DNA from: Candidatus Jacksonbacteria bacterium
GTDB lineage: Bacteria; Patescibacteriota; Patescibacteriia; UBA9629; GWA2-43-13
Direction: 5' to 3'
DNA: 37,314 nucleotides
Assembly: GCA_018698735.1 (NCBI GenBank)
Contig: JABIPD010000035.1
Span: 1 to 37,314 of the forward strand
Shown here: positions 1 through 37,314 of the stretch, one piece after another
Layout of the letters: each line of letters begins with the position of its first letter
Numbering within the stretch: the stretch's first letter is position 1
Notes under the pieces: model-generated
Told to the model about the DNA's origin: nothing
Database searches by the model: none
The model's input: the letters and a program-made list of their open reading frames with translations, nothing else
Translations under genes and position numbers: made by a program

Positions 1-3000
1 TCATCTGCCAAAATCCTCATTACTGCTGTTCCATAAAAGCCGTCCTTGTCTGTTTTTGCTGTCCAGGTTGCGCTTTTGCTTGTTCCTGTTGTTATACTAG
101 CTCCTGCATCTCCACCGACTGTTACTGCTAGCATGTATACTGCTGCTCCAGAGCTATGTGCTGCTGCGTTACTTGTATCGTAACCTCTTTCTACTATTGT
201 TAGATCTGTTCCATCGTTTCCTGAATAATCTATTATTTCGCTGTCTATTAATATTTTTCCACTTGCTGGAAAATTTGTCGCCGTTGAAAGTGTCACTGCC
301 CCTGTATCGCTGTCTGTGAGTGTTTCATTTAACGTGACTCCTGCAAGTTGGTAGTACACCGAAATTGTTCCGGTTGCCTCATCGCTATCTGCAAAGTCGT
401 AACCTACCGTAACTACTCCTGCGCTATTTTGACTTGCTGTTACATTTGAAACTACTGGAGCTACATTTACAACATACGTTATTGTGAGGTCTGAAAGTGT
501 TGGGGTTACTGTCCCATCTGAGTTTAAAAACACCTTATACTGATACCACTGGTCGTCGGTTGAATCTGTATGAGTAGAATTAATTGTTTCTCCGCCAGCG
601 CTATCTGTATAGTAATCTCCGGTACTTGTTGGACCAAGCCAATCAGTCCAGGTGCCAGGAGAACCAGTAGAGTCTGGAGCAGTTCTTAATTGAAATTTAA
701 CATCAGCTCCCGATGGCAATGTTTCCGTCCAGGCCATCTGAGTTAGCAAAACACCAGAAGATTCTGTGTCAAAAGCACTTGAAATTAAATTCTGTTCTGA
801 AGTACTATAACCTGAATAATTTATAGTAATATCGTCCAACGTGGAGGTTCCTGCATTGTTTGCATTTGAAGCAAATGAATACTGATAGACTGTGTCATTA
901 CCTTGACCTACTGCATAAAACTTTGTCCCATCAGGTTTTATAAAAATGCTATACAGTGTACTTTCTTCCGAAACAGCAAAAGAGATCGTGTCATATGATG
1001 CAGTAGAAACGTCCCATGGAGTAGATAAAGTATATTGATAAACCGTATCTTCGTTGGAGCCAACGATATAAAGTTTTGTGCCATCTTGCTTAAATTCAAA
1101 ATCTCTAGGTAATCCTTCTTGTGAACTAGCTGCAAAATCTTTACTGTCATAAGAGCCAGTAGAAATATCCCATGCCGTTGAAAGAGAATATTGTTTAATT
1201 CGCAATGAGCCGTTATCAAGCCTGTACATTTTAGTTCCATCAGGTTTAAAGAAAAGCGCACTAGGAGAGCCGCCCTGGCCACTTACGTCGAGACTTTTAC
1301 TTGCATACGAAGCCGTAGACACGTCCCATGCAGAAGAAAGCGCATATTGATAAACTGCATCGCTCGATGTTCCTGCTATATACATTTTAGTACCGTCTAG
1401 GCTAAAGAAAAGGCCTTCGGGTGTAGTCTCTTGAGTTGTTGGTAAAAATGATTTCGAAGCATAAGAAGCAGTAGAAGCATCCCATGGTGTAGAAACTGTA
1501 TATTGATAAACGGTGTCTGAATTTTGTCCAAGCACATACAATTTAGAGCCATCTAAACTAAATGAAAGTGCTCCCGGAGTTGTGTCTTGAGAATTAAGAG
1601 AGGGAGATGCCTTGCTGTCGTAAACCCCAGTAGAAACATACCAATTACTCCCTAACGACACTTGATACTGAACATATCTATCAGTATCTGTAACACATCC
1701 ATTACCTGATATATCTTCTCCAGATGTAATATCTGTACATGATGTATCTGTAAACGCAGTAGCGCCAGACATATTCGCAGCAGAGTCTGTTCGAACTTTT
1801 ACAGATACAGTTGTTGTGCTTGCATCTGTGGTGTTCCAAGAAGCTATACCGTAAACAGAATTTACAGTGGTATCAAGAATTTGAGAGGTAAATATCCCTG
1901 TTGTGGAATACGTCGTTGCAGATGAATAGTTGATAATTATATCATCAAGACTCGTGCTTGATACCTTGTTGGCATTTGTGGCGAGAGAGTATTGGTAGAC
2001 CAAATCACCAACTCCTATCGTGTAAAATTTTGTGCCATCTGGTTTAAAGAAAAGTCCACTGGGGGTTGCTTCTTCTGAGTTGACATCAAAAAACAGGCTG
2101 TCATATGAAGCAGTTGAGACATCCCATGCTGTTGAGAGGGTGTACTGCTCTACATCGTCGGTATTTACCCCTACTACATACATCTTGGTGCCGTCGGGCT
2201 TGAAGGAAAGTCCATTAACGCTTCCTTCCTCTGAACTCGCATCAAAACTTTTGCTATCATATGAGGCAGTTGAGACATCCCATGCTGTTGAGAGGGTGTA
2301 TTGAAAGACCGTATTAGTCCATGATCCTGTTATATACATCTTGGTGCCGTCGGGCTTAAAGAAGAGGCCGAAGGGTGACCCCTCTTCATCGGTCACGCTA
2401 AAATTCTTGCTGTCGTATGAAGCTGTTGAGACGTCCCAGGGGGTGGAGAGAGTGTACTGCTCTACTTCGTCGTCGCTATATCCTACTACATACATTGTTG
2501 TTCCGTCGGGCTTGAAAGAAAGAGTTAGTGGTGAGGCTTCTTCTGAGTTTACATTTTTACTCTTCGAATCATATGAAGCTGTTGAGACATCCCAGGCTGC
2601 GGACAGAGAATATTGATGAACATCATCGCCATCTCTTCCTACAAGATACATTTTTGTTCCGTCAGGCTTGAAGAAGACACCCGTGACAAAGTCTTCTTCT
2701 GCAGATACGTCAGGAGAAGTGACACCGTCATACGCTGCACTTCCAACATTCCAAGCACCTCCAAGCCGGACTTCGTATTGGACATACTGATCGGTATCGG
2801 TAACACAGGCATTGCTTGTGACATCTTCTCCAGAAATTATGTCTGTGCAAGATGCAAAGGCAGTCGCACCCGACATGTTCGCAGCAGAATCACTCCTTAC
2901 TCGCACAGAAATGGTTGATCCTGCAACATCAGTGGAATTCCATGATACATTATCAAAGGTTGAGTTTCCAGTTGTATCAATAATCTGGGAGGTAAATGTT

Positions 3001-4265
3001 CCAGTCTGAGGATATCCAAGAGTTCCACTTGCTCCTCCGGTATTATGAGTACTGTTATTAAAGTCAGCGATTTTCCAGGATGCACCACTTTTCACGCCTC
3101 GATATCCTGTTGTGTTATAGCCACCATCTGGGTCAGATTCATAATCAGCCCAATAAATAAGTGCCTGGCTCCCGCTTGCTGTTGCTTCATGGGTTGCAAA
3201 ACTATCTCCATTTCCATACGCTTCTGCATCTATTATTTGCTCTGATACACTTCGTAACCCCTCCCAAAGTTGTAAATCTGCATAATCACCACCGTTATCT
3301 ATACCAATACAGGTGTGTTGACCATCGTTTAAATTACTGTGGCCTGCAGATGTTGCTCCACCGGTTCTAAAGGTTTGTGCGATTGTATCGACGTATAGCT
3401 TATAGCGAGAGGTTCCACTATTATAGTCATATTGAAGAGAAAGATAATACCATTTTGAAGTATCACTTAACGGCGTGCCGGCTGTAGTATCTAAAGAGCC
3501 ACCTGCGTCGTCATATACCGTTAAAGAGCCATCTGCATTATATCCAAAGAAATCCCATGTTGAGCCGGATGAGCTACATGTGCCTGTGTTATAAATAAGA
3601 CTCGCTCCACTTGAAGGAGGTTTAAACCAAAGCTCATAGGTGTGGTCGTCTTGTATGGCATCTCCGTCGGTGCTCGTTGAAAATCCTTCATCATATTCGC
3701 TATACGACGTGTGCCACATCCCTTCATCGGCACCGTCCAACGCAGTCATATAATTTCCAAGATCTGTGGAGGCTGCTGAAATTGCTGCTAGTTGAACTTT
3801 TGCAGAATCTCCAGAGCCAGAAACTTCAGTATTTGAATCGGTTCCAGCATCGAAACTCGTATCATTCGTTTCTGTTGTTGATGAAGATCCTCCTGCGCTT
3901 CCTTCGAGCTGAACCTTCGCAGAATCGCCAGATCCACTTACCTCCGTGCTCGAGTCGGTACCGGCATCAAAACTGGTATCATTCGTCTCTGTTGTTGAGG
4001 CTGCTGTTAAAGTTATTGTAAGATCTGTTGACTCGGTTACTTCAGATGATTCGCTTGTGTATTCATCCCAGCCAGTTCTGTTATTGGTATGATCTGCGTT
4101 GTTTGCAGTGACTCCAGTTGCCCAAGTTGTCTGAAGCCATGTATACGATGCTCCGCCTTGGCCAACATCCCAAAAAGACGCAATCAATACCATTGCTCCA
4201 AAAACAAATAACCCGCCTATTATAAATACGCTAATAGTATGTCTCATCTTCTGTGAAATAGGCAT
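1..4265 (-). CDS. Giant membrane-anchored/secreted surface protein, C-terminal end beyond the left window edge (>1420 codons). Contains a TM anchor, a 2 x 39-aa repeat, a LamG/ConA-like module, and two arrays (5 and 6) of 52-aa beta-propeller-type blades
   Basis: Absent from the ORF track because there is no stop inside the window. Hand translation of the minus strand from ATG 4265 (alt ATG 4247) gives MPISQKMRHTISVFIIGGLFVFGAMVLIASFW... The same frame was checked at 3719 (MWHTSYSEYDEGF), 3059 (NNSTHNTGGASG), 2339 (MYITGSWTNTVFQYTLSTAWDVSTASYDSKSF), 1739 (CTDITSGEDISGNGCVTD), 1319 (STASYASKSLDVSGQGGSP), 599 (AGGETINSTHTD) and 5 (..GTAVMRILAD). The listed minus ORFs here are in another frame, and the plus ORFs are antisense shadows of the blade repeat. 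Confidence 0.85.
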   Translation of the reverse strand, partial: MPISQKMRHTISVFIIGGLFVFGAMVLIASFWDVGQGGASYTWLQTTWATGVTANNADHTNNRTGWDEYTSESSEVTESTDLTITLTAASTTETNDTSFDAGTDSSTEVSGSGDSAKVQLEGSAGGSSSTTETNDTSFDAGTDSNTEVSGSGDSAKVQLAAISAASTDLGNYMTALDGADEGMWHTSYSEYDEGFSTSTDGDAIQDDHTYELWFKPPSSGASLIYNTGTCSSSGSTWDFFGYNADGSLTVYDDAGGSLDTTAGTPLSDTSKWYYLSLQYDYNSGTSRYKLYVDTIAQTFRTGGATSAGHSNLNDGQHTCIGIDNGGDYADLQLWEGLRSVSEQIIDAEAYGNGDSFATHEATASGSQALIYWADYESDPDGGYNTTGYRGVKSGASWKIADFNNSTHNTGGASGTLGYPQTGTFTSQIIDTTGNSTFDNVSWNSTDVAGSTISVRVRSDSAANMSGATAFASCTDIISGEDVTSNACVTDTDQYVQYEVRLGGAWNVGSAAYDGVTSPDVSAEEDFVTGVFFKPDGTKMYLVGRDGDDVHQYSLSAAWDVSTASYDSKSKNVNSEEASPLTLSFKPDGTTMYVVGYSDDEVEQYTLSTPWDVSTASYDSKNFSVTDEEGSPFGLFFKPDGTKMYITGSWTNTVFQYTLSTAWDVSTASYDSKSFDASSEEGSVNGLSFKPDGTKMYVVGVNTDDVEQYTLSTAWDVSTASYDSLFFDVNSEEATPSGLFFKPDGTKFYTIGVGDLVYQYSLATNANKVSSTSLDDIIINYSSATTYSTTGIFTSQILDTTVNSVYGIASWNTTDASTTTVSVKVRTDSAANMSGATAFTDTSCTDITSGEDISGNGCVTDTDRYVQYQVSLGSNWYVSTGVYDSKASPSLNSQDTTPGALSFSLDGSKLYVLGQNSDTVYQYTVSTPWDASTASYASKSFLPTTQETTPEGLFFSLDGTKMYIAGTSSDAVYQYALSSAWDVSTASYASKSLDVSGQGGSPSALFFKPDGTKMYRLDNGSLRIKQYSLSTAWDISTGSYDSKDFAASSQEGLPRDFEFKQDGTKLYIVGSNEDTVYQYTLSTPWDVSTASYDTISFAVSEESTLYSIFIKPDGTKFYAVGQGNDTVYQYSFASNANNAGTSTLDDITINYSGYSTSEQNLISSAFDTESSGVLLTQMAWTETLPSGADVKFQLRTAPDSTGSPGTWTDWLGPTSTGDYYTDSAGGETINSTHTDSTDDQWYQYKVFLNSDGTVTPTLSDLTITYVVNVAPVVSNVTASQNSAGVVTVGYDFADSDEATGTISVYYQLAGVTLNETLTDSDTGAVTLSTATNFPASGKILIDSEIIDYSGNDGTDLTIVERGYDTSNAAAHSSGAAVYMLAVTVGGDAGASITTGTSKSATWTAKTDKDGFYGTAVMRILAD

Positions 4266-4300
4266 AACACAATTATTTTTATTTTGTTTGGATTCCAAAA

Positions 4301-4328
4301 ACTATAGGATCCACTTTTTTAGTTACAA
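4301..4328 (-). promoter_or_regulatory. Candidate sigma70-type promoter of the giant gene (TTGTAA-N16-TATAGT, ~35-nt leader)
   Basis: Minus strand reads ttgTTGTAActaaaaaagtggatccTATAGTttttgg, ending 35 nt before ATG 4265. Confidence 0.3.
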
Positions 4329-4357
4329 CAAAAGTATACCATTTATTTGGGTATACT
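4325..4357 (-). terminator. Intrinsic terminator after the GT2 gene
   Basis: An 8-bp stem (agtatacc 4333-4340 / ggtatact 4350-4357) is followed on the minus strand by tttgttgt. Confidence 0.55.
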
Positions 4358-4387
4358 TATAATCTTTATCCACATTTATTTTTAGCT

Positions 4388-5074
4388 TTATTTTGTTTTG
4401 CCAAAAACTCCCTTCCCCACAATAATTTCTTGTAAAACTCGAGCCATTCGAGATACCGAGCCTTCGGATTTTTGTTTTGTATATTCTGTATAAAGAATGG
4501 TAACCGGAACCTCTTTATACCGAAGATTATGACGAACAACTTCTTCTATAATTTCTGAAGCATGCGCCATTCTACTCTGCTTGATAGTTATTTTTTTCGC
4601 GGCATGAGAAGTAAATGCTCGAAACCCATTATGAACATCTGTAAGATTTAACCCTGTTAGCAATCGCATAAACAAAAGAGAAGCCTTTAAAGATGCCCAC
4701 CTGAATTTAGTCATATTTTCTACTGCGCCTAAGAATCGAGAGCCTAAGACAACATCTACCTCGTTTTGAACTAAAGCCTCTATAAACAATGCTATTTCCT
4801 CTGATTTATGCTGGCCATCGGCATCAAATGTTACAACAATATCTGCGCTAAGCGTAAGGGCGTAATCTATCCCCGTTGCAAGCGCTGCACCTTGCCCCCT
4901 GTTTATATAATGCCGAAGAACATGCGCTTTTGTTTTTTGAGCAAACCTATGAGTACTATCGTGAGAACAATCGTCTACCACCACCACCTCGTACCCACAA
5001 CAAAGAACTTCCTCAACAACTGACTTTATAATCTTCGCTTCGTTAAATGCAGGTATAACAACAACTATTTTCAT
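4388..5074 (-). CDS. GT2 family glycosyltransferase, polyprenyl-phosphate sugar transferase-like (DPM1/ArnC/GtrB type)
   Basis: ORF 4388..5095. Internal ATG 5074 (MKIVVVIPAFNE) lies 1 nt after the ugd stop. Motifs VVVDDCSHDST and TFDADGQH (DxD) are present. Confidence 0.85.
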   Translation of the reverse strand: MKIVVVIPAFNEAKIIKSVVEEVLCCGYEVVVVDDCSHDSTHRFAQKTKAHVLRHYINRGQGAALATGIDYALTLSADIVVTFDADGQHKSEEIALFIEALVQNEVDVVLGSRFLGAVENMTKFRWASLKASLLFMRLLTGLNLTDVHNGFRAFTSHAAKKITIKQSRMAHASEIIEEVVRHNLRYKEVPVTILYTEYTKQKSEGSVSRMARVLQEIIVGKGVFGKTK

Positions 5075-5075
5075 A

Positions 5076-6341
5076 TTACAATCTTCCAATTCCAATATAA
5101 TTCCAGCCTATACTCTTCATTCCCTCTTTGTCTAAAAGATTTTTTGCATCTACAATGACCGGAGTAGATACTATCGATTTCAGCTTAGCCCAATCATACT
5201 CTTTAAATTCTTCCCATTCTGTGGCAATCACCACGCATTCAGAATCTTCTATGCATTCTTCAACTGTATCTGTTGCCTCTGGCAGATTCCGTACTTCAGG
5301 ATCATACGCCTTTACAACAGCCCCCTGGGCCTTTAATTTTTCTATCAAATAAATAGCTGGAGATTCTCGAGTGTCATCGGTATCTCCCTTAAACGCGATT
5401 CCTAGTATAGCTATCTTTTCACCTTTAACACCAACTTTACATGCCTCTATAATTTTTTTTAAAACAAATTCTCTTTGAGTATTGTTTACTTCTATCGTCG
5501 CCCTTAAAAGTTGAAACGTATAATCGTTCTCGCCTGCCAATGAAGAAAGAGCTCTTACATCTTTCGGAAAACAACTGCCACCATAGCCTATACCGGCTTT
5601 TAAAAATTCTTTTCCTATACGAGGATCGAGCCCAATGCCAGTAGCTATATCGTCTACATCTGCGCTAATTTCTTCACATACACGGGCTACTTCGTTTATA
5701 AAAGAGATTTTTGTAGCCAAAAATGCATTAGCAGCATACTTGGTAAGCTCTGAGCTTTCCCACTGCATTGGAACTTTGGGGCAATCCCATATATTGAGCA
5801 ATTCTTCCAATACTTGATTATTCTTCCCATCTTCTGTGCCTAATACAATTCTATCTGGATTTTTAAAATCCGAAACCGCCTTTCCTTCTCTTAAAAACTC
5901 TGGTAATGAAACAACTTCAAAACCATTACCAAGTTTTTCTTTTGCCTTTCTGGCTGTACCCACAGGAACGGTTGATTTGTTTATTACGAACACACCCCCT
6001 GGCCCCCTCTTAATAGAGGGGGAAGATTTAGTTGTCTGCTTTATTTGATCTATCACATGCCAATAAGCCTTCATGTCTGGAGCTCCGTCCTCCAGCGGGG
6101 GAGTACCAACACAAACAATATATACATCCGCCCTTTCGAGCAGAGAAGTGAATATCAGCTTCTCTTTATTTTTCTGCACAAGCTCTTTTAACCCAGGTTC
6201 GTAGAATGGCACTTCTCCCCTCTTAAGACTTTCAATTTTTTCCGTATTAACATCTACACACGTAATATCAAAACCAGCGTCCGCAAAACACACGCCTGTT
6301 ACAAGTCCAACATAACCTGTTCCTATAATGGCAATATTCAT
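5076..6341 (-). CDS. ugd: UDP-glucose 6-dehydrogenase (nucleotide-sugar dehydrogenase family)
   Basis: ORF 5076..6377. The likely start is ATG 6341 (MNIAIIGTGYVGLVTG Rossmann motif). The catalytic-Cys signature GYGGSCFPKD is present. Confidence 0.9.
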   Translation of the reverse strand: MNIAIIGTGYVGLVTGVCFADAGFDITCVDVNTEKIESLKRGEVPFYEPGLKELVQKNKEKLIFTSLLERADVYIVCVGTPPLEDGAPDMKAYWHVIDQIKQTTKSSPSIKRGPGGVFVINKSTVPVGTARKAKEKLGNGFEVVSLPEFLREGKAVSDFKNPDRIVLGTEDGKNNQVLEELLNIWDCPKVPMQWESSELTKYAANAFLATKISFINEVARVCEEISADVDDIATGIGLDPRIGKEFLKAGIGYGGSCFPKDVRALSSLAGENDYTFQLLRATIEVNNTQREFVLKKIIEACKVGVKGEKIAILGIAFKGDTDDTRESPAIYLIEKLKAQGAVVKAYDPEVRNLPEATDTVEECIEDSECVVIATEWEEFKEYDWAKLKSIVSTPVIVDAKNLLDKEGMKSIGWNYIGIGRL

Positions 6342-6407
6342 AAACAAATATTCACAAAGCTCTAAAACATTGGACATTACATTTTGTATTTCTTTAGAGT
6401 TTAGGGT

Positions 6408-7328
6408 TTAGTGCTTAGATTTTTTTTCACTCCACCACTCCCATGTTTTCGCCAGGCCATCTTCTATCGAAACGCTCGAACTCCATCCCCACTCTTTAGC
6501 TTTATCTGAATTAAGAACACTCCTAACTACTTCATCTTGAGTTTTTTCTTGTGTAATCGTAAGTGCCTTCCTTGAGACGCCTTGAAGCATTTTTATAACA
6601 TTATTAAGTTGAGTTTCGCCACCTGTCCCAATATTAAAAATTTCGTATTGAGCGGATTGATCCAAAGCTTTAAGATTTGCTTTTACTATATCTTCTACAT
6701 ATACAAAATCTCGTGTCTGGTTGCCATCTCCATTTAATATAAACTCTTCATCATCTTTTAATGCCTTGCAGATTATTGCCACAACTCCACCACCATCATG
6801 CGGCTGATGTGGACCATATACATTGGCGTATCTTAATAGAGTAACAGCTGCCTGCTTATTTGCATGGAAATATTCGTTCAAAATAACCTCTGCCCTTTTT
6901 TTAGATTCTCCATACGGAGAAGTTGGCATTAACGGAGAATCTTCTGGGGTAGGAATTACTTCTGGGTCACCGTATATAGCGCCGCCACTAGATGCAAACA
7001 CCACTTTTTGTGGCTTTAAAATATCTAACAATAGTTTCGTTGCTTCTGTGTTTATTGCAAACGTCTCTTCCGGTTTTTTTAAACTGTCTGGAACAGAAAT
7101 TTGCGCAGCTAAGTGAATAAGAGCTTCTGGGTTTTGCTCTTTTTTAACTTTTTCTAGAACAGTTACATCACGAATGTCGGCATTATAAAAAGACACTCCA
7201 CTGGGAATATTGTCTTTAAATCCATGGCTTAAATTATCTATAACAGAAACGGTATGCCCAGCTTTTAAACAGGCACTAACCGTGTGAGACCCGATAAATC
7301 CAGCTCCTCCAGTAATACAAACATTCAT
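6408..7328 (-). CDS. NAD-dependent epimerase/dehydratase (GalE-like extended SDR)
   Basis: ORF 6408..7469, but residues 1-47 run through a REP element and a promoter arm. The real start is ATG 7328 (MNVCITGGAGFIGSH). YxxxK is present as YGESKKRAE. Confidence 0.85.
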   Translation of the reverse strand: MNVCITGGAGFIGSHTVSACLKAGHTVSVIDNLSHGFKDNIPSGVSFYNADIRDVTVLEKVKKEQNPEALIHLAAQISVPDSLKKPEETFAINTEATKLLLDILKPQKVVFASSGGAIYGDPEVIPTPEDSPLMPTSPYGESKKRAEVILNEYFHANKQAAVTLLRYANVYGPHQPHDGGGVVAIICKALKDDEEFILNGDGNQTRDFVYVEDIVKANLKALDQSAQYEIFNIGTGGETQLNNVIKMLQGVSRKALTITQEKTQDEVVRSVLNSDKAKEWGWSSSVSIEDGLAKTWEWWSEKKSKH

Positions 7329-7330
7329 AG

Positions 7331-7370
7331 AGTAATCCCGAATATACAAATCAAGTACAAATATACGAAT
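7331..7370 (-). promoter_or_regulatory. 40-bp promoter-bearing arm, copy A (TCGTAT-N16-TATATT), 12 nt from ATG 7328
   Basis: Minus strand reads attcgtatatttgtacttgatttgtatattcgggattact. It is 35/39 identical to copy D2. Confidence 0.55.
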
Positions 7371-7387
7371 TGTAAAATTTTTTAGTA

Positions 7388-7495
7388 CGTCATTCTGCCG
7401 TGCCCCGTCCTTGTGATGGGGACTGCAGGGGAAGAATCTCTTAATAAGACAAAAACAAAGATTCTTCACTTCGCAAAGCCTTGTTCAGAATGACG
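7388..7495. repeat. REP-like nested palindromic element
   Basis: 10-bp inverted repeat cgtcattctg (7388-7397) / cagaatgacg (7486-7495). Inner 9-bp stem gaagaatct (7431-7439) / agattcttc (7459-7467). Confidence 0.6.
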
Positions 7496-7530
7496 CAAGA
7501 GAGAGGGTCTACTCAGTATCATTTTGTATA

Positions 7531-8538
7531 TTAGTGATTCGTTGTTGGCTTTTTTACTCGCATAGCACGCAGCGAATCTACTGTTTTCTTTAGCCCCTCT
7601 TCCATCGACACCACAGGATACCACCCCAAAGCCTCTTTTGCCAGCGAAATGTCAAGCATTGCATGCTGATGCATTTCTTTTTCGTTTTTTTCTATAATTT
7701 GAGATTTACTTCCAATAATACTTTGTATAGCATTAATTAAATCGTTTAATGTATACGAAGTGTTAGCGCTAAAATTCATTGGTCCTGGCTGATCTGATGC
7801 CATCATTTTTAACAAACCTTCTACAATATCTAATACATACACCACCGTGATAGCGTCTTTCTTGTTTGAGTGCAATACGATAGGTTCGTTGTTCATGGCG
7901 TTTTCAACAATATCTGCTATTAACCTACCACTTCCAAGTTTCATATGTGGCCCGTACACACTCGCAACTCGAGCAATTTTTGTGTCGATGCCATTTTCTT
8001 TACCAAACCAATATATCATCATCTCTGCAAAGCGCTTGCCTTCTGCATACGCACCTTTTGGGCCTATCTGATCTACATACCCCCAGTATGTTTCTGGTAC
8101 CAGTTTTTCGTGGTCTGCTTGCCCATAAACCCAAGAAGAAGATGTAAACAAAAACTTTGCCTTCCATTTTTTTGCAATCTGCAAGGCATTGTATGTAGCA
8201 TGAGAAGCAGCCATTGCAGTTCGCAGCGGTTGTTCTTTATGATCTTTCGGGGTAGAGGGCGATGCTAAATGATACACCTCTTGAACACCTTGAAACTCCA
8301 TTTGGAATTTCTCCATATCTGGCTGCTGAGCTAAATCGAGAGGTAATGTTAAATCGTGACGAACCAACTCGAAATCTGGCAGCTGCAATAAATGCTGTAC
8401 ATTTTCTACAAAACCAGTGCTGAGATCGTCTACACAAATAACATGATGCTGTTTTACAAGCACCTCACATAACTGGGAGCCTAAGAATCCAGCGCCTCCT
8501 GTTACCAATATATTTTTTTTACCACTTGGAAAATGCAT
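7531..8538 (-). CDS. UDP-glucuronate decarboxylase-like (UDP-xylose synthase-like) extended SDR
   Basis: ORF 7531..8577. The real start is ATG 8538 (MHFPSGKKNILVTGGAGFLGSQL). Motifs HHVICVDDLSTGF, YHLASPSTP and YAEGKRFAE resemble the UXS family, and ugd is adjacent. Confidence 0.7.
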   Translation of the reverse strand: MHFPSGKKNILVTGGAGFLGSQLCEVLVKQHHVICVDDLSTGFVENVQHLLQLPDFELVRHDLTLPLDLAQQPDMEKFQMEFQGVQEVYHLASPSTPKDHKEQPLRTAMAASHATYNALQIAKKWKAKFLFTSSSWVYGQADHEKLVPETYWGYVDQIGPKGAYAEGKRFAEMMIYWFGKENGIDTKIARVASVYGPHMKLGSGRLIADIVENAMNNEPIVLHSNKKDAITVVYVLDIVEGLLKMMASDQPGPMNFSANTSYTLNDLINAIQSIIGSKSQIIEKNEKEMHQHAMLDISLAKEALGWYPVVSMEEGLKKTVDSLRAMRVKKPTTNH

Positions 8539-8540
8539 AG

Positions 8541-8579
8541 AGTAGTCACGAATATACAAATTTAAACAAATATACAAAT
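8541..8579 (-). promoter_or_regulatory. Promoter-bearing arm, copy B (TTGTAT-N15-TATATT), 12 nt from ATG 8538
   Basis: Minus strand reads atttgtatatttgtttaaatttgtatattcgtgactact, followed by ct and then the ATG. Confidence 0.55.
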
Positions 8580-8968
8580 CAGACTTTTTTATTAAGGATA
8601 CGTCTGTACTTAACTCCCTCTCGTGTAAAATATATTAGTATTGCTAATTGGCAGTTCAAAACTCTCAAATATTCTAAAACTTGTTTAATATGTACGTATC
8701 CCATCCTAGGTCTTACCTTTAATTCTAATATTATTTTATCATCAACTATTAAATCCAAAAAATACCTTCCAATACTTTCATTTTTATACGAGAGCTCCAC
8801 ACATTTTTGTGATTCAAATAGAACATCTTTTTCTTTTAACGAAACCTCAAAAGCTCGTTGGTAGTGCTTCTCCTGCATTCCATAACCAAGCTCATTATAC
8901 ACCTCATACGCTATACCTACTATCCTATAACTCAACTCTGGATATATAACCTTTTCATTGTCTATCAT
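8579..8968 (-). CDS. GxxExxY family protein (PD-(D/E)XK nuclease fold)
   Basis: 129 aa. It has an N-terminal IVGIAYEVYNELGYG motif and the core LDLIVDDKIILELK (D...ExK). Size and layout are typical for the family. Confidence 0.8.
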   Translation of the reverse strand: MIDNEKVIYPELSYRIVGIAYEVYNELGYGMQEKHYQRAFEVSLKEKDVLFESQKCVELSYKNESIGRYFLDLIVDDKIILELKVRPRMGYVHIKQVLEYLRVLNCQLAILIYFTREGVKYRRILNKKV

Positions 8969-8998
8969 ATCTTATTGCATATTGAAGCTATGTTTTTC

Positions 8999-9039
8999 CT
9001 ATTTGTATATTTGAACTTGATTTGTATATTCGCGATTAG
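8999..9039 (+). promoter_or_regulatory. Promoter-bearing arm, copy C. It points antisense into the 3' end of the S8 gene
   Basis: ctatttgtatatttgaacttgatttgtatattcgcgattag is 37/40 identical to D2 and ends directly at the S8 stop codon (9040-9042). Confidence 0.4.
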
Positions 9040-11352
9040 TTACCCTCCTAGTTGCACCGCTTTTCTCAGTGCTTTGCTAAAGACAAAAAATTGTTGAAGT
9101 AAATTTCCTGTGCTATTTACTATTTGTACCTGCGGACCGCCTCCGTCTTGTGGGACAGCAAAAATCTCATCGAAGCCATCGTTATTCGTATCCACAGCCA
9201 TACCGCTCAAGCCCGTTCGAAGGCCTGGTACAAATGCTGTAATTTCTTTTTGAAGATTCCCTGAGCTATCGAGCAGCTTTATCGCAGGCGTTTGCCGAGG
9301 AGCAGGATACACAAGAAGCATTTCGCTTTCAAAGCCTTCAAATAATCCAGAGGATAGTGTCATTCCTTTTACAAAGGCAATATCTGATTTTGGAAGAGCC
9401 TCTACTCCACCGAAGGCATTATATATGCGAAGCCCAAATTCTCTGGACCTTGATGCCAAAGCTGCTATTTCGTATATACCATTATTATCTTTATCTAAAA
9501 CTGTTATATCTACCCCAAGCCTACTTGATTCATCGCCAGCAAAAAACTGACTTGTAAGTTCGCCTGTTTCTCTAAATACTCGAATCATTGGTCCGCCGCC
9601 TTTTCCAGCAGCAACAATAATATCATCTTTCCCATTTCCGGTGACATCTGCCGATGCTAAGTTTAATCCTATGCGTGTTGCTTCTGGAAAACCTAAGAAA
9701 GACGAAATCATATTGCCCTGCTGATCAAAAATACGAATTTCGGGGAGGGCACTACTTGCAGGTGCGGTGATTATTTCTTGTACTCCGTCGTTGTCTACAT
9801 CGCCTAACACGACATTCACACCGGCTTTCATTTCTTTGTCGTATGCTAAAAATTCATGCTGCAATACCCCACCATAAGACCAGAGCCTAACCCATGGCTC
9901 AGCCCCTTTGGCAGATGCAGCAACAAAATATGAAGATGAAGAACTTTTCGCTTTTCTTTTTATCGCAGCTGCCTGAAAAACGGACACAGGGGCGAATTTT
10001 TTAATAGAAGAAAGTGTTTCTGCTATATTTAATCTCCCAAATCCAAGCTTACCTATCATATCTTGATTTTGAGCTACAACTGAATCGGAATTATAAATAA
10101 TGTAATCGTAAATTTCTTTTACCGATAAGCCTGGAGCATAACTTTTCACCAAGGCTGCCGCTCCGCTCACCATAGGTGCTGCAAACGACGTTCCGTTCCA
10201 TCCTCCGCTATAGGGCTTTTGCAAATCTGGGATACTTGCATTCCAAATTTGTGTGCTATAAATATTTTCTCCAGGCGCAACCAAATCTACACACGTTTTA
10301 CCAAAACTCGAAAATTCCGAGCGACGGTCTCTTTCGTTAACCGAGGCTACTCCTAGAATCCAATTTTTTCCGGATTTTTTTTCGTCTAAACAGCCAGGAA
10401 AAAGAGGCGTTACATCTAAATCACCGATCCCCTCAGATTCCGTATCTCCATCGTTTCCAACTGCTGCAACGATTACAACTCCGGCATCGTAGGCGTCTTT
10501 TATCGTTGCTTTTAATATATCGTCACTTAAGTGCCCAACAAAACTCATATTAATAACATCTGCGCCATTCTCCTTTGCGTACAATATTGCTTTTACAACA
10601 TCGAGTGTTGTTCCGTGCCCAAGGCCATTCAGAGCTTTAAGTCCCATTATCTGAACTTTATGAGAAATACCCGAAACACCAAGCGTGTTGTTTCCGCTTG
10701 CACCAATAATACCTGCAACAACCGTACCATGAGTAAGTCCCTCTATAGTGTAGCCCTTGCTATCTAATTTAGCTTCGGGGTGATACGTATTATGATTAAA
10801 ATCCCAACCATTTCTGTCGTCTACATATCCATTGTTGTCGTCATCTATTCCGTTGTTGGGTATCTCGTCTTCATTCATCCATATGTTCATTCGTAAGTCT
10901 GGATGGTCTATATCTACCCCCGTATCTATTACCGCGACGATAACGTCCTTGCTTCCTGTTGTAATATCCCAGGCTTCGAATGCTTTAATTTGTTTAAGAT
11001 AATGTTGTTCCGATGAAAATCTATCATTAACCGTCTGAGTAGCAACAGAAAAATTCTCAACATTGTTTGTGTTATATTGAACGCCTCGAGCAGATTTTAG
11101 CTCTTGTGGCTGATATGCAAAATTTGGTTGAACTAACTCAACACCTCTTTGCGACTGCCAATGCAAAATAGCATCTTCTTCAGATGCTATAGCCGAATTA
11201 TAATAGCGGAGCTCTGGAAATGGATTGTTGTGGTATTTAACGAGCAATTCTTTGTAATTAGAAGCAGCCGTATATGCTGGGAATCCAGAGATACTCGCTA
11301 GCGCAAATACAATCACTATAAAAATTTTCAAGCCATTTAAATGCCTTTTCAT
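9040..11352 (-). CDS. Secreted subtilisin-like serine protease (S8) with C-terminal FG-GAP/VCBS-type repeats
   Basis: Signal peptide MKRHLNGLKIFIVIVFALASISGFPAYTAA. Catalytic triad motifs VAVIDTGVDIDHPDL, HGTVVAGIIGA and GTSFAAPMVSGAAAL. Repeats include DVDNDGVQEI, DVTGNGKDDIIVAAGKGGGP and DTNNDGFDEIFAVPQDGGGP. Confidence 0.9.
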   Translation of the reverse strand: MKRHLNGLKIFIVIVFALASISGFPAYTAASNYKELLVKYHNNPFPELRYYNSAIASEEDAILHWQSQRGVELVQPNFAYQPQELKSARGVQYNTNNVENFSVATQTVNDRFSSEQHYLKQIKAFEAWDITTGSKDVIVAVIDTGVDIDHPDLRMNIWMNEDEIPNNGIDDDNNGYVDDRNGWDFNHNTYHPEAKLDSKGYTIEGLTHGTVVAGIIGASGNNTLGVSGISHKVQIMGLKALNGLGHGTTLDVVKAILYAKENGADVINMSFVGHLSDDILKATIKDAYDAGVVIVAAVGNDGDTESEGIGDLDVTPLFPGCLDEKKSGKNWILGVASVNERDRRSEFSSFGKTCVDLVAPGENIYSTQIWNASIPDLQKPYSGGWNGTSFAAPMVSGAAALVKSYAPGLSVKEIYDYIIYNSDSVVAQNQDMIGKLGFGRLNIAETLSSIKKFAPVSVFQAAAIKRKAKSSSSSYFVAASAKGAEPWVRLWSYGGVLQHEFLAYDKEMKAGVNVVLGDVDNDGVQEIITAPASSALPEIRIFDQQGNMISSFLGFPEATRIGLNLASADVTGNGKDDIIVAAGKGGGPMIRVFRETGELTSQFFAGDESSRLGVDITVLDKDNNGIYEIAALASRSREFGLRIYNAFGGVEALPKSDIAFVKGMTLSSGLFEGFESEMLLVYPAPRQTPAIKLLDSSGNLQKEITAFVPGLRTGLSGMAVDTNNDGFDEIFAVPQDGGGPQVQIVNSTGNLLQQFFVFSKALRKAVQLGG

Positions 11353-11377
11353 ATAAATCTAGTATATCACGCCCCTT

Positions 11378-11965
11378 TTATTTTTGATAATACTTATCCT
11401 GTGGCCATTTTATTGGGTTCATACCAATATATTCACGATGGTTTTTAAGATCTTCGTCGTTACGAATAATATGGTCATAAAATCGTGGTTGCCATTGGAA
11501 TGATGATCCGTGATTAGCGCGAATTTGTTTGGTTGAAACAATTTTTATTTGTTTAATAATATCACCAAGAGTCGATCTGTAGAGACGCTTTGGTAAAGCG
11601 TCTTCTTGTTTTTGTTGATCAAGACGCATCACCGATGCGTCTCTACGATCGGACATATTTCGTTCGGTATTCATCGGTAAAACATCATCATACGGACCAA
11701 TATGAATAATAACATGTACATGATTCGGCATAACAACAAAACTATCAATCAAAATATTCGTTCTTACCTCTTCTGTCTTTTTGATTTCCTTTTCAACAAT
11801 CTCACCGACCTCAGTCAGTACTACTTCATCGTCAATTATATTTGATAAAACACATTTCATATCCTTCACACACCATGTGACAAAGTAAAATCCTTCAGAC
11901 GAATAATCATAATGCTGATATCGAGAAGAATTAACTTTATAGGTATTTTTGTATAATTCAGACAT
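11378..11965 (-). CDS. rayT: REP-associated tyrosine transposase-like protein (RAYT, IS200-like Y1 HUH), paralogue 1
   Basis: HUH motif MPNHVHVIIHI and Tyr motif WQPRFYDHIIRNDEDL..YIGMNPIKW. An extended -10 (TGaTAATAT, 11980-11972) lies 6 nt from the ATG. Confidence 0.85.
   Translation of the reverse strand: MSELYKNTYKVNSSRYQHYDYSSEGFYFVTWCVKDMKCVLSNIIDDEVVLTEVGEIVEKEIKKTEEVRTNILIDSFVVMPNHVHVIIHIGPYDDVLPMNTERNMSDRRDASVMRLDQQKQEDALPKRLYRSTLGDIIKQIKIVSTKQIRANHGSSFQWQPRFYDHIIRNDEDLKNHREYIGMNPIKWPQDKYYQK
11579..11646. repeat. GTAG-REP doublet (REPIN-like) inside the RAYT1 coding sequence
   Basis: gtagagacgctttggtaaagcgtct, a 17-bp spacer, then aagacgcatcaccgatgcgtctctac. It is read in frame as RRDASVMRLDQQKQEDALPKRLY. 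Confidence 0.8.
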
Positions 11966-11982
11966 GAATACATATTATCAAT

Positions 11983-12050
11983 GTAGCGACTCTTTGGTAA
12001 AGCGCCTCCTTGCTTTTGTTAATAAAGACGCATCACCGATGCGTCTCTAC
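11983..12050. repeat. GTAG-REP doublet, intergenic copy 18 bp upstream of the RAYT1 ATG
   Basis: The left arm is degenerate (gtagcgactctttggtaaagcgcct). The right arm is identical to the in-ORF copies, and the spacer is similar to that of the RAYT1 in-ORF copy. Confidence 0.75.
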
Positions 12051-12064
12051 AAAAAACACAGATG

Positions 12065-12097
12065 AAATAAACGGCTCATCGTGTGAGCCGTTTATTT
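12065..12097. terminator. Bidirectional hairpin/terminator after the TPR gene, upstream of RAYT1
   Basis: 14-bp stem aaataaacggctca / tgagccgtttattt with a 5-nt loop. A near-identical hairpin lies at 22161-22195. Confidence 0.6.
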
Positions 12098-12109
12098 TTA
12101 CTGCCTCTT

Positions 12110-12787
12110 CTATATTAAACTATTTATTCTTTCTAACTCCCTCGCGTAAATTGCATTTTCTGGATCTTTTCCTGTTATCTCGAGCCATTTTACTTTTGCT
12201 TCTGCTAAGCGGCCTTGTTCCTCCAAAAACTGAGCATACTTAACGTGTAAATCTAAATGCTCACTCGCGTCTATAAGTGCCTCTATATATAAATCATTTA
12301 TCTCAGCAACACTTTTCTTAAGCACTTCTTCTTCAAAATCTATTCGCCATATCCAGGGGTCGGATCTAAAAGTCGTTTTTTGGGTTGCAAGTTTTATATG
12401 TTCATGAGCGGCATTGTAATCACCCATATCATTTTCTACCAGAAAGAGGCTAGCCCAAACTGAATAGCTCTCTGGGTTTAATTCGGATGCTTGAGTGTAG
12501 AAATCCAGGGCTTCTTTATACATTCCAAGACCGTAGTAGGCATTTCCTACGGCTGTTGCATATCTACTTTTTTCGGTATCAGCTGTTTCACCAGGCAATT
12601 CTTCTAGCAAAGTAATATATTCTTGCAGCTTTTCCTCTGACAGTTTTTTTTGCTCTTCGTCTAAGCCTGGGTCTTTGTAGTAAATAAATTCCTTTGGCGG
12701 CTGAACTGGTTCTTGGGAGACAAAAACATAGTATCCACCTGCTATTACAATAAGAATGCCTATTACAATAAGTGCTTTTTTTGACAT
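12110..12787 (-). CDS. Membrane-anchored TPR repeat protein
   Basis: ORF 12110..13021. Its N-terminal 78 codons cross REP elements, so the likely start is ATG 12787 (MSKKALIVIGILIVIAGGYYVF TM). TPR-like AYYGLGMYKEALDFY and similar repeats follow. Confidence 0.75.
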   Translation of the reverse strand: MSKKALIVIGILIVIAGGYYVFVSQEPVQPPKEFIYYKDPGLDEEQKKLSEEKLQEYITLLEELPGETADTEKSRYATAVGNAYYGLGMYKEALDFYTQASELNPESYSVWASLFLVENDMGDYNAAHEHIKLATQKTTFRSDPWIWRIDFEEEVLKKSVAEINDLYIEALIDASEHLDLHVKYAQFLEEQGRLAEAKVKWLEITGKDPENAIYARELERINSLI

Positions 12788-12914
12788 ATAAGTATAATTT
12801 AATGAATTAACCACCCCTCTTGCCCCCTCCTTGAAGCAAAAGGAGAGGAGATAAATCAAACATAGTATACCTATATTGAATGTGTTTTTCAAGGAGCTTT
12901 TAATCTCAAAAGGC

Positions 12915-12970
12915 AAGACGTCTCTACAAGGCACTAACTTTTTTCTGTAGAGACGTATTGCATACGTCTT
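12915..12970. repeat. GTAG-REP pair, head-to-head variant
   Basis: aagacgtctctac (12915-12927), a 19-bp spacer, then gtagagacgtattgcatacgtctt (12947-12970). Confidence 0.65.
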
Positions 12971-13002
12971 GTTTTTGCACATTAAGAACAATAAACTCCC
13001 CC

Positions 13003-13061
13003 GCCTGCCGAGGCCTGGCACTGGCGGGCAGGCCCCTACCCCCTCTTAAGCAAAGAGGGGG
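13003..13061. repeat. GC-rich REP-like hairpins (CCCCCTCT / AGAGGGGG family)
   Basis: Stems gcctgcc / ggcaggc (13003-13033) and ccccctct / agaggggg (13039-13061). The same hairpin type occurs at 34147-34169, with a degenerate copy at ~12811-12850. Confidence 0.6.
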
Positions 13062-13082
13062 AGGGAGGAAGAAACAACAAAC

Positions 13083-13109
13083 AAAAAACCGCCCCGAAGG
13101 ACGGTTTTT
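13083..13109 (-). terminator. Strong intrinsic terminator after the 1354-aa surface protein gene
   Basis: Minus strand reads aaaaaccgtcc-ttcg-gggcggtttttt, a UUCG-loop hairpin followed by a T-run (ttttttgtttgttg). Confidence 0.8.
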
Positions 13110-13159
13110 CGAACTTTTCGTATTCTCTGAGAGAATATTTAAAGTTTAGAACTATGCTG

Positions 13160-16100
13160 TTATCTGCTCAATACTTGAGTAGATGTTGGCAAGTTCTTAA
13201 CCTTTAGACCATTGGTCCAGTCAGTTGTGTTAGACGAGTGACTTTGGTCTGAAACGTCTGACCATACGAATGTTGCTGCTGCAGCAACTCCGCCTGTGAC
13301 AGGAAGGTTAATATCTGTTTCACCTGCGGCAACAGTAGAACTGACTGCATATCCATCTGTAGTTACTGTAATGGTATATGTAATATTCTTACTTGCTGAA
13401 TCGCTATAAGCCTCAGCTGTAGTATTGTCACCAGCTGTTGGAGCAACTCTGATAAGACTATCGGTACTATCTGTACATTCAATGAATCGTACAGTTTCGA
13501 TACCTTCACTAACAGCAACAACAGTTGTACCGTTGGCTGCATACATAACACAGGTTGCACCACCGTCAATATGTGTTCCAGTTACAGCTACAACGTCATT
13601 ACTGCCGTCAGAAGCCACAACAATAGTTTGCCCAGTGGTTACGCCAAATCCTTTTGTGATAAGACCATTACCTTCACCTGTAGTAAAGGCAGCGCTTGTA
13701 CTTCCAGCAACTGTCATTGAGTCTTGAGCTGTCAAACGGATGTCGTTTGCTGTAACAGTTGCACCTGCATCTGTGTCAGCGTAGTACACTGCTGAGTTTG
13801 TGTTAATCGGGAACGCAGCAGTCTGAGCAGCGAATGCTGAAGGCTGTGTGATTTGAACAGTGAGGTTGTCTCCAGCTGCTGGAGCACCGGCAATAGTAAC
13901 ACGCAATTCGTAGGTCTTAGAACCGCTAATTTGCTGTTCTGCGTCTGCTACGAAGTGGATTGCACCAGCTGTGTCGTTATCATCTTCAACACTTCCAGTA
14001 AACACGCCTGAACCAGCAATCTCGTTGTTATCTGAATCCCAGAGAGTTGGAGAGGCTAATGTGTCTGTACCACTAATACTCTTGGTTACCGTAAACAGTA
14101 ACTTCTGCCATGCAATAGTTCCTGTTCCATTTGTACCAACTGTAAACTTAGATACAACTTGTGTTCCAGTGTTAAGCACTGTTGTAGGTAATGTTACATT
14201 TGTAATGGTAGGAACAGCCTTGTACACGTACATTACATTACCAGGAGGGTTTGCTTGTGTTTCTGTAACAGCAGCAGAAGTACCTTGTGAGTTACGTGCA
14301 GTAGCAGCGGTAACAGTTGTAAGGACAGAAGCAGCAGAAGTACCTGCGCCAAATCCTACAGCACTTAACTGAAGCTCGATATCTATAACTTTTGTAGTGT
14401 TTGCAGCTACAGCAATAGAGACATCGTTAAAGCTTAAGTCTGTTGCAGGCTGAGTAGCAACAACAGTAGAGCCATCCTTAAGGATAACATTTGATACAGC
14501 GGTTGTGTCAGCAAGAGTTACAGTAATGTCTGTAATAGTGTAAGAGTCATTTGTAGTAGTAAACTTCCATGAACCTGTTTTCACGGTTCCTGAATCGTCT
14601 ACTAACTGTGAGGTAGGTGTTGAAGCGTCGATGTCAACAGCAATAGTTGCGGTACCAATTGTAATGGTTTGACCAGCAATAACACCTGTATCTGCTGATT
14701 GAGCAGAAGCTACGGTTGTACCAGTAACCTGTAAAGATGCGACTACAGTATCTGTAGCAACAAAGTCAGATCCGAGAGAACCATATACTTCAACAGCTAT
14801 CGATTCGTTCTTTGCAATGGTAATACTTGGAGACCAAGTATTAGTAGCAGCAGTGACAGATGATTTTACAGCAACTTGGCTATCGCCATACTTGATCCAC
14901 ACATCTGTTACGTCTGTTACATCTGCAGTTCCTACAACAGCAACATCTAAGTCGAAGGAAGTTACATTAATAGCCTCAGTTGAATCACCAGAGAGTTGGA
15001 ATGAAGCAATCTTAAGCGCAGTAATTGGATCCACAACTGTCTGATTAGGATAGTTTGTAGTTTTTGCCATTGCTAGTGAACCAGATGAAATAGTTAAACT
15101 ATTTGCAGCCTGGGTAGCTGATGGAACGTTAATTCCAGTAATAGACACAGCTGGAACAGCGTTTGCGCTTCCAAGTACTAAAGCAGCTTGAAGAGCAGTT
15201 ACTGCTGCGCTTGCAATCTGGTCTGTATCTTCGTTGTCGTACATATCTGCACGAGCTTCGATAGTTACAGTAGTACCCGATTTAACGGTGTAGTTTGTAG
15301 TAAAGCTTGTACCACTAGCATAGCTGTTTACAGCTGGAATAGTAGTAGTAGAACCTGCTTGTACTCCGTCGAACATAACACGACCGCTTCGGAAGCTAAC
15401 TTCTGAATCTGTAGCACCAGTTACATCGATACCAACTGTTAAGGTTTCAATTTTAATATCTTCACCATAAGCAGTTACGTCCCATGTTCCTAATACTGCA
15501 TCGGATGCTCCTAGAACTAAGTTAGCTGAAGGAGAATCTGCTCGTTTAACAACAGTTGTTGTCCCTGCGTTAACGGTAAATGCACTAGGACCAAATGGGA
15601 ATGTTCCAGTAGCGAGTACACCTACACCATAAGAAGAGTCAGTTACATCGATATCATAAGCTCCTCGAAGAGATAATCGAACAGTTCTACCTGAACCGCC
15701 TGTTACGTCTCCAATAACTTTAAGTGTTCGAGCACCTGTCTTTAAGTCGGTGTTTGTTGCGAAAGTAACATAACCGTTAGCATCGAGGCTATCGGTTGAT
15801 GCAATTTCTACTCCATCTGCAAGAAGTCGGAAGTTTCCGATATCTGCTGTTTTGATAGAACCAATCTGGCGTAATGCTAAACGAGTCAATGATACTGTTC
15901 GTTGAGCAATAGTAGAAGTACCCTGCCATAAAGTAATATCAACTCCTGGGTCTGTATTACCAGAACCAGTTGCAGAACTTAATGCATTGGTTGCAAGTGT
16001 TGCAGTTGCAACGCTATGTAACGCACCGTTTACTGGGAATGTACCAGAAACAGTGTCTCCTGTGTCGTTTGTAGTAATGTCGCTTGCAGAAACAATGCTC

Positions 16101-17224
16101 ATACCAACAATTTGACCAGAAGTACTTGCTGCGATATCAGATTTAATAGCAAGTGTTTTTGAAGCACCTGCTGCAAGAGTGATAATTCCTGTTGAAACTG
16201 CAAATGTTGCAGTACCTTCAGAAATTGAAGCACTGTCTGTTAACCGTGTTGCACCATCATAGATGTACAAAGCACTTGGAGTTGTATCTGCTGATACACC
16301 CACTCGGGTAACAGTTAAGGATGTAATTACTGCTTCGCTAGCTCCACCATTTGTAAAGGTGAAGTGTACGAGATCTGCAGCTCCCTGACCTGCAACGATT
16401 GTTGATGCGGCAGGACTGTCTGAAGCAACTGAAACAGAAAGACTTGTTGCTGCATCAGGAGTAGCAGCAATAGCAGCTACAGTTGGGGTTGAAAGCGTAC
16501 TATCTGCACCAGTAACTTGGTCACCGGCTGTAAGTGCTGCCAACACAGTATCTGAAACTGTTAATACAGAAGAAACGTCGAATCTGTTTGCTTCTGCTGC
16601 TGCAGTGCTAGAGAAAGCCATTTTACTTGTTACTCCATCTGAGACAGATACAAGGTAAAGGGTTTCATCGCCTGCTGATTTTACAAGTGTTCCATCTGGT
16701 ACTGAGTCTGTTGCTGTCCAGTCATCGCCTATTGGATAAGCGAATTTTTCTAGCAAGTTATCTGGTACCCATGTAACTCTTGCCCAATCTGTATCACTAT
16801 ATACAGCTTGGTATACGTCGCCAGAAACAACGGCTCTTAAAGAACCATTTTCTACAACATATACTGCGCTTGAATCGTTACCACCAAGGCTGGCTGCTGT
16901 TCCACGGAACAATGAACCATCTCGGAAGGCAACGGGGTTTCCTTCAGTGAACTGACTTAAGTCTGCTGTTGTTACAGTGCTAAAATCACCTGGGTAACCC
17001 CAAGAGAGATAAACATTGTAATGTGGGAATACATGGATACTTGTTCCATCATTTCCTACCAAGTAAACACCAGAACTTGCAGGAGATTTTACCAAATCGC
17101 CGGCTGCAGCTTGAGCGACCACTGGGACGCCTAAAAAGCTAAACAAACCAACTGACCACACAATAGTGGTAATGGTAAGACTCACTGAAAGAAATTTCTT
17201 TGAACGTTTTAGAACGTTACTCAT
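13160..17224 (-). CDS. Large secreted Thr/Ser/Ala/Val-rich surface protein (S-layer-like candidate), 1354 aa
   Basis: Signal peptide ...FLGVPVVAQA/AAG. Three ~60-aa N-terminal modules (G-x-L-V/F-K/R...VY-x-V) lie at about 16520-17100. The rest is long, low-charge, almost Cys-free beta-rich sequence. The gene has its own strong terminator and a long upstream non-coding region. Confidence 0.85.
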   Translation of the reverse strand: MSNVLKRSKKFLSVSLTITTIVWSVGLFSFLGVPVVAQAAAGDLVKSPASSGVYLVGNDGTSIHVFPHYNVYLSWGYPGDFSTVTTADLSQFTEGNPVAFRDGSLFRGTAASLGGNDSSAVYVVENGSLRAVVSGDVYQAVYSDTDWARVTWVPDNLLEKFAYPIGDDWTATDSVPDGTLVKSAGDETLYLVSVSDGVTSKMAFSSTAAAEANRFDVSSVLTVSDTVLAALTAGDQVTGADSTLSTPTVAAIAATPDAATSLSVSVASDSPAASTIVAGQGAADLVHFTFTNGGASEAVITSLTVTRVGVSADTTPSALYIYDGATRLTDSASISEGTATFAVSTGIITLAAGASKTLAIKSDIAASTSGQIVGMSIVSASDITTNDTGDTVSGTFPVNGALHSVATATLATNALSSATGSGNTDPGVDITLWQGTSTIAQRTVSLTRLALRQIGSIKTADIGNFRLLADGVEIASTDSLDANGYVTFATNTDLKTGARTLKVIGDVTGGSGRTVRLSLRGAYDIDVTDSSYGVGVLATGTFPFGPSAFTVNAGTTTVVKRADSPSANLVLGASDAVLGTWDVTAYGEDIKIETLTVGIDVTGATDSEVSFRSGRVMFDGVQAGSTTTIPAVNSYASGTSFTTNYTVKSGTTVTIEARADMYDNEDTDQIASAAVTALQAALVLGSANAVPAVSITGINVPSATQAANSLTISSGSLAMAKTTNYPNQTVVDPITALKIASFQLSGDSTEAINVTSFDLDVAVVGTADVTDVTDVWIKYGDSQVAVKSSVTAATNTWSPSITIAKNESIAVEVYGSLGSDFVATDTVVASLQVTGTTVASAQSADTGVIAGQTITIGTATIAVDIDASTPTSQLVDDSGTVKTGSWKFTTTNDSYTITDITVTLADTTAVSNVILKDGSTVVATQPATDLSFNDVSIAVAANTTKVIDIELQLSAVGFGAGTSAASVLTTVTAATARNSQGTSAAVTETQANPPGNVMYVYKAVPTITNVTLPTTVLNTGTQVVSKFTVGTNGTGTIAWQKLLFTVTKSISGTDTLASPTLWDSDNNEIAGSGVFTGSVEDDNDTAGAIHFVADAEQQISGSKTYELRVTIAGAPAAGDNLTVQITQPSAFAAQTAAFPINTNSAVYYADTDAGATVTANDIRLTAQDSMTVAGSTSAAFTTGEGNGLITKGFGVTTGQTIVVASDGSNDVVAVTGTHIDGGATCVMYAANGTTVVAVSEGIETVRFIECTDSTDSLIRVAPTAGDNTTAEAYSDSASKNITYTITVTTDGYAVSSTVAAGETDINLPVTGGVAAAATFVWSDVSDQSHSSNTTDWTNGLKVKNLPTSTQVLSR

Positions 17225-17657
17225 AAGAATTTCGGTTTATTAATTACCAACTCGCGAAGAACCTGGCTAAAAGGATCCGGGGCTTTTTAACCGACTCGAT
17301 AAACGAGGTCGACCTTTATGTTAAAAAGTTTCGGTATTTGAGCTCCTTGGCCATATTAAACGACGAGCGGTTGAGAGATATAAGCACAGAGGCATGCCTC
17401 TTATCTTTAACTTACTTTTTGAACCTAGGTTATTGTAAGAAAAAGACTTGAAAGATTGATTACCCGAAGGTGTCACAATCAGTAAGGCCCTATGCTTGCC
17501 CGTGGGAACAAATAATTGCCCCACAAGTAAGCATAGAAGCCAATAGAACCTTTGTACCTATCTCTATACGAACTTGAATAAGTGAGTATTCAATGATACT
17601 CGCATAAACTTTTCATATAATGACTAAAGTTTATGCCAATATCATTATTTTAAACTA
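17225..17657 (-). promoter_or_regulatory. Candidate ~430-nt structured 5' leader of the surface protein gene (if transcribed from arm D1)
   Basis: Several stems are visible: an 11-bp stem 17602-17612/17626-17636, a 6-bp stem 17584-17589/17596-17601, a composite stem 17490-17497/17529-17536 with 17502-17506/17520-17524, and the palindrome agaggcatgcctct at 17388-17401. No convincing ORF is present. Confidence 0.35.
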
Positions 17658-17763
17658 ATCGCTAATATACGAATCAGAAACGAATATACAAATAAACTAA
17701 TTTTTCATGATTTCCAGAGCTTCTATTTGTATATTTGTGCTTGATTTGTATATTCGTGATTAG
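17655..17763. mobile_element. Gene-less 109-bp MITE-like unit: arms D1 (17655-17694, minus) and D2 (17724-17763, plus) back to back with a 29-bp filler
   Basis: Read on the minus strand, D1 is tatttgtatattcgtttctgattcgtatattagcgattag. D2 is tatttgtatatttgtgcttgatttgtatattcgtgattag. The two are 33/40 identical as inverted repeats, and each carries an outward-reading TTGTAT-N16-TATATT. Confidence 0.5.
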
Positions 17764-17898
17764 TCAATTACACCCGCAAATACTACTAGATTTTGCGAAG
17801 AAAGTCAATGCTTTTTAGCGGATTTTTTGCTCTTATTTTGCTAAAAAGTGTATACTCTATCAAAACAGCTTAAAACAAGGACTTTTAAGCTGTTTTTT
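17760..17898 (+). ncRNA. Candidate orphan transcript (~140 nt) from arm D2 to the bidirectional terminator: either an sRNA or an mRNA for a 21-aa hydrophobic peptide
   Basis: The D2 -10 hexamer lies at 17749-17754. Hairpins lie at 17775-17797 (cgcaaa/tttgcg) and 17811-17848 (ctttttagc/gctaaaaag), followed by the terminator stem 17862-17896 with a T-run on the plus strand. A small ORF at 17808..17873 encodes MLFSGFFALILLKSVYSIKTA. Confidence 0.35.
17862..17896. terminator. Bidirectional intrinsic terminator (end of the anti-sigma gene on minus, end of the orphan unit on plus)
   Basis: 14-bp stem aaaacagcttaaaa / ttttaagctgtttt with a 7-nt loop. It is flanked by an A-run and a T-run. Confidence 0.75.
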
Positions 17899-17900
17899 GG

Positions 17901-19361
17901 CTAAAGAATGAAAACACGTTCTTCCTCAACAGGCTCAGCTGGAACTTCTTCCTCCTTATTATCGCCGTTAGAGTCTTCCTCTACTAATGTCTCTGTGGCT
18001 GAATTATTGTCGCTATTCTCTGCTTCTAAAGCGCTGTTATCGGTATTTTCTTCCGTGTTCGCATCTTGTTCAACTAGTAAATCACCACCTACTTCGTTCG
18101 ATGTTTGTTCAGTATTGCTATCAACTTCAGTGTTTTCGGCTGGTAACGCAGAGTCTTCTTCTGTTACCAAATCTACAGCATTTGATTCATCAGAAACTTC
18201 TGGAATAATTAAAATGCCAAGCGATTGTTTGTATTCGTTTAAAATAGATGTTGTTTCTTTTGCATTCGAAAGCTTATCTTGCAGTGTTTGGATTGCATCA
18301 AGCAAGCTTTGCGTTGGTTCTTCTTCTTGTAAAAACACTAATGAATCTGCAATATCTTCTATAAGCTCTTGGGCGGCAGAATTCTGTTCGAGTGCTTCAA
18401 CTGGAGTTAGGGTTGGAATCACTTCTACTGGTTGCTCTGGTAATCCAAACGAAATAGTACTACCAGTGGTATCTATTAATTCTCCTTCTGTAATCTGAGT
18501 TAATGCCTCTATCTCCAATCTAAACTGTTCTGCTTGCTCTTCTGTTAAAAGTGCTTGAGCAAGTGCTGTTGTTGCTTTTTCCACCTTTACTTGCAAATCC
18601 TCTACATGGTCTGCTAGAAATTCTTCTACTTTCTCTTCGTCTTCTACCAAAGCTATCACCGAATCTATACCCGACAAAGAGGATTCGTCTACACCATCAA
18701 GAACCTGTATTACTTCGCCGTCTACTTCTTCTCGAACATCTTCTGAAAGCGAACTTACTGTTTCTTCTATTATTCCTTCTATATGCTGAGATCTTTTGGT
18801 TAAATCTAATGCGACTGCTATTTTTTCGGCTGAATCTTCGCTATCTTCTTTTACTTTTTCTACAGCCTCGTGAGCTATTTGAACCTGCTTTGTTACTTCG
18901 TTTAATGCTTGTTTAACTCTATTCGATGCTTTTTCTGTATCTTCTTCATCTTTTGCCCTAGAAGTAACTTCTTGTAATTCTTCTACCCTTTTAGATGCAA
19001 GTGAAAGTTCTATTTTTGCTTTTTCTTCAATAGAAGGAGTAATTGCAACCTGCACGTTCTCTATAGTCCTTTTTATTGGATATAATCTATCTCCCGGCAA
19101 ACTCCCCATTGTAGCACCAACAGAAGCAACCGAACTTCCAAGAATAATAACTCCCAACAAAACAACCGCTAACGAAGGTTGCATCCAACTAAATGGATTA
19201 ACTACAACACCTACTCGTTTAGCATTATTTGAGTGGATTTTTTTATCAGCATTATTAAAAGACTCAAAATGGACCTGAGCCATAATATTTTTGCGAGATG
19301 AAGCCTTCCATTCTTGAGATGGAGTAATTTGCTGTAGTTTTTTGAATTGCTTCTTGTTCAT
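17901..19361 (-). CDS. Single-pass membrane protein, anti-sigma-factor-like (resembles DUF5667-type proteins), with a long acidic coiled-coil ectodomain
   Basis: TM segment SLAVVLLGVIILGSSVASVGA is followed by LPGDRLYPIKRTIENVQVAI. The gene starts 9 bp downstream of the sigma factor gene. Confidence 0.65.
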   Translation of the reverse strand: MNKKQFKKLQQITPSQEWKASSRKNIMAQVHFESFNNADKKIHSNNAKRVGVVVNPFSWMQPSLAVVLLGVIILGSSVASVGATMGSLPGDRLYPIKRTIENVQVAITPSIEEKAKIELSLASKRVEELQEVTSRAKDEEDTEKASNRVKQALNEVTKQVQIAHEAVEKVKEDSEDSAEKIAVALDLTKRSQHIEGIIEETVSSLSEDVREEVDGEVIQVLDGVDESSLSGIDSVIALVEDEEKVEEFLADHVEDLQVKVEKATTALAQALLTEEQAEQFRLEIEALTQITEGELIDTTGSTISFGLPEQPVEVIPTLTPVEALEQNSAAQELIEDIADSLVFLQEEEPTQSLLDAIQTLQDKLSNAKETTSILNEYKQSLGILIIPEVSDESNAVDLVTEEDSALPAENTEVDSNTEQTSNEVGGDLLVEQDANTEENTDNSALEAENSDNNSATETLVEEDSNGDNKEEEVPAEPVEEERVFIL

Positions 19362-19370
19362 GCTTATTGC

Positions 19371-19931
19371 TTATTCTAAATCTTGATCTTTGCGAATGGC
19401 CAGTTTAAGGGCTTTTATAGCCCTGTGCAAAAGAACCCTACAGGCGCCTTTTGTTCTGTCCATTATTTCTGAAATCTCTTGGATGGTTAAACCCTCAACA
19501 TAGCGCAAAAGGATAATATCTCTATAATCTTCGGTTAACGAGTATATCCCCTTCTCTAATAGAAGACGTAATTCATCGAAAGATATTTCTTCGTCTAAAT
19601 GAGGGTCTTTACTAGCGAGAATTTCGCTTAAATCCTCATAGTTCACTGCTGTTCGCTTTTTGTTTGTTCGGTAATAATCTATAACCAAGTTTCTAGCTAT
19701 TCTATACAAAAGAGCACGAACGTTCTTTACGGAGTTCCCACCTTTAATATATGCCCATGTTTTTAGGAAAACTTCACTCGATAAATCTTCGGCTTCGTGC
19801 TGATGAGAAACTTTGTAAAACACAAATCTATAGATATCATCTATATATCCATCATAAATCTGGGCAAATGCTTCTGGGTCTCCTGATTGAATCTTAAGGA
19901 GTAAGAATTTATCTGTAATCTTTCGTTTCAT
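19371..19931 (-). CDS. Sigma-70 family RNA polymerase sigma factor, ECF-like
   Basis: Region 2 (YDGYIDDIYRFVFYKV..EDLSSEVFLKTW, RIARNLVIDYYR) and region 4 (LRYVEGLTIQEISEIMDRTKGACRVLLHRAIKALK) are present in 186 aa. Confidence 0.85.
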   Translation of the reverse strand: MKRKITDKFLLLKIQSGDPEAFAQIYDGYIDDIYRFVFYKVSHQHEAEDLSSEVFLKTWAYIKGGNSVKNVRALLYRIARNLVIDYYRTNKKRTAVNYEDLSEILASKDPHLDEEISFDELRLLLEKGIYSLTEDYRDIILLRYVEGLTIQEISEIMDRTKGACRVLLHRAIKALKLAIRKDQDLE

Positions 19932-20058
19932 ACTAAAACCTTACGCGGTAACGTATTTCCTCATAATAACCCATTTTAGTATATCATACACCCTAAAAGC
20001 AACATGGCGAATCATCTCGTTTTCAATACAAAGACTCGAGAGAGTGTGCCATTTTTTT

Positions 20059-20125
20059 GTAGAGACGCCTTGGTAAAGCGTCTTATTTTGAGATATTTCA
20101 AGACGCATCACCGATGCGTCTCTAC
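20059..20125. repeat. GTAG-REP doublet, intergenic copy between lexA and the sigma gene
   Basis: gtagagacgccttggtaaagcgtct, a 16-bp spacer, then aagacgcatcaccgatgcgtctctac. The right arm is identical to the other three copies. Confidence 0.8.
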
Positions 20126-20137
20126 AGAAGACAATAT

Positions 20138-20172
20138 AAAAAAAATACGCCAGGCGGTTGGCGTATTTTTTT
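20138..20172. terminator. Bidirectional intrinsic terminator after lexA
   Basis: Stem atacgcca / tggcgtat (20145-20166) is flanked by an A-run and a T-run. Confidence 0.75.
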
Positions 20173-20186
20173 GTTATACATATTTT

Positions 20187-20795
20187 TTATGCTGGTTGAA
20201 ATTTTCTAAACACGCCACGAACAATCCCTTGAATCGCTGGGTTTTTTACAAACAAAGGTTTCATTGTTTTATTTGCTGGTTGTAACCTAACCCCTTCATC
20301 TGTCCTGTAAAACCGTTTGAGCGTTGCATAGGTGTTATCGAGAAGAGCAACCACAACATCTCCATTCTGAGGGAAATAACTTCTTTCAACTATAACGTAG
20401 TCGCCATCTAAAATGCCATCGTCCATCATAGAATCCCCTTTTACGCGAAGAACGAATGCATTTGGATCACCTGCAAGTGATGCCGGAACTGCAACCGTCT
20501 CTCTCGTTTCTATAGCTTCTATTGGCTCTCCAGCAGCAATAATACCCACAAGTGGAAGCTCGAACATAAACGAGCCTTCTTGGTTAACATTTTCTAGTTC
20601 TATAGACCTTGCTTCTGGACCCGTAGAAAGATACCCCTTTCGTTCTAAAGATTTCATATACTGAGCAACAGTTGCTACAGAAGAATAACCAAATTCCGCG
20701 GCTATTTCTCTATACGAAGGAGGGAATCCATTTTCGTCTATAGATTTTCTTAAAAAGTCGAGTACCTTTTTTTGTTTTGGTGTAAGAGGCTTCAT
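20187..20795 (-). CDS. lexA: LexA repressor
   Basis: N-terminal wHTH (PSYREIAAEFGYSSVATVAQYMKSLERKGYL), Ala-Gly cleavage site (GIIAAGEPIEA), and the Ser/Lys dyad (VKGDSMMDDGI, ATLKRFY). Confidence 0.93.
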   Translation of the reverse strand: MKPLTPKQKKVLDFLRKSIDENGFPPSYREIAAEFGYSSVATVAQYMKSLERKGYLSTGPEARSIELENVNQEGSFMFELPLVGIIAAGEPIEAIETRETVAVPASLAGDPNAFVLRVKGDSMMDDGILDGDYVIVERSYFPQNGDVVVALLDNTYATLKRFYRTDEGVRLQPANKTMKPLFVKNPAIQGIVRGVFRKFQPA

Positions 20796-20799
20796 ATGA

Positions 20800-20916
20800 G
20801 TAGTCGCTAATATACAAATAGATCACAAATATACAAATTCGAGTAAATATATGAACAAGAAAGTAACCCTGCTTTCAATTTGTATATTTGTGCTTGATTC
20901 GTATATTCGAGAACAG
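20800..20916. mobile_element. Gene-less 117-bp MITE-like unit: arms E1 (20800-20839, minus, 13 nt from the lexA ATG) and E2 (20877-20916, plus) with a 37-bp filler
   Basis: Read on the minus strand, E1 is aatttgtatatttgtgatctatttgtatattagcgactac. E2 is aatttgtatatttgtgcttgattcgtatattcgagaacag. Confidence 0.5.
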
Positions 20917-20955
20917 TTTCATTATACCAAACAAATACCGCACACACAAAACACG

Positions 20956-21053
20956 TATGGGGATAACTCTAATTAAATCAAAAAATAAAAACACGAAATA
21001 AGAAATTCAAAATTGCAATACACATTGTCTTAGACGTTTCGAGAATTATATAT
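20956..21053 (+). repeat. AT-rich dispersed repeat, copy 1 (~100 bp)
   Basis: tatggggataactctaattaaatcaaaaaataaaa...gacgtttcgagaattatatat is ~85% identical to 32806-32908. An inverted partner (attttgaatttg, 21059-21070) pairs with 21004-21014. Confidence 0.7.
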
Positions 21054-21145
21054 TTAGATTTTGAATTTGTTTAGGATTTCAATATTCTCATTTCGAATTT
21101 TAACTCACTTGTTATTTAAAATATCAGCTGATACCATTTAGGTAT

Positions 21146-21586
21146 ATGAAATTTCACATCAAAAAATTTATCGAACTAACAAAAAATAATCCCTACGAAG
21201 GAGGATTTATTTTACTCGCCCTCCTTACGATTGTTTTTGTAATAAGCACATCAACAAAACTGCCTGCATTGCAATACACAACAGAACAGTGGGAATTAAA
21301 AGGTGGAAGGGAATTTAAACAAAAAATAGAGACGAAAATTTTGTACCCACGCCACAATAGCTGGATACAACCCTTTAGAACTTGGGGGAAATTTCAATTA
21401 AAAAAAGATGAAGCGTCTGGTGGCATTGCTATTTATTTTCCAAAAGATGAATTTGTTTTCGTAAACGAAAAAATTCACGAAGAATCAAAAAGATGGCCAT
21501 TTGTTTTTACGACTCACTCTCGTTGCCTTAGAACAAGAACCCTGGAAAAAGGATTTTTTATCTGCTTTGAGGTTCCAATAAAATAG
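21146..21586 (+). CDS. Hypothetical single-pass membrane protein, divergent from lexA
   Basis: 146 aa with TM segment GGFILLALLTIVFVISTS and no recognisable family. It is the only convincing plus-strand gene in the window. Confidence 0.6.
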   Translation: MKFHIKKFIELTKNNPYEGGFILLALLTIVFVISTSTKLPALQYTTEQWELKGGREFKQKIETKILYPRHNSWIQPFRTWGKFQLKKDEASGGIAIYFPKDEFVFVNEKIHEESKRWPFVFTTHSRCLRTRTLEKGFFICFEVPIK

Positions 21587-21587
21587 A

Positions 21588-22145
21588 TTATTTAAAATAT
21601 TTGTCCTGAGACCATTTTATTGGGTTGATTCCGATATAATCACGATGGGACTGAAGGTCATGATCGTTACGGATGATATGATCATAAAATCGTGACTGCC
21701 ACTGAAAGGAAGGATTGTGATTGTTACGAATTTGTTTTGTTGAGACAATTTTTATTTGTTTGATAATATTACCAAGATTTGCCGTGTAGAGACGCTTTGG
21801 TAAAGCGTCTCCTTTTTTTTGATTATTAAGACGCATCACCGATGCGTCTCTACAGGAAGAGTCGAACATAGGACCTATATGAATAATAACATGCACGTGA
21901 TTTGGCATCACAACAAAAGAATCTACACGAACATTTTTTCTCACCTCTTCTGTTTTTTTAATCTCTTTTTCAACAATCTCTCCAATTAAACTTAATACTA
22001 TTTTATCATCCACAACCTTAGACAACACGCAGTTCATATTTTTTACACACCATGTTACAAAATAGAACCCCTCAGAAGAATAGTCATACTGGGAATAACG
22101 AGCCGATGGGATTCGGTATTGGTTATTGTATAGAAATTGATTCAT
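21588..22145 (-). CDS. rayT: REP-associated tyrosine transposase-like protein (RAYT), paralogue 2
   Basis: Same motifs as paralogue 1 (MPNHVHVIIHI, WQSRFYDHIIRNDHDL). A perfect extended -10 (TGtTATAAT, 22160-22152) lies 6 nt from the ATG. Confidence 0.85.
   Translation of the reverse strand: MNQFLYNNQYRIPSARYSQYDYSSEGFYFVTWCVKNMNCVLSKVVDDKIVLSLIGEIVEKEIKKTEEVRKNVRVDSFVVMPNHVHVIIHIGPMFDSSCRDASVMRLNNQKKGDALPKRLYTANLGNIIKQIKIVSTKQIRNNHNPSFQWQSRFYDHIIRNDHDLQSHRDYIGINPIKWSQDKYFK
21786..21853. repeat. GTAG-REP doublet inside the RAYT2 coding sequence
   Basis: Both arms are identical (25/25 and 26/26) to the RAYT1 in-ORF copy, while the spacer differs. It is read as CRDASVMRLNNQKKGDALPKRLY. Confidence 0.8.
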
Positions 22146-22160
22146 ATTTTTATTATAACA

Positions 22161-22195
22161 AAAATAAACGGCTCATATCGTGAGCCGTTTATTTT
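22161..22195. terminator. Hairpin/terminator after the 3376-aa gene, abutting the RAYT2 promoter
   Basis: 15-bp stem aaaataaacggctca / tgagccgtttatttt. It is near-identical to 12065-12097. Confidence 0.6.
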
Positions 22196-22211
22196 ATTAC
22201 TAACTTCCCAC

Positions 22212-22272
22212 GTAGAAACGAGGTCCCCAGACACATTTCTCGCATGGTCGGGGCACGTAACCCCGTTTCTAC
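22212..22272. repeat. GTAG-REP doublet, GTAGAAACG variant
   Basis: gtagaaacg (22212-22220) pairs with cgtttctac (22264-22272). An inner hairpin cggggcacgtaaccccg lies at 22249-22265. Confidence 0.6.
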
Positions 22273-22283
22273 AGAATAATTTC

Positions 22284-25200
22284 TTATCGAGTAGCTCCAG
22301 AGTAAGCGATTGCTCGGACAGTATCCCAATCTGTTGCAGTACTTGGACTGTCACCGAAAATCGCTCTAAAACTCTTAATAGCTGCTCGTTCTGAATCGAG
22401 GTTTCTGTCTCTTGGGCGAAGACCGTATGACATTACAACCACAGCTGCGTCATCGTTCGGGTTGGCTCGGTCTGCCGAGCGCTTGTAAATAGTCTTAAAG
22501 TCTTTTTCTGCTGCTGTTTCTTTATCTGGATTGGTTTGGCCAGGCCATCTACCATTTCCAATCTTTACAACATCTTCCCAGTCTGCCTGAGACTCTGGAA
22601 GCTTTCCAAATGCTTCCTTAAAGGAATTAACTACCCCACCACGCTCACCGGCGCCAAGACTTAGCGTTGTTGGTGTTCCGTAGGTAACAAATGCTACTAA
22701 TCGTTCTTTAAGCTCTGTAGAAACAGATTCAACGGTTGCAACAATTTTATTTACCACAGATTTTTCGAATGATGTTTCGGCTTCAAGATCACGCGTTCCA
22801 AGAACATTTGCGATAATTCCACCGATCGTTTGCATTGCTATAACTTCGGCATCGGCTTTTACTTTTACAATATTTTCGTCTAACAACACAGGTGTAATTT
22901 CAAGAGCAGTATCTGTCATATCGGTAGTAACAGGGGTAGTATCGTCGTCGGTGTCAGCAGGATCGGTGTCTAGAGATGTATTGTTCGACATTCCACCACC
23001 AGGAGCCGCAGCAGAACCAGGGGGTGTAAATGTTACCGACAGCTCTGAAGAGGCTGTAGATTGGTTACCCTCTGCATCTTGACCTCGAACTCTGTAATAC
23101 CACGTATATCCACCAGACCCAGCAGTCGCATCTGTATAGGTTGTAGTAGCTGAATTTCCAAGAAGTGTTGATTGCGCAACAGTGAAACTTGTTACTGAGC
23201 CTCTATAAATAAGATATGGCTGAGTTGCATGCATTGCAGTTTCATCAGTACTTGCTGTCCAGCTAAGTGATACGTCGTTATAATCTACCGTTGTTGTATC
23301 AACACCAGATGGAGCACTCGGCGCTGTAACATCGGATGCACCCTGAATGATAGGTCCCCATGTCGTAAGATGCTTTGTAGAAGTTGTCATTGTAATTTTG
23401 TAGTCTGCATAGTGGTCCGAGTAGGTATCTGCTGCACCTGCATCGTTATCTGCGTTATCGACTGCGCTTTGGAGATTTGTGATAAAGGTGTCGTAATCCA
23501 CAACAGTGAATGCATCATCTGCATCTTCCTTTACTTCAACTTTTCTACTCGTAGGAGAAGTTACCCACGTACCATTACCTTTTGTTTCATCCCAGTAACC
23601 CATTTCTACTTTATCAAGCTTGTCACCAACTGTTGTGGTAGCAACAGAAGCGTCCTCCGAAATTACTGTTGTCATGTCGCTCTTCGTAATTTCATATTCC
23701 AAGTCGATAGTATTATTTAGCAATCCAAGCGATTTCCCAGAATCGTTTAGAATGTCTATATCAACCTCTTTCCCAAGTGGTGCTGCTGTCTCTGTTTCAT
23801 GAAGCACTGGAGTACTTTCGATATTAACCGAATATGAACTTTGTGAATCGCCCAAATCTTGAGGTTCTATGTTAAGACTAATATCGTTATTAGACTTATC
23901 ATCAATCACCGATCCATTCTGAGGAACCACTGTATCAACTTTTGGAGTTGCATTTGTTGCAAGCGATGCAGCTGGAATTGTTTGGTCTAGGGTCAACGAT
24001 TGAGCAGTACTACCAGCCTCAATATTTGGTAACGAACCTTTTGTTCCATCTTTCAATGTTCCAAAGACGTTATATGCCTTACTTTCCTCTACTGAAAGTG
24101 TATATGTTCCGTCCTCTCCTACCGGCGCGGTAGCAAAGCCGTCACCACCAACTTCTTCTGCCCAAACAAATGCATTGTCTGCCAAAGTAGCGGCATCTGA
24201 TTTCAACACTGTACCAGTAATAGAAGAGGTTGCAGCTGTAAGGGTTGCTGTAATCCCTGCTGTTGTAGTTGATATACTTGATTGCTTAAATGAGGAATAT
24301 TCAGGTGCATCTACGACTAATTCGTAGGTTCCAGTTGTTGGAGTAGGAACAGTCACCGAGAAGACCCCGCTATCGGAAGCTGTAATCTCTGTTCCATTTC
24401 CTAACCCTGTATCTCTATTAAACACATGCACCCACGCATTTGTAATGCCAGTAGCTGTTCCTGAGATGGTTATAGTATTTGCCGACAATACGAAGTTAAT
24501 ATTTTTCGTACTATTTCCAGAGACCGTAAATGTACCAGATGTTAAGGAAGAAGAATCTACTGCTGCCTCACCGTATCCTTGAACATACGCTCTTACATCG
24601 TAACTTCCTTCTTGTAAGGAGATAGTACCTGTATTTGCGTTTTCTATTCGTGCATGGTTTCCAATTTCACTCGACTGATTAAACACATCTACAAATGCTT
24701 CTTCTACTGTTAATAAATTCTCTACAGCAACAGAGCCAGCGTAGAAATTGATAGTAGTGCTCTTTGTTGCAGATAATGCCCAGTCTTGGTCCGCAAGGTC
24801 AGCTCCTGTGGCTGCAAGCTTTAAGCCAGTTTTTTCTGGCAGTTGACCAACACTCTTTACATGAGCCTCTAATTCATAACTTGTTGTACACGAGCTATTT
24901 GTTCCACCGGTACAGTTACTTGGAACTTTTAATGTATAATTTCCATCGCTATCTGTTTGAGTTCCGTTTCCGTTTCCAGTTGGGACACCAGCTGCAGTAA
25001 CTTCATCGGCCCAAACCATGGTGTTGCTAACTCCATTTCCATTTGAATCGGTAATTGTTCCAGAAATACTTCTAAAGCTTCCCCCGCCTGCACCGGCTTT
25101 AAAGTTATACCCACTATTATCGGATGCTGCTGATGCTACTGTTATGGAATACGTGAATCCGTCTACAGAATCATCGCCTGCTGCTGTGGACCCTGATTCA

Positions 25201-28200
25201 GGGTTTGCTTTAATTCTTCCATACCCAGGCGCATGTACATCTATCTGCCATGTTCCTTCTGGCACAAACAGGGTGTAATACCCTTGAGCATTTGTTCCGC
25301 CAGGAATAAATTCACCTGTTGTTGAATTATATGCGCCTACACCTGCGTACTGAATTGGATTGTCTAATTCATCTAGCACAACACCTTTTACCGATTTATC
25401 CGATTTTTGGAAGGTAAAGACGGTAGAAGCATCTGGAGTGTTTGAACCAGATGCTGGAACGGTTACTTGCTTCTCTGATAATCCTGGCAATCCAGGAAGT
25501 CCTGCTCCTACTTTATATACACCAGCAACAACATTTAACGTATAGGTTCCATCTGTTCCTGTTTCGGTTCCAGCTCCAAATCCGTTTGTTCCAGATGGGT
25601 CATATGCCCAGACTTGAACACCCGAGAGTCCATTACCACTTTGGTCAACTACAGAACCGGTAATACTCTTATCTGCTGACCCAAGAGTAAAGTTCGCTGT
25701 TCCTGTGCTTGTTACAGAAATAAACTGGGGAGAAGGGGGCATAAATTCAGGTGCTGGAGGCGGACCAGAGGAAAATCCTGCATTCATCGCATGGAAAGGC
25801 TCCACTCCAATATTCCATTCACCATCAGAAATAGTCATTGAATAATTTGTACAAGCATCAATATTAGCCGCAGCAGCTTGCCCTGTACAGGTTGCTGCGC
25901 CATCGTCACCAGCGGTTTTTCCATTTAACGTAAAGTCGTATTCTAGCCATCCATCCGGCCCAGAAGCCCAGACCCTGATTTTGTCGCCATTTAAGAGCGC
26001 TGAATTATAGCTAAATTTACCAGACACTGTTGAGCTTCCTTGTTTAATCTTAATAACTCTACCAGTTACAGAGGTTGTTTCATCTGATAAAAGAATTTCG
26101 CTGGAACTTCCTGCTAAATACCCAGCACTTTGTGGAGGCTCTACATTCACCCAATAGGTTAATGTGTCGTTTGCTGTTCCTGTTGTTGTTGGAAGTGGTA
26201 ATCCAGTAAAGGTGAATGATCCGTCAGATCCTGAGGTCTTCTCAAATCCACCACCACGAGAGGTTGAAAGCCAAATTTTTGCACTTGCAATTCCGGTGGT
26301 TCCGTCTGATTTTGTAATTTTACCAGAGATAATACCAGAGCCACCTTTCTCGATTGGGAATGGCATAGACGTTAACGGCCCTTCAATCGACTGTCCTGCT
26401 GATGTCTTTGAAGAAATACTAATGGTATGTCCCCCGGTATTGCTAATCCAGTTTACTTCACTCGCTGCACCGTTTACAATGTTCTTTAACTCGAATTCAA
26501 TGTAGTCGTTTGCTTGTGTTGCTGCACCAGCAGTCGTAAGAGTAACTTTTCGGGTTGAAGAATTTACTGCAACTGCTCCAATCGTCACAGTTCCAGTACC
26601 AGGGCCATTAATATCTGCATTAAAGTATGATTCTGTTGCTGCATCTGCCTGAGCAGCACTTGCGATGTCGAACCCGATTGGGAATTCTAACTCTATTTTC
26701 CCGCCAAGTGGGATTGCTTGCGTAACTGGGAATCGAACGTTATAGCGAGATGTCTGGTTGGCAAAGTTGTTCATTGGCCACACGTCTATAGGCATAAACA
26801 TCATCACATCTGGATGGAATACATCGTTTGTTCCGCATCCAAATTTGAAGGTTCCTTCTGTACATCCGGTTGCACCAGCTCCAACAAAATCATGCACGGT
26901 AAATGTTTGGCTATTAGCAGTCGAGTCTACAACTGCGTTGTTTAAGCCCTTGACATTACTGCCAGCAGTAACGGTATAACTACTTCCAGATGTTAATGAG
27001 AGACCATCAAAATGAACCGAGCTGTCATATGAATCGAAGAAAATATTAGCACCAGAGAGGCTCACAGAAACACCAGTTGAATCTGCTAATGTCCAGTTCG
27101 AAGCCGTTGTTACAGTCGTTTTCTTCATTGGTGAGTCCATTCCTACCCCAACATGGAAGCCATCACTTTCTGCCCATGTTAACTGTGGAGCTGTAGTTAC
27201 AGTATCGCTTGCTGTTGAAAAAGTTGCAGTATAATTCCCGCCTGCACTTCCGTCGAAATCACCATCTAAATAATTTCCTGCTAAATCCTTAACAGTAGTT
27301 GCCTGGAGCTGAAGTCTAAAATCTTTGTCTTCTGGGAGGAAACTATTAAACCAAATAGTTGCAACTCGACTAAATGGATCGTAGTCAACTGTTCCACTTA
27401 CGGTAGTAAGAGGCGTTTGAGCAGCCACAAAGGCGTCGTCAGCAGTATCGTCGTATTGCAGTAACACACTATTTGTAGTAAAGGTCGTTGGATCCATATC
27501 CTCGTTAAATCGGACACTCATTTCTGGAATCATGGCAGAAACAGCTAGCGTCGTTAGTCCTTCTGCCTGAACTTTATTGTCTAATACCTGAGCACCAATA
27601 CTGTCAGCACCTGTTCCAGTATCGAAATCTGTTAAGAATGAGCCTGGCGTAGCGCTTCCTGGTGTTGGCATTCCCATAATTGGCACACCAAAACTATTCT
27701 TTACATCTCTTGTTACCACTAATCTATATTTTTTACTTGCTGTTAATGCTGCCGCTGGTGTTAAGGTAACGGCATTATGACTTGAATCGTTACTAAGTGT
27801 TGCTGTTACTGGTGATGCTGCGCTAGGATCATCTGTTAAATTAAAGAGATAAATATTTGCTGCAACCATGGTCGATTCGTCTATTGGAGCCGAGAATTTA
27901 ATTCCTATAAACTTAAGATTTGTTGGAATATCTTGCGCGCCCATAAATGGTAGAGTTCCCTCTACCCAGAAATCTCCACCAGCTAAAATTGGTCCACCAA
28001 AGATAGCACCTGCGGTTGCAAAGCCTTGCAAATCATCTAAGAAAGATGCGTCGAATGCCTTAAACTCTCCTGTTAAGCCGGTAGCGGTACTTGCTGTTGC
28101 AAGTGATTCCGTGCCTGTTCCACATTTCGCGCTACTATCATCACAAACTACAACGTATGCGTTATATGTTGAGTCTGGGAAAATTGGATAAAAGGCCACG

Positions 28201-31200
28201 TTACCAGATGGTGGAACACCTTCTACTAAATATTCGAACCGACTGTCATCGTATATTGCATACGTCGAGCTTGTTGCCGCGTAGGTGTATGCCGATGTTC
28301 CAGTCGTTGCTGCAACTGGAGAACTATTTATAGGATATTGGGTTGAGGTATCGAGCGGAACAGTATTTGGCAAGATATATACATTGTAATACTGACCAGT
28401 TGTTGCCCCAGAATCTGTCCATGCAACGCTAATATCGTTTTTATCTATTCCCGGTAATGTAGCATCTGGGTCTGACAGAGTTACTGTCCCTACCGGCGTT
28501 ACTGCTGAAAGAGTAATTATTACTGCAGAAGCCGTAGCATCGGGAAGACCTGCTAAATCGGTTACAGCAGTTGTTGGATTAACCGCATGAGTACCATAAG
28601 TAATAGCGGCCGGGGATGCCCCAAGGGTAACTTTCACCATATTCGGAGCAATCCAAGTTACCGTAGGACTTGTTCCATAGTCGCTTGTACCTGCTATATT
28701 TGAATCTAACACTGTATTAACACTTCCAGTTGCTATGGTTGATTGTGTAATTGATTCGGAAAAGACAAATACTATTTCGTCTGTTGCGTCTGCTGATCCA
28801 GCTGTTCCTGTGTCGTTTACAACCGCGACAGATGTAAGTGTTGGGCCTGTTGAATCTATAAAGAGCGGCTCGAACATGTCGATAAATACCCCACCAGCTG
28901 CCTGAATAAGCCCACCGTCTATCCAAATGTTATCTGGCGTGGCTCCACCCGTCACAGTAGGAGATGAGCCAAGGGTGATTTCTAATGTATCGCAATCTTT
29001 TGTTGTCTTTTCCCATTGAATAATTGGACTTGTTCCCCAGGGGTTGGCTCTTTGGGTCCAGGTACCACCAGTGGTGCTATCTACAAAGAAACCTTGATAA
29101 CTTGGTGAGCCTGTAAAACTTTCTAAAATATTTGCGTCTAGGGCCGTTGTACATCCATCTGCTGATGGATGGCCAGATTCACGACTCGTATCCATTGTTC
29201 TATTAAAGACAAAACTTACAACATCTCCGGCATCTACTCCATTACTATCACCATCTGTATACGTTACTGCTAACACCTGAGCTGAGCTTGCATCTATTGT
29301 GCCAGTGCTTCCTGCTGCAGGAGTTGCTGGCGTCCCGCCAACAGCTGTTATTGCAAGTCCTGTTTCGCTGGTGAATGTTGCCGCTGGATCGAGAACATCT
29401 CCATTAGCAATTGTTTGGTCGAAGCCTGGAGAAATTTCTACAACATCGTTTAAATTCGCCTCCGTAAACCATCTAATTTCAAGGCCTGATGTTGCGCCTC
29501 CCCAACTGTGGTTTCCAGCACAATTATCAGAGGATGTTAAAGAACCCGCTGGACAAAGCCTGAGTGCGGTATCAATATTAGATGTTGTAAGTGCGCCTGG
29601 GTTCATGCTTTCGGTAAACACTACTCTAACGATATCTCCAGGGTTTACTGCAGATACACTTCCTGTTGGGCCGGTACCTGCTCCGAATCCACCCATTTTC
29701 ATTATTTCTATACGCTGAACCTTTGGTGCGGTACCAGCTGCTAATGTTGCACTATAGTCTGCAACCAGTGCAGCCGAACCTGTATTTGTTGCGTTTAGCC
29801 CAGAAATACCTACCACAGAGGTAACATCTAAGGTGTCGTCTGCTTCTGCAGTTGCGCTTAATGTTAAGACAACTGTTGCTCCATCTGCAGATACATAATT
29901 AAGCGCCGTTGCTGTTGGGCCACCAGCAAAGGTAAACTGTGTTTGAAGCTGTGTTGCGTCGTCTGTTCCATCTGTAAGATTTACGGGTGATCCAGCGTAT
30001 GTTGTGACTGTTGAAGTTTGGCCAGGATATTCTAATCCATTCGTATTAAGGACTGATTCTGTAAAGACAAGCTTTAAAACTGTAAGCCCGTCAATACTAG
30101 TAACGGTTGGGCCAGAGGTTTTTAACAATCCTGTACCGCTAACAGCATTACCATTCGTTGCAATAACTGCACTCGTTGGATCGATGGTGTCTAAATTTGC
30201 CATATCAACCCCTGTATCTGCTGTAATCGTTAAAGTGTCGTTGGCATTTGTTGTTGTAGTCCATGCGACAGTAGGAGAACTTCCATAGGTATGAGAATTC
30301 GCAAGATCCATGGTTGTATTCACGTTCCCACTTGTCACTGTAGAGGTATCCATCGATTTACTAAACACAACCTCAACAGTATCTGCTGTAGTAATTCCTC
30401 CACCTCCAAGATCTGTATAGTTGACCGATGTAATAGTTGCTGAACCAAGGCTGATGGTTCCAATATTTGAAACCTTATTCCCTGCAGCATCTGCGACACC
30501 ACCTACTCCAGAAGCATCAACCCATGGCACAATTTTGTATCCAGATTTTACATTTGGTGCGGTTCCTAAAGTAATAGTGAATATCGCATTTGAGGTGCCG
30601 CCGTCTGCAGTCCATGCAGAAGTTGCCCCATCTCCCCAATATCCCCATTGACAGCCGGCTTGAGTGCTAGTAGGTACGGTAACAGCACACGTTGGACCAA
30701 ACAACACATTAAATGCCCATTGGTCCCAGGCAGAAAATTTATCCATCTCTTCGCTAAAAGTAAGGACCACTGTTTCTCCAGTTTCTAATAAATTATTACT
30801 ATTGGTGTCTACAGCCTGTATCTTAGAAATTGTTGGTTGAGTTGCATCAAGAGTAAAGGTTACGTTATCACCGTTATCGGTTCCACCGGTTGCTGCAATT
30901 ACGCCTCCTAATACATCTTTTACTGCCTGTGCTGCCTCTGCTCCTGCTTGTGAAATCACTACAGAACCACCAGAAGAAAAATCTGTACTTGCATGCATTA
31001 CAAGGATTACCGATCGCCCATCCCAGTCAAGAGCTGCTGTTGTTACAGTTGGAGTATCGCCGCCTGCTGTTGTCGTAACAGTAAAGCCTGCTGCCAAAAC
31101 AGTGTCTGTATCTATGTTCTTGTCGAAATTGATAATTACTCGTTTTGTAGCACCAGAATCTACTCCAAGTCCTGTGACGACTGGAGCATCATCCTTTTCA

Positions 31201-32414
31201 AGCGGAACATTCCAATCTGACATCTGAATGTTTCCATCCACATCTTTAGGACCACCGCCATTAAATTCTGTTCCAACACGAATATTATCGAACACGAGCG
31301 TTGGATCCCAATTTTCTGGGTCAAAATCACCTGCTACAAAGTCACATTGCGAGTTGAGCACGTCGATAGTAATTGTATTTGTAGATACTGAAATGTCTGC
31401 ATTATTAAATGGCGTTCCAGAACTAGCATCAACCCCGGTCAACGTACAGTCTGCTGCTCCTGAAGATCCACCAATAGCCTGGTCGGTCCCATATCCACTA
31501 ATGGTATAGTAGGTGCCATGAAGAGCTGCTGTTGAATCCATATTTTTACTAAACACCAAGGTAATCCTGTCATGGGATGCATCTGGAGTATCGTCCGAAA
31601 GATATGCACCTTCTAAATGAGGAGCCATGTTAGCTCCGTCATCGCTAAAGGTAATGGTCTGAGCACTTGTGGTTGTGTTTGCGTTTCCAAACACGTCGGT
31701 CACAGAAGCGCTTGTAGTAATAGTATCCGAGCCACCGACAGCTGCATCAATAATTGCGCCATCTGCCTCTACACGAATAATCTTTGGATCCCAAGGTTGT
31801 CTAAATACGCGGCTAATAGTAACATCGTCGGTCGCTGCTGTAGAAAGGGTAAAGTTTCCTATTGTTTCTGCTGTTGTGCTGTCTACTGCTTCGCTAAATT
31901 CTATTTCAACAGCATTATTACCCATCGGTCTGGTAGCAGCAATTGTTGGGGCGGTGCTGTCTGCAGTACCCACTGTTGTTGCGGTCGCACCCTGAACACA
32001 GGCTTCCGCTGCCTCGTTATAGATAGCAGTCGAAGCACAGGCAATGCTTGTGTTGTCTTGTGTTGGGTTTCCAGACATCGTTAAAACAACAGTCTTAGTA
32101 CCACCATCAGAAGACACACTAGAAATAGTCAGTGAGTCAGAACCCGAGACAGTAAAATCGGCAGCCACAGGTGCTCCGTCTGGACCCCAAGGCGAACCAC
32201 TGGCATTAAATATCCATTGATTAAAGGTTAAAACAATTTTCGGAGAAGTGCTTTTCCATCCAACCGTAAAGGTTGGGGCTGCCGCGCGTGCGACATCTAA
32301 ATTAAATGGCAATACAGGTACTCCCATTGCCCACAATAACGTGGTAACAACAAGGAACCCGTATACCCAACGAATCAGTTTTGATTGCTGAGATTGAGTA
32401 AGTAAGCTGTTCAT
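22284..32414 (-). CDS. Giant secreted surface protein (3376 aa): many Ig-like/beta-sandwich modules, carboxypeptidase-regulatory-like repeats, FN3, and a duplicated C-terminal module
   Basis: N-terminal signal/anchor WVYGFLVVTTLLWAMGVPVL. CarboxypepD_reg-like units include GSVVDQSGNGLSGVQVWAY...TDGTYTLNV and ISGTITDSNGNGVSNTMVWA...TDSDGNYTLKV. An FN3-like unit lies near 23030-23330 (DVSLSWTAS...YYRVRGQDAEGNQS). The ORF is uninterrupted for 10.1 kb. Confidence 0.9.
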   Translation of the reverse strand: MNSLLTQSQQSKLIRWVYGFLVVTTLLWAMGVPVLPFNLDVARAAAPTFTVGWKSTSPKIVLTFNQWIFNASGSPWGPDGAPVAADFTVSGSDSLTISSVSSDGGTKTVVLTMSGNPTQDNTSIACASTAIYNEAAEACVQGATATTVGTADSTAPTIAATRPMGNNAVEIEFSEAVDSTTAETIGNFTLSTAATDDVTISRVFRQPWDPKIIRVEADGAIIDAAVGGSDTITTSASVTDVFGNANTTTSAQTITFSDDGANMAPHLEGAYLSDDTPDASHDRITLVFSKNMDSTAALHGTYYTISGYGTDQAIGGSSGAADCTLTGVDASSGTPFNNADISVSTNTITIDVLNSQCDFVAGDFDPENWDPTLVFDNIRVGTEFNGGGPKDVDGNIQMSDWNVPLEKDDAPVVTGLGVDSGATKRVIINFDKNIDTDTVLAAGFTVTTTAGGDTPTVTTAALDWDGRSVILVMHASTDFSSGGSVVISQAGAEAAQAVKDVLGGVIAATGGTDNGDNVTFTLDATQPTISKIQAVDTNSNNLLETGETVVLTFSEEMDKFSAWDQWAFNVLFGPTCAVTVPTSTQAGCQWGYWGDGATSAWTADGGTSNAIFTITLGTAPNVKSGYKIVPWVDASGVGGVADAAGNKVSNIGTISLGSATITSVNYTDLGGGGITTADTVEVVFSKSMDTSTVTSGNVNTTMDLANSHTYGSSPTVAWTTTTNANDTLTITADTGVDMANLDTIDPTSAVIATNGNAVSGTGLLKTSGPTVTSIDGLTVLKLVFTESVLNTNGLEYPGQTSTVTTYAGSPVNLTDGTDDATQLQTQFTFAGGPTATALNYVSADGATVVLTLSATAEADDTLDVTSVVGISGLNATNTGSAALVADYSATLAAGTAPKVQRIEIMKMGGFGAGTGPTGSVSAVNPGDIVRVVFTESMNPGALTTSNIDTALRLCPAGSLTSSDNCAGNHSWGGATSGLEIRWFTEANLNDVVEISPGFDQTIANGDVLDPAATFTSETGLAITAVGGTPATPAAGSTGTIDASSAQVLAVTYTDGDSNGVDAGDVVSFVFNRTMDTSRESGHPSADGCTTALDANILESFTGSPSYQGFFVDSTTGGTWTQRANPWGTSPIIQWEKTTKDCDTLEITLGSSPTVTGGATPDNIWIDGGLIQAAGGVFIDMFEPLFIDSTGPTLTSVAVVNDTGTAGSADATDEIVFVFSESITQSTIATGSVNTVLDSNIAGTSDYGTSPTVTWIAPNMVKVTLGASPAAITYGTHAVNPTTAVTDLAGLPDATASAVIITLSAVTPVGTVTLSDPDATLPGIDKNDISVAWTDSGATTGQYYNVYILPNTVPLDTSTQYPINSSPVAATTGTSAYTYAATSSTYAIYDDSRFEYLVEGVPPSGNVAFYPIFPDSTYNAYVVVCDDSSAKCGTGTESLATASTATGLTGEFKAFDASFLDDLQGFATAGAIFGGPILAGGDFWVEGTLPFMGAQDIPTNLKFIGIKFSAPIDESTMVAANIYLFNLTDDPSAASPVTATLSNDSSHNAVTLTPAAALTASKKYRLVVTRDVKNSFGVPIMGMPTPGSATPGSFLTDFDTGTGADSIGAQVLDNKVQAEGLTTLAVSAMIPEMSVRFNEDMDPTTFTTNSVLLQYDDTADDAFVAAQTPLTTVSGTVDYDPFSRVATIWFNSFLPEDKDFRLQLQATTVKDLAGNYLDGDFDGSAGGNYTATFSTASDTVTTAPQLTWAESDGFHVGVGMDSPMKKTTVTTASNWTLADSTGVSVSLSGANIFFDSYDSSVHFDGLSLTSGSSYTVTAGSNVKGLNNAVVDSTANSQTFTVHDFVGAGATGCTEGTFKFGCGTNDVFHPDVMMFMPIDVWPMNNFANQTSRYNVRFPVTQAIPLGGKIELEFPIGFDIASAAQADAATESYFNADINGPGTGTVTIGAVAVNSSTRKVTLTTAGAATQANDYIEFELKNIVNGAASEVNWISNTGGHTISISSKTSAGQSIEGPLTSMPFPIEKGGSGIISGKITKSDGTTGIASAKIWLSTSRGGGFEKTSGSDGSFTFTGLPLPTTTGTANDTLTYWVNVEPPQSAGYLAGSSSEILLSDETTSVTGRVIKIKQGSSTVSGKFSYNSALLNGDKIRVWASGPDGWLEYDFTLNGKTAGDDGAATCTGQAAAANIDACTNYSMTISDGEWNIGVEPFHAMNAGFSSGPPPAPEFMPPSPQFISVTSTGTANFTLGSADKSITGSVVDQSGNGLSGVQVWAYDPSGTNGFGAGTETGTDGTYTLNVVAGVYKVGAGLPGLPGLSEKQVTVPASGSNTPDASTVFTFQKSDKSVKGVVLDELDNPIQYAGVGAYNSTTGEFIPGGTNAQGYYTLFVPEGTWQIDVHAPGYGRIKANPESGSTAAGDDSVDGFTYSITVASAASDNSGYNFKAGAGGGSFRSISGTITDSNGNGVSNTMVWADEVTAAGVPTGNGNGTQTDSDGNYTLKVPSNCTGGTNSSCTTSYELEAHVKSVGQLPEKTGLKLAATGADLADQDWALSATKSTTINFYAGSVAVENLLTVEEAFVDVFNQSSEIGNHARIENANTGTISLQEGSYDVRAYVQGYGEAAVDSSSLTSGTFTVSGNSTKNINFVLSANTITISGTATGITNAWVHVFNRDTGLGNGTEITASDSGVFSVTVPTPTTGTYELVVDAPEYSSFKQSSISTTTAGITATLTAATSSITGTVLKSDAATLADNAFVWAEEVGGDGFATAPVGEDGTYTLSVEESKAYNVFGTLKDGTKGSLPNIEAGSTAQSLTLDQTIPAASLATNATPKVDTVVPQNGSVIDDKSNNDISLNIEPQDLGDSQSSYSVNIESTPVLHETETAAPLGKEVDIDILNDSGKSLGLLNNTIDLEYEITKSDMTTVISEDASVATTTVGDKLDKVEMGYWDETKGNGTWVTSPTSRKVEVKEDADDAFTVVDYDTFITNLQSAVDNADNDAGAADTYSDHYADYKITMTTSTKHLTTWGPIIQGASDVTAPSAPSGVDTTTVDYNDVSLSWTASTDETAMHATQPYLIYRGSVTSFTVAQSTLLGNSATTTYTDATAGSGGYTWYYRVRGQDAEGNQSTASSELSVTFTPPGSAAAPGGGMSNNTSLDTDPADTDDDTTPVTTDMTDTALEITPVLLDENIVKVKADAEVIAMQTIGGIIANVLGTRDLEAETSFEKSVVNKIVATVESVSTELKERLVAFVTYGTPTTLSLGAGERGGVVNSFKEAFGKLPESQADWEDVVKIGNGRWPGQTNPDKETAAEKDFKTIYKRSADRANPNDDAAVVVMSYGLRPRDRNLDSERAAIKSFRAIFGDSPSTATDWDTVRAIAYSGATR

Positions 32415-32438
32415 AGGTTTTTGTTATAACAAAAACCT
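32415..32438. promoter_or_regulatory. 24-bp perfect palindrome directly abutting the ATG of the giant gene
   Basis: aggtttttgtta|taacaaaaacct. It overlaps by 3 nt a second stem, ccttacac (32436-32443) / gtgtaagg (32461-32468). Confidence 0.5.
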
Positions 32439-32544
32439 TACACCAAGGACCGACATCCTCGTGTAAGGCATTTGCCTAATAAATAAATTGTAGCTTTTAT
32501 TTTGAACACAATATGTGCTTATTCTATTTTTAATATTTCACTTT

Positions 32545-32766
32545 TTACTTTCGAATTCTCTGCTCTACTGCCCCAACTCTATACAACGTTTGCTCTGATA
32601 AATTTTTTGCTTGCGAAACTTCTTCCTGTAATTTTGGAATCTTCTGAAAATATATTAATGCGATAAGAACTGTCTGGATAATTAACAACCATAAAACAAC
32701 CCCTTCCACATACTTATTGGGATTTGTATCTGGTTTACGCTGAAAAATGTTTGCAAAAAAATGCAT
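32545..32766 (-). CDS. Small membrane protein (73 aa), hypothetical
   Basis: ORF 32545..32844. Its N-terminal extension overlaps the AT-rich repeat, so ATG 32766 is preferred (MHFFANIF...). It has one TM segment (VVLWLLIIQTVLIALIYF) and a TATAAT 14 nt upstream. Confidence 0.45.
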   Translation of the reverse strand: MHFFANIFQRKPDTNPNKYVEGVVLWLLIIQTVLIALIYFQKIPKLQEEVSQAKNLSEQTLYRVGAVEQRIRK

Positions 32767-32805
32767 ACAATATGTATATGCATTATAGCATGAATCCTGA
32801 ATTAT

Positions 32806-32908
32806 TATGGGGATAACTTTAATTAAATTAAAAAATAAAAGCACTAAACAAGAAACAAATTCAAAATCACAATATACAAGTCTCTAAACGTTTCGAGCAT
32901 AATATATA
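32806..32908 (+). repeat. AT-rich dispersed repeat, copy 2
   Basis: tatggggataactttaattaaattaaaaaataaaa...aacgtttcgagcataatatat aligns with 20956-21053. Confidence 0.7.
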
Positions 32909-33011
32909 TTAAAATTGATATTCTTAATTATATGATTCTCAAAAAAGATAGTCTACAGGCCTTACATTTTATAGTGTTTCTTATTTTAAATTTCGTGCTT
33001 CTTATTTGCCT

Positions 33012-33782
33012 TTACCCCCATCGAGTTGTTAAGAAAATTGCAATAAAACCAATAACAAAAAGAAGTGCGTATCTCCCAAGAATTCTTTTGGTAAACCCCT
33101 GTTTTCCAAAAATAAGATATTGCCGAATAATCCCTAACATAATATAAATCGAAAGTAACCAAAGGCCTGCGACAGCAAAAACAGTAGCTGGCCAAAGTGT
33201 GAGTGCGGCAAATGCCTCTACCGCTACAAGTGAAGGAATAAGGGTGCCTATTACTCTCGATTTTAACGGAATAAGATGATACTCCAACCACATCCAGGTA
33301 AAAAACAACGTACAGATTAATAAGACCAGAGCCATTACAAAAGGCGAAAAAAGAAGTATAGAAACAAAAGCAAACGAAACAGCGGCAGTAAGATACAATG
33401 AAAGCAAACTCAAAAAACCAGAATACTGAACTTTTAATGTCTGATGCTTTTCTTTTATATCTGGAGGAACAACCGAAACACTCAAAAATAATAAATTAAA
33501 GGGAATAAGCATAGCCATAAGAAAGACCCATGCATGCTTGAATATTTCCATATCTATAAAGATAAGGAATGCAATACTTAAAAGCAGCCACAACAGCTGA
33601 AAAACTAAGGTAATCCAAAATCGAATATTTCGAGTACTTAAAGACATTCGGTAATGGCGATAGACAATAAAGACAGCAATAATAAGCGCGCTCAGCCAGA
33701 AAAGCTGAGGAAAAAAAAGACTCATTTCTAGTATAACAAGCCCGAAAATGAGTGCCGCTATAAAACTCAAATATGAAACCAT
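33012..33782 (-). CDS. Polytopic integral membrane protein (about 8 TM), unknown function
   Basis: 256 aa, strongly hydrophobic throughout, with no recognisable motif. Confidence 0.7.
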   Translation of the reverse strand: MVSYLSFIAALIFGLVILEMSLFFPQLFWLSALIIAVFIVYRHYRMSLSTRNIRFWITLVFQLLWLLLSIAFLIFIDMEIFKHAWVFLMAMLIPFNLLFLSVSVVPPDIKEKHQTLKVQYSGFLSLLSLYLTAAVSFAFVSILLFSPFVMALVLLICTLFFTWMWLEYHLIPLKSRVIGTLIPSLVAVEAFAALTLWPATVFAVAGLWLLSIYIMLGIIRQYLIFGKQGFTKRILGRYALLFVIGFIAIFLTTRWG

Positions 33783-33931
33783 ATTAAATTAAATAAGAAA
33801 TCCTAAACCAGAAATCAGAAACAAATTCAAAACTTCTTTAAATTCCAAATTACAAACAGAAGTTTAAATAGCATAATCGATAAAACATACTCTATTTTTT
33901 TGCGTTCGTCTACCGACTAATATATTCGTTA

Positions 33932-34170
33932 TCCCTCCTTCGAGGGACAGGCTCTGTCTTTTGATCGTCATCCCCGACCCCGATCGGGGATCCATGCTCT
34001 TTTTATTTCTTCAGCCTATTGGATTCCTCTGCCCTTTGTCCGTCATCCTCAGCTTGACTGGGGATCCATGTGCTTCTTTCATGAGGCCATGGATTCCCGA
34101 TCGGGGTCGGGAATGACTGCAAAGGAATTTTTTCTTTCGTTTTATCCCCCCTCTTTGCATAAGAGGGGGT
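33932..34170. repeat. Cluster of REP-like hairpin elements
   Basis: Three copies of cgtcat(c/t)cc..ggg(g/a)atccatg lie at 33966-33995 and 34041-34070 (direct) and 34088-34117 (inverted), with a core palindrome ccccgatcgggg. Two further hairpins lie at 33933-33946 (ccctc/gaggg) and 34147-34169 (ccccctctt/aagaggggg). Confidence 0.75.
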
Positions 34171-34227
34171 TAGGGGGAGTTTTGCCCGTCATCGTCATGG
34201 TTATTGTCATCATGCCTTTCTGCCCGT

Positions 34228-35133
34228 CTACCGGCCAAAAGGAAACTGGTTTCCTACTGTTGGGTCTTCTATAAGAGGAGTAGATTTATTTCCAGAGGCA
34301 TCTACTGCCACAACCGAATAATAGTACGAAAGGCCAGAATTAACCGAGGTGTCTTCGTACGATGTTTTGTCGCTTTCATAACCAACAACAATTGGGTTAC
34401 CTATTAACCCCTGCTCTAAAGAACGATATATTTCGTAATGAGAAGGTATCTCTACTGAAGACGGCCGCCACGTAACACGTACCGATGCATTTTCTGTTGC
34501 AAAAACGTTAACATCGAGAGGTGGTGGCGGTGGAACAGTATCTTTTGGTGTTATTTCTACAGGAAAAATAGACGGAGAAGAAATAGTACTACTTGTTGGA
34601 AGCACAAAATAGTAATAATTATTCCCCAAAACAACTGTTGTGTCTCTAAACACTTGGGTTCCTAAAAAAACCAATGTTAAGCGGGTACCAACTTCTTCTG
34701 GAGTGTCTGATCGGTATACTGCAATGTGTTCGGCTCTTGTGTCTTCAGGGTCGTTCCATCTAACAACAACGTCTGTACCGGTTCCTACATTTAACGCCTC
34801 TACTTTTGTTGCTGGCGAAAGTTTCTCTGGGTGTTCTACAAAAACAGATTGCTGATCTGGAGCAACGAATCCATCAACTGAAAGCCTCTCTGCAAACAGA
34901 GGATTTTCTAACAAAGGCACTCCTAACGGTTTATTTAAAACACGAACTGGTTTCTGGGTAGTAGCAACAACTCCACCGGTCGAAACGACTGCAACTGGTG
35001 CTAAAGAAGAACTATTTGGACGCTTAGGAGCTATAAATCCTCGATAAAAAATAACAATCGATGACCCAAAAAAGAGCGTCATAATAACGGCGTAAATAAT
35101 CTTTTTTTTCTTAGATGTTTTTCTACGAATCAT
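34228..35133 (-). CDS. Membrane-anchored protein with two FN3-like domains, occupying the pilP position of the operon
   Basis: TM segment IIYAVIMTLFFGSSIVIFY. FN3-like units include VVVRWNDPEDTRAEHIAVYRS...NYYYFV and VRVTWRPSSVEIPSHYEIYRS...YYYSVVAVDASGNKS. The start codon lies 1 nt after the pilO stop. Confidence 0.75.
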   Translation of the reverse strand: MIRRKTSKKKKIIYAVIMTLFFGSSIVIFYRGFIAPKRPNSSSLAPVAVVSTGGVVATTQKPVRVLNKPLGVPLLENPLFAERLSVDGFVAPDQQSVFVEHPEKLSPATKVEALNVGTGTDVVVRWNDPEDTRAEHIAVYRSDTPEEVGTRLTLVFLGTQVFRDTTVVLGNNYYYFVLPTSSTISSPSIFPVEITPKDTVPPPPPLDVNVFATENASVRVTWRPSSVEIPSHYEIYRSLEQGLIGNPIVVGYESDKTSYEDTSVNSGLSYYYSVVAVDASGNKSTPLIEDPTVGNQFPFGR

Positions 35134-35134
35134 A

Positions 35135-35788
35135 TTACGGTAAATAATACGTGGTAAGACTTAATGAAAACACTGCCTGTGCTTGGCCAGAACCATCAAC
35201 TCCTTCACGAGAAGCAAATTGAACGCTATGAACATCGGTAATACGCTCGAATCTTTCTACCCCACGAAGCAACTCTTTAAATGATTTATAGGTACTTCCA
35301 CTTACCTGCAAAGAAATAGTTACCTTCTTTACCGAATCTAAAGCACCGCCTTGTTGTGCTGTTACGGACGGGGTTCCAAGTGAAATACCTCGGCCTCTTC
35401 GTTGGAGATTTTTTATTCCTTCGTCTTCAACGCTCATAGACTCTATCCTAAAACCAAGTGAATCCATAACGTTTTCTACCTGAGCAAACAAAGAACGAAC
35501 TTCTGGATCATTTGGAAGCACCGACAAAAGCAAATCTTCTGGCTGTTGTTTTACTCTTTCTAATTCAGCAGCAAGCTGCTGTCTTTGAGTTTCTTTTGTT
35601 TGAATTTGTTGATTCAAATCTCCTACCTCGCTCGATCTTAAAAACTGGAGTGGCTGCTGAAAAAGGAATATATAAGCAACAACTATCAAAATCGCTACCT
35701 CTAATAAAATAAGGAACGAAAGATTTCTACCGACAAATCGACGGAGAGTGCCTGTTTTCTTTTGTTTTTTTATCTTATTTACTGCCAT
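35135..35788 (-). CDS. pilO: PilO-like type IV pilus assembly protein
   Basis: Short basic N-terminus, a TM segment (LSFLILLEVAILIVVAYIFLF), a coiled coil (QQIQTKETQRQQLAAELERVKQQ), then an alpha/beta C-terminal domain. It overlaps pilN by 14 nt. Confidence 0.6.
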   Translation of the reverse strand: MAVNKIKKQKKTGTLRRFVGRNLSFLILLEVAILIVVAYIFLFQQPLQFLRSSEVGDLNQQIQTKETQRQQLAAELERVKQQPEDLLLSVLPNDPEVRSLFAQVENVMDSLGFRIESMSVEDEGIKNLQRRGRGISLGTPSVTAQQGGALDSVKKVTISLQVSGSTYKSFKELLRGVERFERITDVHSVQFASREGVDGSGQAQAVFSLSLTTYYLP

Positions 35789-36920
35789 ATAAACCTATAA
35801 GAAACGTAGGATCTAATTCTATTGCAAGAGAAAATGTAATGTCTACCATATTTGTAACAGCACTATTTTGCGGAGCTGGTAATGATTCAGACTCATCAGT
35901 TTCATTCGTATTTTCGACCGGAAGAGCTGGCACACCGTTTTGGACAACCGTGGTTTGCTCACCTCGGGTGTAGCGATCAAGGCCAACAGAGATAACTTCG
36001 GGTGATTGCTCAAAAACATTCCATTGCTGAAGCATGTCTTCTACCGAAGAAGCTGTTCCGTCGAGCTTATAGGTTCCAGGAGTTTCTTTGTTGAGTGAAA
36101 GATTTTTGTATTGAATACTCGAAAGTGTGTTTTTTTCAAAAAAATCTAAAAGGCGGGTCCAGTAGATATGATTATTATATAATTCTTCGGCAGAATTAAA
36201 CCTTCTCTGAAGAATAAGCATTTCCGTGTTGGTTGCCTGCAGTTGAGCAAGTGCTGCATCTAAGATAGTATTTCTTCCCTCTAGTTCTGCCAGCGTCGAT
36301 ATTTTCTTATCGACAAAATATTTTGTTCCTGCAAATAACACCCCAAGCACAACAACCGTCAAAATGCCCACAATAATAAGAGCCCTTTCTGATCTATGGT
36401 TGCTTCTGTCTTCTAAAATATCTTTACTAATCAAGTTTACCTGCATTCCTTTATTTTTTTGCTGAGTTTTTTGAGGTGCAGCTTTTACTGCTTGGCCGTT
36501 CACTTTCTGAGCAGATCGTTTCTTTTTGATAAACAATGAAAACGGAAATATTTCAGAAATATCTTTCTTCGGTTTTGGTGGAGATTGTTTTTTTACCGGT
36601 TTTTGTTTTGGCGGTGCTGGTGGTGCTACTCCTGGTTTAACCACTGGTTGTGGAGCAACTACAATCGGCTGCACAGTTCTTTGTATTGGCTGATTTTTTA
36701 CTTTTAATTTCGAGGCTTGCTTTTGTTTTGGGACAAGAGCTTTTTCGGTATCTTTCTTATGTAACCACGAAAACACCCCCGCCTTCTTTTTGGCAGGTTT
36801 TGGAGGAGGAGCCACAGAGCGCGTATACGAAACCTTAGACTCTTGCTGCTTTTGCTGCAATGCCTTTTTATGCTCTTCTGCTTCTTGCTCTCTTAAGTTT
36901 TTTGGTAACAAATTAACCAC
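35775..36920 (-). CDS. pilN: PilN-like type IV pilus assembly protein with a ~150-aa basic Pro/Lys-rich insertion
   Basis: GTG start at 36920 gives (M)VNLLPKNL, an INLLP-type PilM-binding motif. A second copy, MQVNLISKDIL (ATG 36446), lies just before the TM segment ALIIVGILTVVVLGVLFAG. A coiled coil and a C-terminal domain follow. Confidence 0.6.
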   Translation of the reverse strand: MVNLLPKNLREQEAEEHKKALQQKQQESKVSYTRSVAPPPKPAKKKAGVFSWLHKKDTEKALVPKQKQASKLKVKNQPIQRTVQPIVVAPQPVVKPGVAPPAPPKQKPVKKQSPPKPKKDISEIFPFSLFIKKKRSAQKVNGQAVKAAPQKTQQKNKGMQVNLISKDILEDRSNHRSERALIIVGILTVVVLGVLFAGTKYFVDKKISTLAELEGRNTILDAALAQLQATNTEMLILQRRFNSAEELYNNHIYWTRLLDFFEKNTLSSIQYKNLSLNKETPGTYKLDGTASSVEDMLQQWNVFEQSPEVISVGLDRYTRGEQTTVVQNGVPALPVENTNETDESESLPAPQNSAVTNMVDITFSLAIELDPTFLIGLYGSK

Positions 36921-36947
36921 AGGGAATTAAACAAAATTTAAAACACC

Positions 36948-36963
36948 CTATACTATAGTATAG
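36948..36963. promoter_or_regulatory. 16-bp perfect palindrome upstream of pilN (contains TATACT/TATAGT -10-like hexamers)
   Basis: ctatactatagtatag lies 28-43 nt upstream of GTG 36920. Confidence 0.35.
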
Positions 36964-37049
36964 CACGGCTTTCTTTTCTTTTTTAATTTTCTCTTTTTGT
37001 ATTCTATTATCATGTTGCTTTATTTTTCTTTCTGCACTTGTCTCTGCTC

Positions 37050-37314
37050 TTAATTTGCAACTCCCTCAAGCGTACGAGGAAGAGTGAATCTTTCGTCTGT
37101 AAAGCCGGGGGGTGGATTGGTAAAAATCCGAGCGTCGTACAAAATAGTTTCTGTTGGATATTCAAACGAGGTGCCTTCAATTATTCCTTGAGCTGGATCA
37201 GAGACTGTTAAGAAAGTATTTGGCTCTCTCGCAGGACAAAGCCTTCTTGAGCCTTCATCATCCACCACCTCTAATGCCCAATAATAACGTGTGTTCAGAG
37301 AAAGATTCGTTGGA
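37050..37314 (-). CDS. 3' end of a gene whose start lies beyond the right window edge; unknown product, not PilM-like
   Basis: The listed ORF 37050..37268 begins at a GTG, but the frame stays open to position 37314 (..PTNLSLNTRYYWALEVVDDEGSRRL..). Confidence 0.6.
   Translation of the reverse strand, partial: PTNLSLNTRYYWALEVVDDEGSRRLCPAREPNTFLTVSDPAQGIIEGTSFEYPTETILYDARIFTNPPPGFTDERFTLPRTLEGVAN

Follow-up and report, generated by a model that had tools for sequence, protein, structure and literature searches.

A repeat-boxed GxxExxY nuclease gene of Patescibacteria, apparently a small insertion element of a kind not described before

The window, a 37,314-nt stretch of DNA from a Candidatus Jacksonbacteria bacterium (contig JABIPD010000035.1), contains seven full copies and one half copy of a motif of ~42 nt, here called arms. 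Every arm can be assigned to one of four inverted pairs whose tails point outward (tails-out), and one of these pairs encloses a GxxExxY gene. A search of the window with the pattern GTATATTYG-N6-8-TTYGTATATT recovered seven sites, at 7341-7366(-), 8551-8575(-), 9005-9030(+), 17664-17689(-), 17729-17754(+), 20809-20834(-) and 20882-20907(+), compared to 0.00 expected from 100 shuffles. Arms within the window are 74-93% alike. The two that surround the gene, 8541-8579 and 8999-9040, are ~80% reverse complementary (read by eye) with one indel in the spacer, and those of the remaining pairs are 81-89% complementary.

Read in the direction of the GxxExxY gene, the boxed unit begins with its upstream, gene-distal arm (8999-9040, plus strand), whose boxes point toward the GxxExxY start and whose tail, ..CGCGATTAGT, directly adjoins the stop codon (9040-9042) of an S8 peptidase gene. 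A spacer of 30 nt (8969-8998, minus strand) separates this arm from the GxxExxY ATG; elsewhere in Patescibacteria the corresponding spacer is mostly 0-15 nt. The gene itself (8579-8968, minus strand) encodes a 129-aa protein, a minimal RecB/Cas4-type PD-(D/E)XK nuclease. The downstream, gene-proximal arm (8541-8579, minus strand) shares 1 nt with the GxxExxY stop codon. After its tail, ..CGTGACTACT, come CT and the ATG (8538) of a gene for a 335-aa epimerase, and a -10-like TATATT lies 12 nt upstream of that ATG. Between the ends of the cassette at 8541 and 9040, the arms thus hold nothing but the 129-codon ORF and 30 nt, as the initial annotation had described; its arm coordinates and sequences also proved accurate, and the nuclease-core motif that it had read in the ORF, LDLIVDDKIILELK, is present.

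The other three pairs lack a gene, and we found them with the fillers (29 and 37 nt) and the degeneracy previously reported. In the degenerate pair (7330-7543), a gene-proximal arm (7330-7371, minus strand) stops 2 nt short of the ATG (7328) of a 306-aa epimerase gene, and its partner is a half arm of one box plus tail (7521-7543, plus strand) that overlaps the 3' end of the 335-aa epimerase gene, covering its stop codon and last codons. The pair at 17653-17764 (arms 17653-17694 and 17723-17764, 29-nt filler) lies in a 676-nt spacer between a DUF5667 gene and a gene for a 1354-aa protein, and neither arm adjoins an ORF. The pair at 20798-20917 (arms 20798-20839 and 20876-20917, 37-nt filler) has a left arm that ends 2-3 nt ahead of the lexA ATG (20795). 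Outer arm ends do fall on coding signals, as had been claimed: position 9040 lies at the S8 stop codon, and 2-3 nt separate positions 7330, 8541 and 20798 from the start codons of the two epimerase genes and of lexA. The gene-less pairs have predicted folding energies of -30 to -41 kcal/mol (z -4.7 to -8). Scans against Rfam and for tRNAs found nothing in the window, which holds no rRNA. The window also carries true RAYT genes with REP hairpins.

The window ORF scored 108.1 bits against TIGR04256 (cut-off 35) and 109.1 bits against PF13366 (cut-off 22). Among 48 sequences, the catalytic-type residues E33, D72, E82, K84 and Q96 are invariant, as are G30 and Y36, and Y100 is nearly so. A sequence search of solved structures with the GxxExxY protein returned nothing significant; the match came from a fold search, in which the top PDB hit was the Cas4 protein SSO0001 (E 2e-5). 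The nearest structures were nucleases of the Cas4, MGME1 and lambda-exonuclease type, not TnsA. Given the confidence of its AlphaFold model (pLDDT 91), the Cas4 match and the invariant catalytic-type residues, the protein appears to be an active nuclease. By itself it would hardly seem enough for mobility: it consists of a 129-aa RecB-type domain without a separate DNA-binding or strand-transfer domain. Parcubacteria-type genomes supplied all of its closest homologues (50-63% identity); no close paralogue of the window protein was found, the nearest full-length relative being 63% identical. The sole survey that we found to include PF13366/TIGR04256 lists the family as 'Unknown', with 'multiple transfers' (PMC3424549).

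We compared the window with about 200 related loci. The arm motif recurs widely in Patescibacteria as an element of ~40 bp made of two direct boxes of 10-11 bp (TTYGTATATT), a terminal tail with the consensus ..GCGATTACTCC, and then an ATG. Recurring arms are almost always paired tails-out, 0-77 nt apart. The first three homologue contexts that were fetched all showed a tails-out pair again boxing the GxxExxY gene, and the wider comparison answered the question of whether other GxxExxY genes are bracketed: inverted-repeat flanks (flank inverted-repeat score ≥20) occurred at 69% of 71 non-redundant Patescibacteria GxxExxY loci and at 5.8% of 311 control ORFs, a 12-fold difference. One exception was L109, where the gene comes after a forward arm and not at the pair centre. 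These comparisons show a family-wide architecture, a nuclease gene of ~125 aa between two inverted arms of ~40 bp, placed exactly from the stop codon of one gene to the start codon of the next. Literature searches by motif string and by GxxExxY/PF13366 turned up no account of either the arms or the bracket.

Box families vary between cassettes and are common to both arms of one cassette. Box sequences differ between junctions of a single genome (L223, L185, L186), genomes contain multiple GxxExxY genes as well as multiple box families, and one locus (L173) holds two GxxExxY paralogues with different arms; to judge from these patterns, the boxes are not tied to one genome-wide reader. In most of the 39 loci of at least 4 kb, the best match to a cassette's own arm elsewhere in the locus scored no better than arms of unrelated loci (medians 22 and 21), and most intergenic regions of GxxExxY loci lack arms. 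Genes for four-helix-bundle proteins (TIGR02436, the IVS protein family) are bracketed in the same manner at Patescibacteria loci. A domain scan of these bracketed genes detected no nuclease domain, and the family is unrelated to GxxExxY; the bracket is therefore not specific to the GxxExxY nuclease.

The clearest view of gain and loss came from the junction between prfB and ftsE, at which at least 12 loci are occupied. Among relatives whose FtsE shares 76-80% identity with that of an occupied locus, the junction is bare and armless in L226 (4 nt) and L229 (2 nt); L224 has an ordinary 66-nt spacer there. A GIY-YIG gene beside the bare junction of L226 was considered as a bracketed counterpart and rejected, since it has no bracket. 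In L227 the same junction holds both arms and an internally deleted gene within 223 nt. This element is 90-91% identical to that of L137 over 228 nt, compared to 74.4% for prfB and 69.0% for ftsE; identity falls sharply at the arm tail on the ftsE side, and on the prfB side the final ~90 nt are slightly elevated (80-82%). Such an excess of cassette identity over that of the essential genes on either side means horizontal exchange. L137 and L194 differ in the same way (element 82%, flanks 73% and 66%), and among other locus pairs element and host similarity are discordant in both directions. Vertical co-inheritance at this site was rejected: GxxExxY identity does not follow FtsE identity (r 0.22), and the nearest neighbour came from the same site in only one of nine cases. 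At the S8|epimerase junction, the relative L223 (71% epimerase identity, gene order kept) has no GxxExxY gene.

Together, these loci show that cassettes are present or absent as whole units at orthologous junctions, as the initial annotation had expected of a mobile element, and that internal deletion can degrade the gene with its arms left in place. Two observations that the initial annotation had said would refute it, other GxxExxY genes without arms and a lack of presence/absence polymorphism at orthologous positions, were thus not borne out. With bare, full and internally deleted (and exchanged) states all occurring among prfB|ftsE relatives, arms and gene come, go and pass between hosts together, as a single unit. 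The earlier proposal of an autonomous unit plus internally deleted derivatives holds for the L227 derivative; the gene-less pairs, which have unrelated fillers and no near-identical copies, lend it no support. Their arms are conserved, whereas the fillers resemble each other neither in sequence nor in length, even among pairs of a single genome, unlike the copies that a mobile unit would be expected to leave.

Signs of recent movement were sought in the window copy itself. Terminal inverted repeats bound the cassette as they would a TIR transposon. The initial annotation had seen no target-site duplication, and re-inspection by eye likewise found no direct repeat outside the tails, either in the window or at about 45 pairs elsewhere. 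The window contains no near-identical copies, and the internal sequence shared by MITEs is absent, the fillers being unrelated. The GxxExxY cassette is present in all 24 population contigs that were read, in one context at all places shown, and no presence/absence variation was found among these 24. In this Candidatus Jacksonbacteria population the window copy is thus single, fixed and not recently mobile.

The arm contains TTGTAT-N16-TATATT as sequence. A simple sigma-70 scan did not call it: TATATT matches the consensus at five of six positions and TTGTAT at three of six (counted by eye), and the scan needs at least four matches in the -35 hexamer. Other genes of the window have TATAAT-like hexamers 6-9 nt ahead of the ATG, a leaderless context, and donation of promoters by the arms is plausible. 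A LexA (SOS) box was considered and rejected: none of 117 arm-bearing loci has a lexA homologue, and the genes behind arms are assorted housekeeping genes, even though lexA adjoins an arm in the window. Direct-repeat LexA motifs have been reported for Patescibacteria and Balneolaeota (PMC7739468). A Bacteroidetes-type or general genome-wide promoter was likewise rejected as the full explanation, both on the rarity of arms in the intergenic regions of GxxExxY loci and on the differing boxes within one genome. For a hairpin in the sense RNA (terminator or stabiliser), folding energies and mismatch types gave conflicting signals: sense G-U pairs are favoured in brackets (70 vs 41), and short pairs show the opposite trend (38 vs 62), with the antisense hairpin more stable in 23 of 33.

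Among known systems, rRNA intervening sequences and REPIN/RAYT systems come nearest to the cassette. Intervening sequences (IVSs) in the 23S rRNA of Coxiella and Leptospira are sporadic, acquired horizontally and then kept vertically, and their ORF is prone to decay (PMC4990558). ORF-bearing IVSs share with the cassette a length of about 430-500 nt, terminal inverted repeats able to form a long stem, a ~120-aa ORF of unassigned function in the loop, sporadic spread and a tendency of the ORF to decay, and the bracketed TIGR02436 genes belong to the IVS protein family itself. The layout of the window cassette is the intergenic counterpart of these elements. Unlike them, it lies between protein-coding genes rather than inside an rRNA helix, encodes a RecB/Cas4-type nuclease and has bipartite arms (two direct boxes plus a tail) that adjoin stop and start codons. 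Excision by RNase III is an IVS trait; for the cassette, the strand-asymmetry tests conflict. REPIN/RAYT systems consist of inverted REP doublets with repeat families specific to the associated gene (PMC3116915, PMC3337134). The cassette resembles them in its inverted doublets with a short spacer dispersed in intergenic DNA, and in a single-copy gene flanked by the same repeats in inverted orientation, with repeat families specific to their gene. It differs in that its enzyme is a PD-(D/E)XK protein (PF13366) rather than an HUH Y1 tyrosine transposase, a single arm is no hairpin, pairs sit exactly at stop/start junctions, and spacers are not conserved among copies.

More distant parallels exist. 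Like the Correia elements of Neisseria, which are intergenic inverted-repeat units of about 100-150 bp whose ends can act as outward promoters and for which no transposase is known, the arms form inverted-repeat pairs in intergenic DNA. Correia elements differ in carrying a TA target duplication, in keeping their interiors conserved and in not being known in an ORF-bearing form; the pairs described here show no duplication, their fillers are unrelated, and some of them do enclose an ORF. Small PD-(D/E)XK proteins can be site-specific, as in the homing endonuclease I-Ssp6803I. The cassette recalls free-standing homing genes in being a small nuclease gene at one site that is bare in close relatives, and in the disagreement between element and host phylogenies; such genes, to our knowledge, neither need nor carry inverted-repeat arms. 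Outside the element, ftsE shows no rise in similarity and prfB only a slight one, over its final ~90 nt; any co-conversion tract must therefore be short. With TnsA of Tn7, to which the nuclease had earlier been likened, the protein shares the PD-(D/E)XK fold and nothing more: there is no TnsB-type partner and there are no Tn7-like ends, and the fold search, which places the protein with minimal RecB/Cas4-type nucleases, leaves the analogy weak.

The best explanation, which we think is probably right as a whole, is that 8541-9040 belongs to a family of small insertion cassettes widespread in Patescibacteria; on comparative evidence, the repeat-boxed GxxExxY gene has the look of a small insertion element of a sort not described before. 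The mobile-element interpretation of the initial annotation is partly supported. The gene-proximal arm would keep the interrupted downstream gene expressed, supplying a promoter and a near-leaderless 5' end through the TATATT close to its ATG. The nuclease may promote spread by cutting unoccupied junctions or arm palindromes, after which recombination would copy the cassette in, as in homing. Many gene-less arm pairs could be leftovers of such cassettes.

The arms could instead be palindromes of host junctions, serving as a promoter, insulator or RNA-processing hairpin and lying outside any mobile unit, with the gene as a passenger. The variable loop would be the only dispensable DNA in these compact genomes, and small selfish or accessory ORFs (GxxExxY, four-helix bundle) would lodge there by neutrality or by homing into the palindrome centre. 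Such an origin would suit the excess of gene-less pairs (44 short pairs vs one pair holding a GxxExxY gene, among loci selected by their arms), the unconstrained fillers between conserved arms, the use of one position by two unrelated gene families, the retention of the pair architecture at orthologous junctions even with an entirely different box sequence, and the consistently different subtypes of the two arms of a pair within a genome, which suggest distinct roles. It fits poorly with the close relatives whose prfB|ftsE junctions are bare and armless, from which it follows that arms come and go together with the gene at that site. High identity between L227 and L137, moreover, stops at the arm tail on the ftsE side and not inside the pair (with the caveat of the slightly raised end of prfB), and in most GxxExxY loci arms are confined to the surroundings of the gene. 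We consider a host origin of the arms unlikely, yet the most serious competitor to an insertion cassette.

A REPIN/RAYT-like symbiosis is more doubtful still. Here GxxExxY would be a single-copy, vertically kept, domesticated nuclease flanked by arm pairs and acting in trans to mobilise or maintain gene-less pairs of its own box family. All four window pairs do belong to one box family, that of the arms around GxxExxY; the gene is single and fixed in the population; box families vary between cassettes and are common to both arms of each; and the doublet-with-spacer layout fits the published account of REPINs (PMC3337134, PMC3116915). A PD-(D/E)XK nuclease, however, does not belong to the Y1 HUH enzymes, which can both cut and rejoin DNA, genomes hold several GxxExxY genes and box families, fillers are unrelated within one genome where replicating REPINs would give copies, and the cassettes themselves come and go among relatives. 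Least credible, to the point of being very improbable, is the alternative raised in the initial annotation, that a strong promoter was reused, with copies arranged divergently by chance and GxxExxY as an ordinary gene between two of them. The gene-proximal arm does carry a -10-like TATATT and end 2-4 nt before an ATG, assorted housekeeping genes follow arms in other genomes, and the pair at 20798-20917 does sit between divergent genes. Chance is contradicted by the orientation of neighbouring arms (44 tails-out, none tails-in, four tandem) and by the 50 pairs in which exactly one arm adjoined an ATG-ORF 37 times and both arms never did. The distal arm, in addition, points into the 3' end of a co-directional gene, and neither the 12-fold excess of brackets around GxxExxY over control ORFs nor the armless state of most intergenic regions of GxxExxY loci would be expected of reused promoters.

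The insertion-cassette reading may be taken further, tentatively and with rather more doubt than belief: GxxExxY and four-helix-bundle 'IVS' proteins might be cargo of an unrecognised class of mobile cassettes that combines insertion at stop/start junctions, homing and promoter arms. Such cassettes would enter exactly at the gap between one gene's stop codon and the start codon of its neighbour and use a RecB/Cas4-type nuclease to home, and their bipartite inverted arms would mark out the element and also give the interrupted downstream gene a near-leaderless promoter again. Decayed gene-less pairs would supply start signals for the housekeeping genes behind them. If this were true, a function would be assigned to the large orphan family PF13366, and the origin of ORF-bearing rRNA intervening sequences would be explained.

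In the meantime, the conserved architecture (inverted arms, exact stop/start placement, whole-unit gain and loss) gives the large orphan family PF13366/TIGR04256 a genomic context and suggests a role open to testing, that of a selfish cassette's nuclease. Grouping GxxExxY and four-helix-bundle (IVS) proteins in one kind of element would extend the idea of the rRNA intervening sequence to protein-coding operons. Should the arms be promoters or processing sites, remnants of insertion elements would supply start signals to housekeeping genes in the reduced genomes of Patescibacteria; ftsE, rplK, rplL, gyrA and iscU are examples of genes behind arm pairs. Outside Patescibacteria, four plasmid GxxExxY loci have flanks that vary, among them a direct repeat of ~50 nt, an 11-bp inverted repeat and a nearby palindrome.

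The window derives, judging by its sequence, from a Candidatus Jacksonbacteria (Patescibacteria) population: NCBI assigns to Candidatus Jacksonbacteria a protein with 100% identity to its 335-aa epimerase, and marine metagenome samples, as well as the MAGs GCA_018671995.1 and GCA_018670295.1, contain identical contigs. The motif GTATATTYG-N6-8-TTYGTATATT is present seven times, compared to 0.00 copies expected, with a half copy at 7521-7543. Each arm comprises two direct boxes of 10-11 nt, set 19-20 nt apart, plus a tail (ATTYGTATATTYG - 6-7 nt - ATTYGTATATTMG - NGAYTAST). The inverted arms and enclosed GxxExxY ORF described in the initial annotation were borne out: the seven full arms and one half form four pairs (7330-7371/7521-7543, 8541-8579/8999-9040, 17653-17694/17723-17764 and 20798-20839/20876-20917), all with tails outward. 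The second pair encloses the only gene found within any of them, the GxxExxY ORF (8579-8968; 129 aa; TIGR04256, 108 bits; PF13366, 109 bits). Three arms end 2-3 nt ahead of a minus-strand ATG (epimerase 7328, epimerase 8538 and lexA 20795), and the S8 peptidase stop codon (9040) directly adjoins one arm.

The closest homologues of the window GxxExxY protein (50-63% identity) all belong to Parcubacteria-type genomes. In all three homologue contexts initially examined, the gene was enclosed by arms, with the tail of the reverse arm at, or overlapping, the upstream stop codon and the next gene's start codon immediately after the forward-arm tail (ATG twice, apparently GTG in comparison locus L135). 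A metagenome scan yielded 80 further GxxExxY loci, whose flanks carry the same bracket near-universally; the box sequences are lineage-dependent (TTYGTATATT, TTCGCATTATT, TTTGTAATTTG, TTCGCTTAAATTCG), and the tail is mostly constant across the two main box families. We also applied a motif-free test, locally aligning each gene's 60-nt upstream flank with the reverse complement of its 60-nt downstream flank. Scores of ≥20 were obtained for 69% of 71 GxxExxY genes versus 5.8% of 311 control ORFs taken from those loci, as anticipated by the key prediction that other GxxExxY genes would be bracketed by arms. In the majority of 39 loci of ≥4 kb, arm scores elsewhere in the locus were no higher than those given by arms of unrelated loci, and most other intergenic regions looked ordinary. 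Genes recurring 3' of the cassettes include ftsE, pilC, iscU, prgI, spoU, gatC, rplL and pheT.

Several individual loci differ in arrangement. L109 is an exception in which a complete pair is followed by GxxExxY as an ordinary downstream gene and then by a second forward arm, and at L112 a downstream forward arm alone is visible; the gene is therefore not always at the centre of a pair. At L194 (4388-4549), the forward arm 3' of the GxxExxY gene plus 14 nt forms a 57-nt unit repeated three times in tandem ahead of ftsE. Beyond Patescibacteria the flanks differ: a Fusobacteria plasmid (L219, CP102406.1, 1375-1935) has a direct repeat of ~50 nt that is the duplicated leader of the downstream gene, a Treponema locus (L220) an 11-bp inverted repeat (ACACGGATTCG), and a Gemmatirosa locus (L222) a box-repeat palindrome close 3' of the gene.

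Scanning one genome per species for the two-box pattern identified at least 117 loci; the 80 of these listed come mostly from Saccharibacteria, Parcubacteria and other Patescibacteria MAGs. The extended motif with its tail (..CGCGATTACTCC) is present in about half of the matches, the second box is usually followed at 10-18 nt by an ATG, and the genes behind the arms are mixed housekeeping genes (nusG, nusA, dnaB, pheT, L25, S6, ychF). Neighbouring arms ≤150 nt apart were tails-out in 44 cases, tandem in 4 and tails-in in none. Fillers between paired arms span 0-77 nt and are unrelated in sequence even inside one genome, and the arms themselves can differ consistently in subtype within a pair. 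These comparisons identify the arms as a Patescibacteria-wide motif whose unit is the pair. The alternative offered at the outset, of promoters placed divergently, is contradicted by the position of the neighbouring ORFs: among 50 pairs, exactly one arm abutted an ATG-ORF in 37, neither in 13 and both in none, and pairs are therefore not divergent promoters.

The lexA gene of the window (20187-20795; TIGR00498, 192 bits) is canonical and starts 2-3 nt past an arm, and direct-repeat LexA motifs have reportedly been found in Patescibacteria. Because none of the at least 117 arm-bearing loci contains a lexA homologue, the arm was ruled out as an SOS box, and the adjacency is probably coincidental.

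The window copy is fixed within its population: among the matches listed, its context is the same in 24 contigs read by the GxxExxY protein and 24 read by the epimerase. In a relative with the same gene order and 71% epimerase identity (L223), the S8-type|epimerase junction lacks GxxExxY and holds a short pair from another box family. The prfB|ftsE junction is occupied by a cassette in at least 12 loci, and we compared it in four genomes whose FtsE shares 76-80% identity with that of an occupied locus. It is a 4-nt junction in L226 (TAG ACAC ATG), a 2-nt junction in L229, an ordinary 66-nt spacer without arms in L224, and in L227 a 223-nt unit of two arms with ~50 nt from the start and ~110 nt from the end of a GxxExxY ORF, a structure that marks it as an internal-deletion derivative. 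The comparison of occupied and empty syntenic sites suggested in the initial annotation thus finds prfB|ftsE bare (2 or 4 nt), occupied, or with the gene deleted; arms are not confined to fixed positions without presence/absence differences, prfB|ftsE varying in arms and gene and S8-type|epimerase in the gene. Between species, arms and gene are acquired, lost and exchanged together.

The L227 remnant shares 90-91% DNA identity over 228 nt with the cassette of another genome, L137, compared to 74.4% for the prfB and 69.0% for the ftsE coding sequence. Identity drops sharply at the ftsE edge (65-72% in the first windows); the final ~90 nt of prfB are 80-82% identical, a little over the gene average. 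FtsE identity places L227 closest to the bare-junction genomes (84%) and further from L137 (75%). L137 and L194 likewise share 82% in the element and 73% and 66% in the flanks, and in other pairs the discrepancy runs the opposite way, closely related hosts having divergent cassettes. In our reading, a discrete unit delimited by the arm tails has been exchanged horizontally, and its ORF has then decayed in situ. The main rival explanation treats the pairs as junction elements of the host, with the ORFs as passengers; it is made less probable both by the bare junctions and by the high-identity stretch that stops at the ftsE edge. Best supported is a discrete, inverted-repeat-bounded GxxExxY cassette that inserts between stop and start codons, passes between lineages and degenerates into arm remnants. 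The association of arms with GxxExxY is real, and broader than was visible from the window sequence alone. In the mechanism proposed for it, the nuclease would catalyse spread of the cassette, gene-less pairs would move on their own, and the arms would donate promoters.

An AlphaFold model of the GxxExxY protein, built from 48 sequences (mean pLDDT 91), best matched the Cas4 nuclease SSO0001 in the PDB (E 2e-5, TM 0.59), followed by MGME1 and lambda-exonuclease-type enzymes; Holliday-junction resolvases and one homing endonuclease gave only faint matches. E33, D72, E82, K84 and Q96 are invariant in the alignment of these 48 sequences, and Y100 nearly so. We read these residues as the RecB/Cas4 motif set, so this is probably an active nuclease; it lacks any additional DNA-binding or strand-transfer domain. 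PF13366 has been entered as 'Unknown', with 'multiple transfers' (PMC3424549), and a literature search found no description of the arms.

The arms may act as promoters or as RNA stems. A promoter is favoured by TATATT 12 nt 5' of the ATG, by box spacing that leaves a 16-17-nt spacer and by TATAAT-like hexamers 6-9 nt 5' of the ATG in other window genes; against it, the -35 hexamer matches at 3 of 6 positions, certain box families are not -10-like, and a simple promoter scan of the window did not call the arms. In favour of an RNA stem, the folding energy of the pairs is -30 to -41 kcal/mol whichever strand is taken, and mismatches in GxxExxY brackets favour sense-strand G-U (70 versus 41, p 0.008). 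In short pairs this bias is reversed (38 versus 62, p 0.02), and the antisense hairpin is the stabler in 23 of 33 cases. Neither model explains the likeness of an arm's two boxes. At 11353-11377, 11966-12109 and 22146-22283, several genes have such a hexamer 6-9 nt 5' of the ATG and lack a Shine-Dalgarno sequence (TATACT for the S8 peptidase, TAATAT for a TPR protein and TATAAT for the 3376-aa protein), a pattern suggesting that this genome commonly makes leaderless mRNAs.

Among known systems, ORF-bearing rRNA intervening sequences and REPIN/RAYT come closest. The cassette falls in neither class, since it is not located inside rRNA and lacks a Y1 transposase. Few ORFs other than GxxExxY scored highly in the flank test, and three of these are TIGR02436 four-helix-bundle genes from Patescibacteria (L186 1747-2103, L206 2582-2947 and L199 989-1348), each within inverted arms with direct-repeat boxes of still other sequences, and each with the ATG of the next gene after the forward arm. 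The TIGR02436 family was first found within 23S rRNA intervening sequences. That of Coxiella measures 428 nt, its terminal inverted repeats forming a 28-bp stem with an S23p ORF in the loop; it is excised by RNase III, and was acquired horizontally and then maintained vertically (PMC4990558). By layout, the window unit is its intergenic counterpart.

A Patescibacteria REP/RAYT system of apparently classical type adjoins the arm pairs in the window. Two REP-associated tyrosine transposase genes (11378-11965 and 21588-22145; NF047646; 75-81% mutual DNA identity) are accompanied by REP hairpins (TGTAGAGACGC..GCGTCTCTACA) at 11578-11646, 11982-12050, 20058-20133 and 21785-21853, and by terminator-like hairpins at 12062-12099 and 22160-22197. 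A second inverted-repeat element of ~120 nt (GTCATTCTG..CAGAATGAC, 7385-7505) is nested centrally in the degenerate pair at 7330-7543. By eye, similar sequences (GTCATT..GAAGAATC or GTCATTGCGAG..GAAGCAATC) occur at 33967-34117 and in two unrelated Patescibacteria loci, at L185 2450-2520 and in the filler of L025. Two long AT-rich spacers, upstream of a 146-aa gene and of the 3376-aa gene, share a 50-nt direct repeat (90% identity) next to a 77-nt inverted repeat (20956-21072 and 32806-32929); an Rfam scan gave no match, and the repeat may represent a shared regulatory region or small RNA. Lastly, tandem 156-nt (52-codon) repeats with 60-72% identity occupy 985-2700, within the coding sequence for a giant surface protein of fn3 type.

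Follow-up and report, generated by a model that had tools for sequence, protein, structure and literature searches.

The 37,314-nt stretch of Candidatus Jacksonbacteria DNA analysed here (hereafter the window) carries two genes for HUH/Y1 REP-associated transposases, RAYT1 and RAYT2, located about 10 kb apart, and each of them holds, in frame, a complete inverted doublet of GTAG-footed REP hairpins. The reading that we prefer, with a probability of roughly 0.7, is that these genes belong to a REPtron of TnpA-Y1 subclass 2.4, in which the cognate double-foot doublet resides in the reading frame, its hairpins are maintained and the peptide that they encode is a passenger. Since in-frame REPs in tnpA-REP genes were reported in 2018, and were presented there, when situated between HuH and Y and combined with double-foot REPs, as the hallmark of the subclass (Quentin et al. 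2018; PMC6006769), the present sighting is an ordinary one for this subfamily. The original prediction, made from the sequence of the window, had held the arrangement to be undescribed, which it is not. What is new here is the patescibacterial host, the doublet form of the in-gene element and its occurrence in two paralogues; a literature search found no paper mentioning REPs together with CPR/Patescibacteria. The genes and repeated elements of the window are listed below by position.

11378 to 11965, minus strand: RAYT1 (paralogue 1), 195 aa, HUH/Y1 REP-associated transposase, with the HuH motif NHVH at residues 81-84, the WQ motif at 158-159 and the Y motif YIGMNP at 179-184.
11578 to 11647, minus strand: doublet c1, in frame in RAYT1, about 69 nt, two GTAG-footed hairpins.
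11982 to 12051, minus strand: doublet c2, extragenic, between the terminator hairpin of the upstream gene and the RAYT1 ATG.
12062 to 12099, minus strand: terminator-like hairpin, AAATAAACGGCTCAC..GTGAGCCGTTTATTT, downstream of a TPR gene.
12916 to 12927, on the strand other than that of the next element: REP remnant, GTAGAGACGTCT, near the single REP.
12947 to 12970, plus strand: single REP of the same foot family, GTAGAGACGTATTGCATACGTCTT.
20058 to 20126, minus strand: doublet c4, extragenic, in the spacer between lexA and a sigma factor gene, 68 nt.
21588 to 22145, minus strand: RAYT2 (paralogue 2), 185 aa, 71% amino acid identity to RAYT1.
21785 to 21854, minus strand: doublet c3, in frame in RAYT2, CRDASVMRLNNQKKGDALPKRLY, both arms as in c1, spacer 12/17.
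22160 to 22197: second copy of the terminator-like hairpin, upstream of RAYT2.
22212 to 22272: a different double-foot element of 61 nt, GTAGAAACG...CGTTTCTAC, between a gene of 3376 aa and RAYT2.

The assignment of RAYT1 to the RAYT proteins, already made in the original prediction, is borne out by a Pfam match above cutoff and by a fold closest to that of the E. coli TnpA-REP (4ER8). Pfam PF01797 (Y1_Tnp) matches RAYT1 with 27.8 bits against a cutoff of 23 bits, and the best model, NCBIfam NF047646 (REP_Tyr_transpos), scores 71.0 and 66.9 bits with the two paralogues, i.e. below its equivalog cutoff of 80; the NF047646 match is cut in two by the REP insert. At the PDB level, hmmsearch retrieved 4er8_A at E 3.1e-10. 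An AlphaFold2 model of RAYT1, for which an alignment of 40 homologues served as input, has a mean pLDDT of 83.5 and a core above 90, and its best Foldseek match is 4er8_A, the TnpA-REP in complex with a REP hairpin (E 1.8e-7, probability 1.00), followed by the TnpA proteins of IS608 and ISDra2, with an identity to 4ER8 of 24% over the structural alignment. RAYT1 and RAYT2 would be HUH/Y1 single-strand DNA nuclease-ligases.

Subclass 2.4 was defined by Quentin, Siguier, Chandler and Fichant (2018) and is equivalent to Group 4 of Bertels; its members occur in Cyanobacteria, Bacteroidetes and various other phyla, carry the motifs NH[IFV]H, WQ and YIxNNP and have a median length of 194 aa (PMC6006769), a value that the lengths of RAYT1 (195 aa) and RAYT2 (185 aa) fit. 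Both paralogues possess the NH[IFV]H form of the HuH motif within PNHVHVII, and their WQ motifs, FQWQPRFYDH in RAYT1 and FQWQSRFYDH in RAYT2, are aligned to WQPRFWEH of 4ER8. The C-terminal region of RAYT1 reads FQWQPRFYDHIIR...EYIGMNPIKW. As for the Y motifs, YIGMNP in RAYT1 and YIGINP in RAYT2, they show the Y---NP signature of the catalytic Tyr motif of class-2 enzymes (Table 1 of PMC6006769), with M or I at position 4, where the subclass 2.4 consensus YIxNNP has N. RFYDHIIR had initially been taken for the Tyr motif; this stretch belongs to the WQ-motif region and the Tyr motif is YIGMNP, while the placement of the insert between HuH and Y stands.

Doublet c1 encodes residues ~107-129 of RAYT1 (RRDASVMRLDQQKQEDALPKRLY), and the AlphaFold2 model places the REP-encoded peptide in a predicted disordered loop. 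Residues 98-125, i.e. the REP-encoded stretch and its surroundings, have a pLDDT below 50, and the low-confidence loop, from about 90 to 130, sits between strand 82-89 and helix 133-152. In the organisation that we propose, one doublet copy per paralogue would occupy this loop, variable and disordered, that leads from the HuH strand to the helix after it, and further copies would lie just upstream of RAYT1 and elsewhere between genes.

On the plus strand, c1 is made of GTAGAGACGCTTTGGTAAAGCGTCT at 11579-11603, a 17-nt spacer and AAGACGCATCACCGATGCGTCTCTAC at 11621-11646; on the coding strand, this corresponds to REP-a GTAGAGACGCATCGGTGATGCGTCTT, followed by the A-rich 17-nt spacer and REP-b AGACGCTTTACCAAAGCGTCTCTACA. 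The frame reads cGT AGA GAC..., which gives RRDASVMRL DQQKQE DALPKRLY. The original prediction had described two inverted GTAG-headed hairpins at 11579-11646, separated by 17 nt and read as cGT AGA, all of which can be read directly from the sequence, and had placed a second doublet with a similar spacer upstream of the ATG. The latter is c2 (11982-12050), which ends 17 nt before the RAYT1 ATG and has, when compared with c1, a spacer identical at 13 of 17 positions, one identical arm and a REP-b with three mismatches. Absent from that prediction were RAYT2 with its in-frame c3 and the fourth doublet, c4, in which REP-b has one mismatch and the spacer is unrelated to those of the other doublets. 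All four doublets have a common orientation, and their formula is GTAGAGACGC-loop-GCGTCT, spacer, AGACGC-loop-GCGTCTCTAC.

Each of the 25-26-nt hairpin patterns has four matches in the window, vs. 0.00 expected (100 shuffles). Likewise, four doublets are found within 37 kb vs. 0 expected, and nine feet vs. 1.25 expected. In single-stranded form, the doublets are predicted to fold as one long or two short hairpins (-19 to -23 kcal/mol, z ~ -6.3), the minimum-free-energy fold being a single long hairpin for c1 (-23.2 kcal/mol) and c4 (-19.4 kcal/mol), with z ~ -6.4, and two hairpins for c3 (-19.8 kcal/mol). The proposal that the element is a unit of the REPIN type agrees with this picture of an inverted doublet of GTAG-footed REPs, able to fold as one long hairpin. 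No Rfam family reached its gathering score in a scan of the whole window, and the doublet region is therefore not a known structured RNA.

Biochemical work on Group 2 and Group 3 enzymes has shown that GTAG guides the cleavage, which takes place at CT or CA (PMC8266576). In the window, CT lies immediately 5' of GTAG at one end in three of the four doublets. By analogy with the Group 2 and Group 3 enzymes, the RAYT proteins of the window would recognise the GTAG foot and the hairpin in single-stranded DNA, and would probably bind and cut the hairpins described here.

The comparison of the two paralogues separates the hairpin arms from their surroundings. Between c1 and c3, the two 26-nt arms are identical at 52 of 52 nt, whereas the coding flanks of RAYT1 and RAYT2 are 73.5% identical (54% at third codon positions) and the spacers are identical at 12 of 17 positions; at the rate of the flanks, an arm identity of 52/52 has a probability of ~1.5e-7. 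Since the arms are identical while the spacer and the flanks have diverged, the arms have either been kept constant or been homogenised. Spacer relatedness among c1, c2 and c3 (12-13/17) indicates that these doublets share ancestry as units. Concerning c2 and c4, their similarity to the RAYT genes ends exactly at TGTAG...CTACA, so that they are not gene fragments, and the alternative raised in the original prediction, namely that the intergenic copies derive from decayed RAYT genes, does not hold.

Sister genomes L081, L082 and L083 are syntenic with the window, their LexA being 91% identical. The RAYT1 orthologue of L081 contains a single REP, GTAGAGACGGGGTTAACCCCGTCTCTAC, whose reading frame is the alternative one (VETGLTPSL). 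A copy of this REP (27/28) is also present upstream of the ATG of this orthologue, and the vicinity contains two more identical ones, of which one sits within the reading frame of ugd. The in-ORF and upstream REPs thus change type together between the window and the sister genome. In L081 as in the window, mismatches occur in the copy that precedes the ATG, while the in-gene copies remain perfect. RAYT2 is absent from L081-83 and present in synteny in the relatives L084 and L085, where the inner stems of the in-gene doublets are different again.

Outside the RAYT genes, c4 is absent from the orthologous lexA-sigma spacer of L081. In the lexA-sigma and sigma-DUF5667 spacers, a REP is found in one genome and none in the other, and the spacers are unalignable; no clean empty REP site was found between the window and L081, in which the REP positions differ. 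Two candidate insertions were rejected: the extra doublet of L082/L083 is not a clean insertion relative to L081, which holds an internally deleted remnant, and the ugd REP of L081, considered as a clean 30-nt insertion, faces a 13/17-similar half-site in the window, leaving the direction of change ambiguous. The LexA protein of the window is identical (100%) to one annotated in a Candidatus Jacksonbacteria bacterium MAG. Four public assemblies of the same genome are 99.98-99.995% identical to positions 10187-30795 of the window (20.6 kb), and no gain or loss of a doublet was seen among these four; the doublets being invariant, there is no sign of ongoing mobility. A metagenome scan for the exact REP-a hairpin retrieved only four contigs, otherwise unrelated to the window, each of which pairs this hairpin with a different partner REP.

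The survey was extended to the DNA of 80 homologous loci from many phyla. In the alignment of 40 homologues, RRDAMHCVST, VETHCNASL, VETSxxGVST and similar peptides occupy one position, all of them being read from one palindrome, GTAGAGACGC..GCGTCTCTAC, in two frames. In 42 of the 80 genes there is a perfect internal GT[AG]G...C[TC]AC palindrome, whose stem measures 8 bp or more (typically 12-14 bp); among these 42, the codon phase of GTAG is frame 0 in 29 and frame 1 in 13, the TAG frame being used in none. A palindrome of this kind would persist only in the two frames in which TAG is not a stop, and the family makes use of both. Translation of the 28-mer GTAGAGACGTTGCATGCAACGTCTCTAC gives RRDVACNVST in two MAGs (Chlorobiota and Gammaproteobacteria) and VETLHATSL in two others (Sphingobacteriaceae and Piscirickettsiaceae). 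What is retained among homologues is the palindrome, not the peptide, in line with the original prediction, and conservation at the peptide level was rejected, given that two frames of one palindrome give unrelated peptides.

In the segment between HuH and WQ, the length of which ranges from 32 to 119 aa among homologues, a perfect stem of at least 10 bp is found in 37 of 59 genes, vs. 0 of 59 in an N-terminal control of equal length; in seven of the 59 homologues, this segment lacks any perfect stem of 8 bp or more. For 23 aligned 28-nt palindromes, 99.6% of the cells are paired, with compensatory changes in 7 of 12 pairs, and doubly changed cells amount to 51 vs. 13 +/- 2.9 in shuffles (0/500), bearing in mind that the outer eight pairs were the selection criterion for the 23 palindromes, while the inner four, which are the most variable, were not. 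The use of two frames, together with the compensatory changes in the stems, indicates that the conserved entity is the DNA (or RNA) and not the peptide.

Doublets like c1 were also found at loci L005, L023, L025, L053, L068 and L076. Outside the gene, an exact copy of the in-gene arm is present at 21 of 41 loci and, with the switch of type in L081, it supports a co-variation of the in-ORF REP with the extragenic REPs of its genome, the check put forward in the original prediction; at about half of the surveyed loci, the in-gene arm occurs only once within +/-10 kb. A stem of at least 8 bp is kept by 93% of the in-gene REPs vs. 78% of the extragenic ones, a difference in intactness that is not significant (p = 0.14) in a comparison covering 41 loci and biased by their choice.

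Since the arms remain constant while the spacer and the codons drift, and since they change with the other REPs of the genome, the in-gene copies behave as a live part of the REP population, and would not be decaying relics, the encoded peptide probably being a passenger. The uniformity of the hairpins may be maintained by selection for recognition by RAYT or by homogenisation, either RAYT-driven or recombinational. A stronger version, which we consider rather unlikely and which takes up the autoregulation or self-targeting suggested in the original prediction, is that subclass 2.4 genes require the in-gene REP as a selected cis-element, through which RAYT would act on its own gene or message, either as an autoregulatory handle or as a protected master copy; its possible modes include the binding by RAYT of the hairpin in single-stranded DNA or mRNA, a structure slowing translation, and a master that seeds the extragenic REPs. 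Such an element would account for a palindrome kept at one gene position across many phyla, whatever the peptide, for arms identical at 52/52 between paralogues next to a diverged spacer and diverged flanks, and for in-gene copies that are perfect in the window and in L081 while the copy upstream of the ATG is mismatched. The absence of another arm copy within +/-10 kb at about half of the loci and the joint change of type of the in-ORF and upstream REPs between sister genomes point the same way. However, over the 41 loci, intactness is about equal in the in-gene REPs and in the extragenic ones that share their foot, the seven of 59 homologues without a perfect stem of at least 8 bp indicate that the gene can do without it, and the REP of the same family in frame in the unrelated ugd gene of L081 implies that residence in a frame needs no special function. 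In addition, the authors who described the subclass deemed the loop peripheral to the active site, the variable region being a peripheral extension with probably little effect on activity (PMC6006769). Were the cis-element real, it would explain at once the conservation of the palindrome in two frames, the identical arms of the paralogues and the joint switch in REP type; a hairpin acting as regulatory element or master copy would explain the long-term matching of a domesticated transposase with its repeat family, and a master copy would define, and reseed, the REP family of the genome.

At the other extreme, the REP or REPIN may simply have landed in a permissive loop, where it is tolerated and its sequence is not maintained. 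The loop is indeed predicted to be disordered and varies in length (32-119 aa from HuH to WQ), the peptide is unconserved, many genes are known to contain REPs (Di Nocera et al. 2013; PMC3733652) and a REP doublet can decay by internal deletion, as seen in L081 vs. L082. A sequence without maintenance should nevertheless diverge like its surroundings, while the arms are identical at 52/52 beside flanks at 73.5%; moreover, the stems remain perfect over 12-14 bp in different phyla, with compensatory changes, and the match between the REP types of orthologues and the REPs of their own genomes requires turnover or conversion. Purely passive residence is consequently very improbable in our opinion. 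Still less credible, to the point of being negligible, is the idea that the extragenic doublets are decayed RAYT fragments, or that selection for the RRDA...VST peptide produced the palindrome incidentally: the similarity of c2 and c4 stops at TGTAG...CTACA, the c4 spacer is unrelated, and one DNA palindrome yields unrelated peptides in two frames. The original description of the subclass leaned towards a harmless insertion. The comparative numbers gathered here point to a conserved nucleic-acid hairpin and not to a peptide. To this, the window adds an example from Patescibacteria, in which the in-gene element is a complete REPIN-like doublet in two paralogues.

As a REPtron of subclass 2.4/Group 4 (Bertels et al. 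2017), our preferred reading, the system of the window shares with that group the NH[IFV]H and WQ motifs, the length of the protein and a variable insertion after the HuH strand, as well as GT[AG]G...C[TC]AC double-foot REPs both flanking the gene and in frame between HuH and Y, a low gene copy number and diverged intragenomic copies. It differs in its host, a member of the Patescibacteria (CPR), in its in-gene element, a full inverted doublet of 69 nt, REPIN-like, and not a single palindrome, in the presence of two paralogues 10 kb apart with a doublet in each, and in its Y motif (YIGMNP/YIGINP vs. YIxNNP).

Concerning the E. coli TnpA-REP (Group 2; 4ER8; Messing 2012, Ton-Hoang 2012, Corneloup 2021), the HUH/Y1 fold, the GTAG foot 5' of the hairpin and the flanking REP pairs are shared, and so is the CT 5' of GTAG (3/4 doublets in the window), which is the known CT cleavage dinucleotide (PMC8266576); the E. 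coli gene, in contrast, has no internal REP, and in the E. coli REPs the stem is bulged and only one foot is present. The REPINs of Pseudomonas (Bertels & Rainey 2011) are likewise inverted REPs with a short spacer, forming one long hairpin and associated with a RAYT, but they are extragenic and belong to Group 3 RAYTs, and the abundance of the doublets of the window is known for 37 kb only. In-frame palindromes that add 10-30 residues to surface loops are also a feature of the Rickettsia RPEs and of GTAG/CGTC REPs (Di Nocera et al. 2013). These are found at sporadic sites in unrelated housekeeping genes, whereas the genes hosting c1 and c3 encode the presumed repeat-processing enzyme itself, and the site is conserved family-wide. 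Finally, the TnpA proteins of IS200/IS605 have in common the fold, the chemistry and the recognition of hairpins on single-stranded DNA, but in these elements the hairpins are subterminal and bound a mobile unit, the signature is Y---Q and many identical copies are present.

As for signals around the RAYT genes, the promoter and terminator scans give consensus matches only, among them a terminator-like hairpin on the antisense strand. A -35-like TTTACC hexamer, a match to the consensus only, lies in the loop of c2. The terminator-like hairpin was also found at the orthologous site of the sister genome L081.

The presence of a RAYT gene is itself polymorphic in the clade. As a whole, the segment corresponding to window 21588-22272, which comprises RAYT2, its upstream terminator-like hairpin and the GTAGAAACG double-foot element, is missing from the sister genome (L081:270-420), where only a REP-like terminator is found, while it is present and syntenic in two other relatives (L084 and L085); the RAYT gene is therefore a presence/absence polymorphism. 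The double-foot element, a single REP and a REP remnant are located as follows:

22212-22272: double-foot element GTAGAAACG...CGTTTCTAC, 61 nt, in the interval separating RAYT2 from the stop codon of the 3376-aa gene
12947-12970, + strand: single REP GTAGAGACGTATTGCATACGTCTT, upstream of the TPR gene
12916-12927, - strand: REP remnant GTAGAGACGTCT, upstream of the TPR gene

The double-foot element may represent another type of REP or else a doublet that has decayed; as single-stranded DNA, it folds with an energy of -16.5 kcal/mol (z -3.9). Its foot differs from that of the doublets, and its outer stem is 9 bp long.

Concerning the doublets, the one found at L082:4484-4548 is reduced, at L081:4141-4160, to an internally deleted 20-nt remnant from which both feet are gone. 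The two strains are near-identical (~99.5%), and the comparison shows that doublets are lost through deletion between the arms. The exact hairpin GTAGAGACGCATCGGTGATGCGTCT was also found in four otherwise unrelated metagenome contigs (L086-L089), with a different partner REP in each of them. Judging from these contigs, recombination seems to join REP halves into doublets that differ from one genome to another.

As for the single REPs, the sequence at window 12947-12970 is also present at L081 position 4520, a non-orthologous site. Moreover, the UDP-glucose dehydrogenase gene of L081 contains an in-frame REP (16050-16077) encoding VETGLTPSL. At the corresponding spot, the window's orthologue (5076-6377) carries TGTAAAGTTGGTGTTAA, identical at 13 of 17 positions to the left half of the L081 REP; this sequence might be a REP with one half deleted or, alternatively, a proto-site.

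Other repeats were also observed in the window:

7341-7370, 8551-8579, 9001-9030, 17664-17754 and 20809-20907: sites of the AATATACAAAT family
985-2701: diverged 156-nt (52-codon) repeats, 60-72% identity
13000-13061, 33967-34117 and 34147-34175: G+C-rich palindromes, e.g. CCCCCTCTTTGCTTAAGAGGGGG and GTCATCCCCGACCCCGATCGGGGATCCATG

The AATATACAAAT family, unrelated to REPs, has 18 matches in the window vs. 1.7 expected. It is found as direct pairs, 18-19 nt from start to start, and intergenic spacers contain inverted pairs of it, among other places directly upstream of lexA. These repeats look operator- or promoter-like.

The 156-nt repeats lie within a coding region that continues past the left end of the window; for 985-2701, Tandem Repeats Finder reported no repeat at score 80. 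Finally, the G+C-rich palindromes stand in an A+T-rich genome and recur at sites far apart.

Follow-up and report, generated by a model that had tools for sequence, protein, structure and literature searches.

The window analysed here is a contig stretch of 37,314 nucleotides from a Candidatus Jacksonbacteria bacterium, a Patescibacteria MAG of 0.88 Mb in 118 contigs with 40% G+C. Near its centre, genes for an ECF sigma factor, a DUF5667 anti-sigma protein and a surface protein lie on the minus strand, and a short palindromic unit, which we call unit D, separates the anti-sigma gene from the long untranslated leader of the surface-protein gene (Table 1). An inverted-repeat search of the window resolved unit D into two arms of 41 nt each, 83% complementary, on either side of a 29-nt spacer, in agreement to within 1 nt with the unit that a sequence-only reading had placed at 17655-17763. 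The window contains three inverted repeats of at least 30 nt within 150 nt, the longest of 41 nt, and no repeat of this kind was found in any of 30 shuffles of the window. Each arm consists of two tandem copies of the 13-mer ATTTGTATATTYG, repeated with a 19-bp period, and then a conserved tail, CGnGAyTAsT. When up to two mismatches were allowed, the 13-mer TTTGTATATTCGT occurred 16 times in the window, compared with 1.7 expected copies, and 0 of 100 shuffles reached 16.

Table 1. Features at unit D and at related units of the window (positions are those of the window; contents of the arms are listed with each arm).
Feature	Position	Strand	Description
Solo arm	7331-7370	-	12 nt before ATG of epimerase gene
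Full-size relative	8541-9040		arms 8541-8580 (-) and 9001-9040 (+); encloses GxxExxY gene 8579-8968
Surface-protein gene, 1354 aa	ATG 17224	-	downstream of D1 across 430 nt
Untranslated leader	17225-17653	-	downstream of D1
Arm D1	17654-17694	-	28/31 consensus positions; 13-mers 17681-17693 and 17662-17674; -10-like TATATT 17664-17669; tail 17654-17663; points at leader and surface-protein gene
Spacer of unit D	17695-17723		29 nt; without similarity to spacers of this genome's other five gene-less units
Arm D2 (mirror arm)	17724-17764	+	31/31 consensus positions; 13-mers 17725-17737 and 17744-17756; TATATT 17749-17754; tail CGTGATTAGT 17755-17764
Predicted start of D2	near A17762	+	
Sigma-70-type promoter TTGACT-17-TAGTAT	17808-17780	-	from consensus scan; reads into unit D
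Terminator hairpin	17862-17896		14-bp stem, T-runs on both strands; ends anti-sigma gene and any D2 transcript
DUF5667 anti-sigma gene	17901-19361	-	upstream of unit D, convergent with D2
ECF sigma gene	19371-19931	-	upstream of unit D
Unit E, gene-less	20799-20917		between conserved lexA promoter and lexA ATG 20795
lexA promoter TGGTATAAT	-10 at 20921-20926	-	outside unit E

Arm D2 faces 137 nt that, as the sequence-only reading had stated, end in a terminator (a hairpin and T-run) and are followed by a gene convergent with D2. That reading had called the stretch gene-less. It is not empty: the anti-sigma terminator, a second hairpin and a minus-strand promoter of the sigma-70 type, TTGACT-17-TAGTAT, account for it, and unit D begins ~9 nt past the predicted start of this promoter. 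We compared the site, at the genus level, with Parcubacteria GW2011_GWA2_43_13 (hereafter G001), which represents a sister genus in the same family. The corresponding place holds TTGACG-17-TATCTT both in G001 and in another relative (L282), and a 13-nt block in the -35 region, AAAAAGCATTGAC, is identical in L282. An exact match of this length arose in 3 of 2000 shuffles by a longest-exact-match statistic chosen post hoc, and gapped local alignments of the promoter region to G001 and L282 were not significant. Because significance is confined to the post hoc exact-match test and does not extend to the gapped local scores, we grade TTGACT-17-TAGTAT as probably the native promoter of the leader.

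The leader itself is conserved. About 130 nt of its 3' part (about 17270-17400) align to the sister genus with a local score of 74, compared with 21 +/- 2.4 for shuffles, and conservation across genera is seen on the minus strand over 17225-17540 (L249 3300-3714; L282), for example in GAGGCATGCCTCTGTGCTTA, CAAGGAGCnCAAATACCGAA and CCGGATCCT. A leader hairpin at 17490-17536 differs in stem sequence among genera and retains its pairing. The leader had no Rfam match and is a candidate for a new cis-regulatory RNA. For the window as a whole, Rfam at gathering thresholds returned nothing; the only matches were chance ones of the microRNA-hairpin type on the palindrome.

Unit D belongs to a family of such units. 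Other paired units, whose absence would have counted against the sequence-only reading, exist in this genome, which holds about 23 arms. Six gene-less outward-facing pairs lie on contigs C11, C18, C23 and C26 and, in the window, at units D (17654-17764) and E (20799-20917); the six spacers, 13-39 nt long, bear no relation to one another. Three further pairs, at 8541-9040 of the window, C81 2502-2981 and C5 956-1424, enclose GxxExxY (TIGR04256) genes of ~130 codons' product length (~130 aa). The remaining arms are solo or are paired with a decayed partner. On contig C11, rpsJ and rplC, normally adjacent, are 228 nt apart (1619-1846); an intrinsic terminator comes first in this gap and a gene-less unit second, with 3 nt left between the unit and the rplC ATG, and the S10 operon of this genome appears split.

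The gene enclosed by the full-size relative in the window matches TIGR04256 with E = 3e-31, and its product is a PD-(D/E)XK GxxExxY protein of ~130 aa, not a known transposase. Among 80 loci fetched from arm-bearing genomes, every one of the five interiors of about 390-420 nt has a gene for a GxxExxY protein, and one interior of 206 nt (L192) retains a truncated GxxExxY N-terminus comprising the first ~30 codons. Gene-less units and units enclosing TIGR04256 genes share the same outward-facing tandem-repeat arms of ~40 nt, and we refer to them as the GxxExxY-cassette palindromic element family, a family defined in this analysis and not in the literature. The window GxxExxY protein is 47-61% identical to cassette proteins with TATATT arms from other classes and only 27-36% identical to the three paralogues of its own genome, all associated with different types of arm; judged by these identities, arm type tracks nuclease clade. 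The gene-bearing partner at 8541-9040 has the same arms as the miniatures, and its GxxExxY nuclease may mobilise the units. Derivation of the miniature spacers from cassette interiors was considered and rejected: no such remnants were seen in this genome, in G011 (a genome of another family) or in the SRP193066 genome, and a gene remnant was found in L192 only.

Two related arrangements were encountered. A GxxExxY domain with arms of the CGCAGAC type lies in frame and stop-free inside an 858-aa RecG-like helicase ORF (L124; G011 C8 5972-6313). At C81 268-805, inverted repeats of 38 nt with 95% complementarity surround a 98-aa ORF (MMHEYFVYILTNKENSVLYIGVTNNLERRLSEHK...), assigned to the GIY-YIG type by motif alone, and here too a small putative nuclease gene lies within an inverted-repeat box.

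When one genome per species was scanned for the exact arm pattern, at least 116 contig stretches carried it; they belong to many classes, with hosts among the Doudna-, Staskawicz-, Moran-, Kuenen- and Falkowbacteria, the Microgenomates and others. The distribution is patchy: arms are present in 4 of the 31 nearest relatives and in 27 of 401 genomes of the class. The 80 fetched loci contain 172 arms, and 136 of these (79%) form 68 outward-facing pairs, compared with two convergent pairs, with spacers that range from 0 to about 130 nt. Neighbouring codons occupy regular positions. In 54 gene-less pairs from other genomes, a start codon falls within 30 nt of one arm only in 41 cases, of both arms in 8 and of neither in 5, and the distance from arm to start codon is typically 12-18 nt. 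On the mirror side, the stop codon of a co-directional upstream gene lies 5-16 nt from the TATATT of the arm in 28 of 39 cases, and the mode distance of 8 nt puts this stop codon inside the arm tail. With a start codon on one side and an upstream stop codon on the other, the typical unit thus fills the stop-to-start gap. Unit E and the family overall fill a gap of this kind, from stop codon or -10 box to start codon. Unit D, unlike most copies, does not and stands away from codons, at distances of 137 nt (upstream stop) and 430 nt (ATG).

Conservation is as good in mirror arms as in front arms, and this holds for the tail too, although the search pattern did not cover it. Since gene-less mirror arms are the family norm (the 41 of 54 pairs above), D2 needs no gene; it is the mirror arm found in all such units, and not the promoter of a hidden gene. 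The perfect consensus of D2 and the folding of the 137 nt downstream into three hairpins that end in the terminator (-35.3 kcal/mol, z = -4.96) could instead be taken to mean that D2 expresses a small RNA of ~130 nt, or the 21-codon ORF at 17808, within 17765-17900. Searches of 400 class genomes and of the sister genus, however, returned no homologue of this stretch, and Rfam no match; the anti-sigma terminator and the minus-strand promoter explain its content, and mirror arms without a gene are normal in the family. We give a hidden D2 product scarcely any credence.

The arms vary between genomes. G001 uses TTCGTAGATT and G011 uses TTCGTAAATT...TAYATT, and the -10-like hexamer keeps TAnnnT (T1, A2 and T6) in every variant (TATATT, TAGATT, TAAATT and TACATT). 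The 13-mers are conserved and the stretches between them drift, and both 13-mers of an arm co-vary between genomes (TATATT with TATATT, TAGATT with TAGATT). This co-variation suggests that a protein, possibly the nuclease, reads each repeat; a repeat-binding protein would account for it no less well than separate recognition of a -35 and a -10 element. None of the readings discussed below accommodates this co-variation neatly. In the genome SRP193066_co2_68 (L141, L179, L190, L193, L196 and L198), the arms have three 13-mer repeats, and gene-less spacers carry a GC-rich hairpin of ~40 nt (GTCATTGCGAG...GCAATC) in either orientation, with two such hairpins in L198. Arm pairs can therefore carry different cargo.

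The sequence-only reading had proposed a search for empty sites by comparative genomics, and we found such sites in both directions. First, G001 keeps the gene order lexA-ECF sigma-anti-sigma-long leader-surface protein and has no arms at the sites of units D and E. The lexA promoter regions of the two genomes are orthologous, with a local score of 25 compared with 12.2 +/- 2.2 for shuffles, 0 of 500 of which reached 25. When the flanks of unit E are joined, they read TGGTATAAT-N6-ATG, that is, TTTGGTATAAT-GAACAT-ATG. The usual promoters of this genome have TGnTATACT 6-10 nt before the ATG, a near-leaderless layout, and on paper the removal of unit E recreates this ordinary spacing between -10 box and start codon. 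An example of an empty-site junction is TGGTATAATGAA|CATATG. Second, galU in G001 is unit-free and has the layout hairpin-TATACT-N13-ATG, the hairpin being a terminator; in this genome a homologous hairpin is followed by TATAAT, a 105-nt unit and the ATG, and the joined flanks (TATAAT-N9-ATG) match the unit-free layout. Third, in the reverse case, a 150-nt unit lies between divergent G001 genes whose orthologues on contig C110 of this genome lack it and start 4 nt apart. Their start codons (C110 9984-9989) read CAT ATAT ATG, and at this distance each promoter must lie within the coding sequence of the other gene. Finally, five of the seven arm-bearing genes of G001 are without arms in this genome, and one cassette, before xerC, is common to both. 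A metagenome scan for relatives returned only G001-like ones.

Eight G011 units, taken from seven contigs, can be aligned along ~100 nt with the spacer included; their similarity stops abruptly at both ends, and they occur in both orientations relative to the neighbouring gene. No target-site duplication flanks the six gene-less units of this genome or the eight units of G011. The six spacers of this genome, unrelated and variable in length, give no sign of recent copy-and-paste.

Such unconserved arm positions, with five of seven G001 arm-bearing genes armless here and the D, E and galU sites empty in G001, argue against a bidirectional promoter or operator evolved by the host, whose four 13-mers would be sites for a regulator or sigma factor of a housekeeping regulon. 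So do the G011 units, which recur whole, spacer included and with sharp ends, at unrelated loci; the identity of arms in distant classes combined with their patchy occurrence; the bracketing of nuclease genes by arms that co-vary with them; and the stop codon that faces most mirror arms. A host operator would suit the genes downstream of arms in this genome, which are mostly housekeeping (rplC, rplJ, secA, infC, pheT, galU and lexA), as well as the variable spacers, the lack of target duplication and the conservation of 13-mers amid drifting stretches, which implies selection on protein binding. We nevertheless consider it highly improbable.

Two more specific regulatory assignments were tried and rejected. 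The 13-mers were suspected to be LexA boxes of an SOS regulon, since lexA carries a unit and lexA operators of other Patescibacteria are direct repeats containing TTCG; but the genes downstream of arms are rplC, secA, pheT, infC, galU and the like, and the period is 19 bp, not 11. An ECF sigma promoter serving the neighbouring sigma/anti-sigma pair is at odds with the arms, which lack a motif of the AAC...CGT type, occur genome-wide and are also present in genomes that lack a match in the anti-sigma search.

The 130 nt upstream of lexA at 80 Patescibacteria loci (L013-L092) were of separate interest. In many of them, direct repeats lie between the -35 and -10 elements or overlap with these, such as GTTCGGT-N4-GTTCGGT, TTTCGTA-N4-TTTCGTA and GTTCT-N6-GTTCT, often with a DnaA-box-like TTATCCACA upstream, and these direct repeats are candidates for lineage-specific SOS boxes. 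None was evident at the lexA gene of this genome, where unit E separates the promoter from lexA. In the G001 lexA leader (L013, about 2910-3000), a different palindrome, AAAGTAAAAATTAAAGAGCAAAAAG ... CTTTTTACTCTTTAATCTTTACTTT, occupies the same interval between promoter and ATG, so this site has been occupied by units of different families. This genome also has a second palindromic family, with units of 120-140 bp at C16 4044-4185, C24 6915-7050, C42 4177-4298 and C67 1952-2077. Its arms are tandem AATTAGAAATT repeats that end 2-12 nt before start codons, its cores are conserved, and its 11-mer is present in 131 copies in this genome with no more than one mismatch.

The sequence-only reading had also seen outward-facing promoters in the arms, and the arms do look like such promoters. 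The arm signal is a -35-like TTTGTA-N17-TATATT with TG directly upstream of the -10, and the conserved tail, yGyGAtTACT, places a T-A step 7-8 nt downstream of the hexamer, where a start is expected. Start codons stand at a fixed short distance from the hexamer in dozens of copies; at lexA, secA, galU, rplC and two epimerase genes they follow TATATT by 12-13 nt, and these arms would give leaders of ~5 nt. From these signals, we infer promoter activity of the arms, which probably bring their own outward-facing promoters to the sites that they enter.

The chief alternative is an inserted element with arms that are not promoters: a transcript from the native promoter would form an RNA hairpin at its 5' end or between cistrons, with consequences for RNase III binding or cleavage, message stability or insulation of neighbouring transcription units. 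Intact promoters of the generic kind just outside the mirror arm do read into the units, namely TGGTATAAT at lexA, conserved with G001, TATAAT at galU and TTGACT-17-TAGTAT at unit D; those outside unit E and the galU unit may, being intact, still drive their genes through the unit. The sequence-only reading had predicted a read-through transcript with a long stem that might be an RNase III site or insulator. As RNA, unit D does fold as a single long interrupted stem (-30.2 kcal/mol, z = -4.95), and the genome encodes RNase III (233 bits), but the stem lacks the compensating changes expected of a selected hairpin. Complementarity between arms arises only through the match of each arm to the consensus, and the inter-repeat stretches differ between the arms of a unit without compensation and are sometimes unequal in length, a pattern that speaks against selection for an RNA hairpin or an RNase III site. 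Although conservation is equal in front arms and in mirror arms that have no gene to drive, and arms contact stop codons as regularly as start codons, a hairpin would leave the AUG 2-3 nt behind a 40-bp stem with no Shine-Dalgarno sequence. Moreover, solo arms precede genes at the same distance as paired arms (7331-7370 in the window; rplJ on contig C16), and T1, A2 and T6 of the -10-like hexamer are kept in every variant. We judge this RNA-level role unlikely.

Our preferred reading, which we hold to be somewhat probable, is that unit D represents, in miniature and without a gene, a palindromic insertion element of Patescibacteria that appears not to have been described and whose full-size form carries a GxxExxY nuclease gene. 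We found no description of such elements in the literature on GxxExxY proteins, on Patescibacteria promoters and leaderless genes, or on CPR MITEs.

Under this reading, insertion of unit D would have separated the native promoter from its target, and D1 would have become the promoter of the 430-nt leader and its gene. D2, if active, would fire head-on into the native promoter and stop at the two-way terminator after ~130 nt. The predicted D2 start (~17762, plus strand) and the native start (~17773, minus strand) would face each other within ~11 nt, so that the two promoters would exclude each other and D2 may interfere with the native one. At most, D2 transcription would serve as an insulator against read-through from the sigma/anti-sigma genes.

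For the family as a whole, we tentatively propose, as a possible course of events, that a selfish Patescibacteria element mobilised by its GxxExxY protein inserts between the -10 box or stop codon and the start codon, that the outward promoter and start region at each end restore expression, so that the element survives before essential genes too, and that its miniatures have rewired the promoters of a considerable fraction of the housekeeping genes of such reduced genomes. The genes so targeted would be leaderless or have very short leaders, and the target itself would be only a few nucleotides long. Insertions before secA, galU and lexA could persist because the element supplies its own outward promoter. 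If this proposal is correct, the orphan GxxExxY family (TIGR04256) would gain a concrete biological context, and there would be a new class of mobile element whose enzyme is other than a known transposase. A portable palindromic module would supply promoters to core genes (lexA, secA, galU and ribosomal protein genes), and would do so in ultra-small bacteria with little regulation and near-leaderless genes. For annotation of Patescibacteria, arms would not be read as dedicated regulatory sites, nor mirror arms as orphan promoters of small RNAs.

Several known systems share parts of this architecture. Free-standing homing-endonuclease genes, such as seg and mob of phage T4, are wedged between conserved genes. 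Like these, the cassette is a small nuclease gene placed exactly between conserved genes, absent in relatives and apparently harmless; unlike the cassette, whose nuclease activity is putative, the T4 genes are without long inverted-repeat arms and gene-less miniatures. The units also resemble REP/REPIN-RAYT systems: in both, short repeats form inverted doublets scattered through intergenic DNA, one small gene of single-copy type, flanked by the same repeats, is linked to them, and the whole is probably domesticated or semi-selfish. The arms here differ from REP sequences in being AT-rich tandem 13-mers, not GC-rich hairpins, and the associated protein is of a different fold class. This genome has RAYT genes of its own; the Y1_Tnp-like genes of the window (11378-11965 and 21588-22145, both weak matches) are not flanked by TATATT arms, and the inverted repeats near them are hairpins of the GTAGAGACG type.

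The sequence-only reading had likened unit D to Correia-type MITEs. In the published account of Correia elements (CREE), one end or both can supply promoters, the hairpin binds RNase III, and there is evidence that the elements are mobile (Snyder et al., 2009; PMC2649163). They are reported only from Neisseria, with their own 26-bp repeat, a conserved core, a target duplication and a possible IHF site, and have no known gene-bearing partner (PMC2649163). Like CREE, the units described here are palindromic, intergenic, ~100-150 bp long and present in many copies, and they show presence and absence between genomes; both have terminal inverted repeats, which can provide end promoters in CREE and are promoter-like here, and both would form an RNA hairpin if co-transcribed. 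Unlike CREE, our units have arms of tandem ATTTGTATATTYG 13-mers, variable cores, a Patescibacteria host, no target duplication and a nuclease-bearing full-size form, and they insert at stop/start or -10/start junctions.

The broader comparison with MITEs holds in function, given multi-copy units of ~100-120 bp, their presence and absence at orthologous sites, and a gene-bearing partner with the same arms; identity with a Correia element does not, by host, sequence or target duplication. As in MITEs, terminal inverted repeats bound a short gene-less unit and are shared with a longer gene-bearing form; copies are dispersed and have defined ends (six pairs in this genome, eight units in G011 and 68 pairs in other genomes); orthologous empty sites exist at the level of genera (D, E and galU in G001; C110 in this genome); miniatures outnumber full forms (~6 to 3 here, ~16 to 1-2 in G011); and a truncated intermediate exists (L192). 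The points of difference are that the enclosed gene encodes a GxxExxY protein, not a known transposase, that the spacers are not cassette-derived, and that no target-site duplication is seen at the units here. Unit D is palindromic and MITE-like, its ends resemble promoters and its partner bears a nuclease gene; it is functionally similar to Correia elements and distinct from them in kind.

Follow-up and report, generated by a model that had tools for sequence, protein, structure and literature searches.

Two diverged RAYT paralogues

The window, i.e. the whole 37,314-nt stretch of DNA that was analysed, contains two RAYT paralogues, RAYT1 and RAYT2, which carry the same REP type and lie within 10 kb of each other. 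The two genes and the key codons of RAYT2 are located as follows:

11378..11965, minus strand: RAYT1 coding sequence, 195 aa, with which RAYT2 is compared
21588..22145, minus strand: RAYT2 coding sequence, 185 aa plus stop codon, a predicted HuH-Y1 REP-associated tyrosine transposase
21891..21899, minus strand: HuH motif codons, H83-V-H85 within MPNHVHVIIH, aligning to the HuH of 4ER8
21636..21638, minus strand: codon of the predicted catalytic tyrosine, Y170 in HRDYIGINP, an invariant column

Both proteins match Pfam Y1_Tnp (PF01797) with 27.3–27.8 bits, above the cutoff of 23. The best NCBIfam match is the equivalog REP_Tyr_transpos (NF047646), with 66.9 and 71 bits; these scores fall below the curated cutoff of 80, which we read as the mark of a divergent subgroup rather than of non-members. 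The NCBIfam model transpos_IS200 gives 17 bits against a cutoff of 55. E. coli TnpA_REP (PDB 4ER8) is the top match both by sequence (E 6.8e-10) and by fold (E 1e-7), and the top 30 PDB fold matches of the AF2 model of RAYT2 (pLDDT 86.6) are all TnpA_REP or IS200/IS605 TnpA. In a 43-sequence alignment, H83, H85 and Y170 are invariant, as are the residues of WQ-RFYDHIIR, and Y170 lies opposite Tyr115 of 4ER8, within VDYIYINP, by residue count on the alignment. RAYT2 has the HuH on a β strand, the single tyrosine on a C-terminal helix and the fold that characterize the HuH-Y1 superfamily. Homologues were recovered from Cyanobacteria, Bacteroidota, Chlorobiota and Chloroflexota with E values of 1e-27 to 1e-42.

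RAYT2 and RAYT1 share 71% protein identity with one 10-aa gap, and 72.9% nucleotide identity outside the repeat doublet described below. The sequence-only reading had taken RAYT2 for a RAYT paralogue diverged from RAYT1 and differing from it by 10 aa in length, and both the alignment and the top match to 4ER8 support this. It had also proposed a dN/dS comparison, which by the Nei-Gojobori method gave dN/dS = 0.08, with pS saturated at 0.70; purifying selection on the two paralogues is strong. All dS comparisons bearing on the order of duplication and speciation were saturated.

From HuH to Tyr, RAYT2 spans 85 aa and RAYT1 95 aa. In the AF2 model, a low-confidence loop at residues ~91–122 (pLDDT 49–65, core >90) is located between the strand 83–90 and the helix 124–142, and it is highly variable in length and sequence among homologues. 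In this model, the 22 repeat-encoded residues protrude, with low confidence, from a TnpA_REP fold that is otherwise modelled confidently.

In-frame REPINs and related repeats in the window

REPINs were reportedly defined by Bertels and Rainey in 2011 as REP doublets that form a hairpin. The in-gene doublets, the extragenic copies and a further inverted repeat are listed below:

11578..11646: in-frame REPIN of RAYT1, same doublet type
21785..21853: in-frame REPIN of RAYT2, two inverted GTAG-footed REP hairpins plus spacer, repeat family D7
21786..21810, plus strand (GTAG foot): REP arm GTAGAGACGCTTTGGTAAAGCGTCT, identical to 11579–11603
21811..21827: A/T-rich doublet spacer, differing from the RAYT1 spacer at 5/17 positions
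21828..21853, minus strand (GTAG foot): REP arm GTAGAGACGCATCGGTGATGCGTCTT, identical to 11621–11646
11982..12050: extragenic REPIN between a terminator-like hairpin and the RAYT1 start, D7, 90% identity
20058..20125: extragenic REPIN between LexA-like and sigma-factor genes
22212..22272: degenerate GTAGAAACG inverted doublet, a 61-nt imperfect inverted repeat, −16.5 kcal/mol, z −4.5

The RAYT2 REPIN encodes residues ~98–119, C-RDASVMRL-NNQKKG-DALPKRLY, in the β3-αC loop. Comparison of the two genes gave identical runs of 26/26 and 26/26 nt at the arms; no other identical run in the gene exceeds 17 nt. At the arms, 21786–21809 (plus) and 21830–21853 (minus) agree with 11579–11602 and 11623–11646 at every position. 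Synonymous differences were found at 52 of 113 conserved degenerate codons outside the doublet versus 0 of 15 in the arms. Chance was ruled out as the source of this identity, with P between ~1e-4, assuming a conserved peptide, and ~1e-7 on raw nucleotide identity. Conservation at the peptide level was ruled out by the synonymous sites together with the use of two reading frames among homologues (frames 0 and 1 are both used, while frame 2 would give a TAG stop). A recent conversion of the whole doublet between the paralogues was likewise excluded by the 29% divergence of the spacer and by the divergence of the flanks. Three points of the sequence-only reading are thereby borne out: the arms are identical in a gene that has otherwise diverged, the spacer and flanks included; the force responsible acts on the DNA and not on the peptide, the synonymous sites of the arms being untouched against a saturated background; and a conversion tract covering the entire doublet, which it had named as a refuting observation, is excluded.

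As RNA, the two in-ORF doublets fold at −37 kcal/mol (RAYT2, z −7.4) and −42 kcal/mol (z −8.4). As DNA, the 68–69-nt doublets fold at −19 to −23 kcal/mol (z −6.6 to −7.4), and the degenerate flank doublet at −15.1 kcal/mol (z −4.3). Inverted REPs, a short spacer, a long hairpin fold and multiple copies, the properties of a REPIN, are all present. The plus-foot arm at 21786..21810 and the T-run that follows it are terminator-like on the antisense strand in both paralogues. A convergent gene ends 1 nt from the RAYT2 stop codon, and the downstream neighbour of RAYT1 is co-directional.

Doublets of the GTAGAGACGC type occur four times in 37 kb versus 0 expected by chance, two in genes, one in the RAYT1 flank and one intergenic; within the 37-kb window, the RAYTs are accordingly associated with GT[AG]G-footed palindromes that are also found elsewhere in the genome. 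The in-ORF element is the same repeat as the extragenic copies of this genome. The arms of the 11982–12050 copy have 3 mismatches near 11983 and none near 12050, and, by eye, ~14/17 positions of its spacer agree with the in-ORF spacer of RAYT1. The 20058–20125 copy has 1 arm mismatch and an unrelated spacer. These two extragenic copies of the GTAGAGACG doublet had escaped the sequence-only reading.

The GTAGAAACG doublet that had been noted just upstream of RAYT2 is a real, imperfect inverted repeat. It is single-copy in the window, and among 97 loci the only one with it was L081, a contig from this genome; with no further copies in the window and the 97 loci, it was rejected as a second REPIN family. 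One of its arms, GTAGAAACGGGGTTAC..CCCCG, resembles by eye the sister genome REP GTAGAGACGGGGTTAACCCCGTC, and the doublet probably represents the remains of a REPIN of a different or earlier type. A metagenome scan for the REPIN population of the source genome turned up 11 contigs, none of them from that genome and none with a RAYT motif, and 5 of the 11 contained related extragenic doublets with a compensated arm.

Homologues, sister genomes and the upstream region

Of 82 homologous genes, 57 carry a GT[AG]G hairpin with a perfect stem in the β3-αC loop, and ~25 lack one while the surrounding motifs are still conserved. Double-foot REPs number 46 in ~33 kb of loop sequence versus 33 (≤2 stem mismatches) in 1.2 Mb elsewhere, a ~50-fold enrichment in density. 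The perfection of the palindromes did not differ significantly between in-loop and extragenic copies across 80 loci (41/46 vs 25/33). Extragenic matches to the in-ORF REP have a 23-fold higher density within its own locus than in the other loci, and multiple tandem REPs are present in the loop at five loci (L012, L014, L033, L045 and L063). The very high phylum-wide occupancy of this loop is higher than a purely neutral 'tolerated insertion' would obviously predict.

The sister genome L082 is syntenic with the window and carries GTAGAGACGGGGTTAACCCCGTCTCTAC both inside the ORF and upstream, in the flank. Its positional orthologue of RAYT1 contains a different REP, in a different frame and as a single 'double-foot' unit, and the upstream flank has changed in step. 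Cross-searches found the window REP type absent from L082 and the L082 type absent from the window. L082 also has a REP in frame inside its UDP-glucose dehydrogenase gene, and the REPIN at 20058–20125 is absent at the orthologous L082 site. With a different REP type in ORF, flank and dehydrogenase gene of L082, we conclude that REPs undergo turnover from genome to genome, and homogenisation inside any one genome. The arms had been described as frozen; on this longer time scale, with a different REP in a different frame in the sister genome, that description fails. In two outgroups (L085 and L086), doublets with compensated stems occur at the same place and in the same frame. The RAYT2 site (site 2) is empty in L082–84 and occupied in both outgroups, and because of this occupancy the empty site in L082 would most simply be read as a loss. 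A recent lineage-specific insertion of RAYT2 was considered and withdrawn on the same ground.

Two further features lie directly upstream of RAYT2:

22152..22160, minus strand: extended −10-like element TGTTATAAT, separated by 6 nt from the ATG at 22145, a putative promoter read from the sequence
22161..22195, minus strand: terminator-like hairpin AAAATAAACGGCTCA...TGAGCCGTTTATTTT downstream of a 3376-aa gene, −15.6 kcal/mol, z −7.8

IS200 has a terminator hairpin at its left end and a stem-loop that occludes the start, and the region upstream of both paralogues had been likened to this layout. The near-identical hairpins in front of the two genes (12065–12097 and 22161–22195) are real, with 14–15-bp stems, ~−15 kcal/mol and z ~−7.8. 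The hairpin at 22161–22195 is a member of a dispersed hairpin repeat, further copies of which are located at 12065–12097, at the orthologous RAYT1 site in L082–84 and in the contigs L088, L095 and L096. Since the RAYT motif was not found in the latter three contigs, the hairpin looks like an ordinary terminator-like repeat, not a RAYT-specific or IS200-like end. The proposed extended −10, with an ATG 6 nt later, holds for RAYT2, for which a consensus scan found no −35 partner; RAYT1 has a weaker box (TGATAATAT or GATAAT) located 6–8 nt before its ATG. No Shine-Dalgarno sequence precedes the RAYT2 ATG, so that the RAYT2 mRNA is likely leaderless. The RNA around each ATG is no more stably folded than its shuffled versions (z −1.1 and +1.2), and the suggested occlusion of the start therefore fails in the absence of a stable structure at either ATG; the layout looks leaderless. 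The likeness to IS200 is weak, the hairpin being a generic repeat and the start codon unoccluded. The bounding hairpins of IS200/IS605 elements and the start-occluding stem-loop of IS200 were not found. We agree with the sequence-only reading that there is no right-end hairpin or second boundary, the stop codon abutting the convergent gene.

Explanations of the in-gene repeat and comparison with known systems

In the explanation that we consider likely, RAYT2 is a predicted functional TnpA_REP of subclass 2.4/group 4 with its own cognate REPIN in frame in the loop, undergoing concerted evolution. Binding, and cleavage and rejoining beside GTAG hairpins, have reportedly been shown for the TnpA_REP enzymes of E. 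coli, Stenotrophomonas and Marinomonas. RAYT2 would similarly bind single-stranded GTAG hairpins, and cleave and rejoin next to them. The enzyme substrate would be the arms only, and the arms would therefore be kept matched to the current REP 'master' sequence of the genome, through repeated REP-level replacement or conversion and/or selection for recognisable hairpins; candidate routes are RAYT-mediated replacement, recombinational gene conversion and purifying selection. The spacer and flanking codons would evolve along with the gene. Between genomes, the REP type is swapped wholesale, and the in-ORF, flanking and dispersed copies of one genome share one type. The pattern is one of concerted evolution, not of freezing. 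The biochemistry of GTAG-hairpin recognition has been described (PMC8266576), and none of the enzymes assayed in that work is from group 4/subclass 2.4.

It is doubtful that the in-ORF hairpin pair is instead a selected cis-acting element, with purifying selection on DNA or RNA keeping the arms identical. Such an element might act through self-recognition that limits its own expression, as a stable mRNA structure throttling translation or mRNA life, as an antisense terminator, or as a protected 'master copy' linking enzyme and repeat. It would find support in the perfect arms against saturated synonymous sites and a drifting spacer, in the RNA folds of the doublets (−37 and −42 kcal/mol), in the 0 mismatches in ~100 nt of in-ORF arms versus 4 in the two extragenic copies of the window, and in the loop occupancy across phyla (57/82 genes, ~50-fold density). 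The antisense terminator-like arm and T-run of both paralogues, with the convergent gene ending 1 nt from the RAYT2 stop, point the same way, but misfit RAYT1 with its co-directional downstream neighbour. Selection is hard to reconcile with the ~25/82 homologues that keep the motifs without a perfect-stem hairpin, with the sister genome having swapped the doublet for a different single REP in another frame, and with the lack of a significant difference in perfection between in-loop and extragenic copies. Furthermore, an unrelated housekeeping gene carries the same REP in frame, which makes coding loops ordinary places for REPs to land. If the in-gene REPIN were a selected component, for example a self-target limiting expression or a master copy for co-inheritance, and not a passenger, this would explain the occupancy of one loop across many phyla together with the perfect arms and the drifting spacer and synonymous sites; we regard this as improbable.

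Independent recent REPIN insertions at one hotspot in each paralogue, with no shared ancestral in-gene doublet, are considerably less probable still. In this lineage, REPs move and insert into coding loops, tandem REPs have accumulated in the loop at the five loci named above, and the REP type at the RAYT1 site (site 1) was replaced between sister genomes, all of which would suit such insertions. The two doublets nevertheless share orientation and frame, and their spacers are related (12/17) to each other and also to that of the RAYT1 flank copy, but not to that of 20058–20125. The doublet at the same place and frame in both outgroups favours inheritance with arm-level homogenisation. We give almost no credence to RAYT2 and its upstream hairpin as an IS200-like autonomous insertion sequence, in which the hairpin would be the left end or terminator and the start would be occluded. 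The presence of the hairpin before both paralogues, the empty site 2 in L082–84 and the fold common to IS200/IS605 TnpA are compatible with it, but the hairpin is generic and occurs where the RAYT motif is absent, the vacant site is more readily explained by a loss given its occupancy in two outgroups, and there is no second end, the convergent gene lying right next to the stop codon. Neither start codon lies in a stable structure, and the best protein matches are to TnpA_REP, with transpos_IS200 at 17 bits.

RAYTs are typically present as one copy per REP type and are not self-mobile, i.e. they are domesticated. RAYT/REPIN is a leading example of a domesticated transposase living with non-autonomous repeats, and the locus bears on the question of how enzyme and repeat stay matched over the long term. 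It is a compact natural experiment in which old paralogues carry identical in-gene arms and in which the in-gene, flanking and dispersed copies of a sister genome have switched together to another repeat type, the in-gene repeat tracking the current repeat family of its genome. The GTAGAGACGC-type hairpins and the two enzymes offer concrete substrates for a group beyond those assayed in PMC8266576.

Like IS200, RAYT2 has a related catalytic fold and an upstream hairpin that could stop read-through. Unlike IS200, it has no element ends and no Shine-Dalgarno sequence to occlude, its start is open and its hairpin generic; the protein has more in common with TnpA_REP than with the TnpA of IS200. 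In-frame GTAG REPs or REP dimers in unrelated genes are known to add ~10–30 residues in loops and linkers (Di Nocera et al. 2013, PMC3733652). The REP in the L082 UDP-glucose dehydrogenase gene is a case of this kind, whereas the RAYT loop, unlike such sporadic insertions, is occupied recurrently across phyla.

The closest system by sequence and fold is E. coli TnpA_REP, of RAYT group 2 (4ER8; Messing et al. 2012, PMC3479197; Corneloup et al. 2021, PMC8266576). Shared features are the WQxRFWEH/RFYDH block, the catalytic Tyr in DYIxxNP, GTAG-footed hairpins, which are substrates in E. coli, and a gene embedded in a 'REPtron' of its own repeats. The E. coli gene differs in having no internal REP, and its REPs have bulged stems in contrast to the perfect stems found here; identity to the RAYTs of the window is ~25%, and the NCBIfam equivalog cutoff is unreached.

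The sequence-only reading had treated the in-ORF hairpins as a curiosity; REPs lying in frame between the HuH and Tyr motifs are in fact already on record as the distinguishing mark of TnpA_REP subclass 2.4 (Quentin et al. 2018, BMC Genomics 19:475, PMC6006769), which corresponds to RAYT group 4 (Bertels et al. 2017, PMC5581495). Subclass 2.4 has a variable insertion between β3 and αC and a median HuH-to-Y distance of 88 aa (PMC6006769), and Cyanobacteria, Bacteroidota, Chlorobiota and Chloroflexota are among the taxa named for the group (PMC6006769, PMC5581495). From shared features and homology, we infer that RAYT1 and RAYT2 belong to subclass 2.4/group 4. Their enlarged HuH-to-Tyr distances of 85 and 95 aa lie on either side of the published median, with the loop insertion likewise between β3 and αC; an in-gene REP is present in both window genes as well as in 57/82 homologues; GT[AG]G-footed REPs, including 'double-foot' forms, are found flanking the gene and in frame within it; and both proteins lack a C-terminal extension. 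The arrangement was thus already published in 2018, and the locus is a clean new example rather than a new kind of element. The in-gene element here differs from the usual single double-foot REP of subclass 2.4 in being an inverted doublet with a spacer. Unlike the published set, the locus comprises two diverged paralogues in one genome, allowing the contrast of arm versus spacer, and its host belongs to an uncultured lineage outside that set.

In-gene arms of the two RAYT paralogues

The two REP-associated tyrosine transposase (RAYT) genes of the window each carry two GTAG-footed hairpin arms in frame, and doublets of this type, overlooked in the sequence-only reading, were also found extragenically.

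RAYT genes and doublets in the window
21588-22145 (-): RAYT2 ORF, 185 aa
11378-11965 (-): RAYT1 ORF, 195 aa
21786-21809 (+): RAYT2 arm GTAGAGACGCTTTGGTAAAGCGTC, exact match to RAYT1 11579-11602
21830-21853 (-): RAYT2 arm GTAGAGACGCATCGGTGATGCGTC, exact match to RAYT1 11623-11646
11982-12050: extragenic REPIN copy, flanked by the upstream hairpin and the start of RAYT1, 3 mismatches in one arm
20058-20125: extragenic REPIN copy between the LexA-like and sigma-factor genes, 1 mismatch, unrelated spacer
22212-22272: GTAGAAACG doublet, imperfect inverted repeat

Each in-ORF arm is a textbook REP: a GTAG tetranucleotide, then a perfectly paired stem of 9-10 bp closed by a 3-nt loop. The two arms are inverted, which makes the unit a 69-nt REPIN/BIME-like doublet. 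Folded as DNA, it forms two hairpins or one long hairpin (-20 to -23 kcal/mol, z about -7); the folding energy of its RNA is -37 to -42 kcal/mol. The spacer of the 11982-12050 copy resembles the in-ORF spacer by eye. Antisense to the RAYT genes, an in-ORF arm with its T-rich spacer scores as intrinsic-terminator-like in both paralogues (21789-21820 and 11582-11613, +); the convergent 146-aa ORF beside RAYT2 is without a terminator of its own.

In a codon alignment of RAYT1 and RAYT2, the longest identical stretches of the gene were the two 26-nt arm runs, followed by one of 17 nt, and the chance expectation of such arm matches in the window is none. Nucleotide identity outside the doublet was 72.9%. 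Synonymous differences affected 52/113 conserved, degenerate codons outside the doublet vs 0/15 in the arms (P about 1e-4 with peptide conservation taken as the null, about 1e-7 from raw identity). The spacer differed at 5/17 positions, a divergence of 29% vs 27% for the rest of the gene, and the arms showed 0 changes in 51 nt. The arm identity, first noticed from the sequence alone together with the differing spacer, is real and far above chance. Since the arms are unchanged while the spacer has diverged about as far as the rest of the gene, the force is arm-specific.

The proteins share 71% identity with one 10-aa gap. Nei-Gojobori analysis gave a saturated pS of 0.70 and a dN/dS of 0.08, so the paralogues are old and both are protein-constrained. 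Both matched Pfam Y1_Tnp above threshold, and their top NCBIfam match, REP_Tyr_transpos, fell under the curated cutoff (67 and 71 bits vs 80). Among solved structures, a 43-homologue profile found solely E. coli TnpA_REP (PDB 4ER8), with the WQxRF(Y/W)(D/E)H block aligned; a manual residue count on this alignment places RAYT2 Y170 (HRDYIGINP) opposite catalytic Tyr115. The HuH motif of RAYT2 is H83 and H85. Its AlphaFold model (mean pLDDT 86.6, core >90) was matched by Foldseek to 4ER8 first, then to ISDra2, IS608 and IS200 TnpA. The REPIN-encoded residues (about 98-119, within loop 91-122) are modelled at pLDDT 49-65; the HuH strand (83-90) precedes them and a long helix (124-142) follows.

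REPs in homologues and related genomes

A homologue scan, limited to one genome per species, yielded 80 loci from many phyla, giving 82 genes with those of the window. A perfect-stem GT[AG]G hairpin lies in the post-HuH loop of 57/82, mostly as a single double-foot REP and in some cases as an inverted doublet like that of the window. The remainder, about 25/82, lack such a hairpin, some retaining decayed versions, so the in-gene element is dispensable for the fold. RAYT loops are about 50x as dense in double-foot REPs as the other 1.2 Mb of sequence, and matches of in-ORF REPs to extragenic copies are 23x denser in their own locus than in other loci. GTAG is read as GTA-GAG (V-E-T...A-S-L) or xGT-AGA (R-D-A...V-S-T); the third frame would make a TAG stop. 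Because the two frames without a stop occur at about the same frequency, the constraint is on DNA and not on peptide. Together with the unchanged arm codons, this upholds the core of the sequence-only reading, which had placed selection or conversion on the hairpins.

By eye, the bases that open the stem of an in-gene REP follow protein clade across many phyla, GTAGAGAC stems pairing with WQxRF[YH]DH proteins and GTAGGGGC stems with WQRNYYEH proteins. The REP inside a gene thus documents which repeat is cognate to its enzyme. In L016 (12123-13001), about 1.5 kb downstream from a Bacteroidales RAYT gene, lies a tandem array with a REP in each unit: six identical copies of the double-foot REP GTAGAGACGCGATGCATCGCGTCTCTAC, spaced about 180 nt apart. 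Extragenic doublets with the window's arm GTAGAGACGCTTTGGTAAAGCGTCTTC occur in three other metagenome contigs (L088, L091, L094), and with a variant arm in two more (L095, L096); in all five the second arm has a compensated stem, GACGTAT...ATACGTC replacing GACGCAT...ATGCGTC.

The sister genome (L082-84, from ENA) shares synteny with the window; their LexA proteins are 91% identical in aa sequence, and host dS is 0.9-1.6. Its 170-aa RAYT1 orthologue keeps the upstream terminator-like hairpin, but its in-ORF repeat is one double-foot REP, GTAGAGACGGGGTTAACCCCGTCTCTAC, read in the alternative frame (VETGLTPSLH). The upstream flank has this REP, with one mismatch, in place of the doublet. Further L082 copies lie at 2483-2510, between the genes for a sigma factor and a DUF5667 protein (10 nt apart in the window), and in frame in UDP-glucose dehydrogenase at 16050-16077 (NCVETGLTPSLQK), whose window orthologue (5076-6377) has no REP. 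The window REPIN 20058-20125 is missing from the orthologous L082 spacer. The L082 type was not found in the window, nor the window type in L082. The arms are therefore not "frozen", contrary to what had been proposed: L082 has another REP type at both the in-ORF and flank sites.

In two outgroup relatives (L085, L086), a doublet sits where it does in the window and is read in the same frame (CRDAPLGRL...DAPTARLY), with compensated stems, e.g. GAGACGCCCC/GGGGCGTCT. REPs or REPINs also overlap the RAYT 3' end or stop codon (L085 548-612, L086 about 1856-1890), the TAG stop in L085 being part of a GTAG foot. The L085 gene adjoins a convergent small ORF and a LexA-like gene, and the L086 gene directly follows a giant gene; both positions match site 2, the genomic site of RAYT2. 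Because site 2 is occupied in both, its emptiness in L082, where a REP-like terminator hairpin is left, is best read as loss. Outside the loop, RAYT1 and RAYT2 share 76% aa identity vs 64-68% to their respective positional orthologues, which suggests past homogenisation in the window lineage.

Concerted evolution and a possible cis-function

Within a genome, one REP type is common to in-gene, flanking and dispersed copies, and between genomes it is replaced at all these places. As judged from these sequence comparisons, the copies form a mobile repeat family that evolves in concert and is not deeply frozen. REP-level replacement or conversion by the resident enzyme, or selection for arms that this enzyme recognises, would keep the arms matched. 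This explanation is the most economical because the GTAG-plus-stem unit is the only one that TnpA_REP enzymes are known to recognise (PMC3479197, PMC8266576); which of these processes acts we infer. It is improbable, though worth naming, that the in-gene hairpin instead has a selected cis-function, as an autoregulatory element, an mRNA structure, an antisense terminator-like signal or a protected master copy: the stable RNA fold and arm-specific identity sit alongside genes without the hairpin and wholesale replacement in the sister genome.

Upstream layout, other repeats and published precedents

The stem-loops noted upstream of both genes (22161-22195 and 12065-12097) were confirmed. However, this hairpin, AAACGGCTCA...TGAGCCGTTT, recurs in contigs L088, L095 and L096, where no RAYT motif was found, and appears to be a generic terminator-like repeat. 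RAYT2 has TGTTATAAT, then 6 nt, then ATG, as had been described; the RAYT1 -10 is weaker, 6-8 nt from ATG, with a possible -35 within the flanking REPIN. The L086 gene has TGCTAAAAT, 6 nt and ATG, with a REP and T-run ahead. A leaderless start is plausible. The proposed IS200-like layout is not supported, and its occluded start fails, because RNA structure does not enclose either start codon (z -1.1 and +1.2). An IS200-type right end is absent at the RAYT loci, in line with the earlier reading, and the RAYT2 stop lies 1 nt from that of the convergent 146-aa ORF.

The doublet at 22212-22272, also noted previously, is a genuine inverted repeat. No second copy was found in any sequence searched; one arm is like the sister genome's REP by eye, and decay of a REPIN of some other type is the probable origin of the doublet. 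Several other repeats were observed in the window.

Other repeats in the window
7327-7377, 8994-9041, 17652-17694/17724-17768, 20797-20839/20873-20919: intergenic AT-rich repeat of roughly 42 nt (ATTTGTATATTTGnGCTTGATTnGTATATTCGnGATTAGT), in close inverted pairs at 17652-17768 and 20797-20919, the latter pair immediately 5' of the LexA-like gene; several operons may share it as an operator or promoter motif
985-2700: tandem repeats, 156-nt period, 60-72% identity, probably coding for a repetitive surface protein; GTAGAAAC matches inside at 1003, 1489 and 1630 are probably not REPs
13033-13061, 34147-34175: CCCCCTCTT..AAGAGGGGG hairpin family, with a lookalike by eye beside the terminator-like hairpin in L095 and L096
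33967-33996/34088-34117: GC-rich inverted pair, 30 nt
20956-21005, 32806-32855: direct repeat, 50 nt, 90% identity, by position upstream of two genes

The novelty implied earlier is not supported, REPs inside RAYT genes having been published for TnpA_Y1 subclass 2.4 (Quentin et al. 2018, PMC6006769). This subclass takes in all 100 sequences that Bertels et al. 2017 had placed in RAYT group 4. Many of its REPs have a "double foot" (GT[AG]G...C[TC]AC), and the in-gene copies were interpreted as tolerated insertions (PMC6006769). An earlier catalogue lists in-frame REPs from unrelated genes (Di Nocera et al. 2013, PMC3733652). To the published class of REP-carrying RAYT genes, the locus adds a new example, and an unusually informative one.
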